Positions 1-64,000 of a stretch of DNA of 64,000 nt are shown one piece after another. The stretch is taken from NCBI GenBank assembly GCA_951406725.2, contig OX597825.1, positions 17,050,001 to 17,114,000 of the forward strand, read 5' to 3'. The translations under genes were made by a program, and so were the position numbers. How positions within the stretch are numbered: the stretch's first letter is position 1; each line of letters begins with the position of its first letter. The stretch comes from Octopus vulgaris. Taxonomy: Eukaryota. The notes below the pieces were generated by a model. The model did no database searches and had not been told where the DNA came from. It worked only from the letters and a program-made list of their open reading frames with translations.

Positions 1-983
1 GGCATTATCTTCATCTTCTATTTCCATTGCCTGATATAGTGGTTTTGGGAAAGTCTAGGGCATTACTTCGAGACATGGGCAATGGTTTCATGAATTCTAT
101 TGCACATGCGGCACAGTGGAGACACTTACTCATTCCTAAGGTAGACCTCCAGTTTGTGTCCATAGCGTTTTTCCTCTGCCAGTATAGTGCTCTCAGTTTC
201 TTTTTTTAGGGTTCCTTTCATCAGCCAATCCCACCTATTTTCTCCAAGCAACTTCTGATGAGGGTACATGGAATTGAATGTGTAGTATCTTCATGCGTAA
301 TTCTTCTTCACGTCCTTTTTGTATTTCTTCCTTTTTTAAAAAATCTTTTTTCACTGCTCTCATTATCACCTCATTTCTAACTGTCACTAGCAAAGCTTAC
401 TTACTTTGGGCTAGGTATCTCGTTAAGCACGCGAGTTCGATACGCACGCAGACTTCCACACTTACCAGTCCTCTTCTTCCCTTTGCTCTCTTCGTATATA
501 GGCGATCAGTATCTGCACGTAGATGATGGACGCCATGCGTCGTTAGGAGCTTTCTTGACCGCCTGTCCATCTCCTTTCGCCCTTCCTCTGTCCACTTGTA
601 GATTTCAGCAACATAACGAACTATTGCGACTGCACGCAAGGCTTACTGCCGACCTTATGTTTCAGGCACTTAGCTTTGAATTGAATATGCTTCTCATTCG
701 CCCCAGGTGCTCTCAAATGTGTCTTTTCTTTCCCATCATGGTGTTTGATTCCATCTTTGTAAAGTATTCCCAAGCAATTATAGCTAAATTGAGGTTGAAT
801 TACCTTCATCGTTTCACCACTTGCCCACTATATGCCTTCTGTCCTGGCAAGCTTTCCTCATATCATCACTGTTGCAGCACAATTTGAGAGTCCACAATCC
901 ATCTTAATATCATTAGAGAAAATCTGCACAGACTGGAGAGGCTATCCAATTCTGCCTCAGTTTTTGTGAATGACTTCAGGTCG
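1..983 (-). mobile_element. R4/Dong-clade non-LTR retrotransposon fragment (end of RT, thumb/linker, CCHC finger); 5'-truncated, frameshifted, runs off the window
   Basis: Minus-strand translation gives DLKSFTKTEAELDSL..QSVQIFSNDIKMDCGLSNCA (cf. YMDDLKLYAKNEKELDSL..IFSEDIGMEFGLDKCA), then MDRRSRKLLTTHGVHHLRADTDRLYTKRAKGRRGL, WDWLMKGTLKKETESTILAE and SPLCRMCNRIHETIAHVSK*CPRLSQ (CCHC). Confidence 0.9.
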
Positions 984-1498
<515 letters not shown>

Positions 1499-1831
1499 TG
1501 TAGGGAAGAACGTGCACCAATATGACACTGGTGTACAATTATATGAAACCCAATATACCTATCATGACTACACACCTGATAAGGGTACACCAGGCACGTG
1601 CATCACAACCACATGTGCGAAACACGGAGATCTCATATCAAGATAAACAGCGCATGGCCTTGCAGGTGTATCCCAGTAAGAATATTCTTCAGGTTGAGTA
1701 GCTTAAACCGCCCAAAAGGTCCCTGAATAAACTTTGTATAAGGACGTTGAACGAAACACCCATGTTTCCAGAGGTGAATGATTCTAACCCCAAAGAATTC
1801 CCCTCAAAACATGTCTATGATGCACCCCCAC
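1499..1831 (-). mobile_element. Interspersed non-coding repeat (family E) with (AAT)n tail, embedded in an (ATT)n tract
   Basis: Homologous segments at 2944-3080 (gaaacccaatatacctatcatgactac vs gaagcccagtatacccatcatgactac) and, in opposite orientation, 6855-6900; flanked by (ATT)n on both sides. Confidence 0.65.
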
Positions 1832-1878
<47 letters not shown>

Positions 1879-2086
1879 GTTGTTGTTGTTACTGTTGTTG
1901 TTACTGTTGTTGTTGTTATTATTATTATAATTGTTATTGTTGTTATTATTATTATTATAATTGTTATTGTTGTTATTATTATTGTTATCATTATTATTAT
2001 CATTATTTTTATTATTATTATTATTTTTATCATTAATATTATTATTATTATTATTATTATTATTATCATTATTATTATTATTAATC

Positions 2087-2140
<54 letters not shown>

Positions 2141-2146
2141 CATTAT
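1832..2146. repeat. (ATT)n/(GTT)n compound microsatellite
   Basis: Direct reading. Confidence 0.97.
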
Positions 2147-2449
2147 GTCTTCTTTCCATGTTGTATTCATTTCTTTTTCGAGTATTTTCTCGGCGCCTAA
2201 AGCAAAGAAACTTACTGTATGCATTGGTAGACCATTAAGACAAACACACTAGATTGTTCATTTGCAAAGTCAAGTAACATGAGATAAAAAAAAAATAAGG
2301 AAAATAAGAGAAAAGGAAATTAAAAAAAGAGAGGAAAAAAGTAAAGAAGAAAAGCAGAAAAGAAGAAAGAAAAGAAAACTAAAGAAGAGCAGAAAAGAAG
2401 AAAGAAAAAGCAAACCCCAAAAAAAAAAAGAGAAAAGAGTCACAGCGAC

Positions 2450-2619
2450 AATACTGTTTCTCAGTATGTGTGACATAACAGTTAACTAAATGTTTTACTT
2501 TTACAGTTTTTGCATGGATAGTAAGTCAGCTATCATTCTCAAATAATGGTAAGCTTCTTTTCTATCATTGCAAGTGCTCCTATAATCACTGGTATATCTT
2601 ATCTGCCTTGAGATGTCAC
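2450..2619 (-). mobile_element. R4/Dong-clade LINE C-terminal fragment (end of RLE endonuclease region)
   Basis: Minus strand reads IPVIIGALAMIEKK...HYLRMIADLLSMQKL...SHILRNSI, matching the Dong C-terminal pattern IPVIVGALGMIKK...LQKIVLTSTAHILR. Confidence 0.65.
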
Positions 2620-2913
2620 CTTCTTCTTCTTCTTCTTCTTCTTCTTCTTCTTCTTCTTCTTCTTCTTCTTCTTCTGCATCTTCTTCTTCTTCTTCTTCCG
2701 CATCTTCTTCTTCTTCTTCTTCCGCATCTTCTTCTTCTTCTTCTTCTTCTTCTTCTTCTTCTTCTTCTTCTTCTTCTTCTTCTTCTCTTCTACTCCTTCT
2801 GTTTCTTCTTCTTCTGCTTCTGCTTCTTCTTCTTCTTCTTCTTCTTCTTCTTCTGCAACTTCCTCTTCTTCTTCTCCTTCTTCTTCTTCTTCTTCTTCTT
2901 CTTCTTCTTCTTC
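2620..2913. repeat. (CTT)n homopyrimidine microsatellite with periodic GCAT interruptions
   Basis: Direct reading; three GCAT interruptions at 24-bp spacing around 2675-2730. Confidence 0.98.
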
Positions 2914-2943
2914 TGATTATTATTATTATTATTATCAATATCG

Positions 2944-3080
2944 AGTGAGAGAGCAGTGCATGTCATGGGGAAAAATATACGAAGCCCAGTATACCCATCA
3001 TGACTACCCGTCTTATAAGGTTACACTAGGCTCCTGCATCACAACCATAGAGAGCCACTACCGACCATGGGAGCGATTGC
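2944..3080 (-). mobile_element. Short 3' fragment of repeat family E, between (ATT)n tracts
   Basis: Similar to 1505-1612 (tgcatcacaacca; tatacc.atcatgactac). Confidence 0.6.
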
Positions 3081-3227
<147 letters not shown>

Positions 3228-3739
3228 AATGCTGTTGTTATTTAATGTACTTTGATTCAGCTACTATTGGTCAAAGTACTTCACGTGGTATTGTCTGTTA
3301 GATCGTGTATATATATATACACTTACATGAATATATATATATATATATATATATACATGCATATATGTAAATATATGCATACTCACATATACACACACAT
3401 ATACACACACATATATATATATATACATACACACATACACATATATGTAAATATATGTATACAAATACACTCACACGCGCACACGTTACTCATTTCGAGA
3501 AGCACCTTGCTCTTTACTTCATGCTACCTATATATAATTGCCTTTTAGATATGTCTCTACTTGTAAGTGTCTGCGAGAGTGTATGTGTAAATGGATGGCA
3601 TATAGACACATTTCTAGAGAAAGTAATATAAATGTTGTAATCCCTCGCCATATTGCGGTTCACCTATCACACCTTTATTAATTAAGCTTACGTCGATTCC
3701 TCTGTGGTGTTGTTTTGCATTTAAAATAAATATATACAA

Positions 3740-4135
<396 letters not shown>

Positions 4136-5579
4136 CGCCTGCGCCTACGTCCATGTCTACTCATATACCTACACCTGCGCCTGTATCCCTCCTATAATAC
4201 GTATAGATATAAACACGTACGGAGTATGTTTCGTTTCCCATTTTTATCAGAAAACATATAAACAAATATATGTTTGAGCGAAAGAAACTTCACTGGTTAA
4301 TAAACGTTATGCATAAGTCAGATGCAATTATTTGTTATGCATAAAATAATCAACAGCTTCAGACTTTTGAAAAGAAATATGATTTTCCTTAAAGTGGAAG
4401 TAGATGACCAGAGGAAATTGGGCGGTTAATACACGAGTATTTCAAAAGGATGTGAATATGTATGTGTGTGTTAGCCATTGTTATATTCAAGGAGGTATAG
4501 ATTGAAGGAACCGTTATTTTTAATTTCAGGTTAATAACAGTGTTACTTGAGGGCATCGCTGTAGCGTAGCTAAGAACCGGGTATGATGGACGGGAGTTTA
4601 TGATCATGGGGAGGAGATAACGCTGGTGGTCCTCCACGAGCGGTGAATTCATGGGGCGCGTTTGGGTTTACTGTACAAGCCTTTATAGAGATGAGGGCGG
4701 TCTTCTTTCAGGCTCAATAATTGTTCTCGCTCAAGAACACTCTAGCAACCCCACCTGGGTGCTCCTCTATGTACATAGATTTATCACTTGAAGGACGAAT
4801 TTAGTTAAGAATGATGTACACATGAGATGATGATTTCGTAAACTTTTAGTAAATATCAATAATGGAAATATGCGTTATATGATTATAATAAAAAATTCAG
4901 AAATTAAACATCTATAATAGAAGACATCTAAATATTTAAGCACTTTGTTTGGGAAAAAAAATATTATAATACATCTTCATCTTTCGCAGATTTCAATTTA
5001 GTTCATAAAGTGAACGGAAATAAGATTTCCCAAAATATATTGTTTACCAAAATTAAGATTTTTCGCTCTCGTCATGGGGAATCATATGTTTGTTTTCCAT
5101 TATCTATGCCAAGGAAGTAGAACAGTGTTCATTTCCCTTGCGAACATTTTCAAACTTGTAAGCTCCGAGCGGTGAAATTTAATTTCAAGCATTTATAAGT
5201 TCATGTATGTAGGGAAAAATGTAGACAGAAAGATTGCATGAGTAAGCCGCACTTTTGCTGAGAAAGGAAAGATGACGTTTCAAGAAAAGTTCATATCTTA
5301 GGCTGTATCGAATCGATTAGATGAAGGATACACTATATTGTCAATCTTCATCCTAAAGATAGTGGTTAATCCTTTAAAAACATCCCACTCTGTATTCTTG
5401 AAACAGGAAGAACAGGTTAGTTGATTTAGTTTCTATGCATTATGTGTGAATAAAATATTAGTTGCTGATGAATGGAATATCTTATATTCCAAGTATCCTT
5501 TAAGGTTGTGAACTGGTAGAATCATTAGTGCGTCGAACGAAAGGATTAGTGGCATTTCTTCCCACTGTTTACGACGTCG

Positions 5580-6420
5580 ACTTTGCTGTTGATTCATCAG
5601 GGATTGATAAAATGAGTAGCAGTCAAGTACTAGGGCCGATATTATCGATTTGTCCGTTCCCTTCAAAACAGTCAACCTCGAGGCAAGATTATAAAGAACT
5701 GTGTTTGCAAGACTACATATGAATACTAGTAATTATATTGAAGGAAATTCATATAATTTGGTAACCATCAAACTACAAAAGTGCATCTATTTAAAGTGGT
5801 GTGTTAATGATTGTCCTATTTGTATAATGTCTGACCTTCTCAAAAAGTGCATAAATATAGTTAGATGGAGCCCTCCGGGATGGGGATTTGCCGGAGTGTT
5901 TCCATTTGTAACACATTATTAGAAGGAAACGTGATGGTAAAAACGTTTTCTTTAAAATCACATCTAATGGAAATAACACTGTACTGTAATGTAATAATAT
6001 AGGTCATCTGGTTGTGTCCATTTCCATTTTCTTTTTTGGTAATTTGGGAGAACAACAGTCACGCTGTGATTACATATGTGGCTGATGTTGATTTTTGTTT
6101 CATTTCTGATGCGTTAGATGTGCAGAGAATACATTGGATGTTGCCATAAGAGAAAAAATTCGTTTGCGAAAAGGACGGGGCAAAAAGTCATGTGTGTAAA
6201 TAATTAGAAGTACAGAGACTGGGTGAATAGTTTGCTGGCTATAGGGTGAACCCTGAAGGTGATAACAACAATATTCAGAGCTGTTGCTTTGTTCGGCTGA
6301 TACACTTTAATGAAAAGAATTTCGCGATTTACGCCAAATTACCTTTGGAGTGGAGACATGTGGATTCAAACAGAAGGAAAATGTACGATTAGAACGGCTC
6401 GGTACTTCTAACGCAGATGC
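5580..6420 (+). mobile_element. Highly decayed LINE ORF2 reverse-transcriptase region, clade undetermined
   Basis: RT-like motifs occur in the correct order across frameshifts: IDKMSSSQVLGP (cf. K.GKAPGPD), SGCVHFHFLF (cf. QGCVLSPFLF), TYVADV (cf. YADD) and GYRVNPE (cf. GL.VNPEK). All are degenerate. Confidence 0.4.
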
Positions 6421-6659
6421 ATTTATGGTTTAAACAAAACAAAAGGAACCTTATGTGGATGCCCTATTGGAAATAAAGTCGTGAATTTAAATTTAAACAA
6501 TAGAATATATAGAAACTTAGAGCTTAATATGACAGTGTGTCGCAAAAGTTATATTTTGGGGGGTTTTATCCAGCAAATGTTATTTCGTATTTCCTTCTAT
6601 CTATAAATCAACGGAAATGACGTCTATTCCCTTCGAACATTGGTTTTGTGTCCTAAACA

Positions 6660-6900
6660 TCAACGCTTTGAAACTGACCTATTTTCCATTACATCTCAGA
6701 CAGATTTAGCTCTAAGTTGCTGGAGCAGAAATATCGCTATAGCAAATATTCTGCTCAATACTGCAGATTTACTTGTCACTTGTTTCATCTTAACCGCTTT
6801 GAGTATGTTCCTTGGTGGCTGACAATATGTGTCTCTCTTGTAATGAGAAGGAGTAGTGGGGGAACATCAAAGACATGTTGATTCTTTGGGGGTTTAAATA
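6660..6900 (+). mobile_element. Repeat family E fragment, cut off at its 3' side by the mariner insertion
   Basis: gtgggggaacatcaaagacatgttg..attctttgggggttt matches the reverse complement of 1785-1831. The 5' boundary is approximate. Confidence 0.5.
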
Positions 6901-7680
6901 TCAGGTCATCTCATAAGTTCTGTCCGATTTTACCTTTTTTAAAATTGAATGAAATTTAATAGTATTTTAGAATGTCTGATGGAATTAAAAAAATATTTTT
7001 AGGCATTTGTGTACATTTAAACTAATTAAATATTATTTTACAGAATAATAGAATTAAACTTTCTTTGATTAAAACTCTTTCTAACATGGAAGTATCCAAA
7101 CAGAATTTGAGGTATGTAATGTTTTATGAGTACACAAAAAGGAAACTCTGCAGCCGAAGCGACTCGAAACATACACTCAGTTTATAGGAAAGAATGCTTG
7201 AATGGAGGACCTTGCAGAAGATGGTTTGCAAAATTCAGAAGTGGAGATTTCAGCTTTGCTGAAGATCGAACAGGATTCCAGTCGAGTTAGATGATAAGCT
7301 CCTTGAGGCATTGCTTGAAAAAAATCCTGCATGATCAGTTGAAGAATTGGCAATAAATCTTGGTTCAAACCATACAACTGTTTAACGTCATCTTCAACAA
7401 CTTGGAAAAGGGGTACCTCATGAATTGTCCGAAAGTAACCGCAAATCCCGAGTTGATGCAGCTCTTCTCTGCATTCTCGCGAACTCATTTCACCCTTTTT
7501 CGATAGACATGTGACTGGTGATGAAAAATGGATCTTGTATCGAAATGTTAAACGTCATAAACAGTGGCTTGGTAAAAGGGAAAAAGCTTCATGGAAGAAT
7601 GGTTCTTCTCTCTGTGTGATTGCAGAGGAGTAATTCACTTTGAATTGTTACCACCTAATGCAACAATCGATGCTGTTCTA
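6901..7680 (+). mobile_element. Mariner DNA transposon remnant: putative 5' TIR plus decayed transposase, 3' half missing
   Basis: TA followed by tcaggtcatctcataagttctgtccg (TIR-like). From ATG 7086: MEVSKQNLRYVMFYEY..GNSAAEATRNIHSVY..RRWFAKFRSGDFS, VPHELSE, VTGDEKWILYRNVKRHKQW, GVIHFELLPPNATIDA. Multiple frameshifts. Confidence 0.92.
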
Positions 7681-9619
7681 CTGCATATGAGCACATAGCA
7701 TACAGATTGAATATAAACACTACATATAAGAATATATATAGACTGAATACTCACAGATATTATTGACTTCATTTAACTTTGGATTAGACGGACCGATGTG
7801 ACCCAGATTCGTATTCATTGATTGGAGTTATGATCGACCGTATTCCAACTGTAAATATCCAATAATACTATATATTTAGAAATCCATCGTCCGATGCATT
7901 ATTTTTTTATACACGCTAAGAGCTCTTTCTAAAGTATCATGCAACCTTTAGAAGTATTTTATTGGTCCCTTTATTGACTGTGCTGTGGATGTTATGGTGA
8001 CAAATAAAAAAAATATCTAAACATATCTAAGCTGGCTATTTATACATTGACAACTTCAAAGGGCCGGATTAAATACCTTGTCCACAAACGCGGTGCAGTG
8101 AGTGTAAAAATATACATCCGCAACACTGTGGCTGATAACATGATATGTTGAATCAAACAACCAGAATTCACACCAGAAATTAATAGATGTTTAATGCTTG
8201 TCATCTCTGGAAGGAATCAAACCTTTATTATATCATATTTATAGATATTCAGTTTGGGATTATCGTTATTCACATGTTTACGTTATGTTGGCATCGCATA
8301 TTAAAAACGAATTCGATTCTTTAATTATATTCAATATATTCTTTTTAGCAGTTTACATAATTTTGGCATTCAAACGAATTTCTTTTTCAACAGATCGATA
8401 TGATATGAAGAATTCAAAGAATCGTCAAATGTTTTTAGCTCGGCTGTTATGTCAATATCGTAAGGAAAAATATATCATTGAATTGACTAGAAAGGAAGTT
8501 GTTTGGGAAGTAATTTAAACGTTTTATAATTTAAGAAATATTATATTTCTTTTTTTCTTGAATATTAATAAAATTTTTGCATATATTTATAAAAACGTCT
8601 CCGAGAATTTTTCTATTCCCGATATTTAATATTTTCATCGATCAATTTTGAGTATCTGATTACTTATCTCTTTCGAGTAACAAATAAAGGCTTCTTCTTC
8701 ACAGTTGCTATAGAAGTCGAAATCTGAGCGAGAATATGGCCTTCAGACTGATTGTCTTTGGTTATGAATCAGTTACATAATTTACCTATAAATATGCATT
8801 GTCGTCTCTCAACGAATGTAGACGTAGGTTCGCTAGAGATTACATCATGTTTGGGCTAAATTGGGCGATTTCGTATGTCTGATATTTTCAGGAACAGCTA
8901 GATGTATTCGTGAAGAGTCAATGGTGTTGGGAGCATAAAAACTAAAGTTGTTGTTGAGAAAAGTTTAGTTGATATGGAGAACTGAAATCATTTAAATATT
9001 GAAACAAAATCACAAAATCAAAGAAGCACAATGCTATCGTTACTAAAAGTGATTAAGGATATAAGTCTGTATCTGCATTGCTAGCCACGAACAGAGTACA
9101 ATTCTATTACGGACATATATATATATATATATATAAATCTAGGAGTGTGTGTGTATGCATGTTAGATATGCTTGTAAATACCAAGTTTTCAGCAAGTTGC
9201 TCAAAGAAGAATCCATTCATGAATGATGATGATTTAACAGGCCGGAAAGAAATGTCACAAAACATCAATGTCGCAAAACATCACATAGCAACACATAGCA
9301 TGAAGAGGTGATAAAATACTTCTCGTAATCCTCCTTAGCTAATATAACACTAGATTTCTTAGCGGCATTCCTATTGGTCCAAGAATTTAGAGACAAGACA
9401 GCAAGTCTGGGTGTCAGAAAGAAAGCTCTCGGTTCTATGTTTCACGTTTTGGCTCATATCCAGGCTTGGGTTTCTTTTAGCTGCATGGAGATGGTAGTCA
9501 TTTCTTTGCGGCAGAAGCTTTATTTTTTGTGTCTGTGACACTGAAATACCATAATTTCATCGTACAGTATCATGGTATAGTAAAATCGAAAGCATTCACT
9601 CATTTCCGCGTAGCTATCT

Positions 9620-9910
9620 CCTCCGCAGATTCTGTGTATAAGAGTTGGTGTGTTTGTCAATGGAAGAGGAACAACAATAGTAATTCGCTGTTTGATGAAT
9701 GTATTTCGCCTATGACAAACTGATTCATATTATAAGATCCGATACTAATGCCTGTATCTTGCAATAAATGTCCCCAAGTAGTATATTCTTTTAATCATTC
9801 ATATTCTGCTTGGAATATTCTATTATTCGTCTTTCAGTATCTCCGATATTTTCATGGATACACAGTTTTGTTAATCAATGCATTTATTATGTTGTTATTC
9901 CCTTTAAAAA
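9620..9910 (-). mobile_element. Possible decayed Penelope-like GIY-YIG endonuclease fragment
   Basis: Minus strand CIHENIGDTERRIIEY (cf. C..YIGET.R...RI.EH) and a downstream PTL..TQ-like ending; weak. Confidence 0.35.
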
Positions 9911-10912
9911 AATTACATTAACTGTTTTATCAATTACACACATAGGCTTCTTTCATCTCTTTACATTTGCTCTACAGCTAGTAAACAGAATTATATTCTA
10001 ATTGTGTATGGATTCTCCTTCCATTGTGCTCGAGTTCTTCTTCCTATTAATGTAATTCCTTCCGATAGCTACCTTAAGTTTTTGTTGTTGCAACACGTAG
10101 AGATATCTGTGAAGGCAATTCAGGGATTTTTATTAGGGGTCGTTTATTGTTATACTTAGCTTAATGCTTTCGTTGCAGATGCTTCACCTCATTTACACTA
10201 GGATAACATGCGAAAATGACATGAAAATCACTGCATGCCATTGCCTCCCTCTATAAAATTTAGCCCTTGTACCTTATCAAAAAGAGACCAAAAGTCTAAT
10301 GTTAAGCTTCCCATAATCTGGTCAAGAAAATTCACTTCTATTAATGTCTTGTCATGTTTATTGAACCACGAAGCATTGTACGTATAAAAGTAATAAATGT
10401 TTAATTCAATGAAGGCGAATATTCTATACGCTTGAGTTAGCTTCCGGAGGCATTATTTCATCCTTTGTGATGCAAATATCCTCTAGAAACATGAACAATA
10501 TACAGCTCACTTTCACAAAATTACTTACAAAAGCTGAAAGATATAGAGGAGTACTTTAAGATAGTAATTCATCGGATAAAATAACTTATCCCCGTCTATT
10601 TGTCCACTCACTGTTATACTTATGTCCATTTATTATTCCCACCACACAGCACATGTGTAAGCCTATCTGCTGGTGAGAATCTCATACATATATATCCAAT
10701 ATACAGTCCACAAAATAAGTGATTACTTACAACATTTGAAAGATATAGATTTATAGAGGAGTAATTTAAGATCTAACTTCTTAAAATTACTTATCCCCTT
10801 TTATTCAACCAACAGAGTTATAGTGAGTTCCTATAGATTTTAAAGACACAAGTTACATTACTGTCTTGAACTGCGCCACTATATTTAAGTTGCGCCACTA
10901 TATTTAATTTTG

Positions 10913-11143
10913 AAGGCGGCAAGCTGGCAGAAACGTTAGCACGCCGGACGAAATGCTTAGCAGTATTTCGTCTGCCGCTACGTTCTGAGTTCAAATTCCG
11001 CCTAGGTCGACTTTACCTTTCATCCTTTCAGGGTCGATAAATAAAGTACCAGTTACGCACTGGAGTCGATATAATTGACTTAATCCCTTTGTCTATCCTT
11101 GTTTGTCCCCTCTGTGTTTAGCCCCTTGTGGGTAGTAAAGAAA
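10913..11143 (+). mobile_element. SINE family B (tRNA-type head, Nin/Deu-like core), full length
   Basis: Starts aaggcggcaagctggcagaa; B-box-like gagttcaaattcc; core ccttt-catcctttcagggtcgataaataaagtacc; flanking repeat tatatttaagttgcg at 10880 and 11146. Confidence 0.9.
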
Positions 11144-11859
11144 TATATATTTAAGTTGCGTTGTATCAATATCAGTAATCCCTCGAATGTAAACCATACT
11201 AATAACACTAGGATCTTAAATTTAAAACGGATATAAATTCTTCTATACACATCACAGTAATACGTTCAGATAATTTAGTTTCGAAACTAGATAAATAATA
11301 TTTCTGTAAAATTTGCAGATGAATGCGTAGAAACTAAGGAAAGGCGTGACCGTACAACATACTAAACAGCGAGTTTATAAACTTAGATAATAAAGTGAGT
11401 TTATACAATATCTAGAATCGATGTTGTTGATTATCTGTTTCGAATAGGGATACAGAATTTTACGAGAAAGTTATGAACTATAAATGGCTTCCATATTGTT
11501 TCCAATATATTCCAGCATTGCCGCTATTATGTATCTTGAATCATCTGCATAAAATTTGGTGGTGTTATTGCATGAGTTTATTTCTTTGTGTAAGGCGCAA
11601 GTTTTAATATATATTTCGATGTAAATATATAAATACGTTTATGTATGTGTGAAAGTATAAATACACATACACGTACACTTGTAGGTGTGCATGACATACA
11701 TGTAAATATATATAAATATAAACATTTATATAAATACATATACATGCACAAATACATAGACACACATACACACGAATATTTTGTATATGTATATATATAT
11801 ACATGCATATATATATAAATACACATACACACACACTCACGAAAATACAAACACACACA

Positions 11860-12052
<193 letters not shown>

Positions 12053-12439
12053 ACACAAACAACAAAACAAGCATAGGATATAAATTTCTCGAATAAGCCT
12101 AACCAATACCCATAATAGAATTTCAATGGAGGACAGCTCCAGAACAATGAGAATACAAAATATAAAATGTTTGCTATGAAAATCCTATACAAAACACTCT
12201 CACGCGCACACAAGCACAGGCGCGCGCGCACGCACACACGCATGTACACAGGCACACATAAATACTCACAAAATATTTAAGTCCATTATTTTTGTCTTAC
12301 TTTTATCCTTTATTTATTTTCTGTTTCATATCCCGCTCATACCCTCATCTGTGTACATGCCTACGTACATATATACGTAATAGTATATATGTACATACAT
12401 ATATACATACACACAATCCTTATATATATGCGTATTTAT

Positions 12440-12635
<196 letters not shown>

Positions 12636-13170
12636 TTTACATGCATACATATATATATGTATTCATACACACTCACACACACGCAGACACACGGACATAT
12701 ATATATATACCCACTTTGAAATCTACATTATAATACGGCCCAGGTAATTTCATATCCTTGTTATTGCCCTTTGCTCTGCCCTTCATCTTTACAGAAATCC
12801 CTATTTTCTTGTTTCTCCCTCTTTCTCTCACTCCCTCCTCTCTCACTTTATTTTATCTCTTTAATTTGATGTAAAGATTCCATATGCACTTTTCTCTTTC
12901 TGTAGTTGGAGGACGCACGTTGTAAACTTAGAGACAAGGTCGCTTTTACGTCAGAAGCGTTGTGTTAAAACCTACAGCTCGATCCGCAGCAGGGGTTTCT
13001 ATATCTTCTGGACAAATTCTAAGTCACATCATAGCAGTCCTTATGCCGTCCTTAAACCTATTTTTAGGTTTAGGTTTACATCGATAGCGTTCTCCGCTAA
13101 AATCTCACCCCAAACCATCTGTTTTACACACACTCACACACACGCACACATACACACATATCTACATGTA

Positions 13171-13215
<45 letters not shown>

Positions 13216-13360
13216 GGTACGAGCAATTAAGATTCAAGTGAGTTCTGTTGAATTCACATGAATATGGTACTTAACTTGGATGCACCAGAAATCTATATGG
13301 TGTTAACCATACGATAATGCGGGGTGATTATAAATAGGGAAAAAGCAACAAGAATGGATC

Positions 13361-13462
13361 AATATTTCGGTACAATTGTTTCGTACGAAGACAGCTTTAT
13401 TAAGGCAACAAAAATTGCAGTAAATATAAGTGACCCGCATTTTTTTGTCGTCAGCAAATAAT
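13361..13462 (-). ncRNA. Type I hammerhead-ribozyme-like motif, partly decayed, long helix II
   Basis: Minus strand: tatttg CTGACGA caaaaaaatgcgg..ctgcaatttttg.. GAAA CAATTG TA ccgaaata. Core is intact; helix I and the base of helix II pair poorly. Confidence 0.5.
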
Positions 13463-13710
13463 TACCTGCATTTCTTCGAACAAATTTCCAGAGAAAGTTA
13501 TCAATTATGAATAATATCAGGATAATAAAGAGTTTAGAACCTTTTACTACCTGTGGCCTAGCGTGTAGAAAAATTAGTCAATAGACTTTATATTTTTCAT
13601 ATAAATACAGTGTACATTTAAACACATAAGAAGTATCCATCATAAGATTCTTCCATGCTAGAAGGAGCAGCTAAAGTCCAAACCACTTCGACTTTTACCT
13701 CTAATAGTTT

Positions 13711-13788
13711 ATCTCGAAGAGATGGTGTTGTGGATTTCCACTCCGGCATCCAAAACTCAGAGTTTTATCTTGACTATTGAATAACTGC
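13711..13788 (+). ncRNA. Decayed hammerhead motif homologous to 28949-29030
   Basis: gaagagatggtgttgtggatttccactccggcatccaaaactcagagttttatcttgactattgaataa aligns by eye to gaagagatggcggcgtggatttctaactcggcatccgagactcggagttttatcatgactaccgaataa. Confidence 0.6.
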
Positions 13789-13808
13789 AACGTATATATA
13801 TAAGTGGC

Positions 13809-13839
<31 letters not shown>

Positions 13840-14062
13840 ATTAGTATTGTCGTGGCGCTAGTATTGTCAACATTATCGACAGTACATACTGAATGTCTAT
13901 GTTATAAGAATTCGCCGGTTCCATGTCGTTTAGCATTTTGGAGACGACTCCGTTATGGCTCTGGGTGTTAAAAGAATTGAAAGTCATAGACAGTCGGAAC
14001 ATCTCGCCTCCACTTTCATTCAGGAATGATGGATATTGATATTTCGGCACTTCCCTGAAACG

Positions 14063-14099
<37 letters not shown>

Positions 14100-14769
14100 T
14101 AACACTTGTATAAGCTTATCTGTTGCAGAGAATCTCAAGTGAAAATTCAATATGCAGCTAACGGAAAAGTATGAAAATATTAAAAGAAAGTTCCTAATAT
14201 TATATTAACAGAAGCAGAGGTAATTAAGAATTTTGTGTGGAATTTCACACCAAGATAACTTTCTTTTCGTGGAGAGGTCAACGGATTGCTAGATATATTT
14301 AGGATGCCGAAGCAGATACATATGGCTGTCATTTTAACGCCCGCAATTCCCCATTATATTTACTTTGATGTTTCAAAAGCAATTAAATTTTGTCGGGTGC
14401 AATTAGTAAAACTAGGTCACTGCCTGTAGCGCTTTGCTTTCCAAGTTTTAATGTATTTGTAAAAGTACAATCTCTGCTTTGAATGTTTGCATTAGCTTCC
14501 TTCAGATTACTCAATCGATTCGTTTGTAAATTTAAATGTCTCACTCTAAAAAGATTTTCTATTCGCATCAATGTCATTTCACCAAATGCAGCATGAAATC
14601 GACATTATGAATTTATATTAAATTATATAACAATGCATTGCGTATATAAATACGCATATTCGTTCGCTTGTGCATGCATACGTCAATCGATCCATAGATA
14701 CGTATGTGTATCCATGCGTTTGTATACGAATGTATCCTTAAGCTTGTGTCCCCAACCGCATAGTTACAA

Positions 14770-14975
14770 GTTGCACCTTCGGGAAGTGTTTACTACTATA
14801 TATAACCTTGGGTCGACCAAACTCTTGCGAAAGGATTTGGTAGACAGGAACCCGTCGTATACATTACGTCTATATTCCCCCCCTACCATCTCTTGACAAC
14901 CAGCGTTGTTGTATTTATGCTACCGTGATCTAGCGGGTCGGCAAAACGAACCTATAGAATAAGTAACAAGCTTAA
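14770..14975 (+). mobile_element. SINE family A, old internal fragment
   Basis: Contains ttgggtcgaccaa..ggatttggtagac..cttgacaacc..tagcgggtcggcaaaa..tagaataagta. Confidence 0.75.
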
Positions 14976-15059
14976 AAAATGCCCACCACCACCAAAAGAA
15001 AAAAATAAACTAAGACATATTGATGTCAGTTCATTTGACATATATATATACATATATAT

Positions 15060-15890
15060 AGTTATGGTATATTCTGTTTCTGTTAAGAATGTAGTAGAAT
15101 ACAGTATAAAACTCGTCCACATTCAGATTTAGCCTCTGCTGTCGAGTAGCAGTTTTATAGGCACTTCTAGGTTTCCATTCGGGTATTTGTCGTGTGCGAA
15201 AAGATAAGTGAAAAAAAATTGGAGTCAAAAGGTAGAAGTACATTTGGACATTTATCTTTTAATCACTAAATTTCTTTCCACGCAACGTAGTTCTCCAGAC
15301 GTGCAGGTACTTGATTATGCAACCGCTTGCCTGCGTTATGAATTCTAATTTCCTCAGCGATATGTAAATTTTGTCTCCGCAGTTCAAATTCTCGACTTCA
15401 AAATATCCTCTCTGTCCCTCGTTACCTAATTTTCGTAGAAGTCATTGTGTTTATCAAGGTGCGTTGCTGCCGAGAGACCGCCGGCAAACTGCTTTGAATG
15501 CGTTGATGTTGTGGTATGGTAATTCTGCTACTGTTAAAGTGGATGCCGATGCTAATCCCTTTAACAGTAGCAGAATCACCATTCCACTACATTTATACGT
15601 TGAAAGCAGTTTGCCAATGTTCCTTCGGCAACGACACACCTTGATAAATTCAGTGGCTGTTACTAACACCAGGCCACGACAGACAGTGACGATACTCTTG
15701 AACCCGAGTATTTGAAATTACGGAGACAATATTTACATATCGCCTGAGGAAAGAGAACTAGATCTCCATAATGCAGGGAAGCGATTGCTTAATTAAGTAC
15801 CTGCACACCGGGAGATTACGTTGCGTGGAAACAATTGTATTGATTAAAAAATAAGTGAATAACCGTACTCCTTGTGGTGTACGATTTGGC
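15060..15890. mobile_element. Back-to-back pair of hammerhead-bearing (Penelope pLTR/retrozyme-like) modules forming a ~630-bp imperfect palindrome, bounded by (TA)n
   Basis: 15237-15544 is the diverged reverse complement of 15555-15869. Each arm has CTGAGGA...GAAA. The left tail (15060-15235, minus) is homologous to 50480-50630. Confidence 0.7.
15738..15845 (+). ncRNA. Type I hammerhead-like motif with ~77-nt helix II
   Basis: atcgc CTGAGGA ..aac..atctcc..tgcagg..cctgca..ggagat..gtt.. GAAA CAATTG TA ttgat; nested complementary blocks inside helix II. Confidence 0.6.
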
Positions 15891-15892
<2 letters not shown>

Positions 15893-15976
<84 letters not shown>

Positions 15977-16023
15977 GCATATATAGATATATACATACAT
16001 ATGTATATATACGTTTAGGCACA

Positions 16024-16117
<94 letters not shown>
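15893..16117. repeat. (TA)n/(CA)n compound microsatellite
   Basis: Direct reading. Confidence 0.95.
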
Positions 16118-16119
<2 letters not shown>

Positions 16120-16474
16120 CACTTACATATATGCTCCACATACACACACGCGCTCATATATATGCTTTCGGTGCGAATATATACATATACAATAACCTAT
16201 ATATACTTATGTATTCAAAAATATGTAAAAACAGAACTGCATTTAGCTTCTATAAAATTAGTCATAAAACAAACTGATTAGCATATTTAAGCACTGTCGA
16301 TTAGACACAACTAAAATTTATTAGACATTCTACATTTCATTAATTACCGCCGAGCCTATGCTAAGGTATGCGGTATGGCATTCATATGCACATACATGCA
16401 CAAACATAATAATGCAGCATACATTAGTAAAGTTTTAAATAGCGTCACACATATTTATGGGAGCGGATAGATCG

Positions 16475-16558
16475 ATTGCATCGATCTCAGTGGAATTTGA
16501 ACTCAGAACGTAGCGACGGGCAAAATACCACTAAGCATTTCACTAACGATTCTAACGT
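16475..16558 (-). mobile_element. SINE family B, internally deleted fragment
   Basis: ggaatttgaactcagaacgtagcgacgggc-aaataccactaagcatttc is the reverse complement of the family B head. Confidence 0.75.
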
Positions 16559-16733
16559 TATACATATTCACACTGTAATGAAGTTAACTATGTAAACCAA
16601 GAGGCGTCTTGTCTTAAACAAAAGAACATTGCTGCTGAGATAGTGAGCATCACCATCGAAAAATTTATAATTAACCCCAGAGAATTACATACATACATAC
16701 ATACATATATACATACACACATACATACATGTA

Positions 16734-17139
16734 CGCATGAGTGGCTGGGTGGTAAGTAGCTTGCTTACCAACCACATGGTTCTGCGTGTTATCTTGGGCA
16801 AGTGTCTTCTACTATAGCCTCGAGCAGACCAAAGCTTTGTGAGTGGATTTGGTAGTTGGAAACTGAAAGAAATCTGTCACATATATGTATATGTATACGC
16901 ACACACACACACACACACTCACATACACATATATATATGTGTGTGTGTTTGTGTGCCTGTGATTGTCCCCCCAACATCGCTTGACAACCCATACTGGTGT
17001 GTTTACGTCCACATAACTTAGCTGTTCTGCAAAAGAGACCAATAGAATAAGTACTAGGCTTACAATGAATAACTCCTGGGATCGATTTGCTCGTTTCATG
17101 GCCGCAGTCAAATGATTGAAACAAGTAAAAGAGTAAAAG
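16734..17139 (+). mobile_element. SINE family A, near full length, with internal (TA/CA/TG)n
   Basis: Head gagtggctgggtggtaagtagcttgc; tail gaaacaagtaaaagagtaaaag. Confidence 0.92.
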
Positions 17140-17949
17140 TGTATACATGCATACAAACATACGCATGCCTACATATGTGGACATACATTCACACGTAAGG
17201 ATACACATAGAGAAGTATGATGCACCGACGTAAATATATATATGTATATATAAATACATGTATATGTAAATATACATATATATATAAGGATATGTATATA
17301 TATAGATATACGTATATATGTTGATATATATATATATATTATATTTATATTTGTGAATATGCATACATTCATACGTACAACCATACATAAATACATTTAC
17401 AGATACACACCTCTCTATCTGTATGTATATATGTATTTATATATGTATGTGTCCGATACTTTACTACTAACTAAAATCCGCATTATGTACTTTTAAAACG
17501 GATCAAGATAGTGTCGCCGCACTAATGGATAAATTAATGTTTCAAGTAGGATGGTTAAATATTAATAGTTTGGAGGAAAACACCGATGCATCCTGAAATT
17601 GTTTTGGATTGATAAGTGACATAAAAGAGCATGTGTTTAAGCAGGAGATTTATATCTGGAGCAAGTGGATTTGAAAATAGACAAGTTGCGGTCTTAACTA
17701 CCGAAGCATTATATCTGATTTAAATATTTCTGTGGCGTTTTCCATGTGATTTGCCGAATTGTGGGATAAAGTTACACAAGAGTATAAAGTTACTATACAC
17801 ATATATACATATATGTGTATATATATATATGTATATATATAAAGTTACACAAGGTATACAATTTTTTAAAAAGCTGAAGGAAACGGAGGAAGTCTTAGGA
17901 ATGCATGTGAATGGTTTTTCTGCATGGGAATTTAATTTGAAGTATAGAG

Positions 17950-18490
17950 GCGCCGAGGATATTTAGGATAACGGAGTTACTGGTTCGGCAGAAAATTTAA
18001 ACACATATCCATTAAAGGTGGCGTAAGCTTTATATCCATTGTCAAACATGTTCTTCATACGAATTGGAGTAAATTATGTTAAAAGATACGATTTAGTTTA
18101 TTTTTTACGTGTATATTTCCTTTAATATGTCAGGTATTCAGGTAGTTGAGATGCATTTCTATGGCAGGTTGTTGTACACTTTTGTTAGCAAAGTTTTTCG
18201 TGGCAACATGCGAATTTTGTTTTCTTAATGCTTTTATGGGACCAGAAGAAATGTTTGGCTTCATTGAGGCTTCAAGGTGGTTGTTTCAGCTTTGTAGACG
18301 ATACTTTCGTTCCTAGTTATATTTTTGTTAAAATATTTATTGCGTAAAATGTATCTTAGTTATCTGAAATTAAGCATCAAAAGTCGAGATGTGGAAAAAG
18401 TAAGTTATGTGGATGTTACAAATGTGTTTGTCAATTATAAAATTTGAAGTATTGGTTTTAACAACACTTGTGATTTCAGTTTAAGATATC
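17950..18490 (-). mobile_element. Decayed Penelope-like element fragment (linker plus GIY-YIG)
   Basis: Minus strand, in order: VKTNTSNFIIDKH (cf. VKTNIGK.FL.LIDKHF), ESIVYKAETT (GIY equivalent), KVYNN (cf. RYNNH), HRNASQLPEYL (cf. RNSTELSKYIW). Confidence 0.55.
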
Positions 18491-20139
18491 GAGAATGTCC
18501 TATGCAGATAGCTGCACATTTATTAAAATTATTAAATTAAAAAATTTTTTTTTCCTAGTCAAATGAGAAAAATAAAAAAAAAGATACAGTGGAATAGTTA
18601 GTCGTGTTTTAGTGAGAGACAAAACGAATAACCAAACTAAACTTATTAAAAACAAATAATTAGATAAGGATCTATGAAATGGTTAACTAAACATTTTAAG
18701 TCTACTTAAGTGCGCACAAGATAAATCTGGATCAAGTACACAACCACCCACACAACGTACACATATATAAGCATGTAAATATGTAAGTATATATATATAT
18801 AACAAAGTAAAATTGGAAGGTACCGTACGAGTGAAAATATATAAGAAAGAGGATTTGAAAAATGCAGAGGTCTTTTAAAGATGTCTATTGACTTGACCGG
18901 TTTCACTTAAAAAAAAAAGATTATGAAATGTAAAATTGAAGGCTCTGTGTTGAAAAATGGTTAACATTGATGTATTAAAATACAGTGATAGATTCTTTGA
19001 CAATGATAAGAAAAATGTTAAGAGGGGCTTAGTGTTTAAAGAGTTAACATAAAAGTGTTCAAAATAGGTAAGAAAATAAATTCATAATTATTTATAAGTT
19101 CATCAAAAAACATGATTGTATATAAGGATACATATATACAGAAAGAATTTGTTGACAGTATTTGATAAGAGAAAACGTGTATTGCTTAGTCAAAACATCA
19201 TCACAAATTATATATGAAATTTTATACAGAATTTTAGGGGAATGGCGTACGTTTTTTTCTTTTTCTCCAGTCTTTTATGTGTGTTTGGCAAGGATGGTTG
19301 ATGGTTTTAGAAATAGTGTGGGAGGATTGTTGGTGAGGGAAAGCGATCACATGATCTGATTTCGCATAGTCTGTGGAATCAGAAGTGGTTTTTGAACTGG
19401 TTTTAGAGTTCAAGATGATTTAAATATGTGTGTTTGTGTGTGTTTGTATGTGTGTGTGCACGGTTCTCTGTTTCTGTGTATATATATATATGCTTGTATA
19501 TATGTGTTGTTGTTTTCGACTGGTCTTAGAGTTCAGTGTGGTGTCTGTCTATGTATGGTTCTGTGTATTTATTTGTTTTATATTTAGCAGCATGGTTTGC
19601 GTATATGTGTGTACGTTTGTGTGTGTGTATGCGTGTGATTTGTATTTGACAGTGGGTTGTGTATGTTTGCGTGTGTCTACGTGTACTTCTGTGTGTACAT
19701 GCATATATTTGTATGTGTTGTGTGCGTGCACGTGAGTATATGTGTGTGCGTGTCTCTGTGTATGTTTGCCATGTTTTAATTGTCCCGCTGGTGTATGTGC
19801 GTCATAAGTATGTGTGTGTGCTGGTGCATATGTATGTATGTGTGTGAGTGTGTTGTATTTGTCAGGGGCTCTGTGTGTGTCCTTGTGTTACGCTTACAAG
19901 GTACTGTGTATGTGTGTGCGTGTATGTACTCTGTGTGTTTGTATATCTGTGTGTGTTTGTTGTGGATGTGTACCTGAGGGGTAAGGGTAGGGGCATTGTG
20001 CTTATGGGTCGGCAGTGCAAGTATATTTTTTTGAGATGGTAGAGTATGTTGAGTTGTGGTCTGTACTTTTAAATAAGGATATACTTATCGAAGTCAATAA
20101 ACAACTTAAAAAGATCTCTTCAGTTTCAAATCACCTTCC

Positions 20140-20140
20140 C

Positions 20141-20217
<77 letters not shown>

Positions 20218-20264
20218 ATATATATATATGTACATATATAATTATATATGTATATATGTATGTA

Positions 20265-20315
<51 letters not shown>

Positions 20316-20385
20316 GATATATATTTATATATATATACATATATACATATAAATACATACATATACAGATATACGTATACATAGA
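20140..20385. repeat. (CA)n(TA)n(TG)n compound microsatellite
   Basis: Direct reading. Confidence 0.95.
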
Positions 20386-21370
20386 TTTAAAGACCAAAAA
20401 ACGTTATACATAATATCATGCAAAAGATACACTTCATCCATATTACAATTATTCCCCTTTCAATAGATGACTACAAACAAATCAATGTTGGTAATCGGAA
20501 AAACTCCAAATGACAGAGAGAGGGGGTGAGAGAGAGAGAGAGAGAGGGAGAGAGAAAGAGAGAGAGAGAGAGAATCTGTAAGTGGACGGAAACATAACTA
20601 TTCATGCACGTAGTGATAAGAATATATTTTCCGTCACTGGTAAAAGAATTCTGTATGTAAAATGGCAATTTGAAATGTTTGTAACGAGCGAAAAATCATG
20701 ATGTGTTATAAGTGCAAATCCTGGATAATAGTGAATCATAGGAATGTTTTTTTTTGCTTCTGCACACAAAATGGTAGTCCAGAATGATTGGTAATGGGGA
20801 ACATCCACCTGTTTATTGTTGTGCAGGTAATTTCCAATACAAAGATAATAGCTGAAAAGTTTGGGGGAATATAGAGAAGACACGCCGCGAATACTAAAAG
20901 GTGATTCTCTTTTCGGGACTCTCCTCTAAATATGCTGTATTTTGCTATCATGTATGAGCGCCCAGCTTCTTATTCTTAATGCAACGTTTTACGTAAATTC
21001 ATTAAAACGAGTAATGAGAAATAAAAGACAAATAAAAATGGATAATATGAGACCTTAAACACTCTGAAATATGTTTCCAGGATATACACACTATGAATCT
21101 TTGAAAATGGAAAATAACCAACCATAACATTTATTTTCATAACAAAATAATAAACATGTTCCTGTGCTCACCTGAACAAATAATTCTATGATTATGGTTC
21201 AACTTATAAATATAATATATAAATAATGTTGGAGCAAGGGTGATGCGGGTAGTAGAAATCCGTGAACGTCAACACGTAAGACTCAGCTGAATTAGGCACT
21301 TACGTTGAGGCACCAGCTCGAAGTTAGGTGAATTAAAAGCATTTAAGTAACAAGGATGTCAAGGTAACAG

Positions 21371-21415
21371 TGCATTACGGCCGTTTCAAGCGACTCCATT
21401 TAATCGATCAATGCA
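21371..21415 (-). ncRNA. Decayed hammerhead-like motif
   Basis: Minus strand: tgcat tgatcga ... GAAA CGGCCG TA atgca. Helix I (tgcat/atgca) and the palindromic helix III are intact; the CUGANGA box is mutated. Confidence 0.45.
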
Positions 21416-21498
21416 AACATTACATCAGTTTGAAATAAATCGTTCTTCTTGGTCAGATACGAAGGATACATGGGCATTCTTGGAAATTATTTGCCATG

Positions 21499-21605
<107 letters not shown>

Positions 21606-21773
21606 ATATTACCTCTTCTCACCTGCATTCTCTCCTCATTTATTTCTGCAGAAGATCATAATATCGAAACCTCAAAAATTTATATTTTTCCTAACCATAA
21701 AACTAACACTTTGTTGGCTCCTCATGTATTTATGTCATTTGTTGTTATTATTTTTACATAACGTTTTGAACTG

Positions 21774-21880
<107 letters not shown>

Positions 21881-21911
21881 ACATGCATGTATATATGTAT
21901 GTATCTATCTA

Positions 21912-21946
<35 letters not shown>

Positions 21947-22781
21947 TATGTAAACACTAAAACACGTAAATGGATGGAAGTAATCACTGTTAATATAAAC
22001 TACAGACAGACGTCAGTACTTAATCTTATGCATACAATTTGAAGTACGTTAATGTTATATACAAATTGTATCCATATCTTGTAAAACCACCACAACCGAA
22101 AAATAAAACTACTGTGGATATCGAAAATAGCGATAAATGCAAAATTACAAGACAATAATAAACTGAGCTAAAAAAAATACGTAAATATAATAAGAAAAAA
22201 AAAAGGCTTTCGTGCACAATGTTACAAAATCAAATCTCAGAGATACTTTTAATAAAATATAAATTTTTCCTTAAAACATGAAATGTACCATACATGAAAT
22301 ACATCATACGATCAGAAGTGCAAAATATCCCTTAATAAAACCATAATTGGATTTAAGATAGATATAATTTTTTAACGAAAAGAAGAGGAAAACATGAGCA
22401 TCAAAATAAATTGCATGGAACTTGCGAAAAATTTATGCTAATTTAATTTAAAAAAATATTAAATTATATATAAAAATATAAGAAACAGGGAAAATGCCCT
22501 TAAGATGGCTACAAAGTGAATATCAGTATGCAAACAATAAAAGGAACAGCCATAAATAATAAAAAAATATACCAAATAGATGGTTATAAATGAAGAGAGA
22601 CAGAGACAAACAGCGGTGCTCACAGTACGATCGCTATGTCATGAAACTTCGTGTCGAGGAAAGAATACAGTAAAAATGAAACTATATATATATAAATGTG
22701 TGTGTGTGAGTGTATATATATATGTATATATATATATATTTTAATCATATATATATATATACGTATGTATGTATATATTTA

Positions 22782-22821
<40 letters not shown>

Positions 22822-22826
22822 GTGTG

Positions 22827-22866
<40 letters not shown>

Positions 22867-23299
22867 AGTACACACTTTTGTCATTTGACTATAATAAGTT
22901 AGCAAATACACACAAACACGCACGCAGACACACACAAACAATACAAACACACGCACTCACACATACACACACTCACACACGCACACACACACACACGCAC
23001 GCGCACACTCTCACATATATGTTATATACTCGCGGATATTGACAGATATCTGCAGCCGTGGTGTATAAGTGCATTTGTGTGATATTTGTAATATTTCATA
23101 CTGTATGTCCTGCTGTAAACACGCGTATATGCATTTAGACTGATATCAAAGATCGATTTATGTGATGATCAAAGAATTTTTGAAATCAAAATATCTCTCT
23201 GTATATATTAATATATGTAATATGGCATTGTATCCGTGTGGATACTATATCTAAAACGCTGTGATAAACAGATACATATGCGTATACACGTATACATAT

Positions 23300-23344
<45 letters not shown>

Positions 23345-23346
23345 AG

Positions 23347-23416
<70 letters not shown>

Positions 23417-23812
23417 GTAGATAGATGTAGATCGTGATAGATATACAAACGAACAAAGTCATACATATATACGCGCTCTCAAGCATATGTAATTTTTTCT
23501 TCTGAACATAAATGTATGTACATACATACACTGATACAGGCAACGGCAAAAAAGCCATAAATAAGAAAAAAAAATTAAGTAATGACGTACATATAAAGAA
23601 CACGCTATCGTAGGAATTTATGACTTACATATACAGACAGCTATATGTAATACTGTCATTATACATACACATTCACAGACACATACATACACATAGGCAC
23701 ATACGTCTATACATACATGCATACATACATACAAACATACATATTTATATACATTAATCATTAATAATTTTATATACATTCATATATATATATGAATATA
23801 TATATATAAATA

Positions 23813-23860
<48 letters not shown>

Positions 23861-23990
23861 TGTGTGTGTATATCTATAATTGTATATTCGCATATAATGT
23901 TTATTCAGGCATATATGTTTGTAAATATATGCGTGTATTGTTTACTACAAAAGTTCAAACAATCCTCCTGTTCATATATACGTGCGTGTA

Positions 23991-24038
<48 letters not shown>

Positions 24039-24160
24039 AAATATTTGTGTGTGTATGTATATTTATATGTAAATGTATATATATATAGATATGTATATAT
24101 ATATAGGTATACATATACATATATATACATATTTATGCAAAAAATATAAACGTGTATATA

Positions 24161-24217
<57 letters not shown>

Positions 24218-24335
24218 GGGTATATACACACTATATATATGCGTAATCATATTCACGTACGGAAGACTTTTTTTTACATCTATTCATAAGGAGATAGATG
24301 AAAACTGAATAGTTTATAAACAGATACTAGAACTG

Positions 24336-24369
<34 letters not shown>

Positions 24370-24559
24370 CACACACATATGCTCACGTAGAGACGCCTAT
24401 CTGCATATAACGACACACCCACTGACAAACTTTGACAGATAAATGCAGACGCAAACACTCGTGTAAGCACAAATTTCTTATGAATCCGCACATTTATATT
24501 GAAACACACCGATACAAGGACAAACATGCATAAATATATATCAATTCAGCTATGTATCT

Positions 24560-24870
<311 letters not shown>

Positions 24871-25432
24871 TGTATGTGTGAGTGTGGGATTGGGGATGGG
24901 CATGTTTGTAGCTCTTATATGCATTAAGTATGAAGAAATGGGGGAAGAAATGAGATTAAGCCAGTTGATTTTGATATAGAGAATGAAAGGCAGAGAGATT
25001 GCAAGATGTTGGCAATTGCTTAGTAACGGATTTGCAACATAAAGATATATATCAAGTATAAGATATGTGAAGATACGAATCTTTGAAAAAAAAAAACAAA
25101 CAAAAACTGTATGACAGTATTCAGATATGCCGACCGAAAAACAGATATTGATATAGAAAAAGTCTCATTTAGAAAACATAATCATAAATATATGTTTATT
25201 TTTTCCTTTCTGGGTATATGTACGTGTTTGAGAATGTTTATATTCACGTACTATTTTATATATGTAAACATATACATACCTCAAATAATATTAATTACAT
25301 ATTCAAACACACACGCATACTTATATTTAAAGGCGCACGCACAAAGAAACTAGAGAATTTGTAATGATATAGATATCTAGATTGCTAAGCAAATAAACCA
25401 AGTGATTACTGGCTAGTTAACATTCTGCAAAT

Positions 25433-25499
<67 letters not shown>

Positions 25500-25704
25500 A
25501 AGATAGCTAGATAGCTAGATATAGATAGGTATCTATGTCATTTTTGTTAGTCACTGTGCTTACCTGTTGATCTGCGCGTGTGTTTTACATACATATATCT
25601 ATATGTATCTAATCAATCTTTGTATATATCAAATGTCTAACCCACTATCTACCAAATACTAATTATTTAGCATACAGCTTTTAACGTCAGCAACTGATGC
25701 ATAC

Positions 25705-25767
<63 letters not shown>

Positions 25768-25832
25768 TATGTATATATACATTATATATATATATGTATG
25801 TACATAAATGTATAGATAGATATGTAATATGA

Positions 25833-25866
<34 letters not shown>

Positions 25867-25989
25867 TCACACACACACGCGTACAGACAGACATACATTT
25901 ATATAGTATATATATGGTATTGCAAGCATTACTTAATTCAGTTACTCAATATTGAAAGATTTTTCTAATAGTTACAAAGTATATAAACA

Positions 25990-26140
25990 ATTGTGTGTTA
26001 TAAAGTTTGCTTCCCAAACACATGGCTCTTGTTTCAGTTTCACAGCGTGGAACCCTGGACAAGAGTCAGGCCGACCCAAATATTGTGAGTGGGTTTGGTA
26101 GACGGAAATTGACAGAAGCCAGTTGTATGTATATATATAT
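25990..26140 (+). mobile_element. SINE family A, 5' half, split by a Penelope-like insertion
   Basis: aagtttgcttcccaaacacatgg..ggccgaccc..gtgagtgggtttggtagacggaaattgacagaagcc, ending in the internal (TA)n. Confidence 0.8.
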
Positions 26141-26145
26141 ACGTA

Positions 26146-26942
26146 AATGTCGAACGATGAAAATGTGTGCTCAACACCATTTTGCTGGATATAATTTATT
26201 TCTTTGTAAATTAAGGCCACATGGTTTCATGTTAAGAAATGAAGGAAAACATCCTAGTTTCTTAACAACTCCTTAAGCCGAACACATGGAAAAAAGGCGT
26301 TCGCCTCCATTTTAGAAAATAGATCCTCATTTAGTTCGCAGAGCCGCTCGTGAACACTTGTGAATACAGCAATAAACCAAGGGATTTTACTCACTGGTCG
26401 TATCTTTTGAATGTTTGTCTCCTTTGGATTTGCCTTTTGAGCAAACTGTCGTGGTCAAATTGTTTGCTTTATTCTGTTTATATTCTGTGTGTGGTATTCT
26501 TATCCTTGTGTTGGAGCATATTTCTCCTGTGTGTGGAGTTTTTGTGCTATGTGTCTTCAGATTTCACGTTCAGGAAAGGGGCTATCCTAGTGAGTGGGAT
26601 TACTGTCGTTAAGGATGGTTCTTATTTTAAATATGTGAGTGTAAAATATGGCTTGTGTATACAGAGAAGGTTTCATCCCTAACGTTTAATATGTTATCTG
26701 TTAATTGTATAATATTTAGCTTTTCAGTAATACAGAATTCACATTTGGTACCCTGTCCTGTTTATACTTTTTTGGCTTTAGCGATAATTTTCCATTCTTC
26801 TCAAGAGTGTTGCTTATTACACCTTCTTTCAATGTCCATATCATATATGACAGCGATGTTGCATGTTTTTTTTTTGTCTCTGAATGATGCTACATGATGT
26901 GTATACCTTTCCTTGAACGAGTTGCCGTCATTCCGATATACG
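26146..26942 (-). mobile_element. Penelope-like element 3' fragment: GIY-YIG endonuclease C-terminal half plus non-coding tail
   Basis: Minus strand: YIGMT.NSFKERYTHHVASFRD..HATSLSYMIWTLKEGNK..WKIIAKAKK..KCEFCITEKLNII..ILNVRDE. This matches the PLE pattern YIG.T..FK.RY.NH..SF...T.LSKYIW.LK...W.I...C.LCL.EK..I...LN.R.E. Confidence 0.88.
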
Positions 26943-26944
26943 TA

Positions 26945-27195
26945 TTTATATGTATATGTTTATCTCTTTATGTCTTCGTCCGTTCCCCCACTATCGCTTG
27001 ACAACCGATGTTGGTGTGTTTACATCCCCTTCGCCTAGCAGTTTTTCAAGAGCGACCGATAGAATAATTATTAGGTTCACAAAGAATAGGACCTGGTGTA
27101 GATTTCTTCGACAAAATATCCCCTTAACGCATTGCCCCAGCATGGAGTATTCCAGCAACTATGTGAGTGAATGAGTGAAGAAAATAAGAGAATAA
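26945..27195 (+). mobile_element. SINE family A, 3' half, continuation of 25990-26140
   Basis: ccccactatcgcttgacaaccgatgttggtgtgtttacatcccc..gaccgatagaataa..caaagaatag..ccagcatgg. Confidence 0.82.
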
Positions 27196-28145
27196 ACTAA
27201 CAGTGTGTATTTTGTGTGTAGGCGTTTGCATTGATAAGTTTTACTAATACACGTGTTCTTGGCTAATCCGTATAGAACACTTTGCCTTTAGATGTGCTGT
27301 TCACTATTTGCAGTTTAGTTTCTGATTTAGATTCTTATAAAGTATTTTTCCTTTGTCTTTCGTAGTTCATCATTTTCGTCTCTTATTTTGTAAGAACAAA
27401 AGTGTTAGCATGACATAAATTTTATACAGCTGTATGTAAGTGTGTCGTAGTGTAACTTCATATTTTAAAACCTTTTTAGAGAATATCCACTGAACATCTA
27501 CTGATGTGACACAGAGTTGACAGTGGAATAAGTTTCACCATGTGCTTGTTGAAATAATGGAAGGTTATCTTTCTCTATGTATTTATTTATATTGAAGGCA
27601 GCGTTATCAAAATATGGCGTACGCATAATCATTATTCTTGCTAAAGTATCTAGAGGCAATGTGTTTTTTATTATGATAATCATAGTATAATAAATTATTG
27701 ATTGAAGGCCAAGAAACACTTTACACAAAGGATTTAACGATATACTCATAAAATTGTATTAGAAACCGACATACCTATATATCTATTTAGAAATTCCACA
27801 CGAATGCTCTGAGGATGTGAGAATAAATCGTTTGTTTTTTAAATAAGTCCATTTACAAACTCCTCTGAACCACGTCACGATCGAGGAAATAATCATGATG
27901 CCTGTGATGAACCACAAAAATATGCGCATGGATTTGTTACACACAAACAATTCGCAACATGGAGTAGTGTTTAGGATTTTTCAAATGGATTGTTTGAGAG
28001 GTTGTTTGAGAGGAAACAGAAAAACCTAAGTGGGATAGGAGTTCTGACATTCAGAAGAAACTGGGTCGCTTTGGATTATCTCTTTGATTGGTGTTTCAGC
28101 TCGCATCGAATTACATATGCATACATACGTGCACACGTACACACA

Positions 28146-28183
<38 letters not shown>

Positions 28184-28496
28184 ATGCATACATACGAACA
28201 CACACACACATATATATATAGACATACATACATACACATACAAATCTGCACGTATACATACATACAAATATAGCCTGTTGTTGATGTTGAAATTCCAATG
28301 AAGGAGCCTCGTTTCTTGGTTACAAATCAGAACTTTCTCTATTGGCAAGCAATTATGACATAAAACTGAATAAGGACATACATACATACATAGATACATT
28401 CATACATATATACATTACATATATATATACATATATACATACACAAACACGCACGCACACATACACACATACAATGAGGGCGCAGAGCAAAGAATT

Positions 28497-28710
28497 TAGG
28501 ATATGTGGCTCACGATCGTAAGGTCGTGAGATCGATACTCCTAGGCTCGTTGTGTCCTTGAGGAAGACACTTTATTTCACATTCTTCAAATCAAATCACC
28601 TGAGAAAATTGAGTAGCACCTTTAATACAAAGAGCCAGACTTGTCACATTAAGGGTCATCACGCAGAATCTCCCTACTAACTATGTTAAGGGGTCGTGTT
28701 AGTTTCATAA
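28497..28710 (+). mobile_element. Old tRNA-type SINE of another family
   Basis: ggctcacgatcgtaaggtcgtgagatcgatac (tRNA-like head) followed by gttgtgtccttgaggaagacactttatttcac, a typical SINE post-tRNA segment. Confidence 0.55.
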
Positions 28711-28760
28711 GAAGGCTGTTTTGTTTATCGGATCAACGGGAACCGTCGCCATCTTGACCA

Positions 28761-28794
<34 letters not shown>

Positions 28795-28849
28795 GTATAT
28801 ATATGTATGTATATGTCAATGTAATATGTGACAATTATTCGGTAGTCAT

Positions 28850-28910
28850 GATAAGACTCCGAGTTTCGGATGCCGAGTTGGAAATCCACGCCGCCATTTC
28901 TTCAGTTATC
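28850..28910 (-). ncRNA. Type I hammerhead ribozyme motif (left arm)
   Basis: Minus strand: gataa CTGAAGA aatggcggcgt..actcggcatcc GAAA CTCGGAG TC ttatc. Helix I is gataa/ttatc, the triplet is GUC, and G10.1 is replaced by A. Confidence 0.75.
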
Positions 28911-28948
28911 CGGCCATCGGATTTTCATGCCACTTTTTCCGATGGCCG

Positions 28949-29009
28949 GATAACTGAAGAGATGGCGGCGTGGATTTCTAACTCGGCATCCGAGACTCGG
29001 AGTTTTATC
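28949..29009 (+). ncRNA. Type I hammerhead ribozyme motif (right arm, GAAA mutated to GAGA)
   Basis: gataa CTGAAGA gatggcggcgt..actcggcatcc GAGA CTCGGAG TT ttatc. Confidence 0.68.
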
Positions 29010-29115
29010 ATGACTACCGAATAATTGTCACATATTACAGTTACAGATAAATTCCTCTATTTACATAATATCGATGTCTCTTTCATTATTTTGTTGTCTT
29101 ACCATTTTTATCAAT

Positions 29116-29182
<67 letters not shown>

Positions 29183-29811
29183 ATAATTTCATGTATAACT
29201 ATACAGTGATACAAAATATTCGGAATATAACCCAGGAGCTTAATATATATATAAAATAACCAACTAAATGAGTGAGGTGGTTGTCGCATGAATAGAACTT
29301 GTCCGAAAACATTTAAGCCAAAACAAAGTATAATAGACAGAAAGTTACTTTTAGGAGACTTAGGAAGAGAAAAAATTCTAATAATATATATTGCGGAGTA
29401 TGAAACTATAATATCGGGGTATGACTTATTTTTGCTTATTTGTTATTTTGCTTTCTCTTCCACTTAATACCAATACCATTGCAAGCAAGGCAATTTGTGT
29501 TTTGATATCTAGACTTGTCTGAAATGACACATGACAGTAAGCTAGAAGATGAGACTACTATACGTCGAGAATGGAAGTCAATAGATTAAATATTTCCCAA
29601 GGGTCTATAATAATGGGATGTTTTGCAGATTGGTTTCCGTTTATTCCCGGCCATTTATCAATATTTTACCATAAATCCTTTGATCTTTTAAAGTTGAAGA
29701 ATTAGGAATTATGTTGGTCGTACCGTATTCCAGGGCACGTGTACTATTTACGAAGCATTAAAACGGTAACTATACTGACATAACTACATAACATCGATGT
29801 TATTAGGAGGA

Positions 29812-29888
29812 CATCATTAAGATCATCCAGTAACACTAGTATCGTTACAGGCTGCATCTGTGTACCATGGATAGAAACCGGTCGGAGG
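29812..29888 (+). ncRNA. Decayed hammerhead-like motif
   Basis: atcca gtaac..gttac..tggat a GAAA CCGG TC ggagg. Helix II-like pairing and the palindromic helix III are present; CUGANGA is not recognisable (cattaaga). Confidence 0.35.
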
Positions 29889-30040
29889 AAAGCCATTTAA
29901 CATTATTCATATTTTATTAAGTCATAAAACTTCAGATTTGAAAATAGGAAATCATATTAATCCTGCAAAATTCGCAATTGAAATTCCGGTGAAATGCTGA
30001 AATCTAATGCATGCATGATATTATATAAGCATGTTTATTG

Positions 30041-30447
30041 TTTTACTCTTTTACTTGTTTCAGTCATTTGCTTGTGGCCACGCTGGAGCACCGCCTTTAG
30101 TCCAGGAAATCACCCCCAGGACTTATACTTTGTATGCCTAGTACTTAATCAATCGGTCTCTTTTGCCGAGCCACTAAGTTACGGGGACGTAAACACACCA
30201 GTATCGGTTGTCAAGCGATGTTGGGGGGACAAACACAGACACACAAACATTTACACACAAATACATATATAGATATACACATATACGATGGGCTTCTATC
30301 AGTTTCCAACTACCAAATCCACTCACAAGGCTTTGGTCGGCTCGAGTCCATAGTAGAAGACACTTGCCCAAGGTGCTATGCAATGGGACTGAACCCGGAA
30401 CCATCAAGTTTGTAAGGAAGCTACTTACCACAAGCACTCCTACGGCT
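30041..30447 (-). mobile_element. SINE family A, near full length
   Basis: Reverse complement of the 31447-31858 copy along its length. Confidence 0.92.
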
Positions 30448-31446
30448 GTTTTATTAACTTCATTTAATATACGTGTACCGGAAGTGTCTCTGGGAAAATA
30501 CTGTCTTTCTCTAAAATATATCTACGAATAAATTCAGAGTCAAATGTTTGTGTCAGTGAATCAACAATCTGTCTTGGGACTCTGAATCTAATTCAAGAAT
30601 TAAACCAGGTTAGACTGTGATAACCGTTTACAAATTCGCGTTCTCAATTGTAAAAATATGAGCTCCTCTTGCTCATAGCCACAGCAGTCCCTAGTACAGA
30701 AAACTAGGAATCATTAAGTTTCGCTGATACTTGAACAATCAATTAACCTACATAACTATATTTAATTTACTAGTTAATGAGATATATTTCCGAACTACAT
30801 TTCTGTTTGCTTGTCGCCTCGATACTCCATTTGATATTGAAAACCGTGGTTCACATTGAACATGAATTGCACCATTACTAATCTTTGAAACCTTACAAAT
30901 ATTATAAAAGCTTATTTGATTAATTAATATTAAAGAAATAATATAGTAATGACCGCATATTGCTTTTAGAGGCATTTGGTATCCAATCAAATGAAAATGA
31001 AATATGAAAATGAGAATAATATTGCTTTTTCAAAGAGCTTTGGACATAAAGCTGTGTCGCAAAAACACTTTAGATTTCTGTTAATATCTCGTTAAAATCA
31101 AGACTATAAAACAGATGTAGTGTAAACATGTGAGCGTTAGATACAGAAGAATTTATAGATTTCCCACACTATGATTGTAAAATATTCACTCGTATGTTGC
31201 ACATAGAGTGTGCTATTTCTATAAATAATGGAATGACATTCTGATATGTTAGTTATTTACATCTCTAAATAAATGAAAATTTTAATCTCACATCAGTTCA
31301 ATATGTAATGAAGTATGAGAGTACACATCGTACTTGTGATATATTTTGAGATCATCTCAATGAAAGCATTTTATTGGAGTAAGAGGACAAACAGTAAAAG
31401 CTGCATTTCACAAATTTAAAATAATTTTAAAGCATATATATATATG

Positions 31447-31858
31447 AGGCGCAGGAGTGGCTGTGTGGTAAGTAGCTTGTTTACCAACAACATGGTTCCG
31501 GGTTCAGTCCCACTGAGTGGCACCTTGGGCAAGTGTCTTCTACTATAGCCTCGGGTCGACCAAAGCCTTGTCAGTGGATTTGGTAGACGGAAACTGAAAG
31601 AAGCACGTCGTATATATGTATATATATGTACGCGTGTCTGTTTGTGTGTCTGTGTTTGTCCCCCTAGCATTGCTTGACAGCTGATGCTGGTGTGTTTATG
31701 TCCCCGTTACTTAGCGGTTCGGCAAAAGAGACCGATAGAATAAGTACTGGGCTTACAAAAGAATAAGTCCCGGGGTCGAGTTGCTCGATAAAAGGCGGTG
31801 CTCCAGCATGGCCGCAGTCAAATTACTGAAACAAGTGAAAGAGTAAAAGAGAAAGAGT
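31447..31858 (+). mobile_element. SINE family A, full-length young copy (tRNA-type head, internal TA/TG microsatellite, (GAGTAAAA)-type tail)
   Basis: A-box-like tggctgtgtggt and B-box-like ggttcagtccc, then ccttgggcaagtgtc; tail gaaacaagtgaaagagtaaaagag. Confidence 0.95.
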
Positions 31859-32741
31859 ATGATTTCATGATATCATAGACGTTGGTCTGCGATAACAAAT
31901 TTAATGTAAGACAGGAAGTAATGATACAAAATTGAAGACTGTGACCATTATTGTTCCATACACGATGAAGATGATAGACAACGCAGCTGAGAAGTAAAAC
32001 AGGAAATAATTGGAATGATAACTAAATAGATTTACTCTGTGTGTAACTAAACATATACGTAAAAGGCAGTTTCAAGTATTTACCGAAAAGACTGATCACT
32101 TATATTATTTTAAAGAGCTAACGCAATCTTATTCATGAAGAGTCCCCCAGTCCATTGCTGTTGTTGCTACTAATACTAACACAGCGGACACTAGCACAAC
32201 AATCACAGTCGCTATCAAATTATTTCAAGCTTATCCTTATAATTCATAATGCTTTCCTAACTTCACTTGCATCCTAAATCAGTTCCATGCATTTTGCTAT
32301 ATAACTAATAAGTATACATCAGTATTAGATTGCATTTAAATCATGTTATTAAGTTTCCATCTTGGATAAAAAGTCTTTCATTTGAGATGCGCATTGCTCT
32401 CCATCTTCCTTTAGGCAACTATTAAATAACAATCGATGTTGCAAACTTAATCTAGAGTATGTGTCTAATATATCTTGCATCTATCAGCTGCAATTATCTC
32501 AATTCGGCTAAATATATCCGTAATACATATACAATACATACATAATACACACGCATACTCACTCAACATGTATGTATGTATGTATGTATGTATATATAAA
32601 TAAAGAGAGGAAAGAGATTTCTATATATGTATATATATATATATATATATGCATGCACATATACACAAATGTATGTGTATATATATATACATATATATAT
32701 ATACATAAACATATATTTATATGTTTATGAATATGTATCTA

Positions 32742-32777
<36 letters not shown>

Positions 32778-32803
32778 CAGAGTATGTGTATACATACATA
32801 CAT

Positions 32804-32835
<32 letters not shown>

Positions 32836-32888
32836 GTATGGATCGGATGTAACATGTACGTACATGTATGTAAACAAATGAACGCATG

Positions 32889-32925
<37 letters not shown>

Positions 32926-33562
32926 TTGTGTGTGTACGTATATATATATATGTACATAAATATATACATACATAAACACACATACACACAGACACGCACA
33001 CTTACACGAAGACAGACATATATGCATAAATTAAGAGTGACAGCGCATTTGTCGTATTACGCATGATGAAGTATATATATATTCAAATTATTTCCAGGTA
33101 AAGGTAGGATTACAATATGTTCATTTTTTTTTCTCCCTTTGCACGTATTATGTTTTCGAGCGGCAACAATTGATGAAAATCTAATTAATAGCTATGCACA
33201 TGTAGATTATGAACTGCCGAGAAACTAATTACTTACCTTGGATAGAAGGGAAGATTCAGTGAAATAACAGTTTAAGCAGTTTTTTTTTGTTTTTTTTTTA
33301 TTTAAAACTATTTACGATATCAAATGATGATACGAAACAATTAGTAAAAAGCAAATTTCACTGAAATTCGCAAACCTTGCAGATATTCTATTGATTACTA
33401 TGTGTATATCCACTTGAGATGATTGCAACATAACAGGGATAGTTAATCCTATGCTTTTAGTCAGAATTAAGTATGACGGCCCACTTTATATAGTAACGGC
33501 AGATTTTGTCTTAGCATGTGGTTGATACTATGTACATACAAGCAAAAAAGTTCAACGTGGCT

Positions 33563-33617
<55 letters not shown>

Positions 33618-33721
33618 AGCATGCTCTCTGATTTTGCTGAACAATTTTAAACTATTATTGATATAGGGTAATATATTTAACAACACTGAATTCTGAGGAA
33701 TAACTCCGCTGGACGAATACC

Positions 33722-33954
33722 TATTTCTTTACTACCCACAAGGAGCTAAACATAGAGGGGACAAGCAAGGACAGACAAATGGATTAAGTCGATTACATCG
33801 ATCCCAGTGCGTAACTGGTACTTAATTTATCGACTTCGAAAGGATGAAAGGCAAAGTCGACTTCGGCGGAATTTGAACTCACAACGTAACGACAGACGAA
33901 ATACGGCTACGCATTTCACCCGGCGTGCTAACGTTTCTGCCAGCTCGCCGCCTT
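33722..33954 (-). mobile_element. SINE family B, full length, with 16-bp flanking direct repeat
   Basis: Reverse complement of 10913-11143; ccgctggacgaatacc at 33706-33721 and 33964-33979. Confidence 0.93.
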
Positions 33955-34014
33955 TAACGAATGCCGCTGGACGAATACCGCAGATGATTTGCCATCCGCG
34001 GTGTATCATTTGAT

Positions 34015-34130
34015 ATATCGACCCCAGTATTTATTTTGCCAGTTTCTTTTTCTGACACGATTACGGTGATGTAACTATACCAAAAGCAGTTGTCAACCGG
34101 TGATGGGAGACAAGCAAACACAAAGACATA
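34015..34130 (-). mobile_element. SINE family A, old fragment
   Basis: atcgaccccagtatttattttgcc..gcagttgtcaaccggtgatgggagacaagcaaacaca. Confidence 0.6.
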
Positions 34131-34183
34131 ATATATATTGAATGAGTTTGTTTCATTATATATATATATATATAATATATATG

Positions 34184-34895
34184 TGTAACTGGGCTACACA
34201 TATAAGCAGCAAAGTTGACATGGCCCGCAGAATGTGTTCCTGGATTCTCAGAACCTTCCAGTCGAGAGATTCCCACACTATTATCCTTCTCTTCTTCACT
34301 TTTGCCCGACCCCACCTTGAATACTGCTGTCCACTGTAGTCTCCCTACACAAAACAAAATATTATGAGAATTGAAGCTCCCCAAAGGTCAATCATAAAAA
34401 AGATAGATGGCATGTCAGGCCTTGACTACTGGGGTAGACTAGAGAAGATGAAACTATTCACTCCAACGACGCCGTGAACGCTACATTATCTGTATGATGT
34501 GGAAAATATTCCATCAGCACTGCCGAATGATGTTGGCATCACCTTCAAAATACATCCAAGGCTTGGACCACGTGCCATCCGTCCACAACAAAAATCTAAA
34601 TCGCATCACATAACGACAATACGGCACAACCATTTCACCTCAATTGGACCCGCTTTCTTCAACATTACACCAGGACACGTCAAAAAAGAAACTGACCACA
34701 CAAAATTCAAGAAGTCTTTGGACCAATTCCTTCAAACAGTCCCGAACAAACCACCCACAACCGGATATGTCTCCGCAAACAATAACTCTCTGCTCGAATC
34801 CTGAATTGAAGGACTTCGCCAGGTGGTGCTATTAAGTTAGACATGGCCTGGGCCAATACTGGCCAAAACCTTTCTAAGTCATTCTAAGTTAAGTT
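34184..34895 (+). mobile_element. CR1-group LINE 3' fragment (ORF2 C-terminus, 3'UTR, tail), flanked by (TA)n
   Basis: WATHISSKVDMARRMCSWILRTFQSRD..FARPHLEYCCPL*SPY..IEAPQR..LDYWGRLEKMKL.SLQRRRERY..FKKSLDQFLQTVPNKP..NNSLLES*; short tandem ctaagt tail. Confidence 0.92.
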
Positions 34896-34926
34896 ATATA
34901 TATATATATATATATGTATATAAATT

Positions 34927-34965
<39 letters not shown>

Positions 34966-35223
34966 CTATATGTATATATATACAATACTGGTTTATTGAG
35001 ACGGAGGGTTGTAGATTTTCACGGTAGGCGACCAGGGATTCGGGATATAGGAATAAGTATTAAGGAAAGGAATAGAGATGATCCGGGTTACATATGTTTC
35101 ATATGGAGCGAACCCTTGGAAATGGTAAATATCCAAGCGAGGTGTATACCGAAGGGTATTCATATATATATATATATATATGTAGGTATGTATGTATGTA
35201 CGTATATATGTAAGTATGTACGC

Positions 35224-35282
<59 letters not shown>

Positions 35283-35313
35283 AGAAATAAGGCTAAGCAC
35301 CAGCTTATGATAT

Positions 35314-35374
35314 AGTTCCTACGCGCGTTTGAAAGTTATTGCGGCTATGAACCCGCAATGAATATTTCAAGGGC
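35314..35374 (-). ncRNA. Decayed hammerhead-like motif in a ~120-bp island between (TA)n tracts
   Basis: Minus strand: attgcgg gttcatag ccgcaat .. CAAA CGCGCG TA ggaac. A 7-bp helix II and the palindromic helix III remain; the core is mutated. Confidence 0.4.
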
Positions 35375-35397
35375 ATTTATATACATAAACCTGTTTT

Positions 35398-35433
<36 letters not shown>

Positions 35434-35564
35434 CTTAAATAGATAGGTGCACTTGTGATATACACAAATAACTATGAAAGTATGTCTCTGTTTCTGACAC
35501 TGTTTTCTTTATGTGTGTATGTTTGCATATTTATGACACAAATTTAGTACTCTATATATCTGAA

Positions 35565-35657
<93 letters not shown>

Positions 35658-36019
35658 ATCTACACGCACGCTCACACACACACATATATATATACATATA
35701 CAGAAAAATTGAGAGTGGGAGAGATACCTATTGGTGAGAAAGGGAGGGAGTTCCTTTGCTTTGAAATCTGTACTTATTAAATTTATATATATATATATAT
35801 ATACAATATATAACACAATAATATATTGAATATATAATACTATATACTATATAGTGTATATTTCTTTCATGTATTCTACTGTCAAAGATGAACCTTCTAT
35901 ACAACAATAATGTTATATAATATATAGCGGAAAAAAGGAACAAGAGTTGAGAAAGAGGGGGTCAGAGGGCAAAAACTTTAGACAGATGGTTTGATAGATA
36001 TGTGGTTAAGAAGATAAAT

Positions 36020-36620
36020 AGATATTTGGTGAGGTTGTCTGGGGAAATGATAGATAGAATGGTGTATGTTTACTTTGCTAGATTTTTATGCTAAGATACT
36101 GTAGACTTATCTTAGGTCACCTTTAAAATTATATCTAGAAATGATCTCAAATACCTTTTAATAGTTAAACTAAAAATGAACTTGTATGATAATTTATGTA
36201 TTTTGAAATTGGAATGTTAACAACGCAATTTATTATACCGTTTCAGAATCTGACGTTTATGGTGTCCGATAAAATATTTGTAGATAAACCAGCACATCAA
36301 AGATTTGTACAAGTATATTCTTTGGTTTTGTTCTTGTTGCTATATTGCCACTTGAAGAATAATGGGAGCGAAAGAAGGAAGTGCTACCCTTCAGTAAATT
36401 TACTGAAAATGGAAGAGAAGTTTGCTGGTTTGGTGTGGTCGAAGGGGGTTTACTTTGAACACGTATTGATAAAGCAAATGAAGACACGTGAGTGTATAGT
36501 GGCCTTGTTCATTCAAATCAGAGAAACAAGTGGAATTATATTTGTTTCAAAGGGACAGCCCTGTTTTGGAAATTACGCATTGCATATTCCCCTATTTTAT
36601 CACAGCTTAGCCTTGTGATT
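36020..36620 (-). mobile_element. Possible decayed Penelope-like RT fragment
   Basis: Minus strand GCPFETNIIPLV (cf. G..MGT..AP), FDVLVY (cf. FLDV.VY) and YRTP*T (cf. YRKPT), in the correct order. Confidence 0.35.
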
Positions 36621-36849
36621 CCATTGCGTGAAAAGAAATTACATCTCCCAGTGTGGCTAATAAAGAACTGAATACAATTTTCCGGTTTGCAAGAGGATAA
36701 TAATAGTTACTATTTTAAAAATTATAATAACAGAATCAATGACACAGTGATAGCAGGCCAAAAATAGCATTAAATAGCCGAGGGATTAAAATTAATCAAA
36801 GGACATAGGGACCATGGGATTGCAGTTAGTAAATTACCCACCGAGGCAC

Positions 36850-37062
36850 AAGTCCGGGAAGCGTTGCTTATGGAAGACTAGTATGTTTTCCACGTATAAC
36901 ATCTCTCTAGACTCCGCCGATGTTATCAAGGGGGAAGGCATAGGCCGATACAGCTTGGCACCAGTGATGTTGCAACACATTTCTACAGCTGAGTGAACTG
37001 GACCAACGTAAGATAAACAGAGAACATAGCCCGGTCCGGAAATCGAAATGACGACCTCATGA
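36850..37062 (-). mobile_element. tRNA-type SINE of a third family
   Basis: Minus strand atcatgaggtcgtcatttcgatttccggaccggg..ccagttcactcagctgtagaaatg..cactggtgccaagctgtatcggcc. Confidence 0.6.
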
Positions 37063-37069
37063 TATGTCC

Positions 37070-37670
37070 GACTGTCTGTCTCTATGGGGCAGTTTGTCTT
37101 CCGCTACCTATTTCTTTATTGCCCACAAAGGGCTAAACACAGAGGGGACAAACAAGGACAGACAAACGAACTAAGTCGATTATATCGACCCCAGTGCGTA
37201 ACTGGTCCTTAATTTATCGACCCCGAAAGGATGAAAGGTAAAGTCGACCTCGGCGGAATTTGAACTCAGAACGTATCGGCAGACGAAATACGGCTACGCA
37301 TTTCGCCCGGCGTACTAACGTTCTGCCAGCTCGCCGCCTTGTCTTCCGCTGCCGCTCGACAACTGTCTCTGTCAATTAGCGATTCGACTAGAGAAAATTA
37401 TAGAATAAGTAGGAGGCTGAATGAATTTAATAAAAGAGCCTGAGGAACCTGCACAAGGTAGATGAAGGTATTTTAAAAATCAAAGTTGGACCTATTCCTG
37501 TCGAGAGTCCCAGATGAACCTACATCACTGCAAGAGGTGCAAATTAACGGTAGCTACATCAAACTCCATTCTGAACCAAGTGCCACATTTTAGAGGAGGC
37601 TCTCAGTAATAACAGTGTATCAAAACGGCGTTGCATCAGTATGGCCGCAGCAATGAGCTGAAACTAGAGA
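37070..37670 (+). mobile_element. Old SINE family A 3' half, interrupted twice (by a SINE B and by ~200 bp of other sequence)
   Basis: gtttgtcttcc | cgctcgacaac..ttagcgattcgac..tagaataagta..ggct | ggcgttgcatcagtatggccgcagc..ctgaaac. Confidence 0.55.
37109..37340 (-). mobile_element. SINE family B, full length, with 15-bp TSD
   Basis: ttgtcttccgct(a/g)cc at 37094-37108 and 37339-37353. Confidence 0.94.
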
Positions 37671-38480
37671 GAATTTTAAAAAAGCATCTAAATATGAAAC
37701 ATCATGAAAATTGTTGAAACTGAAGTCTTTCGTGAGCGACATATTTCTCCATTCGCGTCAATATAGAATTACAGATAGTATTTATGGAATTTTGATTTAC
37801 TGTCGGGTGAATCTTGCCCAACCCTTTACACATATACATACATACATACATACCTACATACATACAAACATACATACATACATATATATATATATTTATA
37901 TATGCACATACATACACACGCACACAAACACATGCACGCACACATACATCACATATATATTTACTTACACGTATACACACAGCAAGCTCAAATTCATAAT
38001 GCCTGTATATATAATGTGTTTTCCCTGTGCTGTAGATTAAAGCGAATTTTTTATAATGACGTCAGCTAATATATTGCATTCACTGTGATATCATTTATTA
38101 TAAAACAGTATATCCATATACCCAAGAATGAATCATATTATTTAACGTAGCAAAGATATTATAATTGCCTTCAACACGGCGATCATCGCTGGAAAGTGGT
38201 GACCATTTCATTTCCTCATATCTTTGAAGTAAAAGTACATACCATATCGTTTCTGATGATGTTTTTCACTGAGTGCCTGCAGAATTAGGAACGTCATTTT
38301 TATGACATAGTTTCTGGCTGAGTTAGCGACACATTCGGAAATGATTGCAAAAGTATTTGCCTTCGATTTTATCTCGAGAAAGATCGATGATATTATACGT
38401 CCGACTAATATATACTTCGGCTACTTTCATCTCAGACGGTAAAATTCTGCCAGAGAATATGTATCAAATTAAGTATAAGT

Positions 38481-38482
38481 AC

Positions 38483-38581
<99 letters not shown>

Positions 38582-38585
38582 TATT

Positions 38586-38622
<37 letters not shown>

Positions 38623-38654
38623 GTATATATATAAATATATGTATATGCATATAT

Positions 38655-38753
<99 letters not shown>

Positions 38754-38790
38754 TATATAAACACGCACACTCACATACACACACACTCAT
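38481..38790. repeat. (CA)n(TA)n microsatellite
   Basis: Direct reading. Confidence 0.97.
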
Positions 38791-38974
38791 ATATAATGGG
38801 TATTTTCCGCATAATAAGCACATTATTCGGAATAGTATTGTTCGGTAAACGAGAACATATTGTGGCTCCAGCTATTAATATTTTTGAAACCTATTAACCG
38901 TTCTCCATACTGTAGAATTATATTTCACTTTTGTATAAGGTATACTTACATTTAAGAATTTATTCATACATATG

Positions 38975-39040
<66 letters not shown>

Positions 39041-39534
39041 CATATTTGCATACATATATATATATGTGTGTGTGTGTCTGTGAATGTGTTATATCTAAAT
39101 ATATTTAACCTACATATGTTTTATGTAGGTCATGAAGTAATTTAGGGGAAAAATAATTCAGATCGCAAAATAAATTATATATAATTTATAAAAATAACGC
39201 GTGGATGTAAGATAACATCATTATTGATTCCAGGCGAAAATCAATACATTGGAATTTAAAAAAAAAATCGCTTAGTCAGAAAAATGTATATGAGATCTCT
39301 TGCATCTGATAGAAGTGTTTTTCTGTTTTTTTTTTTCTAACGGTATTTAAGTAAATTTGTGTCTTTGAATACATGAGAATCAAACACGAACGTCTTGTAT
39401 TTCAATTCCATCCTACGTTGACTTGTTCCTCACGCTAAATTCTTATTATCTTTATCCATTAAATATGATCCACACGTTATTTTACCCTACACTATATATT
39501 CTATTAGCGTACACATACTGGAATATTATGTATG

Positions 39535-39613
<79 letters not shown>

Positions 39614-39615
<2 letters not shown>

Positions 39616-39866
39616 AAACTTAGGTAAAACTTAGATATGTTTCGACCAAAGATTGCCCCAGGCCATGTCTAACTTAATAGCACTACCTGATAGGATTATC
39701 TAATTCCTGTTTAAGTCAAGTTTTGTTTATGGTCTATTCAAGTAGTGAGTTTTTGTTGGGTGCGTTGTATCCAATTATGGGTGGCTTATCTGGTATTCCT
39801 TGAATGAATCTATCTAGACTCCGTTTAAAGTTGATGGGATCCTTTTCCTCTTTGATCTCTTTCGGG

Positions 39867-39870
<4 letters not shown>
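39614..39870 (-). mobile_element. CR1-group LINE extreme 3' fragment, related to 34184-34895, flanked by (TA)n
   Basis: Minus strand IVPKEIKEEKDPINFKRSLDRFIQGIPDKPPIIGYNAPNKNSLLE*; shares the 3'UTR caggt.gtgctattaagttagacatggcctggg and a ctaagtttta tail. Confidence 0.9.
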
Positions 39871-39901
<31 letters not shown>

Positions 39902-39905
<4 letters not shown>

Positions 39906-39994
39906 TATTATAATTATGAGTATAATTATAATTAGGGTTAGGCAAAAAATTTGCTTCACCACTCACGGAACTTTACTCATAATTATAATAAATA
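39902..39994. repeat. Perfect 21-bp inverted repeat with a 51-bp spacer
   Basis: tatttattataattatgagta (39902-39922) and tactcataattataataaata (39974-39994). Confidence 0.85.
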
Positions 39995-40095
39995 CTGTTT
40001 AAGTTTACCGATAATGTTCTTTTTAACATACCGAATACTACTTGGTGAAATTATTAATTATTAATTAATCAATTAATTTTACCCTTTATTATTAT

Positions 40096-40155
<60 letters not shown>

Positions 40156-40956
40156 TTTCAATTGTAAGCGTTATTATGACGCCTGCTTGATTTTATTAGC
40201 AAGATGCCAGGCATTACGCACTGTCATGCTATTTTCCAAACTTCTTTGACGGCATTATGTATAAGGCCTGACATTATAATCTCATCCTTTGTATGTTGGT
40301 ACACTTCTTTTGCAAGCGTTTCTCCTAATGCCACTTCTCTACTATCGGCGTCCAGGTGGAAAATCCTCATTAAATTCGGACATAAGGGAGGCATTGGCCA
40401 AACAAAAACCAAACAAATGCTGTTAAAAGATCTGCAAGCCGTGTATGTATGTATGCCTATATGTATTTATGAATGAATCTTTAATGAACTATTTTATTAA
40501 AATATCTGGGAGATACATTGCAAGAAAATGTCTATATTGTTTTGCTGAACATGAATATCCTTTGCTGTTTATTTAAAAAAAAAATCTACTTTGATTTCTT
40601 TAATCACGGTAAAAACTAAAAGATGATTATAATATTCTTGTATTTATCTAACCGTTATCCTATCACCACTTTTCAACGAACATTTCTCTCTCTTTAGTCA
40701 ACCACATACAATCACACACACCAGGCACCTTCAACACACAAACCCTCACTCACTCCCTCCCTCACTCACTCACCGCTCATTCGCTCACTCACTGACTCAC
40801 TCACTCACTCACTCACTCGCACACCCACCCGCCCACACACACGCACACCCACCCACACATACACACTTACACACGGTCCCAAAAGCAAAGGAGAGAGACT
40901 GGTGACGGAGCAACAAACAAAGAGTATTACTTTAACACTCGGGAACAATGGGAAAG

Positions 40957-40992
40957 TTTTTGACGTTTCAAACCTACGTTCTTCGACAGAAA
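40957..40992 (-). ncRNA. Minimal hammerhead-like motif (Penelope pLTR type), decayed
   Basis: Minus strand: ttt CTGTCGA a gaac gtag gttt GAAA CG TC aaaa. Helices I-III are present; A6 is replaced by U. Confidence 0.5.
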
Positions 40993-41588
40993 GGAATGAA
41001 TAAACAAAAAATGAAGAGAGGTCAAAATAACTTGCCTGGATTAGCGGTTTCAGATGTTAGAGGTTGCATGCGAATTAGATTACACCGACATAAGTAAACT
41101 GTGTACGCGCAAGCGAATAATTGTGTGAGGATGATGTGTATGAGTGTATATGTGTGTGTGGGCGAGTGTATGTATGTGTGGGTAAATTTCACAAAACAGT
41201 TGTCTGTACATTATCATGAGTCAAATTATCACAAGCGTTTTAAGCTTTATATTTCTTCTAATTATCCCGTTTTACAAGGCCTACCACCTCTTGCACAGAT
41301 TAGCGGCAGTAACTATTCAAAATGCAAGTGAGATTATCAAGAATTGAATACTGACGTAAAATGACAGATTCCAAGTAAATGGTGTCTTCCGCCCACAATA
41401 AATTTAATTGACAAGATGGTACTCATTTTGATGAGACATTTACAACAACAATGTATTGATGACACCGTCAGGTAGTTGCCTGAATCATGAACAGATGTTC
41501 CAGGAAATGGACCCGTATCCATAACACAAATAACTTCAAAATTCAATGGTTTATATTTCAAGATATAAAATAGCGATAGTGTAAGAAA

Positions 41589-41928
41589 GTGCAGGCGTCG
41601 CTGCTTGGGAAGACGCTTGCTTCCCAACGATATGCGGGACATCTTCGGCAAGTGTCTTCTACTACAACCTCAAGTCGACCAAAGACTTGTGAGTTCATTT
41701 GGTAGACGGAAACTAAAAGAAGCCCGTCTTTTTTTGTGTGCGTGTATGTGTGTTCAAGTGTGTGTCTTTGTGTCTGTGTTTGTCCCCCTACTACCGTTTG
41801 ACAAGTGATGATGGTGTGTTTATGTCCCTGTAACTTAGCGGTTCGGCAAGTGAAATCGATGGTGTGATTACTAATCTTACAAAGAATAAGTCCTGGGGTC
41901 GATTTCTTCGACTAAGGCGGTGCCCCAC
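41589..41928 (+). mobile_element. SINE family A, diverged, tail missing
   Basis: Colinear similarity to 31447-31810. Confidence 0.85.
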
Positions 41929-43155
41929 GTGTATTCTGTCGTATAGAAAAGCGTTAAAAATACACTCTTAACTGACAGTAATAAATAGTGTATAACGCAT
42001 AGTGTACAATATGCACGCCCGCTCCATAACATAACCGACACATGGTTGTATATAATCGTGTGTGTGTGTGTATGTGTGTGTGTATGTGTGTGTGTGTGTG
42101 AGTGCATGCGTGCGTGTGTGTATATATGTATGTATCTATAAATATGTGTCTGTGTTCATGTACTGCAATACCGCCATGATATATTGTTTTTCTTCTTGCT
42201 TAAACGTGTTCGGGCCATTTGTTGTCGAGTGCGTAGAATGCAATTGTGCCTTTCTTTGGTTCTTTTAAAAGAATTCTCGTGATTCTCTTTCGCATAAAAT
42301 TGAATGTTTCAGCACGGTGCATTCATCGACTGATACAAAATATACATTTTTTGTTAAAGCTTTTATTGTATTTTTAGCTGATAGGGAAACATTTTCCTTA
42401 TCATTAACAGGATATTATAGCCCCATTAAACAACGCACGCTTTGTAATGGGAAAGTAAATCACGTGATCTCTATTTTCCAAGTCAATTATTATGTGGGCC
42501 GCGTTCCACATATTTTAATTAGACATATATATTTAAGCATAGACAAACGCACACGTAAGCAAACAGAGACCGTGCCACAAATATATACGCGAGTGTGTGA
42601 AAACGATCGTTTGTCTGTGTATGTACTTGGCGTGCTACACTAAGGGAATAAAACTGTTTATTAGTGGAGTATATCGACATAACAGCTGAAATACAATAAG
42701 CTAGAAATAAAATACGAGAGAGCATCTCTGAAAAGGAGATGCAGTATCTTATGCTACAGGGATTCAGCATAGTGCAAATGTTAATGCTGTTCTTAGTGAC
42801 TAAGAGGATACTAAACATAGGAAATAGTTGATTTAAAATTGTTGTTTTTATAACGGTGAGAATGCGCTGAGGGAAATTAAAAATAATTAATATTTCCATG
42901 TGAAGTAAGGAAAAAATCAACGTTTTCAGAATTAGCGAAGAACACAGAAATAAGTTTTGTGTATATATACAGAAATATGTATATAGGGACATTTCCAAAG
43001 TATTCAGTTAGATAAACATACATACGCGCTCCCAAGCAGAAACCAAACAAGTGCGGACGCACATAACACGTTCACATACATATAATGGAATATACACATA
43101 TACGTGAGAACGGGTAGAAACTCAGTCAGATACATATAGATACAAAGACATACAC

Positions 43156-43680
<525 letters not shown>

Positions 43681-43695
43681 ATAGACAGATATAGA

Positions 43696-43751
<56 letters not shown>

Positions 43752-44794
43752 TAATTATGCATAGATACCTATAGTTACATGTTTTCTATAGACCTATATG
43801 CACATAACCACATCTATCTCTTTTCTCTATAAACCTGCACACATACAGACAGGCACATAGCGGGGCACAGACAAACAAACGCACAAGCGCACATCATACC
43901 CTCTCCCCCTACATAAGTGGTTTTTATTGTAGTTCAAACCCGATTTACAAATATGGTGGTATCTAAGTGAGTGTTTACGTATATGTAGTGGTAGGTACCT
44001 GCACTTCTATTCCGTGTGAATATGTCTCTCACGTGCTTATGTATGTATGTATGTATGTTATAAGCACGCGCGTAAATATATCTACTCTATACGTGTATAT
44101 CAATCTATATATGTTCTATTAGTATTTGTTTGTTGAATAGTGTAGATGTTATATATGTATATTACACCTAAATTCTCTTACTCTCTCCCTCCCCCTTTCT
44201 CTGTATATATATATAATATATATCTTGTACTCTCCAGGTGGATTTTTTTTTTTCTTTTCATGGTACCTCTACGCAACAGTATAATATGATATACTTACAT
44301 ACATACACATACAGATAAGTAGATATATAGATAGATAAATAGATATATGAATATATGTAGAGAGATAAATAGATAGATTGATACATAAATAGCTAGCTAG
44401 ATAGAGAGATAGATGGATAAATAGATAAGAGATTCCTTCTCCAGAGACCCCTTCCAATTTGCCAGCAAACTATTCGTGCAGCTAAGATTTGGGGCATTCA
44501 GAGGAGACAAAGAAGGCTTTGAGCAGCATCTTTGGCAAACATACTCATACTCACAGAATGAGATGACAAAGTAATGTCAGGGCCTCTTTCTGCGAAATTT
44601 AACGACAGCGGACACAGTCGTATAAACATTACCCCAAAGCAATATCCAAACAGTTGCGGATGGGCAATGAAAATATCACATCTGTATTCAATGATTTACA
44701 TCACACATAACCCAAGATCGTTTTTGTTGTGCCAGCATAGCTATAAAAATGGTTTAAAATGTCAGTCAAATCAATATATCCGCAAATTTATATA

Positions 44795-44930
44795 CGTGAT
44801 GTGGTTAGGGTGTTGCACTCCCAATCGCGAGATCCTGGTTTCGATTCTCAGATAGACTGCGCACTGTAGTTTGAAGCAAAGCTCTTCGTCTCCGGTTCAG
44901 TCAGTTGTAAATGAATAACCTGAAGCATTT
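44795..44930 (+). mobile_element. Old tRNA-type SINE fragment
   Basis: gtggttagggtgttgcactc..gagatcctggtttcgattc (A/B-box-like), then ccggttcagtcagttgtaaatga, similar to the 36850-37062 family core. Confidence 0.45.
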
Positions 44931-47062
44931 TTGGCGTTCTGTTCAGATGGAGGGAAATATCACTTTCGAAGACTTCAACAGTGCCAGATGAATTATTGTG
45001 ATATAGAAGTGTAAACATCAGATGGTCTGGTCGTTACATATCTGCATTCATTCGTTTAAATAAATAGATTTATAGCTTTTAGAAGAACTGTAGTCTAATG
45101 GACCTCTATAAAATCGTACTAAAGCGTCTTGAATCGTACTTGTGTGCAATGCGTAACTTCTGTTTGTGATAGATATTCTTTCCTTTTCTCTAGAACGGAG
45201 GCACTTCTGTTTTGAAGATAATCAATAGAAACAAACTCTTACGGAATTTGACAAGTGAATATCAGGCAAATTTGTTATTGTTTCTGATGTTCAAAGAGCT
45301 AGACCTAAGCAACGAAACTCATTAAAAAATACGAACGGCTGTCCTTGACACAGATTATTTGATTGTTAAATATCACATTACAAATGGCAGAATATCGAAG
45401 CATGAGTTTTAAATAAAATAACACACCGACTTGGGGGAGGCGAATGTGATTTCAAGCAAAGAAAATCATTGAAATTATATTTGATCGGTAAACAGATAAT
45501 TCTCATCGGAGACGGTAAAGAAAGAGATTAAAATGCAAGAAAAACTGCTACATCAAGCAACTAGAGGTCATGTAAACGTTGAATTAGGTACAGAAGAAAA
45601 GCAGAGCATTGAACACATTAGATTAACATACATACATGCAACTAAAGTACAATAGTGATTAGTCAGTGAGCTGTTACAAATGATATAGTGTATACCATAA
45701 TTAAATAAGAACGACTGGCAATGTATATATCTTAAAGATGTAATTATTTCACGTTACCGTTCATAAAGAAAAAGATACAATAAAACAATACAAAACCAGA
45801 CGAAGAACAATTAAATAATTATCTCCATCAGATGTACATTTAAAAATACACTCGTATATACATACAAGTGTTTCTATGTGTATTTCTGTGATTGTGTGTG
45901 TGTCTAAGTGCATCTGTGTATGTGTGTGTTCGTGTGTGTATTTGTGCATAAAAAAACGAAATATAATGGAGAAATTAATGTGTATTATACACACATGTTA
46001 ATAATTACATTGGCGCTACCTGGTTGGTGATATATAATATCTCCAGTAGCCAAGAAGTAATTGAATGTGTACAGATAAGAAAATGTTGTGAAAGCAATAT
46101 ATATGTAAACAAAATACATGGACAATCAATGTTTGCTCACCCAGATAAATTACATAGAAACAGTTATTCCACCGATTTGTGAATATATTTCTAATTATGT
46201 ATACATGTATCCTAATTATTGACTGTAGTAATTAAATACATATTTAGTGCACAGCAGCAAACAAATATATTATTATTACACACAGAAATATATGCCACAT
46301 ACATCGACATGCCTTCTAATATAAAACTTAAACACTCGGTCCTCCCATAGCTTCACTCTACTCTGCTAGAGGGAGCACTACTACTCACTTTGAACGAATG
46401 CTCAACCTTCAACTATTCCAAGTGGAAAATATTTTGTCTTCAATGATCTGATATGGCAACACATTAGCTAACAATCTCTGTGGAGATTTTGGCGAAATGC
46501 CTGCTTTACACAGATATTAAATGTTTCTTTTATTACATTTCAGCCTTTTAATTCCTATTAGCTCGGTAATTCGTTTGTCATACCACGAAAAATGTTTGAA
46601 AAACTAGACCGCATACATTTTACGTTAAGGTCCACATTTCCGTGGCTTTGTTCTTAATGAAGGAAATTAACGTGTTATATCGCCTAATTTTGAGAAGCTG
46701 TCTAACACCCCATCCCTGTACATGATATTGTGTCTTATACTCTCGAAATATGCACATGTTTGTAAGATAGTTCTACTTCAGGTCCTTTAATGCGTTCTAT
46801 ATTATAATACCGAGTAACATACATTTTACGGTATCCTCTTTTAATACACCTAATCTAAATGTTGTATATTCATTTCCATAGGACGTCAGTAGCTACCAGT
46901 CTTTATAAGACTATTTAAATCTTTTTCAGATAAATTCCAAGATCATTTTGAAAACAGCGATCGTTGAAAACCTTATTGGACCGATGCCTATTCAAGCCAA
47001 TACATCAGACCCTGCAATTCTCATATTTTTTCCCCATTCTACAGTTTTGAAGTTAATCTTGT

Positions 47063-47209
47063 CTTATTCTTTTTTAAGCCTAGTACTTATTCTATCGTTC
47101 TATTTTGCCGAACCGCTAAGTTACGGGGACTAACACACCAGCATCGTTTGGCAAGTGATGTTGGGAGGACAAACACAGACACACAAACGTATACACACAC
47201 ACACGCACG

Positions 47210-47264
<55 letters not shown>

Positions 47265-47408
47265 GACGGGCTTCTTTCAGTTTCCGTCTTACCAAATACA
47301 CTCGAGGCATTGGTCGGCTCGAGGTTATAGTAGAATACACTGTGGGACTGATCCTGGAACCATGTGGTTGGTAAGCAAGCTACTTACCACACAGCCACTT
47401 CTATACCT
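47063..47408 (-). mobile_element. SINE family A, tail missing, internal (TA)n expanded
   Basis: Reverse-complement similarity to 31447-31770. Confidence 0.9.
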
Positions 47409-47989
47409 AAGGTTTCCCAAATATTATTGTCCTCATCGTTTATACATGAGAAAAGATGATGTGTTGAATCATGGCAGTCAATATGCGAAAACTACCAATA
47501 CTGTAATTCTGAGGAATCCTATCTCGGTAGCGACATGGATAATGAAGACCAACGTTTGTAAGGTTTATATTGTTACCCGGGGAACATATAAGCATCAAGT
47601 AACAACAAAGAAGTAAACAAATAAACACTTAAGAGAACACTCGGCTAAAATATTTTCCGATCAGTTCCCTCTCTTGCCACATTGTGTTTTTCAGAAAGTG
47701 AGATATGATAAAGTACAAAATGTGAGCAAAACTTTATGATATAAACAAGCATTAACCATAACGACTCAGCTTCACGTTTGAGATAGAAATAGGTGGAGTT
47801 TTGAGACTATACTCTTTCTTGAGACGGACAACATAGGGGAAATATTTGCATCATTTACAGAAGCAACAGTCAAGATAACAGTAATAGTTGCTGATTTCGA
47901 ATCGGCTCTTGACCTCACACTATATTGTCAGGTAAATGAAAATGAATTAATTCACTGTAAATAATCGCTCCTATGTATTGCGAACCCAA

Positions 47990-48520
<531 letters not shown>

Positions 48521-49213
48521 ATATCAACCAAGCTGTTCGCCTGCTGCATTAAAAGCACAAGGGCCCTTCCTCGAACCAGACAACATCTCACTCTTAGTTA
48601 TGTCCTCAGATCACATGAGACTCAATTATAGTGTCGCTTATATCTTTGAGACAATATGGTGCTAAATTATGTTAAAATATGTTAAAATCGTTGAACGAAA
48701 CGTAATAGTAACCCATTCGCCTATTTGGCAAACGCCCAATCACGAAAAGACATCGTCATATAATTAGCATGTGTTCTCTTTCTTTCCTCTATCTTCTGTA
48801 GCTATTTCAATGATTTTATGCCGCTTTTGCACTAGCTTACTTCATTACATCTACACGAAATCTCCCTTCTCCCACTAGATTTCTGCTTTCATTAGATTTA
48901 CAGCGATTCGGCACGCAAACACTGCAAATTTCTTTCTCATTTCCCCTATCCTCTATCTTCTCACGGTTCACGTTTGTTCTTTTAAGACTGTACTACAAAG
49001 ATTCTCGCCGAACATCAACTGCATCAAACTTTGCTATTCTGAGTGATACGCACAAAGCTCATGTGTACCGTCTTCAATGGACTTAAACATCTACAACGAT
49101 TGGCTGGAGGCTTATAGAAATTTTATGGCTCATTCATATGTTAATATTTAGCGGTTTACAACTTTAGATCTATTGATCATTCAAAGATGCTTACGATAAA
49201 TAGATACATACGA

Positions 49214-49214
<1 letters not shown>

Positions 49215-49311
<97 letters not shown>

Positions 49312-49324
49312 GTATGTATATATG

Positions 49325-49356
<32 letters not shown>

Positions 49357-49606
49357 TATGTATAGATATGCATATATGTATGTAAATATATATGTATATA
49401 TATATATATATATACACGCTCACACACACACAGATATACACTTGTTTACATACATACATACACACACACATGTGAATTACCTCAGTGTATGTGTGTCCTG
49501 TTTGTATGAATTGTTCCCTCTTTCTTTCTCTTTCTCTCTCTCTCTCTGCGTCTTTCTCACCATGTGCGCATTTATACATACATACAGATATACATACATA
49601 CATATG

Positions 49607-49657
<51 letters not shown>

Positions 49658-49700
49658 GCACATATATGTATACTTATATATATATATATATATATATACA
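49215..49700. repeat. (TA)n-rich compound microsatellite
   Basis: Direct reading. Confidence 0.95.
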
Positions 49701-50368
49701 CATACATATGATATGTGTGTGAGTTTGTGTATTTGTGTGTGCATGTGCGTGTGTCTGTGTACGCATTCATGGACACTTAATTTTATGTGCATCTATTGTT
49801 TAAATGTTTGTGAGATTCTATTTTGTGTACAGTTGTGTCGAGTTGTTGTGCATCTGTGTGCGTGTTGTGAATGCATAGAACAAAAACCATGTGTGAGGTG
49901 TATCAGTTGTGAATCGTACCACACAACGACAGACAAATTTGTATTGCTTAAATTCTGCTTCCCGCTTCGAACTACATTCGTACACGCTATTAACCCATTC
50001 ATGAACAAATAGGATGTTCAGCATTTCAAAGTTTACATTCCATTCCTGATAATTTGAGGCATTCATTTTATAACTATTTCAGAGGAATGGCCAGTATACA
50101 TCATCTATAATAGGCTTCGGAGTCTGTTGGAGAAAAGTAGGAAATTATCTCATGCTGGAGACCTTTTCTGGTTACTTGCAACACACCCAGCCAAATCTGT
50201 GAAACGCAGCCATTGTCAATGTGATTCAGTAACGCGGACGGGTGTTTTAGAATTACTACTAAAGTAAGCGACTGCAGAATTTGAACTTAGGAGAAAATTA
50301 AATAAGAATAAATGGGAGATTAAGTGCGTGGGGGAGAGAGAGGAGGGACGTGTGAGAGAGAGATAGTG

Positions 50369-50410
<42 letters not shown>

Positions 50411-50419
50411 AAAAAAAGG

Positions 50420-50630
50420 AACTGGAAAACTACGTTGCGTAGAAACAATTGTAGTGGTTGTAAAGAAATATCCATGCCTACACTTCAGTTATATGTCCAC
50501 ACACGAAAGAAGTCCATAAGCAAACCTGGAAATACTTATACTACTACTACTGGATAGTTCAGGGTCAAATCTGCAGATGGTCGAGCTATATACTGTACTC
50601 TAGTAAATTCTTAACAGAATATACCATAGC
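50420..50630 (+). mobile_element. 5'-truncated copy of the hammerhead-bearing module family seen at 15060-15890, between (TA)n tracts
   Basis: ctggaaaactacgttgcgta GAAA CAATTG TA gtggttgtaaa; tail ..tatactgtactctagtaaattcttaacagaatataccata matches the reverse complement of 15062-15110. Confidence 0.75.
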
Positions 50631-50631
50631 A

Positions 50632-50675
<44 letters not shown>

Positions 50676-50700
50676 ATGTACCTGGGTGTGTATATGCATG

Positions 50701-50733
<33 letters not shown>

Positions 50734-50791
50734 TTGTGTGTGTGTGTGTGTGTTATTATCTATATCTATCTGTCTTTCTCTCTCTCTCTTC

Positions 50792-50846
<55 letters not shown>

Positions 50847-51919
50847 CGTGTGTGTACGTGTTTGTGTGTAGCGTACGGTAAAGTAACAACCTATGAAAGT
50901 ACAGAGTAATTGATGGAAATATATGTCTAAAACCTTCAGAGAAAGTTATTACCAACAAACCAAAGACAATATGTGATAAAATTACAAAATCACAAAATAT
51001 ACTACACATACAAACACACATGCATCTGTTCATATATATTCACAGATTTATGTGTGAGTACACACACACACACACACACGCACACACACACACACCCACA
51101 TATATATATATATATAGAGAGAGAGTAGGAGATAGATAGATAGATAGGTAGATAGATAGATAGATAAATAGATATAAATATAGACATACAGATAAATAGA
51201 GACAGATAGATATATAACTGTATATATGTGTGTGTGTGTTTATAAATTATGTATATTTACATTTATTTATATTATATATGTATGTATATACATATTTATA
51301 CGTGTTTATACACACACACACACATACATACATATGTATATATATATATATATATGTATATATATGTCCCTCTTGTTTCAGGGTACCGTTACACACATAT
51401 GTATCAAAGACTCCCACTATAACCAACAAACAAATATAAATGCTTCATGCCAAGAGACAGGAAAACATTGGTCATAAAAATCGAGAATACTAACAGAAAC
51501 AAAATATCAATCAGCTAAAATACTGTCGACAAAACCGCCTCATCCCAAGGGAAATAACTGCACTACTTTTGGAAAAACAACATTTCCAGAATTCTATGAT
51601 GTCTTTCATTAATAACGAAAGGACCTCTACGGAAGACCGGCCCATTGAAAGCGCTCTACACGAACCCAAATCTTCTATTGATTTGTAAAAATGAATAGGA
51701 CTACAGTTCGACTACCGCCCACCGATGGATGAACGTACCATTCTTTGCAATGATGTTGAGTTTATTGGGGAAGGTTCTACCGAAGCAATACGTTACTGCA
51801 TAAGGTGATTTGAATGTGTCTGATTTCGGCAGTATTGATGTAATAAATCCTCACCCTTATCCTCCCTGGCATAACAGTCAGCACAGCAATCATCATTGCT
51901 GAAATTAATGAAATTATCA

Positions 51920-52333
51920 CTCTTTACTCTTTTACTCTTTTACTTGTTTCAGTCATTTAACTGCGGCCATGCTGGAGCACCGCCTTTAATCGAGCAACTC
52001 GACCCCGGGACATATTCTTTTGTAAGCCCAGTACTTATTCTATCGGTCTCTTTTGCCGATCCGCTAATTAACGGGGACATAAACACACCAGCATCGGTTG
52101 TCAAGCAATGCTAGGGGGACAAACACAGACACACAAACACACACATGCATATATATATATACATATATACGACGGGCTTCTTTCAGTTTCCGCCTACCAA
52201 ATCCACTCACAAGGCTTTGGCCGGCCCGAGGCTATAGTAGAAGACGCTTGCCCAAGGTGCCACACAGTGGGACTGAACCCGGAATCGTGTGGTTGGTAAA
52301 CAAGCTACTTACCACACAGCCACTCCTGCGCCT
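51920..52333 (-). mobile_element. SINE family A, full-length young copy
   Basis: Near-identical reverse complement of 31447-31858. Confidence 0.95.
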
Positions 52334-52359
52334 AGGTACCTTTTTGCTAGGAAAATAAA

Positions 52360-52838
52360 TATGTTGTAGTACATGAGTAAAGAACAAAATAAGAATTTTT
52401 AACACCAACGTAAAAGCGGTGTTATTGTATGGGGCTGAGACATGGCGAACAACAGTTAAGTCAAATAAGCAAATAGAATCATTGCGTAGTATACTTAAAA
52501 TTAGATGGACCGAACACATAAGTAATATGGAGCTATGGCAAAGAACAAGTCAAGTTTCGATTAGGGATCAAATATTTAAGAAAAAGTGGAAGTGGATTGG
52601 TAGCACAATTAGAAAAGACACACCAAATGTAGCGAAAAGTGCTTTACAGTGGAAACCGGATGGATATAGAAAGAGAGGTAGGCTTAAGAACTCGTGGCGG
52701 AGATCAACACAAACGGAACTAGAGAAAGGGGGGCATTCATGGCAGAGAAAAAGTATAGAAGCAAAATTTACGCAACATGGAATTCAACTATAAGTGGTCT
52801 ATACTCCGCGTTGAAAGGTTAAAGGAAGAAGAAGAAGA
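52360..52838 (+). mobile_element. RTE-clade LINE 3' fragment with (GAA)n tail
   Basis: KIRIFNTNVKAVLLYGAETWRTT..LRSILKIRWTEHISNMELWQRT..KWKWIG..ALQWKPDGYRKRGRLKNSWRR; ends gaagaagaagaaga. Confidence 0.93.
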
Positions 52839-53195
52839 GTCTATGTGTATTCATCTCTGTTTTGTGTATGTTTACACAACTCTTTGGTCCTTAATCTCAC
52901 AACCAGTCATTAGCTGACTCCTCTAATATATATGACCTAACCATATTCTTCAATGTTTGGTTATTGTTGTCATTATAATTTTATTCTGGTTTGAGAGGGG
53001 TTTTTCCTACATCAATGGCTATAGAGATAGATTGTTCGACAGAAATAAAAAAAGAAATATGTATGTTATACAAAAGTAGGTAGTCAGAATTTTGTATTAT
53101 TTATTCTTAGTGTTTTCGTCTTATTCTCGGAAACCCCTCAGATATGTTATATATGTATGCGTATATATATATATATATATATAAATAGACACACC

Positions 53196-53260
<65 letters not shown>

Positions 53261-53344
53261 ATGTATATATGTGTGTGTGTGTGTGCGTGTATATATATAT
53301 TTATATGTATATGTCTATGTGTGTGTGTATATATATATATATAA

Positions 53345-53377
<33 letters not shown>

Positions 53378-53850
53378 TACATATATATATATATGCATAC
53401 ACACATACACAAACATGCACACACACATACATATAACGAGTACTTATAAAATTGTGTCAAAGTATTCTCACAGCGATAATGGTAACCGATTTTGGTTGAT
53501 TAATATCAAACGAAAATCGAATGTGCCTTATTCTAGTTTACGTGCTTGGACAACTTCTAGTCTTCCACGTCAGTAGACAGCCCTAACACAAACGACGATA
53601 TACATGCTCATTTTTCTATTGGAAATATTCACAATGAACATGAATCTATAATTAAATTGCCATATTCAAAAGCAGCGGATAGTGATATATTCCTTATAGG
53701 CGGTCAGTCATATGTGATGAATTTTATTTCACCACTTCGTGGATCAGGATTGTATTCCATGGCATATTTCCTTACTATCCTGTTTTCTGCTACAGTTTCG
53801 GGTCGTGCAATTCGCGATGGGTGGATGGTCATTGATAGATTTCTCTTTTT

Positions 53851-53852
<2 letters not shown>

Positions 53853-53941
<89 letters not shown>
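53853..53941. repeat. (TATC)n microsatellite
   Basis: Direct reading. Confidence 0.98.
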
Positions 53942-54050
53942 CGGTTTTATATATTTGTCTACCATCTATTTATCGCTCTCTGTCCTCCCTCTGATTATTA
54001 TTTTTATCATACATATGTTTGTGTGTGTGTGTATTTGGGTGTATATACAT

Positions 54051-54091
<41 letters not shown>

Positions 54092-54160
54092 ATATATGTG
54101 TGTATACGTATATATATATATATATAAATGTATTTGTGTATATATATGTGTATATATATT

Positions 54161-54221
<61 letters not shown>

Positions 54222-54280
54222 CTATATGTGTGCATGTATGTAGCATTGTACATACATAATATATAATACATATATGCATG

Positions 54281-54312
54281 GGTTAGCTGGCCGAAACTTC
54301 GAAGTCACTATC
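54281..54312 (+). ncRNA. 3' half of a hammerhead-like motif, truncated at a TA-rich tract
   Basis: ggttagctggcc GAAA CTTCGAAG TC actatc. An 8-nt palindromic helix III and GUC triplet are present; there is no CUGANGA upstream. Confidence 0.4.
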
Positions 54313-54430
54313 AATACTATTCTTTTAAGAGAAATTTAATGTACTCTACCAAATGTATTGAATAATCTTTCGTTTAATGTAAAATATTTTTATTAAATAA
54401 AAATGCGAGCATTAATACATACATACTTAC

Positions 54431-54486
<56 letters not shown>

Positions 54487-54765
54487 CAATGTATATGTAT
54501 GTATGTCCGTATGTATGTATAAAAACATAGACATATACACACATTTTTAACACTGACATATTATGGGGAGGATGCTTGAAATTATTGTAACTGAATTTAG
54601 AAATGAGAAAATTAAATTCTCTATTAGTTTCATATTGATATAAAATGATATCGCTTCTCGAGATACAAAATTGCTCTGTCAGCTACAATATTTTTTAGAT
54701 TCTTTATTTATTGTGTATTACGGGGTCCTATTAATTAAGAATAATTTCAGTCTCATGTCTGCATT

Positions 54766-54970
54766 AAGGCGGCGAGCTGGCAGAAAAGTTAGCACGTCAG
54801 TCGAAATCCTTACCGGTTTTCGTCTGTCTTTATATTCTGAGTTCAAATTCCCTCGACTTTGCCTTTCATCCTTTCGGGGGAGATAAATTAAGTACCAGTT
54901 GTGTACTGGATTCAATCTAATCAAATGCCCCCCCCCCCCATTTTTGCCTTGTGCCTGGAATAGAAAAGAA
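54766..54970 (+). mobile_element. SINE family B variant with a different 3' tail
   Basis: aaggcggcgagctggcagaa..gagttcaaattcc..gcctttcatcctttcgggg..aagtaccagtt, then a C-run and ccttgtgcct..tagaaaagaat. Confidence 0.85.
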
Positions 54971-56782
54971 TCTCATCTCATGTCTGTATTATTCCTGCGA
55001 TTCCATGCTTTTTACTCTGAAAAATGTATTGTCGTTCAGAAGGAACGTAAAGCCGCAAAAATATAAGTGCCTACATTTAATTTTGTTTCCGAAATTCTGA
55101 ACTTTAATCATGGATTAAAATTGTAAATTGACAAAAATGCAAATAAAGCAAATAAAAAATAATATTAATTTTGTTTACATTATGAAAGGAGTTAAAAAAT
55201 TTCAATCACTATTACCAGTATCTTTTCAGAAATAACTGTGGAAGCGTCCACGATTCTAATTCACAAGATAAACAAACAATGTTTTCGAGAAATGAAAACA
55301 CAAATCTATAATAATGAAGTTCAATGTCCTACTTTTAAGCATTGCTCGTCTCGCTTACACATGGCCATGCGTATTTTTGTGAATTCCAGGATATATTTTC
55401 TCTGATTTCCAATCCCGCGCTTATAAGTCTCAAAACGGCAAGTCTCTATGAAAAGTGAAAGATTTTCCTCACAGTTCCATTATTTTGCTCTTAAAATTTG
55501 AACCAATTTTCTGAAATCTAAAATCTCTCGATATTAGTGTTTTTTAAGCAAAGATACTTTCAAATTTGTGAACAATTGAAAGATATTGAGCTTGTGTATC
55601 TCTATACTAACTCTACCAGGAAAAGCTATTCCGTACTCACATCTAAGTGTATGTAAAGCTAAGCCGAAGGAGGGCCGGAACAGGTCAGAATTTTGTTTGA
55701 AGATTATTTTACAAATGTTTCAAATAAGGACAATTATTTAGTGTCCATCCCAACTGTACTAATTTTAATTTAGTTTGTATAAATATATTTCTTTCATTTG
55801 GTATTTAAAGCGACAGAGCTGTAAAGATTTGAAATGAATTTGACCTGTTTCTGCTGTATCAATTTTGTCGAAATATGCATACCACAGAGATTTTGACGAG
55901 GTCTATAATTGTTTTTATTTAAATATAATTTAAATAAAAATGTTAAGAGGATAAGAAACCATTATGTTTAGAATGTATTTGTTCTACCATTTCGTCAATA
56001 TATGTCATATCATAGATTATACTTGACCAAATGATATATCAAAATGTAACGGAACAGAAGTACTTTTCAATGAACTGCATGTAATTTGGCCCAGAATTGA
56101 ATTAGCTATAGGGTATAGAATTGGTTGCAAAGAAAGTAAATGCCTAACGTAAGAATATTCTCCACCATGTTTCGTTGATGAGTAATCCGACGTAGTTTAT
56201 ATAATATTGATATTATGGATAGCTATGCTTAACAGCCAAAATCAATGACGTTGATGCTCTGACATGTTATTCTGCTTTAGTAGTCATGGAAATGTCTTAA
56301 TTGTTTAAACATTTGTAAGATAGCCATCTTCAAAGAAAACTCAGTAAATAGCTTAGGGACAACTAACTTATTTGTAATTCAGATGACATCATTCTTGCAT
56401 CCGTTTGATTGTCTGCTATATAAACATTCTTCTAAAATACAATATTCTTTTCGGAACGCCAGAGGTTTCATATGTTTAATTAAAATGCAGTAGAAATATT
56501 CATGGGATTTATGGAACATAGCAGAATCAGCTATACTTCTCTTCAATTTTCTCTTGCTACCACAGTGGATATTATTCCTCTAGTCTTAAAGAATTCCTTA
56601 GATCGAACATTCAAACAGAACATTTTCTATAGGTATAGTCAAATGTAGTATATATTTACTTTTCTCATTTAGAAATGAATGAATCGCTACTGGATTTTTC
56701 TTCAACATTTCGTTAGAAGTGCATGCATAATTAGATCAGTTACGAAGGTCATATTAGAAACGAATTGATTCTTCTCATATAA

Positions 56783-57163
56783 TTCTTTTACTTGTTTCAG
56801 TCATTTGACTGTAGCCATGCTGGAGCACCGCCTTTAGTCGAGCAAATCGACCCGAGCACTTATTCTTTGTAAGCCTTGTACTTATTCTATTGTTCTCTTT
56901 TTCCGAACCGCTAAGTTACGGAGAGGTAAACACACCAGCATCGGTTGTCAAGCGATGTTGGGGGTACAAACACAGACGCACACATACATATATATATACG
57001 ACGGACTTCTTTCAGTTTATGTCTACCGAATCCACTCATAAGGCTTCGGTCGGCCCAAGGCTATACTAGAAGATATTTGCCCAAGGTGCCACGCAGTGGG
57101 ACTGAACACAGAACCATGTGGTTGCTAAGCAAGCTACTTACCCCCACAGCCACTCCTACGTCT
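56783..57163 (-). mobile_element. SINE family A, full length
   Basis: Reverse-complement similarity to 31447-31858. Confidence 0.93.
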
Positions 57164-57284
57164 ATAAGTGAAGTTTTGTTAACATTTTTATTTTGGTGAT
57201 GGTGAGACAAGATGGCTGGAGTCCCTTGTACTCGTTACCTTATTCATAGGTAAATACAACATTTATCCTTTATACACACATTTA

Positions 57285-57346
57285 TCTTTTACTTTCTACT
57301 TGTTTAAGTCATTAGAATGCGCCCATAGTGGAGCACCACCTTGAAG
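57285..57346 (-). mobile_element. SINE family A 3' tail fragment
   Basis: ttttactttctacttgtttaagtcattag..tggagcaccacctt. Confidence 0.75.
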
Positions 57347-57355
57347 AACGATTAA

Positions 57356-57710
57356 TTCCGGGTTCATTCCCACTGTGAGGTACATTTGGCAAGTGTCTTC
57401 TACTACAGCCTCGGGCCGACCATAGCCTTGGATTTGGTAGACGGAAACTGAAAGAAGCCCATAGTATATATGTATATATATGTGTATATGTGTATATATG
57501 TTTGCGTGTCTGTGTTTGTCTCCCCAACATTGCTTGATAGCCGATGCTGGTGAGTTTATGTCCCCGTCACTTAGCGGTTCGGCACAAGAGACCAATAGGA
57601 TAAGTACTAGGCTTCTAAAGAATAGGTATTGGGATAGATTTGCTCGCCTAAAGGCGGTGCTCCAGCTGGCCGCAGTGAAATGACTGAAACAAATAGAAGA
57701 GTAAGAGTAA
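57356..57710 (+). mobile_element. SINE family A, 5'-truncated just before the B box
   Basis: ttccgggttcattcccactg..ggcaagtgtcttctact..tgactgaaacaaatagaagagtaagag. Confidence 0.92.
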
Positions 57711-59650
57711 TAGTAAAGACTAATGATATAAGATTTACAACTCGTTCTGCGTATCTAACTGAAATGAAAAACAGAATTTAATGTAGGATGAACGAAAATT
57801 TATAAATAAAAATGAAAATAATAAAGAATATAGGAAAATATAATAGCGTAACTATAGCAACATAACATTAATGACAAGAAAAAAATGTAACTCTGGATAT
57901 GACACATTCCATGCAATAAGAAATCTCTTGAACAGAACAAAACGATATTTAAAAGGAATAAATTAAGGATTGTCGTTATACAAATTATAACTAGGGGGGC
58001 AATTGAATGAACATAAATATAAAGATCTTGTGAATGTAATCAATAATACAAAGATAAGCTTCAACGAATTAACAGGAAGAGAATATGGAAGGTATAGAAT
58101 ATGGATGATAGAAATAAAAATCCATTATTAAATTTACAACAAAATGTGGAGTAACAAAACACAGTAATATTTACTGCGCTGCTTAGAATTCTACATGAAA
58201 AAGCCAAGGAAATAATTTATACAAGACGTAATGCTTGGGGAATACAGAAAGAAAACTTCGCTTGCATAAGAATATAGATAATGTTTCTACTTAACTATAT
58301 AAGAAAATAGATAATGTGTATACCTAAATACTAAGAATTGCTAACCATCAGTTGATTAGAAACTAGAAAAATACAAACCACTTATACAATAAATAGATTC
58401 CCAGTTATTAGACCAAGAAAGAAAATTCTCGAAACCACTATATTAATATGTAGATTTTATTTTACACCAGCATCAACAGGAGGGAAAGCATGTAACTGTA
58501 AGGTCTCAGAATTTCGGAACAAATATGTATTAAATCTAAGAGCGGAATAATTCGTAACTATAAAGCATCATAGGAAAACATGCAATTAAGCAAGCGAAAA
58601 TATTTATGCAAATTTGGTTTTGCTTTTGTATTCATGACACAGGGTAAAATATAAAAACAAAGGTCTATGGTATATTATCCTTCATATATTTTTATCATGC
58701 AGGTGCAACATATGTTTTCTGGAACTTTTGGTTCCAAATCTTTTCTGGATTAATTATTTTCCGAATCTGTGTTTTTCACCTTAGTCAAAATTAACGTCAT
58801 TAAATATTCCCTTAAATAATTAAATGAAATTCAAATATATGTACGTTAGTCGAAATTAGTGTGAATAATAGGAGGTTTCAGACCACTAGTGTGCAGATAC
58901 TCGGAGTTATATCTGCATTACAATGATTACGAGATTTTGGAATGGTATGTCCATAATTTACATAAAAGAAAGATTAAAAAGTAAGTTTTGAGAGAAAATT
59001 TAACGACTCCCTTCACTTTCTATGAGTACAGTGAGTTAAGTAAATCACTTATTTTGTACTGATATCGTGAATCTTTTGTTACATAAACTCAGTCACATAT
59101 TTCTGTTAACAGACTTATAAATGCTGGAAAAAATTCTTGTTCCAAAACCAGACATTGAATGAGAAAATTAACGGAACACCTAATGTGAGTTGAAATGATG
59201 CATTAAAAGAACATTAAAAGTCCATTCAAATAATTTCAAGCCGCGGAGACTGGCATACAAGTTAAATCCAGTATAAAATAATACAATCGTGAATTAAGAG
59301 ATAGTAAAGAACAAAATAGTTGTGTATCCTAATACTTAATTTGGGAAAATCATGAAAAACAGAAGCATTTAGAACCGAAAAAAAGTGATATAAATTGGAA
59401 AGTATTGGAAAAACATGAAAATATTATTCTGTGGGAACACAAACATAGGACTATATGAAGCCTTAATTAAATATTAGCAACATGTCCTTAGTTTGAATAC
59501 AAGTTATAAATTATGTATAAATTATGTATATATTATGCAATAACACTCAGAATTCACAAATTATGGAAAACCTATATAGGAAAGCATACAAGCATACGTA
59601 ACACACACACATACGTAACACACACACATACTCACAAACATATACATATG

Positions 59651-59969
59651 CTATAGCCTCGGGCCAACCAATGCCTTGTGAGTGGATTTGGTAGCCAGAA
59701 ACTGAAAGAAGCCTGTCGTATATATGTATATATATGTATATGTATGTGTGTGTATGTGTTTGTGTGTTTGTCACTCTAGCATTGCTTGACAACCGATGCT
59801 GGTGTGTTTACGTCCCCGTCACTTAGCGGTTCGGCAAAAGAACTGATAGAATAAGTACTGGGCTTACAAAGAATAAGTTCCGGGGTCGATTTGGTCGACT
59901 AAAGGCGGTGCTCCAGCATGGCTGCAGTCAAATGACTGAAACAAGTAAAAAGAGTAAAAGAGTAAAGAG

Positions 59970-59970
<1 letters not shown>
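59651..59970 (+). mobile_element. SINE family A, 5'-truncated
   Basis: ctatagcctcgggccaacc..aagtaaaaagagtaaaagagtaaagag. Confidence 0.93.
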
Positions 59971-60010
<40 letters not shown>

Positions 60011-60232
60011 ATATGTATTTATGTGTAAAATTGAATAAGATACAGTGAACAAGAAGGACTACGGTTAGACAGTTGTTTTTTTAATCACTACACATGTTAC
60101 CATACAACACCTTTTTTCATATATACGGGTATTTTGTTATGCAATGGTTTACCTATATATTGGGATCCAGTTGTATTTCACCAGGAGATATTCAGTTGCT
60201 GTCCACGGAAATATACCTTAAATATATTCATG

Positions 60233-60314
<82 letters not shown>
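60233..60314. repeat. (TCTA)n microsatellite
   Basis: Direct reading. Confidence 0.98.
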
Positions 60315-60831
60315 GCATGTGTGTGTATGTACATAGCTATGCATCTATATATATATATAACACTCGCATGTGTGTGTTCGAATACATGCACAATGACTCG
60401 AAAACACACGTTATACAGAAAATCCCGCTTTATCCTAGTGTAATCTTTGCATGAAGATTTAATTTTGTGTTTTCATATGGGATCCTCACTGTTGCTTTAG
60501 AGCAGTAAAATTCCCAAATCAATCGAGTTTTATTTCAAACTGTTGTGTGGCAGTTTTCCATTGAATTTAGCGTGGCGCTCCTTTGCGAGTAAAGATTCCA
60601 TCGAGAGTTGTGATGAATTGAATTTTTTTCATTTTGTAACTACTGTATTTTGGAATCTGACAGCCTAACGTTCACTCAGATACAAACGCACCTTTATGTA
60701 CAGTTACCTACGTATGTACGTGGATATATGAATGATATAAAAAAAAATCAGTATTATTCTATGCTCGGCGGATTAATCGTCAACCGACAATTTTATAAAA
60801 AAAATATATTCACATAATTTATTCTATTATG

Positions 60832-61162
60832 TTTTTACTTGTTTCATTCATACGACTGCAGCCATGCTGGTGCATCACTTTTAGTCTAAGAAATCGACCC
60901 TAGGAGCTATTCTTATCATATCGGTCTCTCTTGTTGAAACGCTAACTTTCAGGGTCATAAACACACCGACATCGCTCTCACACATACACACATATAACTA
61001 CGGGTTTCGTTCAGTTTCCATCTAAGAAACCCACTCACAAGGCTTTGGTCGGCCCGAGGCTTTAGTACAAAAGACTTGCCCAAGGTTGCATGCAGTGGAA
61101 CTGAACTCGGAACAATGTGGTTGGAAAGTAAGCTTCTTACAACCCAGCCATGCTAGCGCCTA
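60832..61162 (-). mobile_element. SINE family A, diverged with internal deletions
   Basis: ttttacttgtttca..gcagccatgctgg..ccactcacaaggctttggtcggcccgaggc..cagccatgctagcgcct. Confidence 0.88.
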
Positions 61163-61292
61163 TAATTATAAATGAATATCAATCACAATTTGTAACAAAT
61201 CTTAAAATTATCCTCTGCAAAATACTGCATGAAATTTCAGTTTCGTTTATAGACTGTTGGCATCATACGATGGCAAGAAACATCCCTTCATA

Positions 61293-61452
<160 letters not shown>

Positions 61453-61674
61453 ATCACCCTTTTATTATTACTGATCACCATATTTTATCCCAGTAAATGA
61501 CCACAGCATTTTGTCTTGGCTGCACGCGGGTGGAAGGGGACTGGTGACACAAACTTTCATTCAAACTTTGAATTTCGTGGTACTGGTCATGCTTTGGCTC
61601 GCTCTGACACTGAGTTGAGATGACGCATTCTAGTATCTCAAAATTTAATATACAATTATTCACAATTGTAGTAT

Positions 61675-61766
61675 CCTGCGCCGATGAGAGAAGAAGTCTG
61701 GGTAAAGTAGAATTTTCTAATTCTTATGATATCCTAAAACTTGATCTCGAAACGTACGTCCGTAGG
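61675..61766 (+). ncRNA. Type I hammerhead ribozyme motif, near-intact (U4C), ~61-nt helix II, predicted cleavage after C61760
   Basis: cctgcg CCGATGA gaga..aagt.tggg..agaatt ttct aattct..ccta..actt..tctc GAAA CGTACG TC cgtagg; 6-bp helix I cctgcg/cgtagg. Confidence 0.8.
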
Positions 61767-61959
61767 TAACTTAAAATTGCATGATGGATTGCCGTCATTT
61801 CATTCTTTCTTTCTTACCTGTCTGTGTTTGCCTTTTAAGTGCTGTGTTTTTACTGAGATCCCCCTTTTAGTAGAAGGAATAGCTATATCTCTTTGACTGC
61901 TATTTCTAAATTCGGTGTGTTGGTGAGGCAATTCGTTGCTAAACCCTTGATTACTTAGT

Positions 61960-61961
61960 AT

Positions 61962-62008
<47 letters not shown>

Positions 62009-62013
62009 GATAA

Positions 62014-62086
<73 letters not shown>

Positions 62087-62103
62087 GAGATAGATAGATA
62101 GAT
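61960..62103. repeat. (TAGA)n microsatellite
   Basis: Direct reading. Confidence 0.98.
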
Positions 62104-62881
62104 TGCCTGTATGAGTCGCTTATTTGAAATTTTGTCAACAGAGAGCAGATATCAATTCTCCCTAATAATTCTGAGTAGTTTCCCCGAGATTGAAGCTAGT
62201 GTGATACGACACCCTATTATACATTCGTGTATGTGTGAGTGTGCATTTATACGTCCTGCGTTAGGATCTTCATTAACCTGCTTGAATGTATTCCTGAGTT
62301 TAATTTATACAACGGTTTTCAGAAAATACTTTCGAATGGGAAGGAAAGTTGTGTTTTCCGAACAGAGGGAACTGGTAAAAGAAGATTTGGTTCAAGAAGA
62401 AGACATTCAAAATTTGAGTATCTTAGATGACATCATTAAAGTCTCGATATCAGAAGCTCTAGATATTTTATCTTCTAACCAGATCACGAATAGACTTTGA
62501 TTTAATTAGCATCGTTACTGGCAGTTTCCACTATTACGGAATTTGACCGTTAAAACACATAATTATTCCTATCATTTCAGCCACTGGATCTGTAGGGTCA
62601 TGTGTTCCGTAGCAGTAGTTGCAGTTCCAATAATTAGACATAAGTACAGGGATACAAACTGATGAAAAGATAAGCAGAGGTTTGATAAAATTCGACGAAT
62701 TTGAGTTGTGGGTAGTTATTTTCTTTCGAAAGAATTTGTATTACTTTCGATAACAGAAATCTTTTCTCAGATGATATCATCAATAATTCATGTATTCTAC
62801 AAAAAGCTGTCTCTTAAAATTATGTTATATAATGGATAGAACTGTAAATAGATTTGACTGAAACTCCATTTGCGTTGGTGT

Positions 62882-62912
<31 letters not shown>

Positions 62913-63055
62913 GTATGTATTACATTATATATACAGAGAGAGAGAGAAATATATATATACATACATATATAGGCTTACCTATATGCATACATAAGTAAGA
63001 TTACCTATCCATATACATGCCACAGACACATGTATATATACATATACATACATAT

Positions 63056-63122
<67 letters not shown>

Positions 63123-63375
63123 CATGTGTGTATATATATGAACGTATCTATATATATTTGTGTATACGTATGTAAATATATACTTGTATGTACGTACTTA
63201 TGTCTGTGTCTGTGTGTGTGTGTGTGTCTAGATATGTATGTGTGCACGAAATTATGTTTGCATTTATTTATGTAATTATGCATGAATTTATGGATGGATG
63301 GATGATGATTGAATATATGAATGGCAGGTGAAAAATATCTACATATATTGAAAACACCGCTATTACTATTAGTCA

Positions 63376-63585
63376 TTCTTCTTCTTCTTCTTCTTCTTCT
63401 TCTTCTTCTTCTTCTTCTTCTTCTTCTTCTTCTTCTTCTTCTTCTTCTTCTTCTTCTTCTTCTTCTTCCTCCTCCTCCTCCTCCTACTCTTTCTTCTATT
63501 TCTTCGCCTTCATTATTATTAATATTATTATCATCATCATCATCATCATCATCATTATTATTATTTTTATTATTATTATTATTAC

Positions 63586-63625
<40 letters not shown>

Positions 63626-63863
63626 ATTGATGTTGTTATTATTATTATTATAATTAGTTATTATCATTATTATTATTATCATTTGTTGTTGTTGTAGTAG
63701 TAGTAGTAGTAGTAGTAGTGTTAGTAGTATTATCATTATTATTATTATTATTATCATTATTATTATTGTTGTTGTTTTTGTTATTATTATTATTATTTAT
63801 TATTTTTATTTTATTATTATTATTATTATTATCATTATTATTATTATTATTATTGTTGTTGTT
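63376..63863. repeat. Compound trinucleotide microsatellite (CTT)n(CCT)n(ATC)n(ATT)n(GTT)n(GTA)n
   Basis: Direct reading. Confidence 0.97.
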
Positions 63864-63879
63864 AATAAGCTATCATTAA

Positions 63880-64000
63880 TAAACTATCATATGCAACTTT
63901 ACTTAGCAGGTATATTGTCATGATGTTTATTCACAATATATTTTGGCATATGTCAAGAATCTAACATGGAACTTTCCAACAACACATCAGTGCGTGTCTA
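63880..64000 (+). mobile_element. Possible decayed R4/Dong fragment (post-CCHC region)
   Basis: YCHDVYSQYI..ICQESNMEL resembles RHD.VG.YIHW.ICQ.Y.IE; short and degenerate. Confidence 0.3.

Follow-up and report, generated by a model that had tools for sequence, protein, structure and literature searches.

The window, a stretch of 64,000 nucleotides from Octopus vulgaris (contig OX597825.1, positions 17,050,001 to 17,114,000 of assembly GCA_951406725.2), contains at positions 28811 to 29116 a short unit made of two inverted arms. The inverted repeat of two 102-bp arms described in an earlier note on this DNA was present as stated, with mismatches at 4 of 102 positions between 28820-28921 and 28938-29039 (28898/28961, 28880/28979, 28865/28994, and 28855/29004). 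When aligned to the family majority sequence, which was obtained from 27 ungapped copies, the left arm reached 28811, thus giving a full extent of 111 bp with 7 differences (6.3%). The left arm (28811-28921, minus strand) is an inverted, tailless pLTR copy that aligned to family positions 1 to 111 with 6 substitutions and stopped at the short end of the family, the identical site at which tailless arms stop elsewhere. For its part, the right arm (28938-29048, plus strand) is a direct pLTR copy with 5 substitutions compared to the family majority. It is followed, on this arm only, by the tail of a Penelope-like element (PLE) (29049-29116, plus strand), which in tandem copies continues into a 5' leader and an ORF (L012 and L044); the additional tail of the right copy had been noticed before, although it measured 68 nt and not ~75. 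The head-to-head junction, with one base common to both arms (28921), and the 16 nt of element that form the hairpin loop span positions 28921 to 28937 (plus strand). Since 13 of the 16 loop positions, read from the aligned rows, matched the upstream sequence of longer copies of the element, the loop belongs to the right copy and there is no spacer. The unit is a single head-to-head pair, and no head-to-tail tandem monomers were found at the locus. Tracts of (CA)n/(TA)n were seen on both sides, as previously described, at 28761-28810 and at 29117-29179 (repeat family D3); the right one may be duplicated target, and in such tracts a target-site duplication cannot be told apart from the repeat.

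No host gene was evident among the 54 stop-to-stop frames of at least 120 aa in the window, nearly all of which were simple repeats. A 138-aa frame at 52377-52793 (plus strand) is presumably similar to the C-terminal portion of an RTE-type LINE protein. Directly upstream of the unit, at 28480-28600, lies a very high-copy repeat that is probably the worn head of a tRNA-type SINE, given the B-box-like stretch present in related contigs. A pLTR of the young type described below, decayed and clipped at its 5' end, with a broken core and 79% identity to the unit, was observed at 13716-13795 (plus strand), followed by TA/TG repeats.

The right arm was used as the query in a search of its own genome (2.8 Gb, 227 contigs), which rendered 1,544 first-look candidates. 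Among the best 40 of these, which were scored, the other copies had 93 to 95% identity along almost the entire query. One 31-mer of the family was present in exact form 465 times in the genome, a lower bound for the copies of the subfamily, compared with 0 for the reversed control. In locus L012, the pLTR and its tail are followed by a leader, a start codon, and disrupted frames that bear reverse transcriptase (RT) motifs, including MRW and DKTK, and in L014 and L055 a GIY-YIG-type C terminus is followed by a 3' UTR and then by the pLTR; the Pfam GIY-YIG match of L014 was below threshold (E = 0.037). A protein search with the L012 piece yielded 7,153 candidates, and the 150 that were scored showed 85 to 88% identity, the query itself excepted. 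An open frame of 717 aa was present in 24 of these 150 matches, as counted by eye. These frames correspond to a younger sister subfamily (86% amino acid identity and 82% pLTR identity) with a tandem unit of 2.59 kb. Tandem copies were found in L012 and, with a spacing of 2.56 to 2.59 kb, in L044, L045, and L058. The ORF of these elements starts about 100 nt past the tail, and the subfamily of the window has a longer 3' UTR than its young sister. None of the loci fetched contained an intact ORF belonging to the subfamily of the window. Judging from these sequences, the unit is a PLE insertion whose own copy is truncated, the link between pLTR and ORF coming from the 717-aa subfamily and from the copies L012 and L014/L055. 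The earlier reading of the unit overlooked its origin as the truncated end of a protein-coding PLE. Two arrays were also observed in the genome. At G000:C2:102041900-102046118, four same-strand hammerheads of the window subfamily lie 1.37 to 1.43 kb apart, which is less than a full element and possibly reflects a deleted tandem derivative. At G000:C1:57208000-57225000 (L045 and L046), about five 2.58-kb units on one strand stand head to head with one full unit on the opposite strand, several of these units having full open frames.

The Hydra clade of C-terminal EN+ PLEs, as published, is defined by RWK, DKT, and CxCx5C motifs, a CCHH-free GIY-YIG at the C terminus, CxxC and CxH close to the conserved E and N, a length of <3 kb, and insertion into (TA)n (PMC8557442). 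The 717-aa frame contained MRWKA (RWK), SDKTK (DKT), CSCRNKELC (the CxCx5C linker), CGLC (CxxC), CPH (CxH), plus a GIY-YIG at the C terminus with no Cys inside its core (without CCHH). The unit of the young subfamily is 2.59 kb long, and TA flanks were found in nearly all loci. All the published clade motifs are therefore present, and we assign the element to the Hydra clade on this comparison of motifs, made by eye. It shares with Hydra-1_Obim and Penelope-13_HM (Craig et al. 2021, PMC8557442) the single ORF of an element of <3 kb, the RWK, DKT, and CxCx5C motifs, the C-terminal GIY-YIG, the (TA)n target, and the 3' hammerhead. The 717-aa protein was collinear with that of Hydra-1_Obim, which is listed from an octopus in the same source; about two-thirds of the RT-core residues compared by eye (32 of 50) were equal, the hammerhead is different, and the family of the window is distinct. 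Pfam gave no match in the 717-aa protein and a PDB search with it returned nothing useful. Its look-alikes in the Atlas at 0.96 to 0.99 carried HTH_animal, and lower-ranked ones carried GIY-YIG or RVT_1, on part of their members. With Pfam silent or below threshold, the RT and endonuclease call rests on the motifs, the likeness to the published protein, and the Atlas look-alikes. A first guess, the Naiad clade, was dropped because the endonuclease is C-terminal.

The layout of the unit was compared with that of other copies. After 8 duplicates were removed from 60 fetched loci, 52 distinct loci remained; these were the top-ranked matches to the arms of the window, and the sample hence leans to low divergence. 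An inverted partner was present within 1.5 kb upstream in 34 of the 52 loci (33 of 51 without the window). The centre gap of these pairs ranged from -4 to 934 nt, being 23 nt or less in 20 of the 34, and some centres held ORF fragments (L007, L008, and L024). Exactly one arm was tailed in 31 pairs, neither in 3, and both in none. Tailless arms ended at one fixed site, which in most loci adjoined (TA)n; the outer ends of the two arms thus fall at two fixed sites, both next to TA repeats. Among 18 pairs of the young subfamily, chosen as adjacent opposite matches of an exact 31-mer, 16 had the tail on one arm by exact motif, and the other 2 had a substituted tail on one arm. Published PLEs also show an adjacent, inverted, 5'-truncated copy with a tail at one end (PMC8557442 and PMC3846280), Penelope-13_HM being one such case with a hammerhead on both strands (supplement of PMC8557442). 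Pairs of hammerheads on opposite strands, 100 to 700 bp apart, were reported in PLEs in 2014 (PMC4209133); here the two motifs are separated by 38 nt. The tails also differ in length, those in print measuring 30 to 40 bp (PMC8557442) compared with 67 to 68 nt in the octopus elements, about twice as long. The divergent hammerhead hairpin is thus the habitual layout of this family, of a kind already published.

The same collection of loci bears on two further explanations. One of them is a non-autonomous palindromic element, MITE-like or retrozyme-like, that would move as a unit. The unit is indeed short and non-coding, with inverted arms and many copies. Animal non-LTR retrozymes are likewise non-coding, hammerhead-bearing, and derived from PLEs (bioRxiv 10.64898/2026.07.22.740005; PMC7229834), specifically from pLTRs according to the former source. 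However, retrozymes are head-to-tail tandem monomers, which the locus lacks, whereas here a single head-to-head pair has been cut from the end of an autonomous element. In addition, the junctions vary from locus to locus with the gaps given above, ORF fragments remain in some centres, and the junction of the window recurred in none of the 40 scored matches. We thus consider a mobile palindromic unit extremely unlikely.

The other explanation is an assembly artefact in the form of a long-read fold-back chimera, perfect-looking hairpins being a known class of such errors. The junction was unconfirmed in the public contigs listed: among the pieces listed from the contigs of four public runs, which were swamped by the repeat family, none bridged it at 90% or 99% likeness, so that the locus was neither confirmed nor denied, and none of the 24 public runs listed held half of the query words. 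Against a chimera, there are 7 differences between the arms over 111 sites, the left arm terminates at the biological short end of the family, and 33 other loci have the same layout, all of which makes the probability of an artefact close to negligible. The hairpin of the window is real, ordinary, and explained by the known layout of PLEs.

The two arms of the window have in common two bases that depart from the family majority, C44A (present in 0 of 72 other arms) and G76A (2 of 80). In the young pairs, the difference within a locus was 38 in 6,569 sites (0.58%) compared to 1.58% between loci, and 63 non-reference sites were common to both arms as opposed to 8 discordant recurrent ones. The shared rare bases and the lower within-locus difference indicate that both arms derive from one donor; later gene conversion between the arms could add to their likeness. 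We therefore read the unit, with a probability of roughly 0.9, as a heavily truncated head-to-head pLTR pair of a Hydra-clade PLE, likely produced by one insertion event and likely decaying neutrally since. This reading draws directly on the assignment of the unit to the family, the connection to an RT/GIY-YIG frame, the one-arm tail, the (TA)n-type target, and the donor variants common to both arms.

A possible route to such a pair is suggested by an element of another clade, Poseidon_Ac (Frangieh et al. 2024, PMC11167929), whose protein in vitro cuts and extends both target strands, with RT starting at two sites that bound the tail. By analogy, the enzyme of the octopus element would nick both strands of a TA tract, and RNA from a single donor would template two cDNAs, the tailed arm coming from priming at the far start site and the tailless one from priming at the near start site. 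Both cDNAs would stop early, after about 195 and 111 nt, and would then be joined head to head, the hammerhead being the standard pLTR ribozyme of the element, duplicated as a passenger. The two elements are alike in the tail bounded by two fixed ends, the AT-rich target, and the pLTR hammerhead, whereas the ORF of Poseidon_Ac starts inside the ribozyme and not past the tail. The two-strand priming step is carried over from this Poseidon-clade element and not from a Hydra one, and PMC11167929 leaves inversions unexplained.

The main rival to two-strand priming is fold-back of one cDNA, in which the same element would prime a single cDNA at the tail end and the inverted arm would arise by self-priming or by a template switch onto the new cDNA. 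Donor variants common to both arms and head-to-head joints are equally expected from such a process, self-priming has been proposed for the PLEs of Adineta (PMC3846280), and a 6-nt palindrome was found at 2 of the 18 young junctions (L092 and L095). Nevertheless, the fixed end of the tailless arm, adjoining (TA)n in most loci, is better explained by a defined start site than by stopping at random. Furthermore, each arm is truncated on its own, frequently with a loss of hundreds of bases, and in tandem-bearing insertions the tail may lie on either arm (L051 versus L052 and L057). Fold-back is accordingly a serious contender that we hold to be unlikely, and two-strand priming is preferred.

The hairpin had been called young, a description that did not hold. 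The arm-to-arm divergence of 6.3% in the window compares with a median of 5.6% in 24 other pairs, 15 of which did not exceed 6.3% and 9 of which did not exceed 3.9%; the median was taken over pairs with at least 60 aligned bases, 9 of the 33 other pairs being set aside, and it includes L063 and L069, which are probably misaligned. By comparison, the pairs of the young subfamily, picked by an exact 31-mer that favours identity, showed over 88 bases no mismatch in 11 cases, one in 5, and two in 1, and one more pair differed only by an indel. Substitutions outside CpG affected 18 of 719 core positions (2.5%) and 168 of 6,463 non-core positions (2.6%) among the copies, a sample that leans to close matches. 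The equal rates give no sign of selection after insertion, and they suggest that the insertion has likely been decaying neutrally.

Both arms read GAUAA-CUGAAGA-helix II-GA(A/G)A-CUCGGAG-U(C/U)-UUAUC, the shape of a type I hammerhead, which comprises helix I (GAUAA/UUAUC), the core CUGAAGA, a helix II region of 31 nt, a palindromic helix III strand, and a U(C/U) site. In a strict hammerhead scan, the two arms were the only matches in the window, in agreement with the earlier description of two divergent motifs of this type. Rfam gave no match in the window at the gathering score, and the 38 matches at an E value of 10 or less included no hammerhead; most of them were microRNA models, which were rejected because they fit any hairpin or CA/TA tract. 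The hammerhead call hence relies on the anatomy of the motif and its similarity to published Hydra-clade motifs. Hydra-2_aMil and Penelope-16_HM have the same helix III, ACUC-G-GAGU, and U17 triplets are common in the clade, whereas the octopus motif differs in its long helix II with one unpaired base before GAAA (PMC8557442). The hammerheads of PMC4209133 resemble it in the short helix I (5 bp), the enlarged helix II, the dimer-suited palindromic helix III, and the predominance of solitary truncated copies, and differ from it in that helix III is longer here (a 4-bp arm plus one central base).

Each motif carries one lesion. The left motif (28850-28910, minus strand) has a G-to-A change at the first base of helix II (28898), an intact GAAA, and a GUC triplet, with a predicted cut at 28855/28854 that agrees with the scissile bond previously proposed. 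The right motif (28949-29009, plus strand) has A14G (28994), which converts GAAA to GAGA, and a GUU triplet, with a predicted cut at 29004/29005. The two different lesions were therefore confirmed, but the label G10.1 given to the left one is uncertain: where helix II begins (10.1-11.1), a single base on the 3' side is unpaired in the family, which allows two registers, and the left arm lacks the G in both. The type I core (C3, U4, G5, A6, N7, G8, A9, G12, A13, A14, A15.1-U16.1, and H17) is present in the left arm and in the family majority, and A14G breaks it in the right arm. The helix II A of the left arm occurred in 4 of 70 other arms covering the site, its C17 in 1 of 79, and the A14G of the right arm in 0 of 75; the whole core was intact in 51 of 69 other arms. 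Both lesions are rare substitutions on this family background and look like decay. A composite of the two arms, which the earlier note expected to have an intact core, does equal the family majority, but the lesions would not complement each other, both being located in the enzyme strand (C3 to A15.1). In the dimer model, monomers swap no more than the helix III partner and the strand that is cleaved (PMC4209133, Fig. 1 legend); hence, mixing the arms would give no intact core.

Since a mismatch at the foot of helix II is frequent and tolerated in published Hydra motifs (PMC8557442), the left motif could retain some ribozyme activity. At the locus, however, the ribozyme is probably silent, given that read-through RNA from either side would make each sense motif after its own complement, zipping into the long hairpin, and that the right core has A14G. 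The competition between hairpin formation and ribozyme folding that had been anticipated was borne out by the computed energies, the long hairpin being favoured over the separately folded halves by 127 to 141 kcal/mol. These results bear on the possibility of a co-opted or self-standing bidirectional ribozyme cassette, in which divergent central transcripts would each carry a hammerhead cleaving by itself or in dimeric form. Helix I, the palindromic helix III (computed self-duplex, -9.7 kcal/mol), and most of the core are retained in both arms, the left arm has a GUC triplet, and pLTRs may hold promoters (PMC3846280 and PMC6765202). On the other hand, the right arm has A14G, the enzyme-strand lesions would bar an intact dimer core, only 16 nt lie between the arms, the cores show no sign of selection among copies, and the divergence is typical of the family. 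Such a cassette is very unlikely, and the stand-alone self-cleaving device on both strands proposed earlier gives way to the truncated end of a protein-coding PLE in its usual inverted arrangement.

The locus itself is of little weight beyond being a clean, small example of PLE inversion, and it serves as a warning that Penelope insertion yields divergent hammerhead hairpins in TA tracts as a by-product. Somewhat more weight attaches to the family, a large Hydra-clade element of recent activity in which many frames are open, the one-tail rule is strict, and the ribozyme core has changed; it offers material on how PLE inversions form and on what the pLTR ribozyme is for. Its youngest subfamily has the core CCGAAGA, that is, U4C, with 3,110 exact 31-mers versus 88 with the canonical core, and its helix III stays palindromic. 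In vitro, U4C reduces hammerhead activity, but in a viroid it was sufficient (PMC3088659), and ribozyme mutants of the Poseidon element still insert in vitro (PMC11167929). The U4C core is absent from the Hydra motifs listed in the supplement of PMC8557442; the literature on dimer-cleaving PLE variants may already include U4C or the bulge of helix II. We raise, as a speculation that is quite improbable, the idea that the pLTR hammerhead is less a cutter than an RNA pairing signal, whose palindromic helix III would join two templates of the same donor and thereby enable priming of both nicked strands at the two fixed start sites. No paper attributing two-armed insertions to helix III pairing was found in the parts of the literature searched. 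If true, it would explain two-armed insertions with the tail on one arm, and the U4C subfamily, with >3,000 copies and an intact palindrome, would be a natural test in which cleavage is dispensable and pairing is kept.

Copies of the U4C subfamily (L044:6824-7003 and genome-wide) were near identical and had 717-aa open frames, and some of them also had U at position 7. A third pLTR variant was found about 300 bp from a window-subfamily copy (L056:2325-2491, the same place as L010 downstream). This one related variant has the same tail, a shorter helix II, a CUGAUGA core, a GUA site, a swapped outer helix I pair, and a varied helix III centre.
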